Shown here: positions 1-64,000 of the stretch, one piece after another
Numbering within the stretch: the first letter of the stretch is position 1
Layout of the letters: each line of letters starts with the position of its first letter
Source: Alloascoidea hylecoeti
Taxonomy: Eukaryota
DNA: 64,000 bases
Assembly (NCBI GenBank): GCA_001600815.1
Contig: BCKZ01000003.1
Location: 748,581 to 812,580 of the forward strand
Direction: 5' to 3'
Notes under the pieces: model-generated
What the model saw: the letters and a program-made list of their open reading frames with translations, nothing else
Database searches by the model: none
What the model was told of the DNA's origin: nothing
Position numbers and translations under genes: made by a program

Positions 1-621
1 GAAATGATTGAACATAAAGTTTCAACAACTGCAAATACAAGTTCAACTGAAGTTCATATTGAAACAAAATCAAATAAATCAAATGCACCAAGTTCAAATT
101 CAAAAATGTCAAATTATAAAAAAAGATTTTCATTAATTAGAGTTGGTACTCATGGTAATAAAAGTACAACATCTGTTACATCACAAAAGAAAAATAAATT
201 TAAATCTCATCATACAAGAAATAATACTGAAATGGATGGTGGTTATCCATTAGCTAATACAAATAAATCAAAAGAATCTAAAAATTCAAAAGGTCCTGGT
301 CATGCCCATAGATATAGTTTTTCATTATCTTTCATATCTGTTCCATTTAGTCATTCAAAAAGAGAAAGTGTTTCAAGTTCTGGTACAACTACAACTAATA
401 CAACTGGTCAATCAAGAGCATCTGCAACTGCAACTGGACCTGGTAAATCACAAAAATCAAAAAAATCACATGCTAAATCCCCATTGGAACATCCAGTTAT
501 GATTCCAAGGGCATCAACAACAGATCATCTTCCAATAAATGAAAAAAGTTCTCATTTAAAGCATAATAAAGGTCGAAAATTTATTAATTTTTTAAAAAGA
601 AATACTACAAAAGTTCATTAA
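1..621 (+). CDS. 3' end of a gene that starts before the window; low-complexity Ser/Thr/Lys/His-rich C-terminal tail
   Basis: Frame is open from base 1 to TAA at 619-621 with protein-like codon use. It ends in a basic amphipathic tail (KGRKFINFLKRN). No recognisable domain. Confidence 0.75.
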   Translation, partial: EMIEHKVSTTANTSSTEVHIETKSNKSNAPSSNSKMSNYKKRFSLIRVGTHGNKSTTSVTSQKKNKFKSHHTRNNTEMDGGYPLANTNKSKESKNSKGPGHAHRYSFSLSFISVPFSHSKRESVSSSGTTTTNTTGQSRASATATGPGKSQKSKKSHAKSPLEHPVMIPRASTTDHLPINEKSSHLKHNKGRKFINFLKRNTTKVH

Positions 622-825
622 ATTTAAAAATTCTAAAATTTGAAATTTAAAAATAATAGTTGCTGGATTCCACTATTATATATTCTGTTGTTATCTATTA
701 TAATGTTTGTGTCTCTCATTTTTTTAACATTAGTATTTTCTTCATAATTATAAAGGTTTATAAAAGGAAAAGGTTGCATGGATAAAACTGAAAAAAAAAA
801 AAAGAAAAGAAAGAAGGAAGAAGGT

Positions 826-950
826 ACTTTATTTTTATTTTTATTTTTATTTTTATTTTTATTTTTATTTTACTTTGAATTTATTTCCTTATTTGAATTT
901 TATTTTCATTTTCATTTTCATTTTCATTTCACTTCATTTCATTTCATTTT
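826..950 (+). repeat. (TTTTTA)n/(TTTTCA)n microsatellite tract in the T-rich trailer of the first gene
   Basis: Visible directly; explains the spurious FLFLFL/FHFH ORF at 778-1107. Confidence 0.9.
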
Positions 951-1494
951 ATTTTTCTTGTTTTTGTCTTTTCATTCATTAATGATCAATCATATATTTA
1001 TTTTGTTTTTTAATGTTGTAGTTCACATTGACTCTATATCTTTCCTTTTCTTTTTCCTTTTTCTTTTTCTAATTTCACTTTTTGTTAATATTACCAATGA
1101 TATTTAATTTGTTGGTTAATGTTAACCTATATAATTACTTATACATGGCACTATTTGATTATAATTACGTCCTAATATTCATCTTTGCATTTCACTTATT
1201 ATTTCAATATCTTTTTTTTTTTTTTTTTATCCAACTAAGTTTCATTCACTTATCTATATTTGTGGAACTTTCCATTCGGATTGCTTTTTTTTTATTTTTA
1301 TTTCTTGTCTTTCATCTTTTATTAATCTTATAATTACTTATCTAATTTGATTTTGTTGATTGTTTTTTCATCATTTTTTATCTTTTCCTGTTAATCATTT
1401 TATCTCTCTCTACCAAAAAATTAAACAGAAGACTAAAAAATTGTTTATAGTTTTTTTTGCCCACACCCTCTCATCATACATGTTTTTTTCACAC

Positions 1495-1495
<1 letters not shown>

Positions 1496-1542
<47 letters not shown>
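1496..1542 (+). repeat. (TAT)n microsatellite
   Basis: About 15 perfect TAT units. Confidence 0.95.
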
Positions 1543-1543
<1 letters not shown>

Positions 1544-4500
1544 AAAAAAAAATTTATTTGAAATTTAATCAAGTGGTATTTGTTAACCAGTCATAAGTAC
1601 TAAGATCTATATATTTTGTTCTTGCTATTGTTGTTATTATTAGTTTTTACAATTTGGCTGATTTTGTAATTTGCGCAAGTAATCATCATGAGTTCTTTAT
1701 TTTTTTAAAATTTGCTATCCTCATATCTCTTTGTTATTGTTTGCTTTATATTGTTATAAAAAAGAAAATAACAACAATAATAATAATATCCTTAAACTAA
1801 AAAAGAAAAAACTATGTTATAAAAAGATGCTTTTAAATTTTGCAATTTGTTGTTTTAAAAATTAATTTGATTTTTAATTTGTATTTCGAAACTTTCAAAA
1901 TTATTCATATCCTATTGTTATGTTTTTATAATTACACTATTTAATACTTGTTTTTTTCAAGTTTTGTTCTAATAGCTAGCAATAGTTTATAATTAATCTT
2001 AGAACCGTTCGGTTTAATGAAGTTACTTTTGATTTTTTTCCACAGCGGGTAAATGCTCTACGGCAAATGGCAACTTTACACAAATCATTTTATTATTAAT
2101 TTTTCTTTTAAAGCTCGAATAATGGAACTCGTTGGTTATCTTTGTAACAAAAATACATATATCATAAATTTTTTAGAAGTATGCTTTAATCACTATTATT
2201 AAGTATTAAAATGGCAGTGTATTCCCTTTCAGCGGAGCACAAGAACTCTAAAGACTATGTAAAAGTTAAGTTTTCACGATGCACGTGGATATTGCATATA
2301 ACCCATTATAGCTTCATACAGGAATTCATCTTCAAAATCAAAATAAAAGTTTCAACTATGCCAATTTGTTGATTATAACCAAAGTCATCAATCTATTTTT
2401 ATGCCATATATAAAGTTTATATTTTTGTCATTGGCTCTTTCATGGTCATAGATTATCATGGTTCATGAAACTAATAATAATATTTCAAATTTAATGTTTG
2501 AATTTCAAAGTTTTGGACATGTAATTTTTAATATACGAATGGATACACATAAACTTAACTGAATATTAATATAATTATTAGAGAATAAAATTAATTCTAG
2601 AATTCTTTAAATACTGATAGCCGCAGAGATCAAGTTCAATACAAAATAATTGAATTTAAAACTTAAATTTAAATAGAATCAATGACGATCCGCAATTCCA
2701 ATTATCATCATCAATTATAAGTTAATGTTAGCGCTCAACCGTAAATACATATATTTGAATGATATGACTAGATGTTAGACGGTCATATAAAGTCTGGCCA
2801 TGGTCAATTGTAAAAAAAAGTCATCAGTATAACACTAGAATGCAGATTGGAAAATGTAAATCAAAAGGAATCTAGAAGGTTAAGCCAAAAGATAATTCAA
2901 ATTATATACCATTCTTCTTTTTATTATATATATAAAACATAGGTATACGAGCTACCATCTTGCTATTAATTGTAATTGTTTCATTATCCCATAAGTCTGG
3001 ACATAGCCCCGCTGGTGTTCATTCTGCTACAACATTTTATTTGTTTTGGGCAAGCGTAATTAAGAGAAGTGTAACTGCATTCGATTGCAGGCAGCTACTA
3101 ACGCAGGTACCAACATGCTTATAATTACAATATACTGTCAAAAAACAACTGAAAATCTGAATCAGGGGCAGCCTGTCATTCAAAAGTCTCAAACATGTCA
3201 ATGCAAGGTTTCAGATTCCCAATAACATTTAATTAGCACAATTCTTTGTTGTCTCTTTTAAGAGTAACCAGAGTACCAAGCTTTTGTAATGAGACCAAAA
3301 TACAGAATTGATGCTTTTCTAGGGTTCACTTTTTTGCAGAGCTTACCGTACTAACTTTCCAACATCATCGACAGTAATCATATATAAACTACTTGTATTT
3401 CAACTTCGAGTTATAATGCTCGAGATTTGAAAACTGATTAGTATACTGAGTTTAAACCGAATTAAGATGGCCCATATTTGTGAAACAACTCGACATACGT
3501 TGATCATCGTCTAATAAAGGCCATGTTCAATCAGAATTAAGATGTAGCAATATCTAAGTTAGTTATATTGATTTTGTTGATAAGGGTATTATAATTGGTA
3601 TATTTGTATTATATAGCCTATATGGTGTATTCGGATGATGTAACTGAAACTCAAGTTGAGAATGATAATTAGATAACTATTTAATTTGATAGCTAGAAGT
3701 GGAAGCATATTCTTCAAAAGGTTTTGGACATATGATATATTGGCCTAGCCTGATTAGTATTTATAATTTTACATTTATCATTAATATTCATTATATATGC
3801 AATATATATTAATAGATATCGAGCATGTATATTAGCAGTGTAGCACTCAAAATCTAGATTATATTGTGAAGTGTTTCGAATTAGACTTCAATTTTAGATA
3901 TTCTGATATATACATAGAATGGCGGACTTTCGAAGAAAATAATCTAGATCCTTAACATGGGAATTGGTCACTTTATGGTCTATACTAAGATACTTGTATA
4001 TTAAAATTACAATTGGACTTTACCCGTGTGTTTAAGGAAGTAAATAATAGTCAGTAATTGACATATTAATGATGTAAATTAATTGTTGACACATCACTCA
4101 TTAAAATATTAATATGCTTAAAATATATGCATTTAAATCGGTATATTGTAATTTTTATTATTGATCATGAGATCAATCAATTGCAAGGGTTTATATAATT
4201 ATTATACTTAGTTAATTTGAACGGAAATTTATAATTACATTGTTGTATAAGTTCAACTTTTATAAATGAAACGCTTGCCTTATTAATATATAATTATGGT
4301 CATCTGCCTCGATGGTTACTAATTTCAATTTCACTTGCAGTTTGAAATATTAAGTGTCATAATTATAATCTTAAGTGCATATATGCATGAGAGATTATTG
4401 CCTTTTTTAGTCACAACAGATCTAGATGTTAAATATGATTTTAGAAAATTTAAATTGAATATATTGCAATTATACAATTGAGCATGTTGCTAATATAATC

Positions 4501-7500
4501 TGGAGTATACTGAAAGATTAAAAGGAATCAATTAAAATCAAAATAATATTACAAAATTAATTGAAAGCGTATAGAGAATTTGTTTTCACGTTGTATACAT
4601 GTATTAAACCAGGATCAAAGATATTTCATGCTTATCATTGATCTGGTCAATCTCGAGCATTTTCCGTCGCTATCGTTTAAATAAGGATTTAGAAATTCAT
4701 ATTAATTAATAATGGTTTACAGAATGGATTAATTTCCCCCTTAAGCCTTTAATGAATTTTATAACAGATTAATCAATAACAATTATTTTACATACCAAAG
4801 ATTATGTCGAAACCAGATGTGTGTAATTGATTATTAGCTAGTATTCACAGCGGCTAAATAGTTATAGATAAGAGCTTGGGTCATGTAATCAGCTCTCTAT
4901 TTATGCTGACCATGCCCATTGCCCACCTTCTTTTACTGCTTGAATAATTGATTTATTAATATGATATATATTAGCTGTACGCATGGATACATGTATGCAA
5001 ATCCAAACCGTGCTTTGCGTCACACTCTTCAAATTCTTTTAATATAAATTTGTATGATAGCAAAACTCATGACTAATATTACCATATATTTATAGTAGGT
5101 AAGTATAATTAAGTCAAGGAAGCTATTTTGTGGAATGTTTTTATTTTTGACAAACGAAACTACTTGTATGCTACCATAATTACTATACTCCTGTATACCG
5201 ATATATTTATTTTACTCGTTTATTATGTCGCTGAATGAGGCTGATACTAGTTGTGGGAAGTTCAAGATAGAATTTGTATTGATATTGGTAGAGCAACTAT
5301 TTATTTGATATTTATATATAGTTACATATATATAAAGTTTACACAGGTATACTATATGAATCCGGACCCTATGGGATACAAACACAATTATTTCTTAAAA
5401 TTTCCACGCCTTATAAACAAATGAAAATTGTACTATAATTTATATAACTTTAACATAACCCTAATTGTACCAAAGCTAGAAGTATAATTAATATATATAT
5501 TATAATTATAAACATCTTTTTTGCAGTTGCGATCTATAGCCACATACAACACCTTCGACTTCAATTGCGAATAATGGTTATCCCATAGGTAGTCTATATA
5601 ATATATAATATATGCGTATGACACTATAATACATACCGTTAATATTAATATAAAGGATTCACTATCAGTTACTTATTTGAGTGTAATAACCATTTGTTTT
5701 GAGACATAGATATACGATCTCAACGGTTTAATAATATTGGTACTAGATCTGCTATGTAGATGAGTTTATCTACGAATCCTAGTACCAATAACTGTAAACA
5801 AAAATGGTGAGTTAGATTGCACGTGTACCGGTACATTGCTGAGTATTTAGTGGTGTTCAATGCTGTTAGCTATTATTATATTTGTTGGCAGTTGTTTTAT
5901 GAAATGTTAACAAATATCGATAATGGTCCACGTCGACTCCATGAACACGAAGATAAAGGGAGCTGCAAAGTTAGATACATAAATTAAATATATGCCTATG
6001 TATGCATTTTATATATGATCAAGGGTAATATAATTAGAATTGCAATTGGGACATCAACGGCTCTAAATATAAATAACAATATTTCCAAATATACACTGTA
6101 TATGATATATATATATAAGCTTAAGTTAGAATTGTCTTCAAATTTAGAAAGAACTCAGTTGCAATAATAACTTTTGGTGGCTTTGGTAGCTATAGCTATA
6201 GTTTCAAATTAAAAGGATTTGTAATTTTGTGCACCTATATTAAAACATTGTGTATGCAATCAAGCTTGGTTTAATTAACAACTTGTACAGTATATTATAT
6301 TCAACTGCTAACTACGTTTATGTAGAGCTATTAAGTCATTTCAACGTTAACTATGTATAAAGCTTATAAGGCTTATATTTGTCGTGGAGAAATTAACTGC
6401 TGTGTCTTCATATTCTCTTTCAATATGCATATGCAATATTATGTAATTTCAAGCTTAATCTTATATAAGATATAATTACATAAATATGCATATGCATATA
6501 AGCCAATATTATCCATTATTAAATATATTGCTTAAAACTTGGATACAAATTGGAAATATTAATTAATGGATCATATTTACGAAATATAGATCTGCCTTAA
6601 ATTCTGAAATTTTTTGAATAAAAATAATCAGGAGTCACACTCTAATATTAATAATTTACTGTAATAAAATCAATTAATGAATTAATTGGGAATTTACATA
6701 ATATAGAAGGCTGTCAGAAGTCAGAAGTAGCGATATTACTTAATAATATTGATATTACGTATATAAACAATTCCAAAATAATATCAGAGATGGTTATTGT
6801 AAGATTTATAAAGACATATCACCCGACAGATTTAATTATAATAAGTGAAACTGGTAATTAATAGTTTGGTTGGTTGTAATTGGTTGAGTGTCAAGCAAAT
6901 AGCTATTGCGAAATAAAAAATCAAATAAACAAAAATATAATTACTTAATAAAATAACAATATGACTCGCCTCAAGTTTGCACTAAAAGCAAACTACGAAC
7001 ACATGATGGAGTATCAATGTACAATACTTACAAATGTAAAATAAGAAGTTTAGAACATATTATTGATCAATTGCAACACTTTCAATATATATTATTATGT
7101 AAAATTCATCAATATTAATTGCAATTGTAGCAAGGTTTTCTTGCTTTTCATGTTAAGACCTAAAATCGGAAAACATCATATCTATAATGTATTTTTTTGG
7201 CCGAAACTGGAAACCGCGATTTCAGGTGAATAAAATATAATTTATAATTAAAAAGCATACTTTTGGTGAAGACACTCTCTATCTTAGACTCTTAGTCGAT
7301 CATTTTTATTTTTGTTTTCTTACTATAATTTTAAATAGATATAAATTTAAAATTGTACATTGTTATCACCCAATAGTCAATATTACCATTGTGATTAAGG
7401 TATAATTAACATTAAGATATCGAAAATTATTTTATGCTGCCAAGAGACAGCATTAGTTATAGATTCCCTCCTACTTAAGCTTAAACCTAATACAGCACAA

Positions 7501-9311
7501 CAGTAATTATAATAGTAGCCTTTCTGACTCTGAAAAACTCACACGGTCACATAATGTAGTTATTTATTTATAATTTTAACAAGAGATATAAATTGAGTAT
7601 TCTTGTTTAAAAAAACTCATAAAATAATAAGCATCGTTAATGAGTTCCGGATCAATGGCACCGAAATATAGTTATATAACATTTCTTATTTAGGCAAGAA
7701 CTCTGTGCGTGCTTATACTGTTGCGCTCGCTTGGAATTAAAATATATGTCAAAAACTTCTCACCCATATAACTGTTAATTCGGCGACCATTTAGATTTTA
7801 ACATTATAATTACCATTTGATTAAATCAAATTCAAATAGAATTGTGCTCTCATGCCTACAACCCCCATACCTAAAAGTCCTAAAGAAGAGTTCCTTGGGA
7901 CAATGAATCATTATTTTAAAACTTGAACTCGAAATTTAGTAATAGCTTTGGACATAGCTATTGATAGGATAAAAAATTAAAACCCGGAATAGTAATAAGA
8001 ATTTATCAATATTAAACCTAGCTATAGGTATGAGGTACTGAATCTAGTGATCTATATATCATGCTCTAGAACTAGAACCAATATTCACCCTGTCAATTAG
8101 CAAGATTTGGACATTTATATGATCCATGAAAATTTTTTTTTTTCACCTAATATGAACCATTTAATTTTTAACTATTTATTGTAATTGTTATTATAATTGG
8201 GATCAATGTAAGACTGACTCACTTATAAATTCTATGATTTAGTGAAGTGAATAATTTTAAATTTGAAGTAATAGATATCTCAAATAAGCTTAATATGAAT
8301 ATATGCATGGACGTGTTATATCTATCATCATGGCTTTAAAATTCGGAACAAAAAAAAATTGGAATTGGGTTTTGATGGTTTCAGATTTTTGCAGCTGATC
8401 AATTTAAACAATGTTAATTAACACAAAGGTTCGTAATTTTGTGTTCATAATTTTAAATATCAAAACGGTTGCTGTCAATCGATTAGCTATGGCTTTTACT
8501 AGTAGAGAAGCACAATGTATAATCAGAACCGGATATCAGAACCCGGCGCGAGAACTAATTATAGCTAAGCTCTTTGAATATTTGGGGATTTTCACTTGCG
8601 GGAATGTGTGAACTATAAGCTTTAAATTTTTCTGCAATATCCTATAGGTCTAAAAGATATGATACCAGCCGTGATTATCCTGTATATAGGAATTGGTCAT
8701 AAATACTAGATAGTACAATTTTAACTAATATGTCAAATTTATGTTTATCATTCTCTTGAATGTTAATATTAATGTGTGTTATGATCATGAAAAATAGAAG
8801 GTGGCTATTGTGAAATTATGAAACAAAAGAGCATCTGACATATAGCTATACCGTATAACGCTATGTTAAGCGTCTAAAATTAAAATCCACAATTGCAATT
8901 GGTTAACAGATTTGACATCAACAGAATTCTCGTAATTCTGTGGTTCGATATTTTTATGATAATAGTTTTTAATGCTAATCACTCTTCCTTATAATATCTT
9001 TGTATAGTTGCTAGTGAATAACACATTATCATTGATCAATTGACAATACGAAGAATACAGATATTCGGAAGAAAATTACGAAACCAAACAGGTGAACAGT
9101 TAACAGTTAACAAAGTCAAGGTAATTTTTATGCAACTTACGATATCATCCACATTCAAATTCAATTGCAAATCCAATTAATATTAATGTACCATGGTTAA
9201 TATATTCAGTGTTGTTTGTATTTTTAATTTTTGGGTTTTGTCCAAAAGAGTGAGAACACCCATTATACCAAACCACCTCCAATTGAAATCAACACAAGCC
9301 AATTTAAGCAA

Positions 9312-10574
9312 ATGCTGGCCCCGGTTTCCTGCTTGAGAAAATGTTCAAATATTTCTAGATATTTGGTATACTATTGCTCATATGATGGCCTGACCACTGT
9401 GCGGGGTCAAAGGAGTATACATGTCGGCCAACCTCCTGTGGTTACGGTTCCTAGCTCAATTAACCTGAAAGATGTGATTGGACATGTTGAACAGATCCCT
9501 TCCGCTGAAAAATGGCAAACTTCTGAAGGTAAGCATTTTAATGTCACCATATAATTTGAACTGGAACTTAAATTAATCCCATTTTTAGACCCATCTTTTA
9601 GAACTCTAGGTAATCCTCCTTCTTTAATGTCAATATATGTTCCATCTTCCTTGCCATTTTATACCCGCCGTGGCTCTTTAATATCAATTCAGGGAGACAC
9701 AGGAAGTTCAATTACGAATACCTTTAGCTCATTATCTGCTAAGAATATCATTTTCAATTTATTATTAGGATTTCCGGTAGTTTATCAAAAAATTGATTCA
9801 CTTTCCTCTCTATCCCTTTTAGTATCTAGTGAAACAAGCTCTAATAGGCCTTTACCATCTTTAACTTCTCTAACATTGGATGGTAGGGTTGATTGGGCAA
9901 TTTTTCCTAAAAGTTCAGTTCATTGTTACATAGGTAATGCTTTGATAATAAGACCAATATGGAGGTCTCTAAAGAGCATTTTCACTAAAAAGAAAGTAAC
10001 ATCGGGGCTTACCTCTTTAAAAACATTGGGGGTAACCTATATTTCAGGTCGTGGTACCATTGGCCTTAAAGGGGATGGACAAATATATCAGATAAAATTA
10101 AAGGAAAATGAGGATATTATGCTTCATGGACGTTCACTATTAGGAATGTCTGTAAATAGCGTTAAAGATGTTGATTCCGCAATTTCTTCTTTTACCCTAA
10201 AAAAGTCGGAATCAACATCAATAAAAGAAACTGAGGTTGATATTCAATCAAATAAATTGTCTCCGCCCCTGGAAATTGTACACTCGGAAGAATATCTCTC
10301 GTCACTACCTTCTAACACCAGCTGGAGGTTGTTATCAACAAAACTACTAGAGGGGTTGAAACGTATATTGAGCTACTCTCAAATTATTCTCTCAACAGCC
10401 TCTAAATATATTCTAAAATCCCTTTATGGTAATGAAGGATTTGTGAGAATCAGTGGTCCTCGCGTGATTTTAATTCAGTCGGACTCATTTAAAATGGGGT
10501 TTCCTCATCTCGTACGGTCTGATAGAGGAGAAGTTGAGAAAATAGAAAACTTATTAAATTTAGATAAAAAGTAA
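9312..10574 (+). CDS. AIM24: Mitochondrial protein Aim24; exons 9312-9528 and 9589-10574 (400 aa)
   Basis: A 60-nt intron GTAAGC..TTTTAG (9529-9588) joins two ORFs in frame. Motifs LGNPPSLMSI..YTRRGSL, LDGRVDWAI, GRGTIGLKGDGQIY, FVRISGPRVILIQS. Presequence-like N-terminus. Confidence 0.8.
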
Positions 10575-11240
10575 TTATCTCCATAAAAATATAAATAGAT
10601 TGATTCATATATGTGCCAATGTGACGCCTCATACGTATAATATTCCAACAATATCCATATTACCATATTTGGTAAACATATTTGCCAATACTAAAATTAT
10701 TATTTAAATAAGATAAATAATATACCATAGATATATGTAAGTACATAGAGCCTTACAATATGACATAAATTATATACGTTTACATCATTTTTTATTGGAA
10801 ATTATAAGTTTAACAGATTCAATACTAATGTATTTTTTACTATGATTAAAATGAACCGAGCTAAATATCTAAATAAAATGATATATTAATAACGTCAAAA
10901 AACTGGAAATAATACACACCGTGAGCTCAACATACAAACAATGCAAGTAATGAAAGACAAGTAAAATAAGCAATTGAATATTTTTGACAACTAATGGAAG
11001 ACAAACGAATGTCTTTTTCAACAACAAAAAATATTAGTGAGCGAAATAGCGAAAGTCTTGGGGCGCCTTCCATTAGCATAACAATCAGCATAACATAACA
11101 TAACATAAAATAAAATAAAATAATATAAAATAAAAAGAGGAAAATTAAATATATCTGGTGAACAAAATCAGATCAAAAATGTCTATAGTAAGCGAATGAC
11201 GAATAGTTAATTATAACGATATTAAGTATATGATGTCAAA

Positions 11241-12943
11241 CTACTGCTTTAATCCAGAAGTTGGTAGTTGATCGACAATTTGTGATAATTGAGGTAAATT
11301 CTGTCGTTGCAACGATTGGTATTGCGCCTGTTGCGACTGCGAATTCGAAGGAGTATGCGAGGTATAGCTCTGCTGCACCTGTGTGTTACCACTATAACCA
11401 GGATATTGGAAAGTATCAGCACTTGTACCCCCTGAAGCATTCAGCCCATATCCAGACTGTACAACATTCGGAACAAAACTGACAGGTAGTTGCTGGCTCA
11501 TGCTGTATGTACCATAATATAAGGGCATCTGAAAATTTTGTGTGCTCTGAGCGCCACTACTTTGATTTGAAAGATTAGAAACCGACTGTGAAACTTGATA
11601 GTAAGAGGGTTGAAGTACCTGATTAGGCAACATTTGCAATTGAGATTGTTGCAATTGCTGACTCTGGCTCTGTATATCTTGCTCCTGTCTCTTCTGTTTA
11701 TGTTTTGTTGTTCTTGGTGAAAATCTTGTCAGGCCACCTGGTCCAGTCCTAGAGCCACTATATCTACTGACCACCTTTCTCAAAGCATCGGCTAGTTTGT
11801 ACCATAGAAACACTTTCACATCTTTTTCGATATTTCTGGGTTTTGGAGCACCGAATCCCATTATAAGCTTAAAGAAGTTATCAAACTTCTGGTGTCCCTT
11901 TGATACAGTTAATGGTTTGAATGCTTGTAGATTTCTCCTGATTCTGTTCTTTTCCTCGATAGAAAATTTTGTGTCTATTATACCTTCTAATAAATGAATT
12001 GTATCAACTGAGGTGACATAAAACTGATTCAGTTCTTCCCAATATATACAGTTAATGCATGCCATGTTGTACTTATAGTCTTCGACATCTATAGGTTCAA
12101 ACGTAACCTTAATGGTTGATCCAACCTGCACCTTATTAAACTTAACAATACGCCTTTTATATTTCACTTCTTTTGGAGTCCAATTTAACATCATGTCATC
12201 TAAATCTCCATAGATTTCAAGCTTGGCTCCTCTCTTCTCCTCTGTGTTTATAGGCGAAGACATATTGGAAGAGGATCCCTGTGGACTTCTCAATGTATCT
12301 GACATCAGATCTTCCTGTCTGTCATGGTCTATTGAGTTACTTCTAGTATATGGCGAAGGGTACGAAGAGTGTACTGAAGTCTGTAAGGATTGGATATGTG
12401 CCAGTTGACTATAGTATGACATATTAGGGTCAGTAGAAGACCCAGCTGCAGATGTAACCAACTGATTTGATACTGGAAACTGAGAATCAACATAACATTG
12501 AGATGAGGTAGAAGGAGTTTGTTGGTGTGGTGTCTGACTAGATCTTCCTAGATTGTCACTTAAAATAGTATCATATGGACTTAAGGCATACGATGTTAGA
12601 TATAGCAAATAAATAATATAATTTTATCTTATAAGACATACCTTGAATACTGATTCAGAGGATAAGATTTATCACGAGAAGTAAAACCTAAATTTGAATA
12701 CATTGAAAAAGAGTTTGATAAAGGAATTGCTGGTATTGATTTGGATTCGTAATTATATGTGTCTGTAGTATATTCTTTTTCGTACTGTGAAGTAAGTGAT
12801 GAAACGCTAGGTAAAACAACGGATTTAGGTGAAGATGATGTAAAAGAGCTGTAACTGCTTGTACTTAATGATAAAGAAGATGGCGAAGAATTATAGGCGG
12901 ATATATTCTGACTTTGTAAAGGTTGGACTTGCGAGTGGCTCAT
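11241..12943 (-). CDS. medA: MedA/Medusa (ACON-3)-like developmental regulator with Q/S-rich flanks; exons 12943-12642 and 12579-11241 (546 aa)
   Basis: Core CINCIYWEE..FYVTSVDTIHLLE..KFSIEEKNRIRRNL..FFKLIMGF..PKPRNIEKDVKVF matches the MedA domain as I recall it. A 62-nt intron GTATGT..TCTAAC..TAAG (12641-12580) keeps the frame. Confidence 0.8.
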
Positions 12944-15090
12944 AATAGAGTGAAAAAACTATTGAGAAGCTGAAGTAGTGAAAATAACGGATTTCTGTAG
13001 GTACTTATAACTTGGAAAATATGTACGAAGTTTACAAGCCATTTGCATAATATTGAATATTCTCGAGGTCAAGAATAAAAATTAGCAGGCACGTTAATGA
13101 TAAAAATAAAATATACTGGGATATCTTAATCAGTTTTCATAAATCATGGTAATGCTGGCTTCTGTAATTCTGTACGGGGTACACTGTAAGGAACAGACAA
13201 TTATTTTGATAATAATATCTACATTAATATCAATCATTATCCTAGTCGGAATTCTTGGTAGTCAAGAGTAGGATATGCTGCTCAAAATTATTTTAAAATT
13301 ACTTCAAACCTCTTTTCTGAAGTGAAAGCAAAAACAAAAAAGAAAATTAATAATATTTAATCAATAGCATACTAAGTAATTTTAAAACGCTGAAAATAAG
13401 GGAAGTAAGATAATTAGAGAATTCTACTACAAATGTGAATGGTGTGACAGGTATTATAAGTTGTAAGTTGTATATATAACATAATAAATATAATTATAAA
13501 AAGGAAAAATGAATATGCAAAATGAGATATGCGCATGTATATGAGATATGCTACACATATATTTTACACAACGACAAGTAATAAATTATTTATTTATTCA
13601 TTTATTATTAATATTTCTTCAGAATGGACAGTGCATAATAATAATATTAATGCTCCCAAACGTTTCCTGTGCCTGTCTTTTATATAATTAAAAGCGAATG
13701 ATGCGAGAAGGAAAAACTAAATGTACAAACCATTAAAATATGAGACATACATATTTGCTTGTTTGTTTGAGCCTTACTATGAGTTTTAATGAGGATTAAA
13801 TATATAGTGAGAAAGTGTGTTATATCTGAAACCGCCGAAACGTAAATAGGCTTACAGCACAGCAGTGATGTATTTTATGTCAAACGCCAATCAACTTAAA
13901 ATTATTTGCAATTGGGCCTCGATTGCGGATCGGGATTCTGTAACAGAATGATTCATGAAGAAAAAAGAATGTAGAAATCATGTACGGCACATATTTATAT
14001 AATCCGAGTGAATAATTAATGACATCAAAAATATATTATAGTAAATAGATATACATGTATAGACCTTCTTATTTTATATTGTTAATATCTTTAATTTATT
14101 GTATCTAAGTTTAAATATATGTTTTCTAGATTCCCTTTAATACGAATGCATATATCGAAATTAAAAATGGTTAGAACTAACTACACTTCAAAAACAGATC
14201 TTCGAAAGAACTTAAGTTACAGGAGATTTATATAATAAATTTAAATAAATTGCAATTGCTTATAGTATAACTTATATTCGTATTATATATAGTATATTAA
14301 TTTTGGCCATTTTTTGATATTATAAATTACAATACGTGTATACATAGTACTATACCTACTGATTTCGGTCTCGCATTATAAGTTTTTGCGAGGTTGTAGA
14401 CTAGTTGTTGTAGACTAGTTGTTGTGTATTATATCGATACCATATCACATATACTATAAGTAAATAATAATTTGTAGATTGTGCTCTTATAAGATCTTTT
14501 CAACTGGAGTTCTATTCTAGACCCTATATCTATCATATTTTTATTATTTTATGCAATTTAACATGTTATTATTCAAGCGGGCCGATCAAACAGGAGCTCC
14601 ATCTGATTTCGCCATGCCTTAAAATTCTTTAAATGAAAATCCAGATATTGTTATTTTTCTGTAAATGATGATGGTCACATTTAAGAAGTCACACATTCTC
14701 GAGTTTGCCAAAAAGTCCTTCAATGCATAGAAACATAATTATAAGCATAATTATAAGCAACAGCAATCAACAGTGATTCAACACTATTGACAACATTCAC
14801 GTGGCAATCGGGAATAGGAGATCATTTGTCAATTATAATTATTTAATTATCTCCTTTTCAGCAGAATGGAAAAAAAGAAAAGGCATTGATTCGCTCAGGG
14901 GATGTAGCAAGATATATTAATTGGCTCTGTGACAAAATGTAAAACTACAAAAATTGAGTGATATCTCATTTTCGTATTAACATAATTAGCTAGTAAATGT
15001 AGTGTTAATGATAGAGATATAAGTTTTATGATTGATAAAGATCAATCGCAACGGCATGTTAATATTGTTGTAGTGCATTTTAGTGAAATA

Positions 15091-15368
15091 TTCTATTTTA
15101 TGAAAATCTGTTGCTCTGTTAGACGGTCAGACAGTTGAGGTCTTGATCAGTGTTCTAAACCGAAGATTTAGATCTATAGCTAGCTAATATGTGCGCATAG
15201 CTTATACAGTATATTCCCAATTTTTCAATCTTGGAAAAACAGTCCATATATTTCTATGTTACCTTTTTATAATTATTGAGTCTTACAAATTGCAATTGAG
15301 AACTTAATGCTTCTATTTATTTTATAAAAATCTGTTAGTCTGTTAGATGGTCAGACAATTGAGGTCTT
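15091..15368 (+). repeat. Imperfect direct repeat of about 55 bp (15091-15144 and 15311-15368)
   Basis: aaaatctgttgctctgttagacggtcagacagttgaggtctt versus aaaatctgttagtctgttagatggtcagacaattgaggtctt. Confidence 0.85.
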
Positions 15369-18300
15369 TAAGATGTATCTCTTACAACCAGACTTTTCAG
15401 TCATTGTCAATAGTCATAGAATATATTACTGCTTACGTGTGAGGACATTGAGGAGGCTCTCACATTTTGTATCTGCTGGCGGAAAAGTATGGTACCATGG
15501 TAACACTGACCAAACTGACCCTGTTTAATACTTCCTAGGTTGTAATTTATAATCGGTCACTTAATTATGCTCAAGTCCATATATTTGAGGTTAAATTATT
15601 TGATATCGATCTAGATATATTTACAACTACATGTATATAGCCTTTTACAAATTCGCCATGGCCAGAATGCGATTTTATAATCAAACTACTTGTATATATA
15701 TTGTGTGAAGTTATGATTGAGTTTTAGCCATGTGTACAATGAAACTTGCTCTACTGCTCTTAATTAAATTAAATTCACGATCATGATTTAGAAGATGCAA
15801 CAGCTTAATTACATACCAAATATATGAATAACTGTGCACGTGTATATTGAAAATTCGTGCAACTTCTAATTATAGCCTTAGTTTAACATTTCATTATAAT
15901 TTATTACATATCACTGATGAAGTATCTTTCAATGTGACCGTATACGCGTGTGATAACGATTGTCGCAAAGAGTTTGGAGGGAAGGAAAATAAGAACACTA
16001 GAAATCTGGTTTCAGACATCTATGAACAAACAAATAACAATTTACCAGTAAATATAAGCTATAAGGTTATATATTGTTAGACAATTCAATACAACCATCA
16101 CGACCAAGTTATTGTATCTTTTTATAGACATATAGGTGTATATTTCACATGAGACTAATATTATAATGATAATAATAACTGAAACCGAAGGATAAGGCCA
16201 AGTCCCTCCACAAAACATTAAACTGTTCTAAAAATGGCCCATAATATTAATATTCCGTAAACTCTAGAGATTATATAAAATAAAATTTTAAGTTCGGTGT
16301 TTAATTAGAGGTACGAACTACCCTTCCAAATTTCTCCCATATTCATGCTTTTTCAGAAGACCTATTAGGGTGTTCTTTGTAGTGGTTCCCAAAAAAAGCG
16401 TAACTTTAGGCTTGACCCGGCTGTATAAAATAACCTAATGAAATATATTCAACTTGTTTGATCTTTTGGGGAAAGGGGTTTGTACTATAGAGATATATAC
16501 TACATTCACTGCCTTATGATCGATTATAATCGATCTCAATTGACAAGAAAATCGCAATGGTAAGTGTTGTTTAAACTTATGGGAACAACATGCTAACAAA
16601 CTATGTCGTTATTATCGTGCGTCTAAATCTGATCCAGTTACCAGTAACAATAATAATGAGTGAAGTCAAAATAATTTGGTTAACTAACTTGTTGATTTCC
16701 TAACTAAAATCATCAATTTTAAAAGGCAATTCTTTTCCTTATACTTATCTGTTTAGGAATGTAAAAAGAGAAAAGGTCAATTCTAAGCTTTAGATTTATT
16801 TAAAACCATAGAATACCTCTAAAGCTACCATATAAATTTTACCAACTGTTTTATCAGGAAATAGTCATTACAAGTAATAGGTATAAGTTATAATATACTC
16901 AGACCATGCAACCAATAAGAAGGTGAAAGGAACGCTAATGAGCACTAGACTTGCCAAAAAAATATAGTTCCAAGCCTAATAGATAATGTATGTCAGCTCT
17001 TTCTTTCTTTTAATAAGAGTTAAAGGTTCGGATAATTTTAATGGCAATATCAATTAATATCCATATCCGCCCATTTTCACTTTCCAAAAAGAAATCTGCA
17101 CATATGCATGCTTATATATTATACCTTATATGCTTAACCCGCCTGTAATAATTATAAACAACAATATCACTAGTATACTGCAATAAGATAAAATTTTAAA
17201 TTTATAGTATAAGTTTTATGATCAGGCTCTCCTTCCGCACTGAATTTATTTTTCAAAATGTTATAATTATATATTCTGGAAATGGCTAAATTTAAACATT
17301 AAGTTTAGATATCCTAATATAATAAAAAAATTATATAAATTAAATATATTGTTAATAATCCCATTGCCATCTATTTAACATTTCGATTATATAAGTATAA
17401 TATATAAGCTTATAGTATAAAGTGTTCTTGATCAATTGTAGTATAAGAATACGCGCTATAATTCTATAGCTAGTGTGATTCCCTAGAGCGCTTATAATTT
17501 CAGTATTAATTCAAAACTTCAACTGTGTATAATTGTAAGCCTTAATTTTCATGAATATTTTTGAATAGTTAATTAATATAACGTTAACGATCCGGAGCTC
17601 GTAAATTTGAAGCTGCAATTTTCATATAATATTATTTATAAAATACAAACCAAACCACTTCATAATCAATTGCAACCTTAACCTCTTATTATTAAAAGCT
17701 TTAAGTTTATAAAAATTAAAAGATATTAATTATCGCGATCATGTTTTTTTGCAAAATTTCAATTGAAGAATAAGAAACAGAACATAATGCAGTATCCTTT
17801 TAGCATTTATAATAATAATAATAAAATTGCAACATAATTATAAGCATGGATAAGTATTTACATATTCTACTTAAGTTGCAAATGGAATGCTGTTGCAACA
17901 GCAACTATGTTGATTATAAAGCTCTATTTCTTAATTGGAGATTGGGTATCGTCTCATCGCAAAAAATTCGAAGAAGAACCTTTACACATATACATGTACA
18001 TTGTTTCCACTTAATTTTGTCCACGCGATGTACTAAATACTAAGTCACTTCTTGAACTAAATATTCGCCCAGGTCGTGCCAGCTTCAGAACAATAGAATC
18101 TACAGAACCAACAGGTTCTTATAAACGGCAACAAAACAATATTAGGTAAATTATGTAGAAACACCGTATAGGTATAGGATATCTTTGTTTTCTTCTCTTG
18201 TAGAAAATAAAAGAAGGGCATCTGTAGAACACAAAAAAGAGAAAAAACATATATATGCTACCTAGATATGTACAATTATCAGAAAATAGATAATAATATA

Positions 18301-18407
18301 TACAGTACTGGTAACAATTCAAATAAAATTATGCAACATTACTTTTCTAATTCAAATATTTTACAAATCAAAAAATGTGAAAAAAAGTATAGGCCATTAA
18401 TATTATT

Positions 18408-19409
18408 TTAAAACTCCACAAATCTATTTGGAAAAAATTCGTCAATTAACGTCATATAATAGGGCGTTAAGGACTCCATATCATAAATTTCATCTCCTTT
18501 AGAATACAAATCGTAAGGATTGAAAGCTTGCACGGCTATTAACATTTCTTCATCATGCTTATTCATTAAGTGTCGGTATGCCCCTTCTCGGTGCCATGGG
18601 TAAAAAGAGTGGTATCTAATCATAGCCAAAGCTTCAGCGGGCAAAGTAGACTGTGATTTTGCAATATGATACATATACTCATCATGACCCCATGACAGCA
18701 TCACATTATCTAGACCACAATGAGGTGAATATATACCATATTCAGTTGAGTATATGGGATGGTAGAAATCTGGATTCTTGTCAAATGTATCTTCATAAAA
18801 AATAATTTTGTCACTGAATTTGCAACCAACTGCAAATGTATCCCCAACAACATCCCACTGACCTTGAGCATTAAAGAAATAAAGTAGTTTCCCCAAATCA
18901 TGGATCAGACCAACTAAAATCATCCATCTAGGCTTTCCATCTCTTCTTATTGCTTCCGCTGTTTGTAAAGCATGCTCGATTTGGGAAAGTTCTGTATCAG
19001 GATCCGATTGATCGATCAAATTTGATAATTTAATCAAAGCATCCCAGATTCTCAGTTTTGCTCTGACTTTTGTTTTGAAGTTAACCCTAGCCTGAATATT
19101 ATAGGCAACGGTTTGATTTTGATGTTGTATACGATAAAACTTTTTGACTCTATCGCACGCTTCTTCGTATTGTCTAAATGCTGATTTATCGATGCCTGAA
19201 TAAATATCTGTAGCTTCATTCCACTCGTGTACTGTTTTGTTACGTCCAGAAGTATTTGTGGGTATAGTCGAGGTGGTAGTACTCGCTATGGCAGAAAACT
19301 GTTCTGCTGGCCCCATTTTTGCCCTAAGATAGTGAACATGTTCGACACCCTCATCTATGTTGTCCAGCAGATGGCCTTCGTCTGTCCGAATCAGCTTGGG
19401 ATCACTCAT
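18408..19409 (-). CDS. MIOX: myo-inositol oxygenase
   Basis: Motifs FRQYEEA, DQSDPDT..SQIEHALQTAEAIR, GLIHDLGK, QWDVVGDTF, SWGHDEYMY, IRYHSFYPWH, DLYSK. Confidence 0.95.
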   Translation of the reverse strand: MSDPKLIRTDEGHLLDNIDEGVEHVHYLRAKMGPAEQFSAIASTTTSTIPTNTSGRNKTVHEWNEATDIYSGIDKSAFRQYEEACDRVKKFYRIQHQNQTVAYNIQARVNFKTKVRAKLRIWDALIKLSNLIDQSDPDTELSQIEHALQTAEAIRRDGKPRWMILVGLIHDLGKLLYFFNAQGQWDVVGDTFAVGCKFSDKIIFYEDTFDKNPDFYHPIYSTEYGIYSPHCGLDNVMLSWGHDEYMYHIAKSQSTLPAEALAMIRYHSFYPWHREGAYRHLMNKHDEEMLIAVQAFNPYDLYSKGDEIYDMESLTPYYMTLIDEFFPNRFVEF

Positions 19410-19524
19410 AATCGCTTAGGTATTTTTTTTATGTACTTGGATCTAATTTGAGAAAAAAGATAATAGGTCACGTGTTTCACAGCAACACGATTAAAATCTA
19501 CCTGATTATATAAGTTTTTATACA

Positions 19525-21600
19525 CTATTTAGCATAATTATCTATAGGTGGGTAATTAACAACCTCAGGTTCACTGCTGCTTGCTTCATCTAGAACGGGT
19601 GGTCGCCTAAACCCTTCAAATTTCTCTCCGTGAGCCTTACTTATGGCCCATAGGACACAATATCTAAGAGCTAGAATAATAAAACCAGCAAGGATTCCTC
19701 CAAAAGGTGCAATGACAAATGCTCCAAAAGCACTCCAATCATCAACGTAGAGACCATTCCAAAGTAGTAGTAACCGTCCTCCATCTCTAGCATTACCTAG
19801 ATATATAGTTCCAAAAATGAAAACCCCTAATAGACCTCCTAAGCCACCACCAACAACTTCCCAGCCCGTTAAGAACCAAAATTTATCCGAAAGGCCTAAG
19901 AACAAAATAGGTATAACTGAAGAAGAAACCAAATCTGCAATCAAGTAAATTTGTAAAATATCTGCTCCTCTCAAGGCAACAACTATAACTGGAACCATAA
20001 CGATAAGAACAACAACTCTAATATAAATTATGGGAAGTTTGTTTCTGCATAAATCGTTAGACAATGTTGAAACCATTGCGGATTGTAAGGAATCAAATGT
20101 TGCAGTTGATAAAACTACACAAAACACCAAAACAAATCCAACTACCCAACCAGGCATAGTTTTTAAAATGATGAAAAATGAGTTAGCAGCATCATCTGAA
20201 CGTGCCTCCAAATAACCACCCCAAACTGCTAAAAGACCAGTGAATCCCGTGAGAAATAAAAAGACAAAAATAACAACCGATGCAATTGAAGTACCGATTA
20301 ACAAATCCTTATCTGTTCTTGATGCAAAGGTTCTCAACCAAAATCCAGACAAAAAACAGTCATTAGTAGCAATAGCAACCAATAAAATATAAATCAACTG
20401 GCCACCTAATTTGTTGGATTTTAAGTACCCAGAATTTTCGATTAGGTCATGATCAACATCAATCTTGGTACCCATCGCACATGAACAAATGATTAATAAT
20501 AATAAAACCATAACTCCTTGTATATTATCAGTGATAAAACTAACTTTAAAGCCACCAATACATGTATAGATACTAGTAACAATACACTCAATAACAAGTA
20601 CTGGCGTTGCTGAAACTCCAGTCAAGCTTTGAATACATGATTGCATGGCAGTTAATTCGCCAACCATATATAAATACATGGTTAAAATGGTAAAAGCTGA
20701 TAAATATAATCCAGTGACGACACCAAATCTTTGGAATACCCATTCTGTTAATACAAATCCATCAGGACATTTTTTCCTTATGAGTGGTCCCAAAAATGCA
20801 AAAATCATGATAGGTAAGGCAGAGGTTATATTATAAACCAATAAGCCTTCCAATCCCGCAATTCCTGCGATTTCAGGATATGTTGTTAAAATTCCAACTC
20901 CCATTGCTATAAGTATTGGTTAGTTCATGTTCACAACTTACAAATAGTTTTATAATTGAAATAAGACAAGATAGCAGCTTGGTTTCCTCACGCAAGTATT
21001 AACTTGATCGAGTTAAATACGGTATGATCTCAGCAGATAACTTTGTTAGGTTAAAAGCACCCGTACCAGCTACTGAAATAGTAGGTAATATATAGAACCA
21101 GAGATTGCTGCCTAGTTAGGTGATTCTACTCTCTTATACATTTATGAAGGAAACGAGTTTGCATATCCGACCTATTTTTCGTTAATAAACAAATTACAAA
21201 AACCAAGTAAACGCACCCGAAGCAATGAAATTCAAAGATAATGGAATAGCTATTGGTGTTAGCTTGATCCTATTGAAACAAAAACAAAGTCCTTATTTAT
21301 TCATTGTTCATACCCTTTTGCGTCTTATTTGAGGATAAGAATGTATCATTTGATTGTTTCCATATTGCGATACCGACACACACAACACTAAAACAGATTT
21401 ATTTATTAGTCATGTTCATCATCATTCTTATTGATTAAGAATCCACATCGAGGAGGGAGTATGCTCCTTGTGTAGGTTTAGAACCAAAGATTAGTTCCTT
21501 GTTCGATTGGCACAAGCCACCATAGGTTCTGTACTTACAGTATGATTGAGTAAGTGGTATAAATTATAGCATTAGATGCTGGATTTGATAATTCACCCAT
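19525..21600 (-). CDS. DUR31: Dur31-family sodium:solute symporter (thiamine transporter); exons 21600-21539, 21387-21314, 21249-21217, 20906-19525 (516 aa)
   Basis: Spliced N-terminus MGELSNPASNAIIYTTY..FLSSNKTQKAIPLSLNFIASAMGVGILTTYPEIA. Many TM segments. Motifs GGFKVSFITDNIQG and FLSGFWLRTFAS. All three introns keep the frame, and intron 3 carries a TPP aptamer. Confidence 0.9.
20975..21072 (-). ncRNA. TPP (thiamine pyrophosphate) riboswitch aptamer in DUR31 intron 3
   Basis: Minus strand reads tagctggTACGGgtgc..gcTGAGAtcataCCGTAtttaaCTCgatCAAGTtaatACTTGcgtGAGgaaaccaagctg. It shows P1, P2 (TACGG/CCGTA), the invariant CUGAGA, P4 (CTC/GAG), P5 (CAAGT/ACTTG, UAAU loop) and the GCG junction. 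Confidence 0.95.
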
Positions 21601-24600
21601 TTTTGTTTGAAGATCCGCGAGGAAAAAGTAAGAAGAATAAAATTTTTTCTTATTGAATAACTCTGTTATGGTGTAATAAGATCAGGTAAGCATGCATATG
21701 CCATAATTGGATCGGTAGTCATCAGACTCACCAATTAGGCTAATTAAATATTATTTTGACACTAAAAAACTCTCCATTACAGCGTTAACTTCAAACCTTT
21801 GTGTATACACATGCTCTGTTATAACTAAAAGTCTGAAATATACATATAGTTTTCATTTCATACATAAAACTCGTTTTTGTGACAGACATCAAAGCAATCA
21901 ATTAAAACCTTAAATTAAATTCTACCCCAAAGAATAGATCACCCCGAAACTTAAAAAGGATATATCTAATTTTACCTATTTATGAATTCAAAATAGTTTA
22001 GAAAGTAATGATGGTGATTTAATTCCGTTCTATTGTCTTGAAATAGCATAATTGAATCATCTGATCTACTATTACAGTAATTGCCTATTCTATATCTGTG
22101 CTCTTACTCTGCTCCATGAACGGGATCACTGTATAAATTCTCTTACTTATTCAACACCAAATGGCTTTGGCAATGAACATTTTATATATGGTAGCTTGTT
22201 ACTTAACTATAACTATAAGATTACAATATTGATTATGATTAACGATGTTTCGGTTATAATTAATTATGAGGTATTAAATATAATTATATCAATTGAAAGG
22301 AATGTTTAGTTTAGTATCTAAAGTTAAGTGCGACTAGATTCTTGTGGATCAAAATAACCTATTTTTAGCTTTTGTCAGGTAATAGTTTCTGACACTTTAT
22401 GACCTTACAGCTATAGTGAGATATTATCTTATATGAAGACTAAAAAAAAATACTAGGATAACTTGAAACTTTCAATTGCAATTGCCAAAAGGTATACATC
22501 TTTAGCGCGGTATATTGATTAAAATTAAACTTAAGGTGGTGGTATAAAGATTTATAATTATAATCAACTTCTAGAAATATAGTATATAAACGTATACATA
22601 TACGATTATAATCTGTTATAACAGTCTTGCAGCGGTTATAACTTATAATTATTTGTAACTAAAGCTTATGTAGTTTAAGCTGTTAATGCATTAGAATTAC
22701 CATTCAGTGACATTCACAGATCTATGTTGGTACCTGATATTCATTATGTTTCATTGGATTCAGTAGATATTATCAAATAATTAAAGCTCTGGAAGAGATA
22801 TACGGTATCACAACCGAGAATATATATAATCCCAACGGATATGTCTCAGTGTTTTGAAAGTCTAGCTATACCATTTACGTCTCAATTTATAATTAATTAT
22901 AAAAATGGAAATCTAGATGTCAATTATATAAGACTGCAATGATCATGTCCATTGTCCAATAAGTTCTGAAGTATAGGTTGTTTTATGACTTAAAACTCTG
23001 CTCAACCTTGATCTGAATAACATCATGCTTATGAATAGCTATAAAATCAATAAACATTTATATACAATTTTATATATATGATCCATGTTGTAGGAGATAT
23101 CTGGAGAATACATATTGAAATTGACTTATAGTCAAGGTTAATCTGTCATGTGAAAAATTTAAGAGAGGAATGCAAAAGTTATAACACAATTATAACATCT
23201 TTTTAAAATTATTAATAAAATTTAGACTTTACTAGATCAAATATTAAACTATACAATGCTAAGACGTTCAACACTTCTGTGGCCTCTAATTTCATATTGG
23301 AAACAAGGAAAAAGGACTATTTTAAGAAATTTTCGATCGTGTAACATATTTACGTTTCCTTACAACTTTTAAATGATCAGAATTAAAACATGGGAACTAA
23401 GAAACCGTTTTAATACCCCTAAAAGCCAGTCATTCCAAAAGAATTATTTGATTACATATATACATATGAATGTGTAAAAATGAAGATCATGTTTCTTTCC
23501 AAAGTTTTTCATAAACTAAAAGTCGTTAATTTATTAAATACCATAGTTTATTAATTATCACTGCATTGGAATTGAAACAAACTGATATACCAATAGAAAT
23601 TGTGAAGATTCAGAAACCAAACCCAGCATATTGTATTAGTGGATATATCGAAGTATGATCAAGATATATATGGTTTATAGATGATGTTTTAGACAAATCT
23701 TTAAATTGTTACCAAATGAAGCTTACAACGTCTGTTTCGTGTGTGCTAGCCGAGTATTGTAGATGACTAAACTAAATGTGAGTACTTCTACTTGTGGAAT
23801 TTTGAAACTTAAGTATTACCACGGCAGATAAATGTATGTATAAGCATATAATTAGTGTCGCGCCATTCATATGATTCCCTGATTGCAATTGGGAGATGCG
23901 GTCAAGAGAATGTATAATAACCCTGGTTAATGTGTTCAAATGTAACGGACTCTATTAAAAGCTAACTAGTCATGAACATGAAGTTTTCTCAATAACTGTA
24001 GTTGTATAGAAATGCAATAATGCAACAGAAAACTTATAATATGTTGAGATTTCGAGTATCCACAATAACCCATTATAATTATTAATTACAATATTTTGTG
24101 TTAAGTTACTATGAACCTCGACCGATCGCGAGCAAGCTTAAGATTAATAGCATTGGCATTGATCGACACATAATGGATACATGGATGGAATACTCAGCGC
24201 CTAGGCCTATGTATACAATAGCAATGGGGATATTCTTAAACAGAATGAAGTTGTGTTGTTAATTTTGGATAACACAGGTTAAATCTTCAATACCGATATA
24301 TCCCCATTGATGATAATAGTAAAATATATTAACTATGTATACGTATGTTTATAGCACTAGCATAACATATACCTATATATATCAGTTATATGTTAAATGT
24401 TATGTATAATATTGATATTATTGATTTTGTGTATTGTGAAATAATCGTCAGATGTATTTAAATCATAGAAAACGTTTAACCTTTAATTTATCGAGTGAGC
24501 AACATAACGATAACATCGCAAATCAGAAGAACCTTATAAGATTTATATTTGGCCGGGCGGGACCATTGACGAGGGTGATTGCTAAATATATTGTTGGCTT

Positions 24601-25203
24601 TCTTTGCCCATATTAGGATGGAATTACATAATTCTGCCCGAGCGTTCTCATTGTTACTTAGAAACATTTACTTCTGCAGTCTGGCGAAAACAGTTCTCAA
24701 CGGATATTAAGTTGGATGTTAAAAAATTTAAAAATTCTCTCTTCTTCCATCACTCGATCACCAATTTCGATCAACTTTAATCAATTGCCCCCTTTTTGTC
24801 CCATTATCTGCTTTTTATTGGATATCCTGGGTCGATAAAACTTTGCACTTATTTTTTTTAAACACGTTTGGATTTTTTTGGACTAAAAAAATGTTGTTAT
24901 AGAATTTTGGTGATTCATCATCATAAGAAAAACTCTTAATACTCTTCAATTATATCTCTCTAAAAAGTTAAATTAGTGTGATATACTCATCTGGTTTTTA
25001 TATTTTGTCGTTGGTTATAGTCGTCTCTTATCTCCGAACTTGAACTTTTGTCGTGTGACCTGAAAAAAAAAATTGAACATAAGGCTCGCCGATTTTTTAT
25101 ATATTATTAATTTTGGTATATCTTTCATATCAAAAAAGGAAGACACCAATAAGACTGCTCCGATAATTTCCTAATTTATAAATACCTTCTCAACACATTA
25201 GGT

Positions 25204-27285
25204 ATGGTTGATATTGACGGTACTCCGAATAATTTCTCTTCTATGGCATCATCATCTTCACATTATTCCCATAATGTCGAAAGCACATTAAATCCTCCTT
25301 CTGGATACACTTCGCCTGACAAACAGACCATGCTGAAAAGTACGTCGGGTGATTCGGTCTCCAAGGGCAATAGCTCGTCGAGAACCCGAAATCGAATGCA
25401 GGCTTCACACCGTCCCACCAAACCAACCATCAATGACTCACCAGAACTTGTCAGCTTAGTGTATAAATATATCGAAGAGAGAAATATCGACGGACTAGCT
25501 TTGATTGCCAGCCAACGTGGCTTACCGCATCATTTGCGACAGCTTGTTTGGCCATTATTACTTATCGATCATCCTTTTGTTAAAAAGCCCTACATCAGTC
25601 CGAAAACGACAGCTGACAGCTTCCAAGACGAGGAACAACACACTTTAAGCTTCAAAAAAATCAGAACTGATCTCGATAGGTACAGAAAGCATTCCCATCG
25701 TCATACGAAGCATAATCAAAGTAAACACAATTCGAATAACGCTGAACATCCTAGCATAGAAAATAATAATGAAGATCACCAATACTATACGCATGACAAG
25801 ATATCAACGGTCCCAACGCTGGAAGATCAAATGTTTCACGCAATCGAAGAAGCAATAATTCGTTTCTTAAGAAAATGGGGCGAACTTGCTCCATACGAAA
25901 CCGGCATGGCCTGGACAGCACTTGGCCTTGCTGAATGGATTCCACCTGTTCCATACACAAATTATGTACTGAATGGTAGAGCAAGAACAGCTACCGGAAG
26001 CTTTAATTATCAACAACAAGAGGAATTTGATTCAGTAACCGATTCAATTACAACGACCACGGGCCCCGCTTATCATAACACCTTCAGTGAAATAAATACT
26101 CCCTCATCACCAAGCCTCTCGAGTTCGGTTGAGTCTAGTTCCGAAGCTTCCACTCCTTTATTGAATGGTTGTGAATTTTTTGGCGATGCATTAGACTGCA
26201 CTCAAACATATTTGAAACGTAAACCTGAATTGAAGTTTTATGAGGCATTTGAACGATTAATGCTTGTGTTATTACATTCACCTGAAAATCTTGAAGAAGA
26301 GGAGGAAGAAGAAAATGAAAATGAAAATGAGCATGAGATTGTCAATGAAAACGAACATGAGCATGAACATGAACATGAACATGGAAAAGAAAATAAAAAC
26401 GAACATGAAAGTAAAAGTAATCAAAAACATAAAACTGAAAAGGAAAAGAAAGACACTAATAATAAAAAACAAAAGTCCAAAAGGTATAGTAATAGTAGCG
26501 ATAATGATGACTTGCCATTATTAAGCGGAGAACCTTTTTCAGATAGAATATCAATCTTTCTTTATACTTTTAGAAAGCAATTACCTGAATTAGATAGATA
26601 CTTTTATGAAGAAGATGTTTTATCCTCTTCTGGGGGTGATGAGTGGTTATTATGGTGGATCAAATGGATTGGCGCTAAAGTGTGGAGTAAATATGATCGT
26701 GGTAGAATATGGGATATCTATTTAGGGTATCGAGAAACTGTTCCAATAATTAAAGAAATTGGTTCAAAGCCCGAAAAATTTACAAACGAAGAAAACGAAG
26801 ATAATGGCGATCAACCAGTTCTGTATTTGGAACAATCACAGATAAAAGAATTGGGTGGTGATTCATTTTGGAGTCCTATGGATTTTGATCCAACTGATGA
26901 GGAAACTGCTTTCAGGAAAAGTAGTATTCTTTCTTTATTTTCACCCTCGAAGAAAAACAACGCTCCAATTGAACCATATATTAAGCATATTTTTATTTGC
27001 TTAGCTATGCTGAAGTCGAAAGAAGTTACATTGCTAGAGCTTGATCAAAGTGAAATTCGTGAGTATTTGAGTAGGGTATCTACATTGAGATCACATTCAA
27101 CTTCACAATATGTTTCTACCTTAAATCTAAGTAAAATGCCATCCAATTCAACATCAACTTCGGCCGATGAAGGATCTATGACAGCTCTTAAACCACCTAT
27201 TAGTGATGTTGAAAATATCGTGTTGGAAGGAGGAGAATTATGGCGAGCATGGTTATGGTCTGAAATGGTTGAAGATGATAGTTAA
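25204..27285 (+). CDS. OCA5: Oca5-like protein (degenerate TBC/Rab-GAP-like fold) with an acidic E/N/H insert
   Basis: Motifs LALIASQRGLPHHLRQLVWPLLL..HPFV, FLRKWG..YETGMAW.ALGLAEW, GGDEWLLWWIKW, RGRIWDIYLGYR, LLELDQSEIREYL, GELWRAW. Confidence 0.75.
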   Translation: MVDIDGTPNNFSSMASSSSHYSHNVESTLNPPSGYTSPDKQTMLKSTSGDSVSKGNSSSRTRNRMQASHRPTKPTINDSPELVSLVYKYIEERNIDGLALIASQRGLPHHLRQLVWPLLLIDHPFVKKPYISPKTTADSFQDEEQHTLSFKKIRTDLDRYRKHSHRHTKHNQSKHNSNNAEHPSIENNNEDHQYYTHDKISTVPTLEDQMFHAIEEAIIRFLRKWGELAPYETGMAWTALGLAEWIPPVPYTNYVLNGRARTATGSFNYQQQEEFDSVTDSITTTTGPAYHNTFSEINTPSSPSLSSSVESSSEASTPLLNGCEFFGDALDCTQTYLKRKPELKFYEAFERLMLVLLHSPENLEEEEEEENENENEHEIVNENEHEHEHEHEHGKENKNEHESKSNQKHKTEKEKKDTNNKKQKSKRYSNSSDNDDLPLLSGEPFSDRISIFLYTFRKQLPELDRYFYEEDVLSSSGGDEWLLWWIKWIGAKVWSKYDRGRIWDIYLGYRETVPIIKEIGSKPEKFTNEENEDNGDQPVLYLEQSQIKELGGDSFWSPMDFDPTDEETAFRKSSILSLFSPSKKNNAPIEPYIKHIFICLAMLKSKEVTLLELDQSEIREYLSRVSTLRSHSTSQYVSTLNLSKMPSNSTSTSADEGSMTALKPPISDVENIVLEGGELWRAWLWSEMVEDDS

Positions 27286-29500
27286 AACAAAAATTAAAAA
27301 TAAAATCACGATAAAATTTTAAAATAAATCTTGTGATTTAATGGTTCCTAAAGGAATGGATATTAAAATTGAAATGATAATTGGTTTTTAAAAATATTTG
27401 TAATGTTTCTTGCTTTTTTTTCTATTCATATCTTTTTTTATCTTCATATTTTTACTTTTCTTTCTATGGTAATGAAATGCAGGGCTTCTAATTCTGATTA
27501 TTGTAATTGTTTAGTCACATTATATGCTATATATGCTAAGTTCAAGTAGTGATAAATTAAAAGAATTGAATGAATTTGTAATGTTAGCTAATTTACCCTG
27601 TGAGTTTTGCAACGTTATTAATATCAGTATTGGTATTAGATATAAATAAAATCTAGTAAATTCTGAATTTGGGTATCTACTATAGGCATGCATCAAGGAG
27701 AGGCACGAAACTTAAATATCGATATCTCTTAAATTTAACTATTTATAGAAAAGGAACTAATCTTAGGTGAGACACAGGATTATAAAGATATGACGTCGTT
27801 CAACAGGTGGAATACGCATGTTCTTCGCATAATTCAACATTTCATCAACGTTAAGGATAGGGTACTACATTATTGGAAATCCCTCTCACAGCTGCGCTAA
27901 CTCTAAAAGATATCCCATTCAAGTTTTTTAAGTGAATTGAGTACTTTGCGTACGACACTGACATATTTATGAAGTAGTGCCGTTAGGACTCAAACTTATG
28001 CAGCAGATGAGCAGCCTTCTCACCAGAAGTTGAATATTTTTCCATAAAACCGGCCAACTAGTTTTTCAAAACTTCTTCTGGATTGACAGTTATTTCACTT
28101 AATTTCGGCCATAATGATCAATAAGTATCGGCCATATCCATAGCTAATTTCGGCGGGAGTTTGGCACCGATGTTGCTCCATATCGATATTAATGTGTCAC
28201 TCCGGTAATAATATGGCTGATTATTAATCTTAATAGTCAAATTAAGTGAAATAAATGGGCCTGTTTTTTTTGAAACAAAAAAGTATATATATTATAAAAT
28301 GGTTACATTTGTAGTTTACTTAACAGTTTATTCCAATGCACCTTTCATTAGAAAAACAGTCTAAAGCATATTAATTATAGCTATACAAGAAGTATAATGG
28401 GGAAAATTTACGTCCTAGTCAAAAATTACATCTTCAGATGGCTCACTTTTTGGAACTATATGATAAGCGTGGAAACCAGCCATTGATATCCAAAAACATA
28501 ATAATATATATAATAAATGAATTCGTTATCATGCCGTAAGACTTAGTAAATTTGTGCATTGTATAATACTTTAGGTGTGATTTAGAGATAAAACTGTAGT
28601 AAGGTGTGAGAATTAAGAAGATTTATAAATCTTTGGAAGACCACCCCGAAACGCGAAAAACATCTAAATTTGTTCAAATAACCAGATTCACCATCCAACT
28701 ACCACCAGAAATTAAAATGGCACGTACAAGATCTATTCGGAATGAGACTTAGCGTAAGAAAAAGATAGTCCTCTCAACTGTGAAATACAAACGGAAACAC
28801 ATGAATGACGTCGTCCCTAAAAGTTTCCAAAAAATTGGTATGTATAACTTTACATGATCGTTTCAACGGTTTATTAACACGAAAAACAGAGAAACCGAGA
28901 AAAAAATTATTTTACCTGCGAAGTTTGTAGAAGAAAGTTACGAAATAAGCTGAAAGCATATAAAGTTTATGATGTGTCAGAGGATGAATTTTGCGTTTGT
29001 TGAGCAGTGGCTCGGGGGTTCAGGTTGCATTATCTAATATATCTACTACAGTTCTTGAAGATCTCTTAAAAAAATATCTGAAGTGAAATCCAGACCTCTA
29101 AGAAAGTAAAACCACTAATTATACTTAATTTTCCAGAGACAACGAAGAGAAATGTCTGTCGTGAAGTTGGTTCTACTTGAGGTGAATACCTTAAATCGGT
29201 GAAGAAATCTCACTCCATAACAGAAATCAAAAATTGTATATTGGAAAAACATTATTAGAATTAAGATCAAGTAGATTTTAGTGACAGAGTTTAATTTATA
29301 TTTATATTTGTTTTTGGTTTAGAAAATAGTGGGGGGGAATTTAACAATATTTTCAGATTCGGGTACGCTTATTTCGGTTGTAAGTTTTCGGTTTAGCTGC
29401 CCATATGTCAATATTGCATTTCCAATCACGTGTCACATACAATATTGACAGTTGTATAACGTTATCAGTGTTATCACATTATATATTTCATACTGCCCAT

Positions 29501-30727
29501 ATGACTATGAGTTCCACGGCAATAGTGCTCATAAACACTGGCGATTCCGAGGCATACACTTTGTTCTCCACCACCGTTGAACCTCCCTATCAACTGATTA
29601 AAAGGGAGCTTACGTTTGAGGAAATAAAAAACCCGCTATATACAGAAGTACCAGTGATTGACTTGAAACACCTTCCTGAATATTTATTAAGTACAATTCA
29701 CATCATTGATTCAGTAAATGCTGGTTCTCATAATCCGGATATATATGAGAATATTTTACAACCCATTCTGGAATCTCTTAGGTTGAATCATACTTACATT
29801 CAAACAACAGCGGTTACATCCATTGCTAACTATGCCAAAGATTTGAAAGTCGTACCGACTACAATTGTATTACTTTCCGGTGACACGTCTATCCATGAGT
29901 TTATCAATTCGTTGCGGAGTAATAAAACTGATAAAACAAAACTATTTCTTTCAGTTATACCAACTGGAACAGGAAATGCTCTAGCCTCATCGTTAGGGTA
30001 TCCTAATCCGGTAACTGCAATTAAAGCATTCTTCAGAGGAAATAATAACCCTTTAAACATTCCAAAGGTTGAATTCTCCTCTGGTTCCTATGACTTAGGA
30101 ACAAAAAGCTCGATAACAGATTTGAGATGGATTGTTGTTGTATCATGGGGATTCCATGCTGCCCTAGTTGCAGATAGTAGTTCATCTGAATACAGTAAAC
30201 TTGGTACTCAAAAATTTAAAATTGCCGCTGAGAAAAACTTAAGTAGAGATCAGATTTATAAAGGGACGGTGGATTTTAAAGGTTCTCAAATAACGTCTTT
30301 AACCGAACCACCCAAGACGGATCAATTGAACGATGTGCACTTACCTGGTCCTCACTCCTACTTATTAATAACAAATGTATCCAATCTCGAGGAAAAATTC
30401 ATTATATCACCGAAATCTAAACCTGCAAATAATGGGAAGTTACATCTAGTAGAATTTGGTTTTGTGAATGGTGAAAAAATTATGGAGATCATGAATCAAG
30501 TCTATCTTCAAGGGAAACATATTGAAAATCCTGAAGTAGGATATTTTGAATTAAAGAAACCTGATAGGTCTTCACCTACTCTTGTTATTCAAGCAAACGA
30601 GGAAGAGGAGCAGAACAGAAGATGGTGTGTTGATGGGCGTATAGTTGTACTTGGTGGAGACCAAAAAGTGATCATCAGACACTCGGATAACATTGTAAAC
30701 CGTTGGGAACTTCAAATTATCGGCTAA
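29501..30727 (+). CDS. Diacylglycerol/sphingoid-base kinase catalytic-domain protein
   Basis: Motifs LLSGDTSIHEFIN, IPTGTGNALA, VVSWGFHAALVADS, RRWCVDG. The ORF is open from 29405, but ATG 29501 or 29507 is the more plausible start. Confidence 0.85.
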   Translation: MTMSSTAIVLINTGDSEAYTLFSTTVEPPYQLIKRELTFEEIKNPLYTEVPVIDLKHLPEYLLSTIHIIDSVNAGSHNPDIYENILQPILESLRLNHTYIQTTAVTSIANYAKDLKVVPTTIVLLSGDTSIHEFINSLRSNKTDKTKLFLSVIPTGTGNALASSLGYPNPVTAIKAFFRGNNNPLNIPKVEFSSGSYDLGTKSSITDLRWIVVVSWGFHAALVADSSSSEYSKLGTQKFKIAAEKNLSRDQIYKGTVDFKGSQITSLTEPPKTDQLNDVHLPGPHSYLLITNVSNLEEKFIISPKSKPANNGKLHLVEFGFVNGEKIMEIMNQVYLQGKHIENPEVGYFELKKPDRSSPTLVIQANEEEEQNRRWCVDGRIVVLGGDQKVIIRHSDNIVNRWELQIIG

Positions 30728-31548
30728 ATTCTTTTTATTAATAAGGTATAGAAATTTTTAGGTCCTATAGAAATTTTTTATTATAACTCTGGTAATGGAA
30801 TTCGTTTACAGTGGAGGGAATTATTTAGTCTATACTTATAATAAAAAAATATATCACAAAAATATAAAAAAGAGTATGTTTTGAAACACCATTGTAAAGT
30901 ATTGAAGTCACTTCAACATGATGATAGGGTAGGTGCACGTACAACCGCTTAAAAAGGTTGCTCGATTCAAATAAGATTGTAACATTTGGGACCTATCGAG
31001 GGAAGGAAAAAGAGTGTGAAAAAGAAGTAAAATGAGCACTTGATGCTGGCCAAGAGGAACGATGTTTTCTGTAAACTTTTCGAGGCTGTTTGACTTTTTA
31101 AGGTAGTAAAAAGGACAATAATACATCTATTTTGCGGTTAAAACCAGATCTTGGGTTGGTATTGCTTTTGCTTTTAAAAAAATCAAACTGTGTCAAATTG
31201 TCAATAGACAAAGCTGCTCAATGATTTTCTTCAAAGAAACATAAGAGCAATGTAATATTTGGGTCATAGTATTTAAAGATGACCAGTTCTAAACTGTGTG
31301 ATTGTACTAATTATCTTTTGTTTCTCGGGTTTTCAATAAAGCTAAGTCATATTAAAGCTTTGAAATTTGTTAGATATAGGCCATCTAAACATGCCATATG
31401 GATTCATACCTTACAGACTCATTCTTTTACTAAGTCTGGACTCATCAAACAGACCAGTATAGAAATGGGTTAAACTTCCTCTAATATACATCATCTTAAT
31501 ATTCATCTTCATCCAGAGGAGGATCAATACGCAACGTGCATTAGCGCT

Positions 31549-31599
31549 GCGATGCGATATCAAAAGTTACCCGGCTCGTACAACCTGAAAAATAATTTT
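31549..31599 (+). promoter_or_regulatory. PAC-like (GCGATGCG) and RRPE-like (TGAAAAATAATTTT) ribosome-biogenesis promoter elements
   Basis: Imperfect matches 60-110 bp upstream of the NOP13 ATG. Confidence 0.35.
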
Positions 31600-31659
31600 T
31601 GGATAAAATTTTATTTAAAGTGTGTATCAAACATCAAAATAAAAAACATATTAATTACC

Positions 31660-32994
31660 ATGTCCGGCTCCGATTCTGATTCCGACTCATCTCCGAGAGA
31701 ACTCGTAGAGACAAAGGTTGACCTGAGTATTTCCGAGAAGGAAGAAAAAAAGATCAAGAAGAAAGATAAAAAGGAGAAAAAGGACAAAAAAGATAAAAAG
31801 GACAAAAAGAGTAAAAGTTCTTCCAAAGATAAAAAAGAAAAATCTTCTAAACGTGATTTGGAAGAAATTGAAATCGATCTTAATGAACCAGAACCATTGT
31901 CAAAGAAGCAAAAACGATTATTGAAAAAGAACAAATTAAATATAAAGACAGAACCAACAGAAGAAGAAAAGAAAAAGAATGAAGAAAAGAAATCAGACAT
32001 GAATGGAAAAAAGTCTAAGTATGGTGCTTGGGTTGGAAATTTATCATTTGATACGACAGCTGATGATATTCGAAGGTTCTTAGTCTTTAAGACAAAATAT
32101 TATGGAGCAAAGAAACCTGATACCAAGGAGGATGATAATAATGAAAATGAAGAAAATGAAAATGAAAATGAAAATGAAATTTCAGAAGTTGATCACACAT
32201 CTAGATTAACTCCTATCCTAGATGAAGATGTTCTCAGAGTGTTTTTACCAACTGCAAGTCATAGCACTAAAAATAAAGGTTATGCATATGTTGATTTCTC
32301 TTCTCAAAAACAACTCACCACAGCAATTTCGTTATCTGAAGAATTTCTAAATGGAAGAAATCTTCTAATAAAGGATGCTACTTCTTATGAAGGTCGTCCT
32401 AAAAAAGAGCATACTGTTACTGGTGGTGTTTCCGTTTCTAAAAATCCTCCATCAAAAATTTTATTTGTTGGTAATTTATCATTTGATACAACCAAAGATC
32501 AAGTTGAACAAAATTTTCAACATTGTGGTGAAATAACTAAGATACGAATGGCAACATTTGAAGATACTGGGAAGTGTAAAGGTTTTGCATTCATTGATTT
32601 TATGGATGTTGAAGGAGCCACCAAGGGTCTCACAGATAAAAGTTGTTGGAGTCTTAATGGTCGTAAATTAAGAATGGAATATGGAGAAGATAGATCTAAT
32701 CGCAGGCCTAAATCTACTAGGCCACAATCTTCTTTTAGAGAACGAGGAGAAAATGAGAATAAAAACCACACAGAACCAAGTGATTCTACATCATCAGCTC
32801 CTCGAGAATTCAAACATACTAATAATGATGATAAGCCATGGGAATCCCAGAAACCACAAAGAAGTTTTGAAAAAAAGAGATTTAATTCATATAATAGTCA
32901 AAGGAAAATTAAATCTGGATTAGCTCTAGCGACTGCTCAAAGACAAAGTGTATCAATTGTTCCATCATCTGGTAAAAAGATTAAATTTGATTAA
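31660..32994 (+). CDS. NOP13: Nucleolar two-RRM protein Nop13
   Basis: Motifs EIEIDLNEPEPLSKKQKR, RRM1 AWVGNLSF..KGYAYVDF..LNGRNLLIK, RRM2 LFVGNLSF..IRMATFEDTGKCKGFAFIDF, C-terminal GKKIKFD. Start taken at MSGSDSD. Confidence 0.8.
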   Translation: MSGSDSDSDSSPRELVETKVDLSISEKEEKKIKKKDKKEKKDKKDKKDKKSKSSSKDKKEKSSKRDLEEIEIDLNEPEPLSKKQKRLLKKNKLNIKTEPTEEEKKKNEEKKSDMNGKKSKYGAWVGNLSFDTTADDIRRFLVFKTKYYGAKKPDTKEDDNNENEENENENENEISEVDHTSRLTPILDEDVLRVFLPTASHSTKNKGYAYVDFSSQKQLTTAISLSEEFLNGRNLLIKDATSYEGRPKKEHTVTGGVSVSKNPPSKILFVGNLSFDTTKDQVEQNFQHCGEITKIRMATFEDTGKCKGFAFIDFMDVEGATKGLTDKSCWSLNGRKLRMEYGEDRSNRRPKSTRPQSSFRERGENENKNHTEPSDSTSSAPREFKHTNNDDKPWESQKPQRSFEKKRFNSYNSQRKIKSGLALATAQRQSVSIVPSSGKKIKFD

Positions 32995-33083
32995 TTCTAT
33001 TTTTATTTTTGACTATAATTACGTATTAAATTATTACATTAGTTAGGCATTAATTTTTATCATCATGTATATGACATGTTACA

Positions 33084-34364
33084 TCATTGAGATCTTGAAA
33101 ATCTCTTTCTTTTAGTGTGTCGTATAGTATTTTCATCATCATTCCCTGAAAGCTTACGTTTAATTTTTGGTATATTAGTTTTGTTTTTTTTATTGTCTGT
33201 TTCAAGCGTATCATATCCCATTTCTACTTGATGACATCCTTCTTTAAGTAATGCTACAATTTCTTCCCCATAAATATCCACAAAAGACCATCTTTCAGTA
33301 ATATTTTTTAAACTCTTAAGATCTGTTATTGTATTCGAATTTCTAGCAATAGCATTGACTATTGGAAGAGGCATAATAACATTATGAAGACATGTATAAT
33401 CATTGAATTTATATGGTCCATTTTCTTTAACTTTTTTAATTCTCCAAGCAAATAACTGCATTGTAATATAATTAACAAGACGTGTTGGTGCAGTACAAGT
33501 TTTTGGAATGTATTGATAGTCTAGGTTAAATGTTTGGATTAGCTTCAAGATATCCTGGCTATATTCAATGAAACCTCTCCAGGATATTGTTGCTTCTTGA
33601 CAAGTGAAATTATATAGATCTTTCATATTCGTTATTTTGGTGAAATTTAGACAGATTTTTTCTTTTATTTCTAAAGGAATGATATATTCTAAAATTTCAT
33701 CTAAATTTTCTGATTCTGATTTCTTTTGATAAATTTTAGCATGTTCATTAGCCCAATTATTCAAAGTATGTCTAAATTCTGCACTTAAGGCCTCAGTAGT
33801 TGGATATATTATTAATTCTTGTGTTCGATTAGTTGTAAATATTTTTTGACTTGTCATTTTATCATATCTTATGACATTATCCACCTTAACATTTGGTCTT
33901 ACAGGAGTTCCATTATAACTCTTTGTATAATTTGAACAAGCAGATTTAACAAGTGTATAAACTCTTTTACCATATTTATTATACCAAGACCATCCATTAG
34001 TTACTTCTTTAAATTTATCTGTTGTGATTATACTTTTTGCATTCTTTGCAATGTTGTCGATTATCTTGTCCGTGATAATAAGATAACTATTTAAATGTGG
34101 TGATTTTAAAAATGAAGGAATTGATATTTTTTGGGCTTCTTTTTCTCTCCATTCACGAAGGATTGATTTGATTTGTTTTTGTAATAATTGTGGAGTTTTA
34201 TAAAAATCATCTTGTTCATCACAAATATTATCCGAAATATCATTTACAGTAGAATATAAAATTATTCTCCTAATTAGATCATTTTTATCAACATCATCAG
34301 ATAATCCCAATTTGATACATTTATCTTTAAGATCTTCGATAGTTAATTTATAAAGACCATTCAT
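33084..34364 (-). CDS. Orphan protein: N-terminal SAP-like motif, three HRDC-like repeats and a basic NLS-like tail
   Basis: Intact 426-codon ORF. LTIEDLKDKCIKLGL..KNDLIRRI (SAP-like). Three repeats of L..W...II...I..I..I.....W....Y...I..L. Tail KRKLS..KRKRF. Confidence 0.7.
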   Translation of the reverse strand: MNGLYKLTIEDLKDKCIKLGLSDDVDKNDLIRRIILYSTVNDISDNICDEQDDFYKTPQLLQKQIKSILREWREKEAQKISIPSFLKSPHLNSYLIITDKIIDNIAKNAKSIITTDKFKEVTNGWSWYNKYGKRVYTLVKSACSNYTKSYNGTPVRPNVKVDNVIRYDKMTSQKIFTTNRTQELIIYPTTEALSAEFRHTLNNWANEHAKIYQKKSESENLDEILEYIIPLEIKEKICLNFTKITNMKDLYNFTCQEATISWRGFIEYSQDILKLIQTFNLDYQYIPKTCTAPTRLVNYITMQLFAWRIKKVKENGPYKFNDYTCLHNVIMPLPIVNAIARNSNTITDLKSLKNITERWSFVDIYGEEIVALLKEGCHQVEMGYDTLETDNKKNKTNIPKIKRKLSGNDDENTIRHTKRKRFSRSQ

Positions 34365-34669
34365 TATGATGTGTAAAGCTTACTAGGATTGTGAGAAGAA
34401 ATTTTACAAGTTGAGGCTTGTTGTTATGGTACTTGTTGATTAGGCGACGGGCGTCTCACAAATTGTGCCGAACATTATTCAAACGATAGACAAAATAAAA
34501 TCGTCACCTGACATAAGAGTAATTCGTAGATTTTTGTGATATCATATAAATCAAATACAAATAGCTCAAAAAGTGCCAGTAAGTAAGAAAATCGTATAAA
34601 ACCAGTAATTTACTATCACAACTTTTTGAATCATTATAATTATTTTTTTTTCCTTTAAAAATAGAGTAT

Positions 34670-34675
34670 ACGCGT
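34670..34675. promoter_or_regulatory. MCB element (ACGCGT) about 300 bp upstream of the SAP-HRDC gene
   Basis: Exact ACGCGT in AT-rich DNA; function inferred only. Confidence 0.35.
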
Positions 34676-34804
34676 AATTGAAAAAGGAAATACGCTGCAT
34701 ATACGAAAATTATTACGTTATAATTACGATATTTCCTCCTTTTAAAAACAATTTCAAGATCTAGAATTTTGTATTTGCAAAAGAGAAATCTAATATCTAA
34801 TGTT

Positions 34805-36309
34805 TTACGAATTAAGTAGTTTAACAGTTTCTTGAACAACATCTCCCACATCAAATTGAGATCTTAAATAACGAAAAGGGATTTCCTTCCTTTCTTCTGA
34901 TCCCAACTTTGTTTCGTTTAATTTGAGTAATTCAATAAATTCATCATCACCTCTAACATTTCCCATTGATATTATCGCAACAGGTCTACCAGAGTTTACA
35001 ACCTGTTTAACCAATCCATAAGAACTATAAGTTGCTAAAGAAGTTCCTAAAACTAACAATTTATCACATTGATCTATCCATAATTGAGCTTTGTTTCTTA
35101 TATCATCAAGAATAGGTTCCCCAAAAAAAGTCACTGCTGGTTTTAAAATTCCAGCTTTTATTTCAAATGAGTTTGGATTATTATGCGCAGTTCTTTTTGG
35201 TTGACGTGATGGATGAATAGCTAGTAGTTCAGCACCTGCCCATTCGCCTTTATCACCAATTTCAACTAAACCTTTTGAAAGACAATTTGGACATGGAGGA
35301 TATTTAAATTTTTCATAAGATAAATGTAATAAATGATCTTTAGTATTATTTGAAGAAGAATTTGGATTTGGTTTTATTGAAGCAAGATCAATATCACCAT
35401 CTGGATTTATACGAATATTAGAAAGATCAATATCAAGATCCTTTTTCATATCTTCTTCAATATCAGGATCATCTTTTTCAATATTTAAATTTAAATGATT
35501 ATGATTATGATTAATATTTGAATTTCTTGGTAATATTTCATTTTTAGTTGTATGAAGAAATTCATGATATTCAAATTGATCTTTTCCAACTTTTTTGATT
35601 TTTGATAATTTATTAATTAGATGAAGTAATGGAATCCAATCAGAATTTAATTTTATTAATTCTTTTTGTAAAATTTCTCTAGAATATTTTGAGCCACACG
35701 TTAAACATACAGCATGAGCTAATGTTCCATGAAGTTCAAGTAGTTTTGATGATGGAATATCATGAGTATGAAGCATATCAACATCTAACCAAAGAAATGA
35801 AAGTATTTAATTTTGAATGTGTTAATTTTAGATAAAAATTAAAGCAATTAATCAGGTGGTTAATCAAGTAATTAATCAATCAACTAATATTAATGAAAAA
35901 TATATCACATACTTTGAGTTATTACACTGGATATCAAATTTTTATCTGCTAAATTTCCAAGACCTATATGTGCTCTTCCAACTCTACTTTTCGCTTCCTC
36001 CATTGTATTCCATCCAAGAAATCCACGAGCCCAATATCTTTGTCTTGATTCATGACTTGATATAAATTCTTGGTAAAAAATAGGACGATATTCTTTATGG
36101 ATTGTGTATGTTCCTTTTGGTCCACGATAATCAGGGATTCCGGATTCAACCGAGATACCAGCCCCTGTTAAAGCTAAAGTTGAAGAATTTACATTGTGTG
36201 ATTGAAGAAACGCAAGAAGAGCTCTAGATGTGTCTTTGAGAGTTCTGACCTCCGCTGGATAGTGTATTGCGGGTCCTGAACTGATATTAAAAGGTATCTT
36301 AAGACGCAT
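34805..36309 (-). CDS. Class II (SIRT4-like) NAD-dependent deacylase; exons 36309-35913 and 35784-34805 (458 aa)
   Basis: Motifs TGAGISVESGIPDYRG, RQRYWAR, ITQ|NVD (restored by splicing a 128-nt GTATGT..TTAG intron), ELHG..CxxC, NPDGD, CxxC, LKPAVTFFGE, GTSLATYS. Confidence 0.9.
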
Positions 36310-38619
36310 TTAATCCTTCAGCAAATAAAGTTTTCATTTTCTATATCATATTACATAATTTATTGTCTGGACTACACCTTTTTTCTTTCTTTTATCTAGG
36401 ATACATCGCTGAGGCCCGGAACCTTTGATCTAAGAAAAGAGCTCAAAAACTTGGTTTAGGTAGTATGTATTAAAACCACGGTTTGCGTGTGGGCTCTCCT
36501 GTTGGCTGTAATTGGTATAATTATGGATTTTGGTCGCCAATGGGATCCTTGGATTGGCATGTAAGCAAATAATCTCATTTATAGCTTACGTAACCATCAC
36601 TTTAATAACGCTACACAGGGAACTCCTTGTCATCTACATGTGCATAATTACTCTATTCAGTATTGTGATATGCTCTATTCTGTTATGTTATATTGCAAAG
36701 CGCTTGTAAGGATTTTTATTTGACTACTTTACCTACAATGGCAGTCTAAGTGAGACGTCCTTGTCAATTGCCCATAAATAATCTACAATTAAATTATAAC
36801 TTTAAACATAAAAATGATTGCAATTACAAATGCAAATAGCTATAGAAATATATATATAATTCTAAATATAAGTATGGATGGTGGGTATATCGCGCGTAAA
36901 TATAATCTAATAATAATAATAAATATAAAATTAGATTGTTTTAAACTCCGTTTAATAGAGTTTTCCCAAGTTGTTCTATCAGACAATCTATACATATAAG
37001 TTACAATAATCCAACTACAAATTTGATATCGCATTCCGAAATTGAATAGGCTTGATCTCATAATGGATATTTGATCTAGCTATGGATTTCACATGAGAAT
37101 TAATATCAACAGATTCAACAACGGCCAAGGCCGCCCTATTATATATAATATTATTAATATTGGTAAGTTACTGTTCTATTGCGATGAGACATATCTCCGC
37201 ACAGACGGACTGATAGCTGCCAGTGGTCTTCGGAAGATACCTCAGTTTTGATCTGGATTTTCTCGATGGAAGTCAAATATCCTAATCCGGATTATGAGAT
37301 CGCGATATAAGCCATCTATATCATATTGCAATAGAATTACATAATCCGAACCTTGCGTGCGTTTTTCAACGTTAAGAAGAAATATACTTTACACTTTACT
37401 CTTTACGCGCTGATGAAATGAGTTTCTTAAAATAGCAAAGAATCCATCATAAATCTCTTGATAGATCTACAATTGTGGCTCTTCTTATGTATCACTCACA
37501 ACAAGGAAAACGTTCAACGGTATACATGTGTACTTCAATATTAAAATATTTACATATTTATATAGTTATTTGGTAATTCATAATAATAGTAATATGGTGC
37601 GGAAAAAAAATGAAAGCGAAAATGAAAATGAAAGCAAAAATAAAAGCAAAATTAAAAGCAAAATGATGTAATACACCAACCTCAGTTACAATATAGCGCT
37701 ATAGATAGCAAATGACCAAAATCCCAAAATCAATTGCAAATAAAATCAAAAAATTCAAAAAATTCAAAAAATTCAAAAAATTCAAAAAATCAGAATAGAA
37801 AGTAAAAGATAACAAAATATATACAGATATATATTCACATGTTATGATGATATTAACAAAGAAACCAGCTAATGTTAAATTCATATAAGCAACGATAGAT
37901 CCATTATAAGAGAAGTAGATCAAAATACTTTAGGAAGAGATAAGTAAAGAAGATTATGTCCAGTATGCATAATTTTAAGGTTAATTCAATTACACTAATC
38001 AGCTTGAAGCTTGGATCAATTTAATTTTTTATTTAAATCTCTCTTTCAATAAGATAGATAACTTTTTTCTTTGAACTTTTGAGTGTAGCAAACTTTGAAT
38101 ATCAAATAGCCAACTTTTATTTCGAAGTATTGAAATTGTAAGCCAACTTAGGATACTAAAATAGCCAGCCATTGACACAAATATTTCTAATATTGTTTTT
38201 GTACTTGTTTTTGCAAGTTGAAATAAAACAAATAAAGTAAGGATGTTAAAATAATTCAGATTTGACCTCAGGTGTCCGACAGTAGAGTTAAGTATCTTAG
38301 AGATTGAAGATAAAACAGACCGGATGGCGAAGAGCAAGATATCGACTAGGAGACATGTCAAGAGGAACACTATTATAGTCATGGCACATATAAACTGAGG
38401 CCCACTGAAGTTAGATGAGACGTGATATGTAGGCATGCAAGATAAAGATAACAACATACAGATAATCTAATGATGGCAAGTTGGAGATGTAAGCAGACGG
38501 CTTGTCCCACGCGGTGGAAGTCGGGAAGGACGGGAAGAATGAATTGAAGGCTGGAGTCACCGACGGCCATTGATGCAAAAAGAACTTCGGATGCGGTGGG
38601 AGGAAAAGAGAGGAAAAAG

Positions 38620-39023
38620 ATGGTTTATATATGAAAGGAAAAAGTCGCAAGAGGGTGTCACGTGGGATGGAACGAAGGCACGTCTGCGTCTGCGGGTCGC
38701 TGCACCCCGACACTTTGGGACTCGGCCGCATGGGCACATGTGACCAGTGTGCCGATTACCAAGCGCTGACTCAGCCGGCCACGTGACCGGCCGGCTCGGA
38801 TTTGTCATGCATCACTGTGCCCTGCGAGTACCTGCACGCTGCACGTTTGCGTTTACGGCCGCGGCAGCCAATCAGAGGGCGGTGCTGGGCCACCTGGGCA
38901 GCTTCTTGTTTCTTAAGGGTCCTCGTGTTCAGGTCTTCAGCCGTGCGCTTCCTGATTGGGGAAACACACACACGACAGGAAAAAAAAGCATGAAAAGTCA
39001 AATGAAAAAAAAGCAATATAAAA
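38620..39023. promoter_or_regulatory. GC-rich PHO84 upstream region with Pho4/Cbf1-type E-boxes, a Gcn4-type site and two outward-facing TATA boxes
   Basis: CACGTG at 38659 and 38780, CACGTT at 38842, CACATGTG at 38735, TGACTCA at 38767. TATAAAA (+) at 39017 and TATATAAA (-) at 38631-38624. Confidence 0.75.
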
Positions 39024-39089
39024 CGGCTTTTTTTCCTATTTTTTATTTCTTCCAAATCTCAATAATCATTCATATTCCCTTTTATTTAA

Positions 39090-40826
39090 ATGGCTCCAAA
39101 GACTGAGGGTGGCAATGCTGCCTACCATAATTTCCTCAACGATTTTGCTCATATCGAAGATCCAATTGAAAGACGTCGTCTGGCTCTTGAAAAAATCGAT
39201 GATGCTCCTTTCGGTTGGTACCATATCCGTGCCATTTGTGTGGGTGGTGTCGGTTTTATGACCGATTCTTATGATATCTTTGCCATTAATTTGGCTATGC
39301 CTATGCTGGGGTATGTCTTTTGGGGTGGTTCTGTAGGTGGTTCGGGTACTCCTCCTGCCGCTACTTCGAATTTGCTGAAAGTTTCCACTTCTGTTGGTAC
39401 TGTTATTGGCCAACTTGGTTTCGGCTGGTTAGCCGATGTTGTAGGAAGAAAAAAGATCTACGGTTCCGAATTAATCATTATCATCGCTACAACTATCGCT
39501 CAAACAATGATTGGTTCTTCTCCTGCTGTTAACTTTGTCGCTGTTTTAACCTTTTGGAGAATTATCATGGGTATCGGTATTGGTGGTGATTATCCTTTAT
39601 CTTCTATTATTACTTCTGAATTCGCTACTACAAAATGGAGAGGTGCTATTATGGGCGCTGTCTTCGCTAATCAAGGTTGGGGTCAATTACTTGGCGGCAT
39701 CGTTGCTATAATTTGTGTTCGTTCCTGGAAAGGTTCCTTAATCGGTGCCGCTAATGCAACCGAATGTACTGGTGACTGTATAGTAGCTATTGATAAAATG
39801 TGGAGACTATTAGTTGGTTTTGGTTGTGTTCCTGGTATTATTGCTCTTTATTTCCGTCTTACGATCCCTGAAACACCAAGATATTCTTTTGATGTTTCAA
39901 ATGAATTAGAAAAAGCTGCTGCTGATTCTGAAATGTTTGTTTCTGGTCAACTTGGTGAAGCTTCTCAACAAGAAATTGATGAAATTAAAGCTGCTACTGC
40001 TGTTTTAAGACAAAAAGCCGAAGACTTTAAAGATGAAAATGAAGAACCACCTGCTCCTCCTGTTGCATCATGGTCTGATTTTTGGGGTCATTTCTCTCAA
40101 TGGAAACATGGCAAAATTCTTCTTGGAACTGCTGGATCTTGGTTTTTCTTGGATGTTGCTTACTATGGTTTATCCTTGAATAATGCTGTTATTTTACAAA
40201 CAATTGGTTATGCTTCTCAAAGTAATGTTTATACCAGACTTTATAATACATGTGCTGGTAATCTAATTTTAATTTGTGCTGGTTCTATTCCTGGTTATTG
40301 GCTTGCTGTTGCAACCATTGATACTTTAGGTAGAAAAACTTTACAAATTGCTGGTTTCACAATCTTAACTGGTATTTTCTGTGTTCTTGGTTTTGCATAT
40401 CATAAATTAACATCTGGTGGTTTATTAGCTTTTTATGTTTTAGCTCAATTATTTCAAAATTGGGGTCCAAATACAACTACTTTTATTGTACCTGGTGAAT
40501 GTTATCCAACTCGTTATAGATCAACTGCTCATGGTATTTCTGCAGCATCTGGTAAAGTTGGTGCAATTATTGCTCAAAGTGCTTTAGGAACTTTAATTAA
40601 TCATGGTTGTTCTGCTGATGAACCAAACTGTTGGTTAAATCATGTTATGCAAATCTTTGCATTATTTATGTTGCTTGGTTTATTTACATCATTTTTAATT
40701 CCTGAAACAAAAAGACAAACTTTGGAAGATATTGCTGAAAGAGTTCATGGGGAAGTTAATATTACAAAAAATCATAGAACTACTGGAAATTCAGATTCTG
40801 CTAAAACTGAACAAGAAGAAGTTTAA
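39090..40826 (+). CDS. PHO84: High-affinity phosphate:H+ symporter (MFS)
   Basis: Motifs GVGFMTDSYDIF, GIGIGGDYPLSS, FRLTIPETPRY, SWFFLDVAYYG, QNWGPNTTTFIVPGE.YPTRYRSTAHGISAASGK. Confidence 0.97.
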   Translation: MAPKTEGGNAAYHNFLNDFAHIEDPIERRRLALEKIDDAPFGWYHIRAICVGGVGFMTDSYDIFAINLAMPMLGYVFWGGSVGGSGTPPAATSNLLKVSTSVGTVIGQLGFGWLADVVGRKKIYGSELIIIIATTIAQTMIGSSPAVNFVAVLTFWRIIMGIGIGGDYPLSSIITSEFATTKWRGAIMGAVFANQGWGQLLGGIVAIICVRSWKGSLIGAANATECTGDCIVAIDKMWRLLVGFGCVPGIIALYFRLTIPETPRYSFDVSNELEKAAADSEMFVSGQLGEASQQEIDEIKAATAVLRQKAEDFKDENEEPPAPPVASWSDFWGHFSQWKHGKILLGTAGSWFFLDVAYYGLSLNNAVILQTIGYASQSNVYTRLYNTCAGNLILICAGSIPGYWLAVATIDTLGRKTLQIAGFTILTGIFCVLGFAYHKLTSGGLLAFYVLAQLFQNWGPNTTTFIVPGECYPTRYRSTAHGISAASGKVGAIIAQSALGTLINHGCSADEPNCWLNHVMQIFALFMLLGLFTSFLIPETKRQTLEDIAERVHGEVNITKNHRTTGNSDSAKTEQEEV

Positions 40827-42000
40827 AGTGTAATAGAAATTTCATTTGGGAGTCAAATCTTTTTATTGGTATTACTAAAACTATATAATTAAAATTTTAT
40901 GTTTTTTATGTTTGTTATTTATTTGATTACTATGTTTTTATTACTTTTTATTACTTTTTTGAATTTTTATATAATTAATGGGTTTATATACTTAGACATG
41001 GAAATAAACATTTAAACATCATTAAAAAGTTATTATTTAACAAGAAATCTTTAGATATTTTTGTATTTGTAATTGGTAACGTTTGTTATAATTTTCTGAT
41101 TGGTATGGTCCCTTCTTGTGTTGATGTTTCACATACACCTTTCAATAAACTTCTAAGAATTCGAAAAAATTTTAAAAATAAATAAATAACCTTATTATAT
41201 ATATTGAAGGAAAAGGAACTTTAATTATTTTTTCAATGTTTTGAAATAGGTTCTCTGGACCAAGCAAGGAATTAACCTACCATCAAACCAAATTTAAATA
41301 TGATGACTTTATGGCTATGATATACGGTAAGTAAACAGTTAAGTCGTTAAGTATGGGTGCAAAAATACAAAATACAAAATGATTTTTATTATGTTTAACA
41401 AAAAATCTCGAGCTTCTGTAATGAACCAATTTTGTATTTTTTTTCTTCAATACTTAAATAATATACACAAATGTAAGTATAAATTTTAAATAAACAAGAG
41501 AATTAAGCTTAGATTCAACAGTATCCTTATTATCCTTTTTCAATTTTATTTGGAATTTTAAAAATTGACCATTCATGGTTTGTGAGCACTTAAGAAATAT
41601 ACTCTAATACCGAATGAATATAGACTGAAGACGTTTGGTCCATTTATACTTAATATTGTCAGATATCTTTTTTAAATCCATATCTATGTTGCTATTTATT
41701 GAATATTATTACTATGTAGATAATATAAGCCTTATAGTAGAGCCAGCTAGCCTAGAGTCTAGAGACATGTGCATAGTAGTGGTGAAATGTCAACCTTAAG
41801 GGAAAGAAAACTTATAATCAATCGGTATGCTGTAATAATATCGGAGTAGATATACCCATTGTAAATTTTACAATTAATTGGTATCTTATTGTATGTATAA
41901 ATATTATTCAACTATGAATTTCTACTCATCTTCTTATAAGAACACAAAACCAAAACTTAAAGCACCATATTAATTAATATTCAAGTTATAATTATCACTA

Positions 42001-43455
42001 ATGCCTGAGAAAGAAACGAAAATAAATAAAAAATTATCCCAAATCAGATCTGATCTTTATGATTTATTTTATTCTGATGATAATGATAATAAAGGTGTTG
42101 TTTGGGAACTTTATTACAAAACGAAATTAGTTATTCAAGACATAAATAGTGTACAAACGCAACCCAAAAATATATCCAATAACAAAAGTAATACAAAATC
42201 AAAATTAAAATTAGATTTGGGTCAAGAAATACTAACAATAAATAATAAGGATATGTTAGTACTTGATGAGATTCTACAACTATTATCAATAATTCTTATG
42301 TCTATTGGAGAGGATAATCATCCAACCGCTCAATACTCTAAATTATCAACAATACTAAGGCTGTTTTATCAAATGAAAAATAAGAGACTTCATGACACTG
42401 AAACAATTATAAAATTAAAACTAAGTCTAACCAAAATTAAAATTATAATTGATAATTATACTAAGGACAAAAAAAATGATGTTATATTCCCTCTGATTGT
42501 AAACAAATATTTAATTTGTGCAGAAAGTTTAATTTCACTCGAAAGCTCAATTAACAATGAGATATTAAATATTGATAATACTTTATTACCATTCCTAGAC
42601 TCTTTATTGAGCTTGAAGCAGAGAATAATCAATCTTCCTTCAATTTCCTTGTATGTGGCTTCACAGAAAACGAATCAAGATTTAAACTTATTACAAACAC
42701 CTGAAGAAGAAGCAAGATTAATGGCATTTGAAAATGAATCTAGATCACTAGAAACAGAATTAAGGAATTTAAATAAAGAAATACTAGCATCTACATCTAA
42801 TGTGCACCAAGGTAAAAAAATCATTTTCTCCCTTTATGAAGAATGCAAAACTCTTTTCCAAGATTTTTGTGCAAGCAGTTATAATTATAAAGAATTAATG
42901 GATGATAAATTAAAACCAATATATGAACAATTGATTGAAATGAAATATTTTTTGGATAAAAATATTAGTATAATAACTGTTGGAGAGCATAAATGGACGA
43001 TTGAGAATATGGAAAAAAATATGGTTTCAAACCAAATGAAATTAGAAAAAATTCATAATTTAAGAAGTAATGGCGTCTTTTCTGGCGAAATAGGAAAACC
43101 TTTACAAGGTCAACCTACTATTATATATCTCATTGGAAGATGTTTTTCCTTGACTCGAAACTTCTTTGAATTAAATGACACGATTTCTGAGTCTTTGGTG
43201 CCTGTATATACTGAACTAATGAGAGCTAGAAATTTTCTAGCGGATTTAAAAGATCGCGGTGACGTCAAAACTTCAGAAATGTTAACTATGTGTAATTCTG
43301 TAGCTATGAAAGCTACAAATAAACGAGTCAATGGGGAATTCTTGGCTGACGATGGATCAGCTCCGATAGGTCAGGACATTCTTTCTACCACCTTGAATGA
43401 ATGTGTTAGTATTTATTACGAAATAACATGGAAGTGTTCAATTGATATTGAGTAA
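42001..43455 (+). CDS. CUB1: Divergent Cub1/YPL260W (DUF2408)-like protein, tandem copy 1
   Basis: Motifs VLDEILQLLS..IG...P..YS.LSTI.RL, LKPIYEQL, GQ..I.YL..RC, ISESLVPVY, RVNG.F..DG..P.GQ..L...LNEC. Confidence 0.7.
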   Translation: MPEKETKINKKLSQIRSDLYDLFYSDDNDNKGVVWELYYKTKLVIQDINSVQTQPKNISNNKSNTKSKLKLDLGQEILTINNKDMLVLDEILQLLSIILMSIGEDNHPTAQYSKLSTILRLFYQMKNKRLHDTETIIKLKLSLTKIKIIIDNYTKDKKNDVIFPLIVNKYLICAESLISLESSINNEILNIDNTLLPFLDSLLSLKQRIINLPSISLYVASQKTNQDLNLLQTPEEEARLMAFENESRSLETELRNLNKEILASTSNVHQGKKIIFSLYEECKTLFQDFCASSYNYKELMDDKLKPIYEQLIEMKYFLDKNISIITVGEHKWTIENMEKNMVSNQMKLEKIHNLRSNGVFSGEIGKPLQGQPTIIYLIGRCFSLTRNFFELNDTISESLVPVYTELMRARNFLADLKDRGDVKTSEMLTMCNSVAMKATNKRVNGEFLADDGSAPIGQDILSTTLNECVSIYYEITWKCSIDIE

Positions 43456-44693
43456 AGTGATAAAAGTGGTTGCAAATAAGCAATGATACTAGAGTATTGA
43501 TGTGTGGGAAACACAACCCCAGGAGAAATCTACCAAAACTTACGAATTACATAGATTATATAATTTGATAGGAATATCTTATATTTAGCCAGTTTAGTAC
43601 ATTTTTAAGAAAGGAATCAGACTTTTGAGTATTTGTTCTTCACAAGTGGATCCATTAATCTTAACAAGTTATCGTTTGAACTGAAAAAGTGACAAGTCGT
43701 GATAGTAGACTAGTTTCAGACAGTTCTTCTTTTTTGGTTGAGTTACTGATTATTGAGTTTTCGACCATAAAAGCATTATTGTGAGAGTTTGTGCTTTCTT
43801 TTAGATATTTGTTGTCCTTATTGTCTTTTGCGCTAAATCTGCTCACCCTTAGAACATTTCACAAGGAGTCGATTGGCTTTTTGGTATAACTAGGAGAAAC
43901 TGGCACATAGAAACTTTATTATATAAATTTGATTTATATTACTTAAGCTTATAATAAAAAAATCTATTGAAGTTAATTTTCTTTTCGATTGAGAAGTTAT
44001 TCCGAAATCATACCAATAATCAACGGCGCATAGAACTCAAATGAGTTAGCATACTCGGATGCCACAACATTGTTATATTACAACCATGAATTACAAAACT
44101 AATAGCAAATAAATATTATTATGAATAATATCACTAGGTTTTGTTTGATCCTTTTGATAATACTTGTTTAATTTTTTCGGCATTTTTTGTTGTGGTGTCA
44201 GATTGTTTCCATATGCTAACGTGTAAGGTTCGGTAGATCTACTAGATCAAGTTACTAAGTATTAGTCCAAAAACAAAATGATTAAATCATGTGCAATAAA
44301 AAAAAACTCCTTCTTTCTCCTGTGATGAACATCTGTTGTATATTTTCTCTAATAGTTAAAGAATATATGTAACTAATTGCAAATAATGCGAGAATTAAGT
44401 TTAATCTCTATATTCTTTATCATCTTTTTCAACAATTTTATTTGAAAAATTTAAAGATTGTATTGGGATTGTGAGCGCTTAAGAAATATACTCTAATACA
44501 AAAGACTGATGAATAAACTGAAGAGTTTTGGGCTATATACTTAATATCGTGATTTAAATTTTACAATTAATTGGTATCTTATTGTATGTATAAATATTAT
44601 TCAACTATGAATTTCTACTCATCTTCTTATAAGAACACAAAACCAAAACTTAAAGCACCATATTAATTAATATTCAAGTTATAATTATCACTA

Positions 44694-46142
44694 ATGCCTG
44701 AGAAAGAAACGAAAATAAATAAAAAATTATCCCAAATCAGATCTGATCTTTATGATTTATTTTATTCTGATGATAATGATAATAAAGGTGTTGTTTGGGA
44801 ACTTTATTACAAAACGAAATTAGTTATTCAAGACATAAATAGTGTACAAACGCAACCCAAAAATATATCCAATAACAAAAGTAATACAAAATCAAAATTA
44901 AAATCAGATTTGGGTCAAGAAAGATTAACAATAAATAATAAGGATATGTTAGTACTTGATGAGATTCTACAACTATTATCAATAATTCTTATGTCTATTG
45001 GAGAGGATAATCATCCAACCGCTCAATACTCTAAATTATCAACAATACTAAGGTTGCTTTGTCAAATTAAGAATGAGGAACTTCATGACACTGAAACAAT
45101 TATAAAAATAAAACTAAGTCTGACTAAAATAAAAATTATAATTGATAATTATACTAGGGACAAAAAGAATGATGTTATATTCCCTCTGATTGTAAACAAA
45201 TATTTAATTTGTGCAGAAAGTTTAATTTCACTCGAAAGCTCAATTAACAATGAGATATTAAATATTGATAATACTTTATTACCATTCCTAGACTCTTTAT
45301 TGAGCTTGAAGCAGAGAATAATCAATCTTCCTTCAATTTCCTTGTATGTGGCTTCACAGAAAAAGATTCGAGATTTAAACTTATTACAAACACCTGAAGA
45401 AGAAGCAAGATTAGTGCCATTTGAAAATGAAGCCATATCACTAGAAACAGAATTAAAGAGTTTAATTAAAGAAATATCAACATCTATTGTACACCAAGGT
45501 AATACAATCATATATTCCCTTTATGAAGAATGCAAAATTCTTTTCCAAGATTTTTGTGCAATTAATCATAATTATAAAGAATTAATGGATGATAAATTAA
45601 AACCAATATATGAACAATTGATTGAAATTAAATATTTTTTGGATAAAAATATTAGTATAATAACTCTTGGAGACCGTAAATTGAAAAATCATAGTATGGC
45701 GAAGAATTTGTTTTGGAACCGAAAAAAATTAGATGGAATTCATAATTTAAGAAGTAATGGCGTCTTTTCTGACGAAATAGGCAAACCTCTACGAGGTCAA
45801 TCTCCTATTATATATCTAATTGGACGATGTTATTTTTTGACTAGAAAATTTTCAGAATTATATGACCCGATTTCTGAATCTTTGATGCCTGCATATAATG
45901 AACTGGTGGGAACTAGAAACTTTTTAGCGGGTTTAAAAGAACGCGATGAGGTTAAAACTTCAGAAATGTTAGCTATGTGTAATTCTGTAGTTTCGGAAGC
46001 TACAAATAAACGAATTGGTGGGGAATTTTTGGTTGTTGATGGATCGGCTCCGATAGGTCAGGACATTCTTTCTGCTCTCATGAATGAATGCATTACTATT
46101 TATTACGATATAGAAGGGAAGTATTTAATCAATATTGATTAG
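44694..46142 (+). CDS. CUB1: Divergent Cub1/DUF2408-like protein, tandem copy 2
   Basis: Colinear with copy 1; the first 70 codons are identical and the 3' half has diverged. Confidence 0.7.
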   Translation: MPEKETKINKKLSQIRSDLYDLFYSDDNDNKGVVWELYYKTKLVIQDINSVQTQPKNISNNKSNTKSKLKSDLGQERLTINNKDMLVLDEILQLLSIILMSIGEDNHPTAQYSKLSTILRLLCQIKNEELHDTETIIKIKLSLTKIKIIIDNYTRDKKNDVIFPLIVNKYLICAESLISLESSINNEILNIDNTLLPFLDSLLSLKQRIINLPSISLYVASQKKIRDLNLLQTPEEEARLVPFENEAISLETELKSLIKEISTSIVHQGNTIIYSLYEECKILFQDFCAINHNYKELMDDKLKPIYEQLIEIKYFLDKNISIITLGDRKLKNHSMAKNLFWNRKKLDGIHNLRSNGVFSDEIGKPLRGQSPIIYLIGRCYFLTRKFSELYDPISESLMPAYNELVGTRNFLAGLKERDEVKTSEMLAMCNSVVSEATNKRIGGEFLVVDGSAPIGQDILSALMNECITIYYDIEGKYLINID

Positions 46143-46369
46143 TAAAGTAATAAGAGTTGTTAAATATGAGAAGTGATTCCAAATTAACTATGAATTTAAA
46201 TTCCAGAATTTAAAGAGAAGTTGTGTTGTTTCTGCAAAAAAAAAGAAAGAACAAATTGATTATTTATATTGAAGGTGATAACAAGCCACTTCAAACTTAT
46301 TGATTGTAAGACATGAGACGGGTAATACAATATCTATAAGTATGAATTGTACTCAAGCCTGTAACATTA

Positions 46370-46760
46370 TTATTGGCTTTAATTTACCATCTATGATTCT
46401 TTGGTTGGTTATAACTGCTTGCACAAAAATCTTCAAGAGTATTGCATTTTTCATAAGGGGAATAAATGAAAATTTTATTTACCTTGGTATAATAGATGCT
46501 GAAATTTCTTCAATTAAACTCTTTAATTCTGGTTCTACTATTTAGTGGATTCAATTTCAAATGGCGTTAATCTTGCTTCTTCTTCAGGTGTTTGTAATAG
46601 TTTAAATCTTGAATCTCTTTCTGTGAACTCACATACACGGAAACTGAAGGAATATTGATTATTCTTTGCTTCATATTCAGCAAAGAGCTATTGATTGAAC
46701 TTTCGAGTGAAATTAAACTTTCTGCACAAATTAGATATTTGTTTACAATCCTGGGGAAAT
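46370..46760 (-). pseudogene. Inverted internal fragment of a third CUB1-like copy
   Basis: IVNKYLICAESLISLESSIN is followed directly by SSLLNMKQRIINIP (internal deletion), then frameshifts. Nucleotide similarity continues to gatttttgtgcaagcagttataa..taaattaaagccaat. Confidence 0.9.
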
Positions 46761-47044
46761 GTAACATCTTTGAATATTTTGTTCCATATGGAGAAATAAA
46801 CTTGATCAAAACTTATAACTCCCACCACATTTTATATTTATACAATAGATATTTAAGGGAATCATTTCAGGCCTATATACATTTTATTGTGCCTTATATG
46901 TACTTAAAGTAGATATATATAGATGTAAATAGCTAATAATTGAAAACCAAATATTAATCATGATAAATATTTAGATTGCATCAACATTAAATTTCAGATC
47001 TATAATGTATAAGTTACATTAAATCGCTATTAATCTTGTTAAAT

Positions 47045-47824
47045 TTAAACAATAAATTGATTCATATTTTTCAAATATTCTTCAGTCCAAGAATCTAATT
47101 TCAATTTATCATCATCATCTGAATAGTAAAAATTAAAGAGTAACTTAAAAGGATATAAAGTTGCAACAAAATAAATATCAGCATAACATAGTTCATCACC
47201 AAATAAATATTTACCTGATTTAAATTTAAAATCAATATTATCATTTGTTAATCCTTTTAAATCCAATAGAGAATTAGATTCTAATTCTGCTTCTAGTTTA
47301 GTTTTAGTAGAGTCCATTAATTCTTTTGAAAGTTTACAATCAGCAAGATTAAGACCCCACCATTTACTTCTTGTTTCAGCTAAGTATTGAATATCACGTT
47401 CTCCAAGAACGGTTGGGAGTAAACCCATCATAGCTGGGAAAATGGTGCCAGTGAGAGAGGACATGTATTCGGAAATTGGTTTTGTGAAAGCAGACGATTT
47501 TTCTGTAGGGAAAACAGTAGGCGAAGGTGCAATTTTTTCCAAATAATCTCTTATCTCATCAGATCCCATAATAGTCTTATTTTCATGAGTCAAAGCTGGT
47601 AAAGTGTAGAGTGGACCTTTTGAACCATCACCGGGAAGGGGAGTAACACCTAGTTGTTCTAAAGTTTGCTGAATATCAGGGAATGGGACCCATTTAGTCT
47701 CAAAAGGAATTCCTTTAAAATTAAGCAAAATTCTTGTTTTCAAAGTATTTAGAGACCAAAATTTAGGTTCCAGACTTGATGGAATATCGTAAAAGATGAA
47801 TTTTTGATTTTTGATTTCAGTCAT
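47045..47824 (-). CDS. Fungal glutathione S-transferase (GSTFuA/UstS-like type)
   Basis: Motifs WSLNTLKTRILLNFKGIPFETKWV.FPDI, YTLPAL, IMGSDEIRDYLE, YLFGDELCYADI. Confidence 0.85.
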   Translation of the reverse strand: MTEIKNQKFIFYDIPSSLEPKFWSLNTLKTRILLNFKGIPFETKWVPFPDIQQTLEQLGVTPLPGDGSKGPLYTLPALTHENKTIMGSDEIRDYLEKIAPSPTVFPTEKSSAFTKPISEYMSSLTGTIFPAMMGLLPTVLGERDIQYLAETRSKWWGLNLADCKLSKELMDSTKTKLEAELESNSLLDLKGLTNDNIDFKFKSGKYLFGDELCYADIYFVATLYPFKLLFNFYYSDDDDKLKLDSWTEEYLKNMNQFIV

Positions 47825-48369
47825 GTTTAAATTTGTTAATTATGAATATAATTGCACTCTATACTTTTAAGAGAAATCACTTCTTTATATAGTTTATGAC
47901 ATGGTATTTATAATATGAGAATTTCAGTTTCGTCATCTCTAAATCCAGCTATAATAATACATCAAACAGAAATATTCAACACGTTTCAATCAGTTATCTG
48001 GTGGCGATTATTCAATAATATAGTAGTAGTTTCAAGAAATTTGTGGCAAATGGATGAGAAGTATTATAAAGTCCTTTATAAGATCTTTTAATTACTAACG
48101 CTAGCTATAGTATTATGAGAATATAATTAGGGTGAGACATCTCCTCAAGATTGTGGCTGTGCGTGCTCGCCTGCTAATAGAGGTATGTAATAGAGGTATA
48201 AAAATCACTGATAATCAGAATACACACCTATCAACAAATAATCACTTTGTAATAAACAGAATTGGAAGTTCATGATGTATAGCTATAGTCATTTTCAGTT
48301 TATTTTCATGATAATTAAGAAAAATTAATGATCAATATTAGAATCTAGCTTATTGTACATATAATAATT

Positions 48370-49010
48370 AATTATGGCCGAAAGTCGCCACCGGCTGGAG
48401 TTCATTCACAATTGTAATATCGATGAAACCGGCTTTTGAATTTCAGTTGGAGGACAGAGATATTTGCCCCAATTGGTAAGGACGCTTGTCGTATATTTGC
48501 GATACATTTACATGGATTGAGCCCTCCGATTTTCACTTACTAGTAAACTCTCCAAACTGTGTCAATCTCACTTTTTGTCATCCTCCAGTGGGTGCTTTGG
48601 ATCCCCTGAGACTTCTATCAGAAGATGGGACAAACCGCTGGCCTTTTTTGCATTGAACACATATTGGATTCTGAGCACAGTAATAGAAGGTGGCATTACA
48701 CAAGTTCAGCAAAAAGATCCTCTACGCACCAAGATCAAATATTATTTCAAGCCACCAGCCGAAAAAATATATTTTTATACCGGCAATGATCTACGCCAGA
48801 AAAAAAATACTATTTTCTCTATCATTTGGGGGTTCAGGAAGACTGGTTGGCTTTTTGGTGTGTTTCTATACACCACTAGAGGGCAACTTGCTTAAGCTCG
48901 ATGAAGAATTAGAAAGAGATCATTCCAATAAAAGTAAATCGAGGGAATATCATGAAAGACTAGATCTTTTTGTGGAGAGCGGCTAACCATTCACAACATG
49001 CGTAATATGC
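48370..49010 (+). mobile_element. Possible heavily decayed pogo/Fot1-type DDE transposase relic
   Basis: One frame reads IHNCNIDETGF*ISVG, resembling the IYNxDETGF motif. GC is raised locally and ORFs are broken. No terminal inverted repeats found. Confidence 0.3.
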
Positions 49011-49492
49011 GGAGATCTATTCTTGATTTAAGAGTTTACAAGGAGCGATCAACATGTAGACAGAGCTCAAGTTTCACCCTTAAACACCCCGCGCCCTTGA
49101 AAAACAAAATTAGGCAATTAAAAGGAATAAGAATGTATTAGGATAGGTAGTGTTACAGAATATTTAGTGTATTTTTTTGTGTATGTTGGAGGTTTTAGTA
49201 ATTCTTTTTGAGGTCTCAGCGACTCTATCACGAACAATGCCACACCCCTTAAAACCGTAGAATCAGACCAGTTGGAAATATCCACAAATACAGACACCTC
49301 TTTGAATTTGGAATTCAATATTTTACCAATTAAACTAAATTCTCAATATATATGATATTCTTCTCAGAAGTCTTCTTTCTCTTTGACTAAATCTGCATAT
49401 ATATATATATATAAATGTCGTGTCACGTGGTCAAATTGGGAGATTTTTCCACTCCACTCACCGAACTTTGAAATCTTCAGAATATATAAAAT

Positions 49493-50243
49493 ATGTTTTC
49501 CTTGAGATCCTTCTCATTCTTATCCACAGTCAGTATGTTTTTATATCCATTATTTTCAGAAGGAGAAGAAGAAAAAAAAAATATTCTAATTACTTTTTTA
49601 AAAAAAACTAGAGCCGATTGTTTCACCACTAACACAAGTTGGTAACCAACAACTTGGGGTTCGTTTTCTACATGAATATTCACCAATTCATAGAATCGTT
49701 CGTAAACAGCACAAAGGAAGAGTACCTGTACGTATCGGTGGCTCTCAAAAGGGATCTACTATCGAATTCGCTGAATATGGGCTAAGACTTAAAAGTGAAG
49801 GTGTTCGTTTAGCTGCTATTCAACTGAAAGCCGCGGATGAAAGTATCATGAGAGCACTTAGACCCGTTAAAGGTAAATTGATTAGAAGAGTACATACAAA
49901 CGTTGCTGTTTGTACAAAAGGTAATGAGACTCGTATGGGTAAAGGTAAAGGTCCATTTGATTATTGGGCAGTTAGAGTTCCTACTGGTAAAATCATTTTT
50001 GAAATTAGTGCTAATGTTGATGCACATATTGCTAGTGAAGCATTAAGAAAAGCTGCTCAAAAATTACCAGGTGTTTATGAGGTTATAAAGAAAAGTGATA
50101 CTCCTATGTATGGTTTAAGACTTAAACAAGAAATTGCTAAAGATGTTAATTATTTGGAACAGAGAAGGCTTAATCCAACACCAAAGGAACTTAACGTTAT
50201 AAAATCAAAATTAACTCAGTTTAAGACTTTTAGAGGAAGGTAA
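49493..50243 (+). CDS. MRPL16: Mitochondrial ribosomal protein uL16m; exons 49493-49532 and 49612-50243 (223 aa)
   Basis: Presequence MFSLRSFSFLSTVK, then HEYSP..RKQHKGRVPVRIGGS.KG and KGNETRMGKGKG.FDYWA. 79-nt intron GTATGT..TTCTAAT..CTAG. Confidence 0.95.
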
Positions 50244-50355
50244 AAATGTAGAAATATATTTTATTCCTATACTACTACATATGTAATCTATAAATGTTAT
50301 TGTATATAGTTATTATCATTGAATACTATAATAGTGTGAAATCGTAAAAAGTTTA

Positions 50356-51808
50356 CTAATTAGCAATGGCATCCCTAGACAAGAAACAAATCGTTAATAA
50401 CATCTACTTTCAGATCAAAAAAATAATAATCACTTACTTTTCAATCGTTGCCATAACCTTAATAACAAATGCTTCTAAATGAAATATAGCTTTTGAGCCA
50501 AGACTTAATCGGTTATCCTATTAACATAATATCAAATGTTAATGTTTATACGTAAGATAGAAATGAATAATACTCAACTTACATATTCAGCAGCAAGACT
50601 TATGATTTCTAGCTTTAAATCTCCTTGGACTCTATTGATAAGTTCAAATGCTAAAGTTTTCAGGATTGTCCTTGGTGGGATACAATGAGAGATGAGTTCG
50701 TAAAGAGTGCTTCGAGATTGTGCAATTCTAAGACAGTTTTTTAATGTTAGAATATATTTGGGAGAAGGAAAAATATTTAGAAAGACATACCTGCTCACAG
50801 TTCTTTCAGCTTTGATACTCTGTGCTAGCATAGAAATAACTTCTTCCCAATCTGGCTTTGGGACAGGTGTGGAACCATTTAATGTATCACTTATCAATGT
50901 TTTATCGTTAATTATCTTGTCTTCATATATTATCAGTATTATGACTTACCTTTGCATTACAACTGCTTCAAAAAGCAAATATGCTTTTCTTAAATTTCTC
51001 CCACTAATTCCAACAATTTTATCTAATAATTCTTGACCATCAATACTTTCTGAATTTAATGGAATTTGTTCTGAATTTATTAACTTTATTAATATATCTT
51101 TAATTTCTTTTTTTTCAGGTGCTGGAATTCTAATTAATAAAGTTCTACTTTTAATTGGTGCAATAATATTTGAAGTTGTATTTGAAATTAAAATTAATCG
51201 AATATTACTTGAATATTTTTCCATTGTTCTTCTTAAAGCAGCTTGAGCATCTCTTGATAATTGATCTGCTTCATTAATTATAACAACTTTAAAACGATGT
51301 GATCCCGATGTTGCAAAATCAACTGATTCTGTTTGTGCAACTTCTTTTAATAAATCTTGAATTACAACACGATCATTATTACCCATATCTGATGGTGTAA
51401 TTTCAAGATGATATGCTGATGAAACAATATTAAATTCAAGTTTTCTATTTGTTGGTGTAACGAAATTTCTAACATCAATTTTCATCTAAAATATTAGAAG
51501 AATAAGTTAGTTAGTTATTAAGATATAGATATGATTTGTAATTAATCACTTACTTTTTCAACACCAGGTCCAAAAAGTTCATGAAGAGTTGCAAGAATTC
51601 GCGTTTTCTTACCAGCTCCAGAAGGACCATACACTAAAAGATGTGGGAAATCACTTGATGATGCCTAAATTAAATTATTAGAACAACTGATGAAACTTTC
51701 GTATGTTTGAAAAACACTTACCAAAGCTTTTAATCTTGCAGAGACACCATGATGATAATCAAGTGCATCTAATGTTTTAGGACGATATTTATCAACATAT
51801 AAAGACAT
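50356..51808 (-). CDS. RFC5: Replication factor C subunit 5; exons 51808-51722, 51664-51554, 51485-50950, 50889-50791, 50727-50583, 50517-50438, 50374-50356 (358 aa)
   Basis: Motifs [68 protein letters not shown]. Six GT-AG introns all keep the frame; the last exon is the least certain. Confidence 0.95.
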
Positions 51809-51881
51809 TTTTGATTAATTGGTTAATAGTCTTAAATTTTTATTGTGAAATATATATGTAAAAGACCTTGAAATTTTGAAA

Positions 51882-51904
51882 TTTCGCGATTTGTTGTTTC
51901 GCGT
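51882..51904 (-). promoter_or_regulatory. Paired SCB/MCB-like elements (CGCGAAA, ACGCGAAA) upstream of RFC5
   Basis: TTTCGCG at 51882 and 51897, 75-95 bp upstream of the ATG of a replication gene. Confidence 0.5.
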
Positions 51905-54262
51905 TTTGTTATTCTGTCTCTGTGAGTATGGATGTATCGATTCGAAATCGAAAAATCATTTTTATTTTCATTTACAAAATATAAATCTACGTATATATAT
52001 GGATAGATATTTGATTTTATAGTTAGGCAAGCTGATGAGTTGATGTCTAAAAATTGACTCCAGCTAAAGCTATAACTTCTCGTGGTATAAGAGTCTTACG
52101 GTGATTCGGACTAGTTTCGGTAAAATCAAAATATTTAGTTCATCTAGAGGTCGACAACAACAAACCCTAACCATCGATGCACTACTAAGTAAATAGTTGG
52201 CATAAGGTTTTTGAATGTTCGGCAGATTTTGTTATCAGTATGTTATCAGTATGTTTATCATGTTGATAAAATATATGTGCAAGGCCATTGGAAATAACAT
52301 TCACGTTCTACAGTTTTATATATAATTGAGTAAATAACACAACTATTAGGTATGGACTTTTTCATTGTGTTCCAGGTTTTCCATTATACTAGTTCTGCAA
52401 GCTAAATTTCATTCTCTACCATTGATCATGAAGAGTTGTAACTATGAATATTTCTTTTTGACTCATATCATATCAAAGGATTGACTTATAATTACACCTG
52501 TAATCAAAGTGATATATTATTTGAAGGCATGAATTTCAAATGATATTATAAACAATTAAAGTCAGCACATGGCTGAAACTAAGTGGAATGAATGACTGTA
52601 ATGGAATATCCACGGCCGTCTAAATGCATAATTAGCTATATTATGGTTATAGTTAAGATCTTGAGTAGAAATATTCGTACATTAATAGTTAGTCAAAGCC
52701 ATTCAGTTAACTATTTTGGGAGGAGAAATATATAATAGCCTGTTGGATTTGCATTAATATTGTTTGTACGATGAGAAAGCCATAATCATTAAATTTTAAT
52801 TAAAAACCTTCCAGAAAGAAGATTTATACATCTTAATTTGATCATGAACTTATTTATAAAAAAACTGTATTGTATATATTTTTACCATACAATGTATTTG
52901 GTATCATTTTAATCATAAATTGATCATGATTTACAATATATTGTCTGACTTTCCTATCTAGCTATTATAACTATTAATGTTACTAGGGTCTTACTTAATA
53001 AGTTTAAATCTTAAATGTATAAATGAAAATTATCATGATCATGATCAATTTAGGAATGATTTATGAAACAATGGTAAGTTAAAGTCGATCATCATGTCCA
53101 TCAAAAAAAGTTTATTTTGTTTTTGTGTATCATTATTAGCTAAATTATATAATATTAATTATTGATACAATTGCAATTGCAAATTGCAATGTTACGATAT
53201 TGAATTTAAAACTAACATAGTAAATTATAATATAGTTTTTCTCTTCTTTCAAAAACTGAAAACTAAGTAAAAGCTGATATCGCTGATTAAAAAAATGAGA
53301 TAAGATATCAATAAGTATTCGAATCAACTTCAATAAATAAATACAAACACATAAATAAATGATTGAAAGGTTTCTTCTTTTATAATAATGTGTATGATAA
53401 TAATAATAATAATTAATAAACTAAAATAATCTAAAAGATTCCTTTAAAACATAAATTAAATATCAAAGATTAGATATATCTAAATAAAAATAAATAGAAT
53501 GAATTGATTCAATTTATCTTTCTTTTTTTAATTAATTGTTAGTTTAAAAGCTTGTCATTTTTAATAATAATTAGCTAATTTTAGTGTATGAAAATAGTGT
53601 TGGTTGATTCATTCATTCGATTATCAATTATCAATTCAATTTAATTTAATTCAGTTTAATTCAATTCAATAGCAATGAAACAAATGTTAATATTAGTAAG
53701 TGAAAATGGTTGGTTAATAATGAAAATGGAATGATATGTGAAGATTTGTTCGAAAAAAAAAAGTAATGATCAATTAATCAAATGTTAATGATTCAAATCA
53801 ATATATAAAAAAAGAAATATGACTTGAAATGAAGTTAAATGAAAACAATTTAGGTTATAAAGGGATAAATGCCAAAAGATTAAAACATAAACAGGTGTGG
53901 TATATAACAATCATCAACAATCAACTTTGATAGAAAAAGGACAGACAGATATACAAATCTTAACAGGTAACTAACATAATTCAAAAGGGAGAGTAAAAAA
54001 GATAACAGATTAAGATTAAAATTATCAAACAAAAAAAATAAAAAATTAAAAAAAAATTAAAAAAACAATTAAATGATAAAATGATAAAACGATAAAATGA
54101 TAACAAATTATAAGCAAAATTAATCTAATATTTTTTTTGTTTTTATTTTTTCTTTTGTATTTCATTCTTAAATAAATAACACCAATTATCCCACAACATT
54201 ACTATTATTCTTTTTCAATCAATCTTTTCTACCTACTCCAAAAATCATAACTATTATATTAA

Positions 54263-54373
54263 TTTGTTTGTTTGTTTTGTTTTGTTTGTTTGTTTGTTTT
54301 GTTTGTTTGTTTGTTTGTTTGTTTGTTTGTTTGTTTGCTTGTTTGTTTGTTTGTTTGTTTGTTTGCTTGTTTG
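54263..54373 (+). repeat. (TTTG)n microsatellite
   Basis: About 110 bp of near-perfect GTTT units. Confidence 0.95.
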
Positions 54374-54567
54374 CACTTGTATGTTTTTTTGTATATCAAC
54401 TTCGAATTCTTTTATAAAAAATATAATTTAAATAAAAACAAAATATTCCCTTTTCTTTTCTTTTCTTTTCTTTTTCTCAACATTTTTAAACTTTCTTGTA
54501 ACTTTTCAATTATTTTAAAAAAACAAATCAAATGCGTAAATTAAACCTAAAACCAAAAGAAATTAAC

Positions 54568-54612
54568 AAGAAAAGAAAAGAAAAGAAAAGAAAAGAAAAG
54601 AAAGGAAAAGAA
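54568..54612 (+). repeat. (AAAAG)n microsatellite
   Basis: Visible directly. Confidence 0.9.
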
Positions 54613-54742
54613 TTCCAAAAAGGTCAAAATACAATTTAATAACATCATCCATCTGCTTCTTTTCAATTTTAGGTTTTTGTATAATTATATATATTGTTTG
54701 TTCTAAGTTTAAAATTTGAAATCAAAAAGGATATAGAATAAA

Positions 54743-54854
54743 TCAAACTTTTGAATTTCTTCTTTTGAAAAACCCCATTACTCTTTTAGAAGCACTTGGG
54801 TCCTTTTCTTTATCAACCCTAACATCATAAGAATAATCTTGTTGCTGTTGTTGC

Positions 54855-54896
<42 letters not shown>

Positions 54897-56846
54897 GGAA
54901 CAAATGAAGAAGGTGCTTGTTTCTTCATACCTAAAAATGAATATCTATTATGTCCATGATGTCCACTATTACTATTATTATGTGATGAAGATTCATTATT
55001 ATATAAAGAACCATGTTTATTTGATGAATTTCTATTATGTATAGTTGGAATTGAGGTTTGTGATGTTGATTTATTTGATTGATAATCAGTATTTGAAGGT
55101 ATTGGTAATTTTGTAACATATTTTGGATCATTTTCTTCAACAACATTATTTGAAGAATTTATACCTAAGAAACTATATCTTTTTTTATCTCTTACTGAAT
55201 GAGGTGTATGGGAATGAACTGCACTAACAGATGCTCTTTTACTTCTTGTTGATGATATTACATCAGAAACAGCAGAAACAGCAGAAACATTTACATTATT
55301 AGAATTACGTTTTGATGATGATGAATTATCATAAGATTCTTCACGTATTGTTTTTGGAGCAACAGGTGAAGTATTTGTAATTCTTTTTGTAAAATCAACA
55401 CTTTGATGAGAATATTCATTATTATTTGTTGGATTTGAATTTTGTAAAGATTGAATTTGTTCTTGATAAGAAGTTGAGTGATAATAATTTGGTTGCATTG
55501 AAGTTGGTCTTGCCTTTCTAGTAGGTCCTGGCCGCCTTAATGGCACTGCATTTGAGACATTTTGAATTGAACTTGAATTAGAATTAGTATTAGAATCTAA
55601 TGAATAATTGGCCATACCAGCTCTTATTGAACCAGTTGGAGAAGATAATTCTTCAGCAGATGGTAATCTTGGTGATAAAACAGGGCTTGGGATTTTCTTG
55701 CCAGTTATACCATTTGAAGTTGAAGATGAAGAAGGAGAAGAAGTTTGTAAATTAACAGTAGCGCTTCGGGTAATATTAGTACTTGTGTGTTTATTTCTTC
55801 TTGTTTGAGCATTATTATTCATCATTGAATTATTATTATTTGTAGTTGTTGGAATAATCATTGATTGGGCACGTGGAGGAGGAGAAGAAGTTGAAGTTGA
55901 AGCAGAATTTGATTGATTTGCCGAATCAGAAGCATTTTTCTTATACCTTGCATCCCATTCTGAAGGATGAATAGATAAAAATTTCGAATGTGGAGCTAAC
56001 CAAGGATGAGCGAAAATATCCTTCATTTTGACTCTTTCTTTGGGATTTGGAACAATAATCTTACGTAATAAATCTCTTGGTAAAGCAGAAATATATTCAG
56101 GAAAAGTTAAAGGAGTTGTTGTAATATATTTATAAAGTTGAGTAATGTTATCACCATCGGGATTTAAAGGATCATCATCATAAGGTAGGTAACCAGCTAA
56201 CATTGCGTATAATATGATTCCACAACTCCAAATGTCTACTTTTCTACCAGCATATTTCTGATTTGATATGACTAGTTCAGGAGCAGCATAACATGGAGAA
56301 CCACAAGAAGTTGACATTAATTCCGAATAATTATTATCATGAGTTCTTGTAAATTGATTTGCAAAACCAAAATCAGTAATTAAGATATTTTTATGTTTGT
56401 CTAATAAAAGATTTTCCAGTTTCAGATCTCTATGGACTATACCTTTTGAATGCATATAATGAACAGCACTGATCAGTTGGGCGAAAAGTTTACAGGCAAC
56501 GGGTTCTTTAAGGCATTTGTGGTTAAGGATATGGTCGAAAAGTTCACCTCCTGAGGCGTATTGAATGACTATTCCAATGTACTTGTCATTTTGTAAAACT
56601 TCGTGTAATCTGACGATATTTGGATGGGACAGGCGTTTTAAGGCCGATATCTCTCTATGAACTTTTGTTTCGCGAGAAGAACCTTGAGGAACAGAATCTC
56701 TTCTGATAAGCTTGATTGCAACGTGCTCGGGAGCCGGCTGGGATCTCTGCCATGCCAGCTTTACTTTTCCAAACTCGCCCTCGCCGAGAGTGGAGCCGAT
56801 TGTGTAGTGGCCAAAACGGACTTCCCTTGAAGGAGTTGGGTTTTGT

Positions 56847-56881
<35 letters not shown>

Positions 56882-56929
56882 GTTGATAGGCAGTTGCTGT
56901 GTGAGGTTCGATATTCCAACAACACTCAT
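54743..56929 (-). CDS. KIN4: Kin4/Frk1-like Ser/Thr kinase with poly-Q tracts
   Basis: Motifs FGHYTIGSTLGEGEFGKVKL, HRDLKLEN, DFGFAN, TSCGSPCYAAPEL, YLPYDDDPLNPDGDNI..LY.YI, C-terminal KRVMGFFKRR. Start taken at the first ATG (56929). Confidence 0.85.
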
Positions 56930-59900
56930 TTGAACGAAATGTGAAAAGTAAAAGAATGAAAGGAAAAACACAAAAGAAAAGTAAGAAAAAAGAAGTTGGA
57001 AATAAATATTAAAAATATCAGAAGTGCGAATATTATTTATTTTGAATATCAATTATTATTAAATAAATATATTTTTATTTTTGAATATTTTATTTTTTAT
57101 TTTATTTATTTTATTTTATTGGTGAAAAAAATAAAAATAAAAAAGGCGATTTTGTGATCCAAAAAGAACAACGTCAATAATAATATTCCTCCGTTTTCGG
57201 CCACATCCACGCTCGTTTCTGCTGCTTGCATATCCATCTGCTTTTAACCGATGGATATCCGCTTACTGCTTTTACTGCTCAGTTGCAAGCAGGTTCGTGG
57301 ACTTGGCCATAATTATACACCTTTAACTACCAGCCCCATATACAATCCATATCGATACATCTTGGAGATCGGCTGAACACATAGATAGAACACATACCAA
57401 CTACTAACCCAATTGCAACATTTAGGATGTCGCAATATAGCAATTAAGATTATAACAGTATAACAATAATATTACAAAGGTTCGTTATTTTCTCATATAA
57501 GGGGTAATAATTTCAAAATTTAAAGTAAAGGTTTCATAATATAATGAATGGTGCTACGGCTACCAAGAAATATTAAAGAAGCATCTATAAATTATACTTA
57601 CGGAATTTGTTTTATAACCTTTTCTAGTTATAAAATGATTCCATTTAACATGGAAAAGATAATAGTAAAATTAAATTAAAGGATATTAGTGGAAAAGAAT
57701 AAATATATTGAAAAGAATAATTGAAAAATGATCATGAATATTAATAATATCGTTAATGCTATAGTTACGATACCTATTAATTCCCCACGGTTCCAAAAAA
57801 GTCTATTTATTTTCTGTTTAAAGTCCCTACGATGACGACGATGATTACAATGTTAGATAGGTTTAGAAAATATTTGAGACATTACACATCTTTAATCCCA
57901 GATATATTTTTATCTTATACTTAATAAATCAATAAGAGTTATTACATCATTGATATCGATATTGTTCGACTCTCAAGCTTTCATTATCCATAATATTCAT
58001 ATAAAACAGTAGAACTACCAAGTTTAAACTAAATAATTGCACAATTTCAACAGATAATAAACTTACCTCTTTTTAAATTTATGATTATGATTTATAATTT
58101 ATAATTTACAATTAAATTAATATCTATTAAAATCTATCCTATGTGAACCTGTAATTATGTAAACCAATTGCAATTTTAAATTTAAGATATCACGGCAACG
58201 TTTACGGAAGTAGTAACTTATCAGGTAACTTAAGAAAATTTATGTCAAAGTATTTTCAAAGATTATATGATATACCATATTATAAGCAAGTAGTGATATA
58301 ATTAAAAAAAGAGCAAAAGGGAAATGATCATGACCAGTTATATACCTGACAACATATTGAGGATGAATAATGATAAGTTAGAATTATAGAAAAGGAGAAG
58401 AATATCCCAATTACAATAATATTTATTAAAAAATTAAACGCTAAACCTTAAAATGCCATAATCCCAATTCAAACAATTCTTCCACAATTATAAAACGTTT
58501 TGTAATAATAATGCACAGAACTTTTAAATTCGAAAATAATATGAATTTATTGAATAAAATAATAAGTAATTACTTGCTTTTTAACTGAACTCAGTTAAAA
58601 AATTGATCAATTGAAACAGTTTTCATGATAATTATTGAATTTTCAACGCTGGCTGTGCTTTTTAAGATAATTTATTATATATTCGTGTACTCGGGTGGGT
58701 GTAAGAACTAAGAAGTCTCGGGTGTGTCACCAGCAACCTAGCCTCCTTGATAATACCGCCCAAACCCAGCACTTTTATCAAAAAGTATATGATCTTTTTT
58801 AGTATCAACTACAATCGTAATCGCAATCTCAAAGATTATAAGCCATAATTAAAAATACAGATTTAAGCGATGACATTAATACATTTCGTTTGTCCATTTT
58901 CCACTCTCCACCTCAATTGTAATTGACACACGGCCCAACGTTTCATGATTGATGTTCATGATCATTACTTATTACAAATTTTTAAAAAATCATCAAGCCC
59001 AGGTCATATTAATATTTATAAATTTTTATTTCAAAAGTTTTCAAAAATTACACACATTACTATTTAAGTAGAAATATTATAATTACATACTCACATATAC
59101 CATACGCGTTAAATTATAATAGCTATTATAATAGCTAAACTGTATGTGCCGTGGCGATGATATCTCTTTTAAAGGCGTGAAAAAAGAACCCTTTACTGTT
59201 AGACTTGCGACGGCGTCGTCTCTTGTTGCAATAAATTGTTAAAGCCAAGTAACCTTATATTTCTTACATTTGATAAACGAAGCTCTATGCAAATATTAAT
59301 TGGAGTGTCCTATAGGTAATTAATATTTAATGCACATAATTTGGTGTATACAAATAAGTTAAAAAAGGATCTTCATAGGTTTTTTTCAATTGCAATTGGA
59401 ATATCATAAACCACATATCAATGTAAATGACAAATTGACAATTAATTATTATTATTCAAGACAATTCAATTTAGATGACTTTTTATCACCAAAGATCTTC
59501 AATCTTGGATCTCGATCCAACAAGAACAAAAAATCAAAAACAAAATCTAAAAATCACCTTATCGTTATAGTAAGTTCAAAACGCTCACCACAAATTTATC
59601 CGAGGCAGGAAGATAACTTCCCAATTTAGGAAGGTACTTGGAAGGTCATCGCTTTCTAATCGTGCAATCGTTCAATCATACGGTCACATTGTTTTACACG
59701 CTTAACGTATAACAGTTTCAACTTTCATTTCCAAATTTGAAATACAAAAATATCAATTATATATATATTTCTTTGGAATCTCAGCTGTAAATTGTTATTT
59801 ACCATGTATGCATAACTATTTTATTTTAGAACTTTTAGAACTATATTAATCAAAAATATTTCTATTTTCTTTATTTTTCAAACCTGAATATATAAAACTT

Positions 59901-60473
59901 AACTTCTTCTAAAAAAAGGTAATAATTGATGCCGTATCCGTTAACTGATATAAAAGATAGTTAAATGCATTGAACTTCATGACTTAATGCGGGGTCTTGC
60001 GGTGAAGCTAGTACATCGATATCCGGATCCATCTCACTGAAATTTATAAGATAGTTCATAAAAAGTCCAAGTTATAGCTATAATAAGAATGAACGTTAAC
60101 ATTCCACGTACCATATTAATTGTAAAAAAAATTGTACTACTTTGAAACTTCCATGTTTTAAGAACACTCCGCCACAAAAGCATGGTAATCATTAAATCAT
60201 AAATCATACATTACACATTTACGCAGTAGTACACAAATTAAATTGTAGCTAGCAAGATTGGAAACTGTTAGAAATGCATTTATGAATCATGAATATCTGA
60301 TATGCAGTTAATCCGCTTAATTTCGGCCATAATGATAATTATCTTATCAACACGTGGGTGGGCGATTATTTAGTTTAAAATAAGTGGTAGTTATAACTAT
60401 TTACATATATTTTGATAGGAATATTTAGAATGTTTATGGTATAAATATTAGAATAGAATATTGAAAAGTTGAA

Positions 60474-62128
60474 TTACTTTCCAATACAAAAGTTACCAAA
60501 CACAACTCCTAAAATTTCTTCAACACCAATACTTTCACCAGTTATTTTACCAATTCCATCAGCAGCAAATCTTAATTCTTCAGTAGCGAATATAACATCT
60601 TGATTTTCATCTTTAGTAAATTCAATAAATTTATTTAATCCATTTAAAACATCATTTTCTAATATATCTTGAACTCTTTGAGATACTCCAATTGGTTCTT
60701 CTTCATCAATTTGTGTAATATCTTTAAAAATTGTTTTTAATCCAAATGTTAAATTTGAAATTCCTTCTTTAGTTTTACAAGAAATTTTAAAAAAATGATT
60801 TTTTGGTATATTTATCATCATATTTGAATAAATTGAAATTCGATCATTTATTAATTTTAATGGTATATCATCACATTTATTTAAAGCAATTAAAACTTTT
60901 TTATCATTATTATTTGTTAAATCATTTATTTGATTAATTAATTCAGGATCCATTTTTAAATTTGATATATCTTCATTTATTGGTAATACAAAAAGTATTA
61001 CATCACCATCACCTGCTTTCACTTTTGCTCTTCTTATACCTTCTGCTTCAATTTTATCAATTTTTGAAACTGATCGAATTCCTGCTGTATCTCCAATAAT
61101 TACTTTATAACCATCAATATCAACTGGAATATCAATTGTATCTCGTGTTGTACCTGCAATATCACTAACAATTACAGCATCTCTATTAACAATACTATTA
61201 AGTAGCGAAGATTTACCAGCATTTGGAGGTCCCAAAAGTATCAATTTAATCCCATTATGAATTAATTCTGATTTTGAAACTTGCTTTAAATGTTTATTTA
61301 TTTCATCTTGTAACATTGAAATATTTTTAGAAACTTTTAAAAATAATTGATTTGTTGAATCAATATCTGAATCATCAGCAAAATCAATTAAAGCAGTTAA
61401 TAATGCCATATTATTTAAAATTTGATTTCTCCATTTATCATATAATAATTTATTTTTACCTGTTGCATTTGAAATTGCTGCTTTTCTTTGAGTTTCTGTT
61501 TCAGCATTAATCATTTCTTTTATACCTTCAGCTTCCGTTAAATCAAATCTTCCATTTATAAATGCTCTTCTTGAAAATTCTCCCTTTTCAGCATACCGTA
61601 TTGGAGTTTCTGATGAGTTTAATTTTTTTATTGAATCAAGAACTGCTCTAATTATAGCTGATCCACCATGTAGATGAAATTCTAAAATATCTTCACCGGT
61701 ATAAGATTTTGGTGCTTTGAAATATATGGCAATTGAATTATCTAATACTTGTGTTTTCTCTTTATCTTGGTATAATTTTGATAGTATTACTGTTCGTGGT
61801 TTAGGTATATTTTTACCTGTTAATGATTCATAAATCTATAATTTAGAATTTAGTTAGCACAAAACCAATAATGATTAAAAAAATCATAATTTTTGGATTA
61901 GATATATTTCTTACTTACATGTTTACAATCATAACCAGAAACACGAACAATAGCAATTGCTGCTTTACCAGTATGTGTTGAAAGTGCATATATCGTAGGT
62001 AATGAACTTGTAATTGGTTTATTATTTGAAATATATGCTAAACCTCTACTTATATTTTTATAATTATAATTAAATTTATTATTATTAAATCTAATTATAT
62101 ATTGATGATTTCTTATAAATTTTAACAT
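60474..62128 (-). CDS. MSS1: Mitochondrial tRNA-modification GTPase (MnmE/GTPBP3); exons 62128-61919 and 61835-60474 (523 aa)
   Basis: Motifs TIYALST..AAIAIVRVSG, SYTGEDILEFHLHGG, GPPNAGKSSL, GTTRD, DTAG, NKCD, FCIGK. 83-nt GTAAGT..GCTAAC..ATAG intron. Confidence 0.95.
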
Positions 62129-62261
62129 TTCCGAATGGTTAAGTTAATGTTTTTTGGTATCATTGATTAATATTTGTGATGATGGTGGTGGGTGAGTTTG
62201 AAAAGTTTTGTACCGCACATACACACACAAAATTTAACCTCTTTTAATAAAATTAACTATT

Positions 62262-63440
62262 ATGACCATACCATCATCAACATCATTACAATTGTATATC
62301 AAAAGGGCAACAATATCAATATCTAGGTAAATTAAAATGAAACTGTTATAAAATTATATGAAATATCTCAAAAATTAATATAACAATAGGTGTAGAAAAT
62401 GTTTTTCAACTACAACTTTTAAATTTCATGAGAATCCATTGGTGAGTTTGAGTTTTATATCATCTAACTGACTTACCACCATTTAATTAATCATTTAACT
62501 CTTTGTCTTATATTAGGGTCTTCCTAAAGTCAAATCCAATTTGAATAGTTCTTCATCACAATCACCGTCTATTCCACGGATGCAAAGAGGTTTACCAATA
62601 AAGCAAAGAATTCCTGGAGTTGATAAAGTTATTCTTGTATCCTCGGGAAAGGGAGGTGTTGGTAAATCTACAGTATCAGGTAAGAATTTACAGTTTATAC
62701 AAATGATATTGATATTGATATTGATATTAATGATGATTTTTTTAGTGAATCTTGCATTGGCTCTTCAAGCGCAAAATAAAAAAGTAGGTATATTAGATGC
62801 TGATTTATTTGGTCCTTCAATACCAAAACTTTTAAACTTATCAGGAGAACCACGAATCAACCAAGAAAATGGTAAATTAATCCCTCTTATAAACTACGGC
62901 TTAAAATCAATGTCTATGGGTTATTTAGTATCTCCTGATGATGCTATAGTTTGGAGAGGTTTAATGGTAATGAAAGCCCTTCAACAATTAATATTTGAAA
63001 TTCAATGGGATAAATTAGATATTTTAGTAATTGATATGCCTCCAGGAACTGGTGATACACAATTAACAATTAGTCAACAATTAATTATTGATGGAGCAAT
63101 TATTGTATCAACACCACAAGATATTGCATTAATTGATGCAATAAAAGGAATTACAATGTATAATAAAGTTAAAATTCCAATTTTAGGAATTGTTCAAAAT
63201 ATGAGTTATTTTATATGTCCAAATTGTTTAAGTGAAAGTCATATTTTTGGTAATGATTTTGGAATTATTAAACAATGTGAAAAAAGAAATATTGAATTAT
63301 TAGAATCAATTCCTTTAAATTCAGAAATTTGTGAATATTCTGATTTAGGTAAACCAATTGTTGTTGTAAAACCAAAATCTTTAATTACTAAACCATATTT
63401 CGATTTGGCAATTAAAGTCATTTCTAAATTATATAAATAA
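62262..63440 (+). CDS. IND1: Mitochondrial P-loop Fe-S assembly factor Ind1/NUBPL; exons 62262-62326, 62390-62441, 62517-62679, 62746-63440 (324 aa)
   Basis: Spliced N-terminus MTIPSSTSLQLYIKRATISISRCRKCFSTTTFKFHENPLGLP. Motifs SGKGGVGKST, DADLFGPS, WRGLMV, DMPPGTGD, ICPNC. No Nbp35-type N-terminal Cys cluster. Confidence 0.9.
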
Positions 63441-64000
63441 ATAATTAATATATGGTAAATACATATAAAGTCTACACTATTTTGTATTTTTCTTTCTTTC
63501 TTTCTTTCTTTCTCACAAATAAAAACTAATATTTTTCTAATCATTTATTTTATTATTTCAATTGCTTTTAAATGATAAAATAAATGGATAGAAGGTATAA
63601 ATTTAATTTATTAGAAGTTTTAATTGGAAATTATACTGGTAGAGTACTTTTTGTTAATATATGGATGGGACCACTTGGTCGAGTAATATTGCATGATGCG
63701 ATCGAATTATTTATCTAAACTTTATGCGAATATATAAGCTAACAAGTGGTCCATATTAACAAAAAGTACAGTGTATGAAAAAAATGATGTTTGGGTGTAG
63801 CTGACATAATCTTTTAATGCTCACACTTTTAACTTAATTGATCATGATAAAGGAATTTTAATTATATTGGTATGAATTTTGTAAAAACAGCAATATGGGG
63901 GCCTGATCCTAAAGAACAGGTAAGTAATTAGTTATTAGTGTGATATTATATGATAAAGGAATATATCTTAATTCAAATATTTCATTAATGTGGGATAATA

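Follow-up and report, generated by a model that had tools for sequence, protein, structure and literature searches.

We identified a TPP aptamer in the third intron of a gene for a Dur31/NCU01977-type SSF transporter on the minus strand of the window (the whole stretch of 64,000 nucleotides that was analysed, along which all positions are counted). The aptamer is almost certainly real, and by analogy with experiments on homologues thiamin-repressed splicing in this organism is quite likely. The complete reading, in which a TPP riboswitch of the DUR31/NCU01977-associated subtype in intron 3 turns productive splicing OFF by a compact alpha-alpha' mechanism, is one that we hold with about as much confidence as doubt; that the mechanism is a compact version of the alpha-alpha' switch of Neurospora is a tentative proposition, which we doubt slightly more than we believe.

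Dur31 is a thiamin transporter (Donovan et al. 2018, PMC5997356), and the parts of that paper concerned with its gene describe TPP riboswitches within introns of DUR31 genes from across the Saccharomycotina (the S1 table has a DUR31 riboswitch for at least 41 genomes), no riboswitches in Saccharomycetaceae, and DUR31 genes without a riboswitch in C. albicans and Lodderomyces. In the experiments reported there, C. parapsilosis and O. polymorpha showed less productive DUR31 splicing with thiamin; deletion of the riboswitch abolished DUR31 splicing. Donovan et al. regard long-range pairing as unlikely in the 351-nt C. parapsilosis intron, call the mechanism in yeasts unknown and propose controlled access to the first donor. 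Splicing of Neurospora NCU01977 is likewise thiamin-dependent (Li & Breaker 2013, PMC3597705): in that paper's account of the gene, an element alpha and its partner alpha', the 3' shoulder of P1, lie less than 60 nt from the productive donor and from the acceptor, respectively, and their pairing favours splicing in the absence of TPP; the alpha-alpha' run comprises at least 11 continuous bp in nearly all species compared. These two reports bear out the background on which the first-pass annotation of the window had drawn, namely that TPP riboswitches control splicing of DUR31 in Candida (here C. parapsilosis) and of NCU01977 in Neurospora and that S. cerevisiae lacks them.

Gene structure and the aptamer-bearing intron

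The host gene and the splicing signals of its third intron are as follows.

19525..21600, minus strand: gene for a putative Dur31/NCU01977-type SSF transporter, four exons, 516 amino acids
21600-21539, 21387-21314, 21249-21217 and 20906-19525, minus strand: the four exons, stop codon included
20907..21216, minus strand: intron 3, which bears the aptamer; 310 nt, phase 1, splitting Ala57 after ...NFIAS
21211..21216, minus strand: 5' splice site S1, GTGCGT, the sole productive donor
21194..21196, minus strand: in-frame TAA read on intron retention, the eighth codon after Ser56
20936..20941, minus strand: GTAAGT, consensus-like, between the aptamer and the branch site, 35 nt before the acceptor
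20919..20924, minus strand: branch-site motif ACTAAC, with 20920 as the branch A
20907..20908, minus strand: 3' splice site AG; 84 nt separate the aptamer core from the first complete codon of exon 4

Exon 4 matches the Pfam family SSF (PF00474, E = 1.2e-05), and its protein is 54-64% identical to yeast homologues named 'urea transport protein' or Dur3, with one relative at 88% identity. The four-exon model, in which exon 3 (21249-21217) is a micro-exon of 33 nt, gives an N-terminus that aligns without gaps with most of 17 annotated yeast homologues (MGELS..NAIIY..FLSSN.TQK..PLSLNFIAS/AMGVGILTTY). The SSF match, the identity to the Dur31-type group and the collinear N-terminus uphold the earlier naming of the host as DUR31, and the gene can now be annotated correctly, with its four exons and a micro-exon that ORF-based callers overlook. 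We take the host gene to be a Dur31-clade SSF transporter, with the shared intron and aptamer standing in for a tree that separates clade V from Dur3. For the first-pass label of a CUG-Leu yeast the sequence offers no codon or tRNA to go by: none of the 69 Leu codons of the gene is CTG, and the window contains no tRNA genes.

The three introns measure 151 nt (donor GTAAGT), 64 nt (GTATGA) and 310 nt (GTGCGT), in line with the first-pass description of an aptamer within an unusually long coding-region intron (21216-20907). On retention of intron 3 the frame continues as G-A-F-T-W-F-L and then meets TAA at 21196-21194, which is the eighth codon, as that description had also stated. Splicing from any of the 12 other GT dinucleotides within 160 nt of the intron's start would lead to a stop at codon 64-74, and the full 516-aa protein is obtained from donor S1 (21216) only. 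The first-pass annotation had called this donor weak: its sequence, GTGCGT, stands as given, and the adjective would follow from its unlikeness to GTAAGT and GTATGA in the same gene and to the donors that this intron has in seven related yeast loci, GTATGT, GTACGT, GTGAGT and GTTTGT. A crude intron scan of the window was too noisy and yielded no species donor consensus.

Two further sequences were noted around the 3' end of the intron. The GTAAGT at 20941-20936 has an estimated chance expectation of about 0.1 in intron 3 and is without a counterpart in relatives; it may be a decoy or a chance occurrence. Complementarity between exon 3 and exon 4 across the 3' splice site (CAUUGCU/AGCAAUG) was rejected as coincidence, being made of Ile-Ala and Ala-Met codons, and the pairing is not preserved in relatives (GCC ATG in locus L001).

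Detection and structure of the TPP aptamer

The covariance-model search proposed in the first-pass annotation, cmsearch with the Rfam TPP model on the minus strand, returned a significant match to RF00059 at 20967-21074, covering model positions 1-105 of 105 (49.5 bits; E = 7.7e-09 in a 451-nt scan). The full aptamer that had been noted at 20975-21072 lies inside this full-length match. When both strands of the 64-kb window were searched with 4227 Rfam families, this was the only match with E <= 0.1 (E = 1.1e-06). The default Rfam scan at the gathering score of 54.3 gave no matches, because the aptamer, at 49.5 bits, lies under that threshold.

20967..21074, minus strand: TPP aptamer, on the basis of the RF00059 alignment, the invariant columns and P1 covariation
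21074-21065 / 20983-20973, minus strand: P1, 10 bp
21064-21061 / 21022-19, minus strand: P2
21033-28, minus strand: CUGAGA
21012-20987, minus strand: P4-P5

In the RF00059 alignment P1, P2, P4 and P5 are all fully paired, the junction sequences (CUGAGA, the ACC of P2, and GCG..GGA) are all present, and P3a is missing, which is the eukaryote form. P3 is poor, with two G-C pairs at its base, three non-standard pairs (a 3x3 run of U-U/U-C mismatches) and, beyond these, what may be a UAAC/GUUA helix. On its own, the 121-nt aptamer shows no stability in excess of its shuffles (z = -0.91; equalled by 32 of 200), and its minimum free energy structure recovers P1, P4 and P5 and not P2/P3.

Homologous loci

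We scanned metagenome contigs using the exon-4 protein aligned to 28 homologues; 226 pattern matches yielded 160 confirmed loci, the best 80 of which were compared. Upstream of the homologous exon, the P4-P5 core (ACUCGAUCAAG..UAAU.CUUGCGUG in RNA form, searched as ACTCGATCA.G......C.TGCG.G) was present in 67 of these 80 DUR31-homologue loci and absent in 7 for which 300 nt or more of upstream sequence was available; the remaining 6 had too little upstream sequence for the core to be judged. The core ends 53-107 nt before the exon match in 61 of the 67, with a mode at 81-85 nt in Pezizomycotina-type loci, and the window, at 84 nt, falls within this mode; in the six yeast loci sampled the distance is 142-602 nt. 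The window thus seems to retain an aptamer-to-exon spacing of the Pezizomycotina type, absent from the other sampled yeast loci, a reading that we treat as provisional.

Among the 10 yeast-like loci, 6 have RF00059 matches, of 47.9-56.3 bits, and the window score of 49.5 is therefore typical. Two of the six reach the gathering score and four are under it (47.9-52.2 bits); the other 4 of the 10 give no RF00059 match at E <= 0.01. A phase-1 intron after NF[IV]AS + G (G/GT) is common to the window and seven yeast loci, and the aptamer is present in six of these seven, the exception being L007, with a 77-nt intron and no aptamer. Three more loci (L001, L010 and L011) have neither the intron nor the aptamer.

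Alignment of the window aptamer with the six yeast DUR31 aptamers shows 38 invariant columns, including the entire P4-P5 segment. The sequence of P1 is different in each locus and its complementarity is retained in all seven: the pairing energy between the 5' and 3' shoulders of one and the same locus is -9.3 to -13.0 kcal/mol (mean -11.4), and for shoulders exchanged between loci (n = 42) it is -3.5 on average and -8.5 at best. The P1 helix is maintained by covariation. Because 38 columns are invariant and P1 has been kept complementary across loci, comparison of the sequences identifies the aptamer as genuine and as a member of a DUR31-specific subtype. P3 is variable in fungi, with a length of 23-157 nt.

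Proposed long-range pairing and splicing control

By analogy with the homologues studied experimentally, intron 3 would be removed and the transporter made when thiamin is scarce; when TPP is plentiful the aptamer would fold and splicing from S1 would fall, and the retained intron would give a stub of roughly 63 aa, its mRNA probably subject to NMD. Under the tentatively proposed mechanism, in the absence of TPP a strand at 20987-20958 (GGA, the P1 3' shoulder and 15 nt beyond) would pair with intron positions 39-69 (21178-21148), and this alpha-alpha' pairing would dissolve P1 and P4 and bring the non-consensus donor closer to the branch site, which lies 48 nt past P1. In the presence of TPP the 10-bp P1 would win, and the help that alpha-alpha' pairing gives to splicing would be lost. 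The segments concerned are listed below.

20958..20987, minus strand: putative alpha' strand, comprising GGA, the P1 3' shoulder and 15 nt beyond; its partner would be the P1 5' shoulder or the upstream intron
21148..21178, minus strand: candidate alpha 'b', intron positions 39-69, the best predicted partner of alpha' (-19.6 kcal/mol)
21198..21207, minus strand: candidate competitor 'a' (CUUGGUUUUU) at intron positions +10..+19, able to pair by its sequence with GGAAACCAAG in the P1 3' shoulder
21095..21113, minus strand: candidate competitor 'c' (GGCAGC...UGGUU), resembling the P1 5' shoulder (-12.4 kcal/mol with the alpha' strand)

The alpha' strand, ending at 20958, lies less than 60 nt from the 3' splice site (acceptor at 20907). 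As RNAduplex gave loopy and uninformative structures on long segments, pairing was assessed for an alpha' strand of fixed bounds against shuffled controls. The duplex with alpha 'b' is made of four helices of 6, 3, 6 and 7 bp, the longest uninterrupted run being 7 bp, and is equalled by 38 of 1000 dinucleotide shuffles, whichever strand is shuffled (p = 0.038; a share of 0.057 with a slightly longer segment). The same pairing is present in the unconstrained minimum free energy structure of the pre-mRNA. The alpha consensus RGCGGYRRY is missing from the upstream segment of the intron. As a positive control, the alpha search was repeated on 38 distinct non-yeast loci with 100 shuffles each: the best duplex fell on an element with a GCGG core at about +26..+60 in 34 of the 38, and p <= 0.05 was reached in just 12 of them. 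Since only 12 of 38 control loci reach this level, the shuffle test is a weak one, and the window performs like the known cases. In most of the other yeast loci no clear alpha was found, L003 alone being significant; the share of shuffles folding as well was 0.96-0.97 in L006, 0.91-0.93 in L009 and 0.17 in L008, and in L004 and L005 the aptamer begins about 25 nt past the donor.

Competitor 'a' is predicted to form 9-10 bp with the P1 3' shoulder, G-U pairs included, at -10.3 kcal/mol; a duplex lengthened across the 5' splice site reaches -13.1, and one with the branch region -7.0. Two upstream segments rival the true P1 shoulder (-13.0 kcal/mol), -2..+19 at -13.1 and +104..+122 at -12.4 kcal/mol. 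Enforcing the aptamer costs about 10 kcal/mol relative to the free ensemble (-74.8 vs. -85.1), and the mean probability of the aptamer pairs is 0.035 without constraint or ligand; these modelled values are compatible with what a ligand-driven switch would need. In constrained folding, enforcing the aptamer makes no difference to the accessibility of the 5' splice site (0.44, against 0.45 in its absence), and in the nearest-neighbour model this site pairs with the 3' splice site and the start of exon 4 in both states. The short uninterrupted run, the missing consensus, the rival segments, the unaltered donor accessibility and the lack of a clear alpha in most other yeast loci all tell against the alpha-alpha' model. 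We regard the window intron as a compact candidate for alpha-alpha' pairing, a provisional proposal that, like the retained spacing, goes beyond the literature consulted here.

Alternative explanations

A functional OFF riboswitch might also operate without an alpha-alpha' bridge, with the ligand gating the splice signals directly or shifting the choice of donor, as in the 'Type III' introns of Mukherjee et al. 2018 (PMC5882874), which that paper's classification describes as internal, 200-400 nt long and equipped with two donors. UUGGUU (+11..+16) could, for example, be held by the P1 3' shoulder in the absence of TPP; formation of P1 would release it, and it could then cover the branch adenosine by pairing to AACCAA (20921-20916) and so block the branch site. 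Alternatively, use could move to non-productive donors such as GTAATT at +20. The predictions are consistent with the first scheme: UUGGUU (21206-21201) has complementary partners in the P1 3' shoulder (-10.3 kcal/mol) as well as in the branch region (-7.0), and its pairing with 20916-20921 has a probability of 0.76-0.88 when the aptamer is enforced, against 0.4-0.55 on shifted partners in the free ensemble. The helix with AACCAA is, however, weak (6 bp, A/U-rich), and the branch region is more open with the enforced aptamer than without it (mean unpaired probability 0.43 vs. 0.23); moreover, the free P1 5' shoulder could itself pair near the branch site without ligand (-6.4 kcal/mol), which blurs the logic. 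The donor-shift variant agrees with the intron's size and internal position, its further GT sites and its stop, all as expected of Type III in the published description, and with the finding that all 12 alternative donors are non-productive, although none of these is closer to consensus than GTAATT. The suggestion of controlled access to the first donor by Donovan et al. (PMC5997356) also points this way. Control without a bridge appears possible but rather unlikely.

The aptamer could instead be a decaying relic in an intron that is spliced constitutively or poorly, outside thiamin control. Its sub-threshold Rfam score, the mismatched run in P3 and the lack of surplus thermodynamic stability are what a relic might show, DUR31 riboswitches are frequently lost in yeasts (C. 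albicans and Lodderomyces in the examples of PMC5997356), and 4 of the 10 yeast-like loci have no RF00059 match. A sub-threshold score is also what 4 of the 6 comparison aptamers have, though, and P3 is the variable, dispensable part of fungal TPP aptamers, a truncated P3 having remained functional in N. crassa according to the experiments described in PMC3597705. As the window also retains all 38 columns that are invariant in the six yeast DUR31 aptamers and has fully paired P1, P2, P4 and P5, we consider decay improbable.

Chance resemblance to the TPP model in an AT-rich intron, for which the 30% G+C of the window and the missed gathering score might speak, has a negligible probability and is refuted by the E-value of 1.1e-06 over the whole window, the matches in yeast loci, the invariant columns, the core in 67 of the best 80 of 160 loci, and the position of the match in the same intron and at the same exon spacing as the aptamer of homologues.

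Implications

The thiamin response presumed from homologues would mean that an AT-rich, comparatively intron-rich budding yeast retains ancient riboswitch control of the thiamin importer Dur31. A more specific version of the preferred reading, an OFF switch with alpha-alpha' pairing, would make the 310-nt intron a miniature of the Neurospora switch with the ancestral 84-nt spacing, three segments contesting alpha', and UUGGUU (+11..+16), the closest of these to the donor, able to re-pair over the branch adenosine after P1 forms; so detailed a combination we regard as speculative and unlikely to hold in every part. If true, it would offer a concrete, mutable model for the control of DUR31 splicing that Donovan et al. 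(PMC5997356) describe as unknown in mechanism. The short intron with ancestral spacing is a handy construct for asking whether long-range pairing of the Neurospora type acts in budding yeasts. The Rfam gathering threshold overlooks the DUR31 subtype, the window and 4 of the 6 related yeast loci being below it, and scans of yeast genomes therefore need a lower cut-off or a DUR31-specific P4-P5 core.

Comparison with known riboswitch introns

The window shares with the DUR31 riboswitch of yeasts (C. parapsilosis CPAR2_502100 and O. polymorpha, as presented in PMC5997356) an orthologous SSF-type thiamin-transporter gene, a premature stop when the intron is unspliced, and a eukaryote-type aptamer without P3a. 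Among the loci compared here, L008 matches the C. parapsilosis report in the length of its intron (351 nt) and in its donor, GTATGT, and has the invariant aptamer columns in common with the window. Unlike the yeast DUR31 genes described in that paper, the window gene has two additional upstream introns and the 33-nt micro-exon, and its donor is GTGCGT and not GTATGT. In contrast to the six sampled yeast loci (142-602 nt), its aptamer lies near the 3' end of the intron, with 84 nt between core and exon.

As in N. crassa NMT1 and plant THIC, in the summary of these genes given in PMC3597705, a TPP aptamer would govern splicing, but the complementarity to a proximal donor described for them was not seen in the window. 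From the 'Type III' introns as defined in PMC5882874 the window differs in having no convincing second donor, and its stop overlaps the best alternative GT (GTAATT, +20) instead of lying between two donors.

Compared with N. crassa NCU01977 as portrayed in PMC3597705, the window intron is shorter (310 nt vs. approximately 600 nt) and without the alpha consensus RGCGGYRRY, and its candidate pairing is interrupted (helices of 6, 3, 6 and 7 bp, shuffle p = 0.038) where that of NCU01977 has at least 11 continuous bp. The gene, on the other hand, is orthologous; the aptamer lies by the 3' splice site with equal spacing; P1 is long, and its 3' shoulder is able to pair less than about 70 nt from the productive donor. 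The donor is of the GUGNGU type (GTGAGT in most Pezizomycotina-type loci), and the OFF logic established for NCU01977 presumably applies in the window as well. Taken together, these comparisons place the window element in a well-described class, the DUR31/NCU01977 intronic TPP riboswitch (Donovan 2018; Li & Breaker 2013), and the species of the window may already be among the genomes in the table of Donovan et al. (PMC5997356).

Predicted donor pairing in Pezizomycotina-type loci

In many non-yeast loci, including the Pezizomycotina-type metagenome DUR31 homologues L012, L017, L032 and L047, the donor itself is part of the best duplex of the alpha' strand (GGA, the 3' shoulder of P1 and 15 nt beyond). 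In these loci, CGG|GUGAGUGC at the donor is predicted to pair with a pyrimidine tract (ACUCCCCCU) immediately past alpha'. We found no description of a donor-inclusive alpha' duplex in the passages of Li & Breaker (PMC3597705) consulted.

Sequences near the acceptor of the riboswitch intron

At the exon 3 end, CAUUGCU (21221-21227, minus strand) is fully complementary to AGCAAUG spanning the 3' splice site (20902-20908, minus strand), and the predicted pairing probability of these segments in the DUR31 pre-mRNA is ~0.99 in both modelled states, with and without the aptamer enforced. The two segments consist of Ile-Ala and Ala-Met codons, and their complementarity is not conserved among the relatives compared. 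Separately, a consensus GTAAGT (20936-20941, minus strand) is located downstream of the aptamer and upstream of the branch site. The acceptor is just 35 nt further on, a distance too short for a normal intron, and the motif may represent a U1 decoy or a chance occurrence.

Genomic context

In three related yeast-like metagenome loci with DUR31 homologues, tRNA genes are found upstream of the riboswitch intron, at a distance of ~500-600 nt in L004 and L005 and of 1-1.2 kb in L006:

L004, 1456-1543, tRNA gene
L005, 1492-1578, tRNA gene
L006, 434-627, tRNA gene(s)

On the same strand as DUR31 and ~110 nt downstream of its stop is a myo-inositol oxygenase gene, and elsewhere in the window two DUF2408 genes, each preceded by the same candidate intron, look like a recent tandem duplication:

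18411-19415, minus strand, myo-inositol oxygenase gene (Pfam MIOX, E 2.5e-121)
41992-43452, plus strand, first DUF2408 (PF10303) gene, 487 aa
44685-46139, plus strand, second DUF2408 (PF10303) gene, 485 aa
41891-42013 and 44584-44706, candidate 123-nt introns (GTATGT ... TCACTAATG)

The G+C content of the window is 30.3%. The 69 leucine codons of the DUR31 coding sequence comprise 32 TTA, 17 TTG, 9 CTT, 8 CTA and 3 CTC, with no CTG (0/69).

Exon-intron structure at the 5' end of DUR31

Upstream of the riboswitch intron, DUR31 contains two extra introns and a micro-exon:

21538-21388, minus strand, extra 5' intron
21313-21250, minus strand, extra 5' intron
21217-21249, minus strand, 33-nt micro-exon

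ORF-based gene callers return just the 459-aa last exon, and many database entries are likewise ~460-470 aa long. Related yeast DUR31 loci differ from this arrangement in lacking both 5' introns and the micro-exon, their N-terminal coding sequence being continuous as far as NF[IV]AS, the conserved residues just before the riboswitch intron position.

Follow-up and report, generated by a model that had tools for sequence, protein, structure and literature searches.

In the 64,000-nt stretch of Alloascoidea hylecoeti DNA analyzed here (the window), a DUR31/NCU01977-type thiamin-transporter gene carries a candidate TPP aptamer in a conserved coding-region intron. We see an even chance that this intron holds the expression platform of a TPP riboswitch, most likely NCU01977-like and with an interrupted duplex (duplex B) as the favored partner. 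To our knowledge, TPP riboswitches are the sole riboswitch class known in eukaryotes, and we know of only a few genes for which their coupling to the spliceosome has been worked out. DUR31 is the main thiamin transporter in many Candida-clade species. What the locus offers is no discovery but a concrete hypothesis, open to testing by mutation and with two partners as candidates.

All features described here lie on the minus strand. The transporter gene (19525..21600) has four exons and a 516-aa product: exon 1 (21600-21539), exon 2 (21387-21314), exon 3, a micro-exon of 33 nt (21249-21217), and exon 4 (20906-19525, including the stop). This model was built by tblastn with the N-termini of 12 homologues; the spliced coding sequence of 1551 nt is open and its product aligns to full-length homologues, among them P0006 and P0060. 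Among 1309 homologues, those with names are annotated as urea/polyamine transporter or Dur3, and the product matches the Pfam SSF family (PF00474) at 24.8 bits, above the cut-off of 22.8. Its only close relative (P0001, 88% identical) was compared at the protein level, and P0121 corresponds to the product of the window gene itself. A metagenome scan for relatives returned 80 loci, none above 64% protein identity and with introns that could not be aligned to this one, and a scan of genome contigs found no relative. Reads of two metatranscriptome runs and two genome runs of other organisms, compared at 80% likeness, gave no match to the locus, a result without bearing on its expression.

The riboswitch intron (intron 3, 20907..21216) is 310 nt long, U-rich and 30% GC. 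Its donor, GUGCGU (21216-21211), is non-consensus and, we infer, weak; the branch motif ACUAAC named in the preliminary description was confirmed at 20924-20919, and the acceptor AG is at 20908-20907. Placement of the donor G at 21216, as first proposed, is backed by homology, with exon 3 ending in ...NFIAS plus G and exon 4 starting CA ATG GGA, and the intron position NF[IV]AS|G GT is common to 52 of 60 aptamer-bearing metagenome loci. Retention of the intron would bring a stop (UAA, 21196-21194) into frame after 7 codons.

The aptamer (20967..21074) aligns to the full RF00059 model (positions 1-105) with a cmscan score of 49.5 bits and an E-value of 1.7e-8. This is below the Rfam gathering score of 54.3, and a run at the gathering threshold gave no match. 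A sub-threshold score is typical for the fungal DUR31 group, which has no P3a and a variable P3: among the related DUR31 aptamers in loci L001-L012, scores range from 35.5 to 56.3 bits and two of seven reach 54.3. The conserved core of the family is present in the cmscan alignment (P1-P5, CUGAGA in J3/2, ACC..., P4/P5 with the L5 loop, GCG and the GGA junction), and helices P1, P2, P4 and P5 were verified pair by pair. P1 joins 21074-21065 to 20983-20973 with A20979 bulged (AGUAGC-UGGU / ACCA-A-GCUGCU), the P2 5′ strand starts at 21064 and CUGAGA at 21033, P4 joins 21012-21009 to 20990-20987, and P5 joins 21006-21003 to 20996-20993. The candidate aptamer is a putative member of the TPP riboswitch class and, when folded, sits 48 nt upstream of the branch site.

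The proposed mechanism turns on the 3′ strand of P1. Without TPP, a partner segment within the initial ~70 nt of the intron would engage the P1 3′ shoulder and its flanks (~20989-20959); this bridge would hold the aptamer open, tie the donor-proximal to the branch-site-proximal part of the intron, and favor removal of the whole intron and thereby production of the 516-aa transporter. With TPP, P1 and P4 would capture the shoulder and its flanks, and the bridge would be lost or weakened. Intron retention or use of a cryptic donor would then follow, and translation would end at the in-frame UAA, seven codons in. The gene model, the aptamer, and both complementarities with their statistics were observed directly; splicing and the response to TPP are inferred throughout.

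This exchange logic, put forward in the preliminary description, holds: the P1 3′ strand would have two alternative partners, the P1 5′ strand and a donor-proximal segment, and TPP binding would break the bridge, as has been demonstrated experimentally for the Neurospora crassa orthologue (PMC3597705). In that gene, NCU01977, the P1 3′ shoulder is bound by an element termed alpha that lies close to the first donor, as disruptive and compensatory mutants established (Li and Breaker, 2013; PMC3597705), and the alpha-alpha′ system is the “Type II” of Mukherjee et al. (2018; PMC5882874). An anti-P1 bridge is thus not the undescribed variant that it was first taken for, since alpha was already defined by its pairing with the P1 3′ shoulder (PMC3597705). 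The locus would rather be a further case of the described NCU01977-type anti-P1 pairing, with a candidate bridge, and what may be new is such a bridge in a short budding-yeast intron.

The two genes are orthologous and carry the intron at the same position in the coding region, with the aptamer near the intron 3′ end and a candidate partner near the donor, a layout that fits the NCU01977 mechanism. In both, a donor-proximal segment is complementary to the P1 3′ shoulder, which makes P1 and the bridge mutually exclusive; a small exon and a short constitutive intron are found upstream, and the expected logic is OFF via a premature stop. The complement of the P1 3′ shoulder lies less than 60 nt from the donor, at 9 nt for a 10-bp helix described below and at 39 nt for duplex B, with marginal significance. 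The acceptor AG is 70 nt from the candidate alpha′ of the 10-bp helix (which ends at 20978) and 50 nt from the 3′ end of duplex B (20959), compared with less than 60 nt for alpha′ in the NCU01977-type platform. On the other hand, the intron is 310 nt long here and about 600-900 nt in NCU01977, and the loop ~210 nt versus ~530 nt. Where NCU01977 has at least 11 continuous pairs, the locus has two competing candidates, both with shorter runs: one reaches no more than 10 contiguous pairs, GU pairs making up 2 of these, and the other has 24 interrupted pairs with a longest continuous run of 8 bp. An alpha of the form RGCGGYRRY was sought in intron 3 and none was found, the nearest being AGGCAGCAA at 21113-21105, with 6 bp only.

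The two upstream partners (21207-21198 and 21177-21147) are mutually exclusive, and the evidence appears to favor the second. Duplex B is an imperfect duplex of 24 bp and -21.8 kcal/mol (RNAduplex). Its 5′ strand (21147..21177, intron nucleotides 40-70) has the core GUUUCCUU at 21154-21147, and its 3′ strand (20959..20989) covers the P4 3′ end, J4/1 and parts of the P1 3′ strand and continues for 14 nt past the latter; the duplex excludes the 10-bp helix, both requiring the P1 3′ strand. Among controls, 15 of 1000 shuffles and 8 of 721 natural tiles do as well as duplex B (about 1-1.5%; this and all other complementarity statistics reported here are post hoc and modest), and the P1-3′ zone is the top among 33 target windows for the upstream part of the intron. 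It dominates the predicted ligand-free ensemble, with its core in 98% of sampled structures, and is contained in the minimum free energy (MFE) structure, the ensemble energy being -65.8 kcal/mol versus -57.3 kcal/mol for the ligand-free aptamer. An unconstrained RNAduplex comparison of the whole upstream part with the 31-nt target was not significant (321/2000).

The 5′ strand of duplex B also contains a candidate second donor, GUCGGA (21171-21166), and the pairing could serve to mask it, as in NMT1 (“Type III” of Mukherjee et al., 2018): in the absence of TPP, pairing of the aptamer's 3′ portion with 21177-21147 would hide this cryptic donor, and TPP would free it for use, so that the UAA at 21196-21194 stays in the mRNA. 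The intron length lies within the 200-400 nt range of Type III, the in-frame stop falls between both candidate donors, and Candida parapsilosis has a non-consensus second donor, GUUGGA (PMC5997356). However, use of that second donor is not thiamin-dependent and Ogataea polymorpha has a single donor (PMC5997356), while GUCGGA is a candidate donor; we consider masking quite unlikely. As far as the secondary accounts of NMT1/THI4 go (Cheah et al., 2007, cited via PMC3597705 and PMC5997356), these genes resemble the present locus in that aptamer nucleotides pair with the upstream intron without TPP and the OFF state comes through mis-spliced mRNA. They differ in that the intron lies in the 5′ UTR and its proximal second donor is masked by nucleotides of P4-P5, whereas here mainly J4/1 and the P1 3′ strand would be engaged, in a coding-region intron in which the second donor is a candidate only.

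The other partner of the P1 3′ strand is the one proposed in the preliminary description. There, CUUGGUUUUU (21207-21198, intron nucleotides 10-19), an alpha candidate, would pair with GGAAACCAAG (20987-20978), which spans the last P4 3′ nucleotide, J4/1 and the inner six nucleotides of the P1 3′ strand, and a nested AU-rich helix would join UAAUUUGUU (21196-21188, overlapping the in-frame UAA) to AACAAAGUUA (21047-21038, in the P3 loop and distal 3′ strand). Both helices are present. Checked pair by pair, the first has 10 bp (CG UA UA GC GC UA UA UA UG UG), of which 8 are Watson-Crick and 2 GU, with an energy of -9.6 kcal/mol; the second lies inside the first and has 9 pairs with G21041 bulged.

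That exactly these two helices form the functional TPP-sensitive bridge strikes us as unlikely. The longer one is a real contiguous helix 9 nt from the donor that covers 6 of the 10 paired nucleotides of the P1 3′ strand, the two-helix model scored 17/500 in a tailored, post hoc test, and locus L001 has a 9-bp helix (GCACUAUUU with GAAUAGUGC) in the same register (zone positions 4-12 versus 4-13 in the window). Yet the 10-bp helix exceeds chance only marginally, being matched by 4-11% of shuffled or natural controls. Dinucleotide shuffling of the 142-nt upstream intron part (3000 shuffles) produced an ungapped helix of -9.6 kcal/mol or lower against the 31-nt target 318 times, and 146 times with the helix within 60 nt of the donor; among natural 60-nt tiles of the window, 40 of 1009 did as well. 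In nearest-neighbor folding the pair probability of the 10-bp helix is 0, and none of 1000 sampled structures contains it; the ensemble energy is -59.4 kcal/mol with this helix and -52.6 kcal/mol with the second added, versus -65.8 kcal/mol for duplex B. The UUGGUU of this helix is also complementary to the branch-site AACCAA, and in locus L004 a very similar U-rich intron start is unable to pair with that intron's own P1 3′ strand. The helix to the P3 insert is weak (-3.8 kcal/mol), forcing it costs ~7 kcal/mol of ensemble energy, and truncation of P3 left regulation of NCU01977 in N. crassa unimpaired (PMC3597705). Of the earlier interpretation, the bridge logic stands; its novelty, the role of the P3-insert helix, and the 10-bp helix as best-supported partner do not, duplex B using the same strand while being rarer in controls and far more frequent in the predicted ensemble.

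The complementarities could also be chance products of a 30% GC, U-rich intron, with TPP acting otherwise, for example through an aptamer that hinders recognition of the branch site or 3′ splice site, or with the U-rich run serving as a protein-binding enhancer. In Saccharomyces cerevisiae, work on Nam8 is said to have identified a U-rich run after the donor as such an enhancer for a non-consensus donor. Every p-value is modest, the window and L004 share a U-rich intron start, and yeast DUR31 intron layouts are heterogeneous: L004 and L005 have only 24-27 nt between the donor and the start of the aptamer. The folding model itself predicts no TPP-dependent change in proximity, as the median donor-to-branch graph distance in sampled ensembles is 23 with or without the aptamer formed. 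The distance is the same in both states for two reasons: P1 can coexist with the outer half of duplex B, and the MFE structure contains a donor-to-branch “zipper” (21207-21180 with 20938-20915), which is not significant (339/2000) and was set aside. Against the chance reading, anti-P1 pairing is the proven mechanism in the orthologue (PMC3597705), duplex B is reached by only ~1% in two kinds of control, and a zone test over five yeast introns was significant (see below). We judge chance to be a rather improbable account.

For NCU01977-like bridges in other species, the approach recovered known pairings in a positive control: in 15 of 21 non-yeast loci that the parser handled, at most 5 of 300 shuffles were as good, with the published GCGGCAGC-type alpha. 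Over five yeast introns, a 36-nt zone test gave a Fisher p of 0.009, and the cognate upstream part was the best partner for three of five yeast zones. In the wide test, L006 (832/1000), L008 (123/1000) and L009 (442/1000) were individually non-significant, and in a narrow test of the conserved register, which set the first 70 nt of the intron against a target of 16 nt, the window scored 209/2000 and the Fisher p over five yeast introns was 0.12, not significant. In ligand-free ensembles, pairing of the P1-3′ zone with the first 80 intron nucleotides reached 0.74 in the window, 0.88 in L008 and 0.60 in L009. A mirror-image search, in which the P1 5′ or P1 3′ zone was compared with the branch-proximal 130 nt in seven introns, singled out L005 alone (5/500 among 14 tests).

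Locus L008 matches the published description of C. parapsilosis DUR31 (351 nt, GTATGT, second donor GTTGGA, stop after 58 aa). For budding-yeast DUR31 the mechanism was called unknown and long-range pairing unlikely, and the C. parapsilosis intron is no longer spliced once its riboswitch has been deleted (Donovan et al., 2018; PMC5997356), which is what a splicing bridge borne by the riboswitch would predict. Like the DUR31 genes of C. parapsilosis and O. polymorpha, the present gene has a short intron (351 nt in C. parapsilosis) in which the aptamer precedes the only acceptor and whose retention brings in a premature stop; unlike them, it has two extra upstream introns and the non-consensus donor GUGCGU. 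Contrary to the published view of these species, folding predicts pairing between the P1 3′ zone and the first 80 intron nucleotides both here and in L008, where the duplex is non-significant when taken alone. We tentatively suggest, as something possible more than probable, that short budding-yeast DUR31 introns (310-351 nt) contain a TPP-sensitive, AU-rich and interrupted duplex without sequence conservation, in which the first ~30-80 nt pair with the P1 3′ shoulder and the 3′ flank of that shoulder, as the equivalent of the Neurospora alpha-alpha′. If an anti-P1 bridge does operate in the 310-nt intron, the Neurospora mechanism would be general for DUR31 throughout Ascomycota even though the pairing sequences have turned over completely. 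Such a duplex in short yeast introns would overturn the published inference against long-range pairing there (PMC5997356) and would explain why splicing of the C. parapsilosis intron requires the riboswitch. A literature search that covered few subscription journals found no later mechanistic paper on yeast DUR31 riboswitches, and PMC11683625 makes no mention of DUR31 or splicing.

A related arrangement is described for RPL7B (PMC12311795), where an intramolecular helix brings the donor effectively closer to the branch site and so enhances splicing structurally, and regulation comes from an alternative structure that excludes this helix. There the regulator is a ribosomal protein, whereas here the alternative would be the ligand-bound aptamer. 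Intron 3 also contains a degenerate copy of the P1 5′ strand (AGGCAGC..UGGUU, 21096..21113), a possible third competitor for the P1 3′ strand, in which GGCAGC can pair with GCUGCU (-8.5 kcal/mol) and UGGUU with AACCA (-3.4 kcal/mol).

All features in question lie on the minus strand of the window. The open reading frame downstream of the riboswitch intron (from 20904) has 1309 homologues at E <= 0.001 among 8000 candidates scored, and those that are named are Saccharomycotina "urea/polyamine transporter" or Dur3-like proteins with 55-64% identity. Its product carries an SSF domain (Pfam PF00474); the nearest relative, P0001, is 88% identical and known as a protein only, and P0121 is the window's own gene product. 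Three small upstream exons were placed by tblastn of the N-termini of twelve full-length homologues against 20601-22300, and with splicing this yields exons at 21600-21539, 21387-21314, 21249-21217, and 20906-19525. They are separated by intron 1 (21538-21388, 151 nt, donor GUAAGU), intron 2 (21313-21250, 64 nt, GUAUGA...GCUAAC...AG), and intron 3, the riboswitch intron (21216-20907, 310 nt, donor GUGCGU, ACUAAC at 20924-20919, AG at 20908-20907). The spliced coding sequence of 1551 nt is open, encodes 516 aa, and aligns colinearly with the homologues P0006 and P0060. Based on its homologues, domain, and spliced model, the gene is an orthologue of Candida DUR31 and Neurospora crassa NCU01977, a family in which thiamin transport and TPP riboswitches have been demonstrated in budding yeasts (PMC5997356). 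The third exon (21249-21217) is a 33-nt micro-exon that encodes (A)IPLSLNFIAS between the 64-nt intron and the riboswitch intron; NCU01977 shows a comparable arrangement, with a small exon and a short constitutive intron immediately upstream. The neighboring downstream gene, also on the minus strand (19415-18411), encodes a myo-inositol oxygenase (PF05153, 404 bits).

Support for the donor at 21216 is good. Of 80 related loci from a metagenome scan, 56 have the aptamer 3'-half motif (by regular expression) and 4 others were matched by cmscan. An exon ending ...NF[IV]AS + G, followed by GT in the same phase, was found in 52 of these 60 aptamer-bearing loci, the other 8 being cut off upstream; a scan of genome contigs returned no relative. 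Retention of intron 3 introduces a stop after seven codons, at an in-frame UAA (21196-21194).

Run over the 64-kb window with gathering thresholds, cmscan detected no Rfam family. A permissive cmscan of 20600-21600 identified a full-length TPP aptamer (RF00059) at 21074-20967 with 49.5 bits (E 1.7e-8), below the gathering score of 54.3 bits. Five of the seven related fungal DUR31 aptamers among the metagenome loci L001-L012 are also under this score (range 35.5-56.3 bits), and thus default annotation under-calls the fungal DUR31 group. P1 is longer than in the Rfam model, with AGUAGC-UGGU (21074-21065) paired to ACCA-A-GCUGCU (20983-20973). A degenerate copy of this P1 5' strand (AGGCAGC-AAUCUC-UGGUU, 21113-21096) sits 30 nt 5' of the aptamer and could be another competitor for the P1 3' strand.

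The preliminary description had proposed that CUUGGUUUUU (21207-21198), close to the donor, pairs with GGAAACCAAG (20987-20978), and that UAAUUUGUU (21196-21188) pairs with AACAAAGUUA (21047-21038) in the P3 insert. Both pairings are present with correct coordinates: the first, a 10-bp helix of 8 Watson-Crick and 2 GU pairs (-9.6 kcal/mol), targets the last P4 3' nucleotide, J4/1, and the six nucleotides on the inner side of P1's 3' strand, and the second (9 pairs, one bulge, -3.8 kcal/mol alone) is nested within it. Dinucleotide shuffling of the 142-nt upstream intron part gave an ungapped helix at least this stable (-9.6 kcal/mol or lower) with a 31-nt target around the P1 3' strand in 318 of 3000 trials, and one lying no more than 60 nt from the donor in 146 of 3000; among natural 60-nt window tiles, 40 of 1009 reached this stability, and a statistic fitted post hoc to the two-helix model gave 17/500. 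The 10-bp helix is only marginally above chance. Its pair probability is 0.0 and it occurs in 0 of 1000 sampled structures. In the minimum free energy (MFE) structure, the core of its donor-proximal strand, UUGGUU (21206-21201), instead pairs with one of two AACCAA copies, the one at 20921-20916 that overlaps the branch motif ACUAAC; the other is in the P1 3' strand. This branch-site "zipper" did not reach significance (339/2000 shuffles).

When the upstream intron part was matched to the 36 nt after L5, RNAduplex selected not this helix but an interrupted 24-bp duplex of -21.8 kcal/mol, 21177-21147 (intron nt 40-70) with 20989-20959, here called duplex B. Its core, GUUUCCUU with GAGGAAAC, runs from the P4 3' end across J4/1 into the first nucleotides of the P1 3' strand, and its outer parts involve the outer portion of that strand and 14 nt past it. 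Duplex B was matched by 15/1000 shuffles and 8/721 natural window tiles, and of 33 target windows across the remaining intron, the upstream part fitted the P1-3' zone (the P1 3' strand plus flanks) best. The MFE structure of the intron includes duplex B, with its core in 0.98 of 1000 sampled structures. In constrained folds, the ensemble of the 310-nt intron has -67.6 kcal/mol unconstrained, -65.8 with duplex B forced, -59.4 with the 10-bp helix (-52.6 with the second helix added), and -57.3 with the aptamer, figures that order the candidates and prove neither, nearest-neighbor models being unreliable for a 30%-GC RNA of this length. Since both pairings need 20987-20982, they are mutually exclusive, and these predictions rank duplex B as the stronger candidate.

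The anti-P1 bridge had been regarded as an undescribed variant; it is already the mechanism of NCU01977, where an element near the first donor (alpha) pairs over ~530 nt with alpha', "the 3' shoulder of P1" (PMC3597705). The same report describes confirmation by disruptive and compensatory mutants (M1-M6), retention of the pairing in 16 of 18 fungal orthologues, elements usually <60 nt from donor and acceptor, and regulation unharmed by P3 shortening. The aptamer in the DUR31 intron of budding yeasts is also published; Donovan et al. call the yeast mechanism "currently unknown" and the N. crassa long-range interaction "unlikely," given an intron of only 351 bp (PMC5997356). In a literature search covering few subscription journals and main texts without supplements, we found neither an anti-P1 bridge in a Saccharomycotina DUR31 intron nor a later mechanistic paper on this riboswitch. 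The window locus thus offers a testable, unproven suggestion that the mechanism reaches short yeast introns.

By analogy, the short window intron most likely works as an NCU01977-type switch. In the absence of TPP, donor-proximal intron sequence would pair with the P1 3' strand and its flank, joining the donor and branch regions and favoring full splicing; with TPP, P1 and P4 would recapture the strand, leading to retention or cryptic-donor use, and the in-frame UAA would stay in the mRNA. The TPP-dependent "proximity" step is inferred from analogy, not from the folding model. The median donor-to-branch graph distance in sampled structures is 23 whether or not the aptamer is formed, partly because the outer half of duplex B is compatible with P1. 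Alternatively, as in NMT1-type or "Type III" switches (PMC5882874), duplex B could mask GUCGGA (21171-21166), a candidate cryptic donor. This motif lies within the duplex-B strand, the UAA falls between it and the first donor, and a similar non-consensus motif, GUUGGA, has been reported as the second donor of C. parapsilosis DUR31.

Other fungal introns bear on the NCU01977-type reading. As a positive control, 21 non-yeast loci were parsed (27 of 61 sequences overall, the rest being skipped); 15 of the 21 had <=5/300 shuffles as good and showed an alpha of the published GCGGCAGC type, paired with UGCUGCCGC. The six yeast-like introns with aptamers are heterogeneous in layout. L001, L006, and L009 have long 3' parts, and only the window and L008 place the aptamer near the acceptor. 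L008 (2648-2998) fits the published C. parapsilosis DUR31 intron (351 nt, GTATGT, GTTGGA as second donor, stop after 58 aa); folding predicts pairing of its P1-3' zone with intron nt 27-57 (probability 0.7-0.9), yet 123/1000 shuffles did as well in a wide test of the upstream part against a 36-nt zone. The corresponding counts were 15/1000 for the window, 10/1000 for L001, 442/1000 for L009, and 832/1000 for L006 (Fisher's combined p = 0.009, five introns). A narrower test, the nearest to the proposed pairing, set the first 70 nt against a target of 16 nt and gave 209, 221, 485, 398, and 1649 of 2000 for the window, L001, L006, L008, and L009, respectively (combined p = 0.12, five introns); every zone definition was picked after seeing the window data. 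The cognate upstream part was the best partner for 3/5 zones (binomial 0.058), and a 9-bp helix of L001 shares the register of the 10-bp helix. When no ligand is modeled, the P1-3' zone is predicted to pair chiefly with the first 80 intron nt in the window (0.74), L008 (0.88), and L009 (0.60), and with downstream sequence in L004, L005, and L006. As a whole, the cross-species results suggest an extended anti-P1 duplex in some yeast DUR31 introns; they do not single out the 10-bp helix.

L004 (2591-2727) and L005 (2530-2668) have a mirror layout, the aptamer starting 24-27 nt past the donor, with 270-330 nt preceding the acceptor. The partner of the P1-3' zone in L005 lies 50-75 nt upstream of the branch site, a pairing of -25.5 kcal/mol that 5/500 shuffles equaled (one of 14 tests). 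The riboswitch introns of the window (21216-21197) and L004 (2591-2610) open with 20 similar nucleotides, GUnnGUUUACUUnnUUUUU, in genes whose proteins are merely 58% identical. The L004 copy of this U-rich start is unable to pair with its own P1 3' strand, which hints at a role of the U-rich run independent of pairing.
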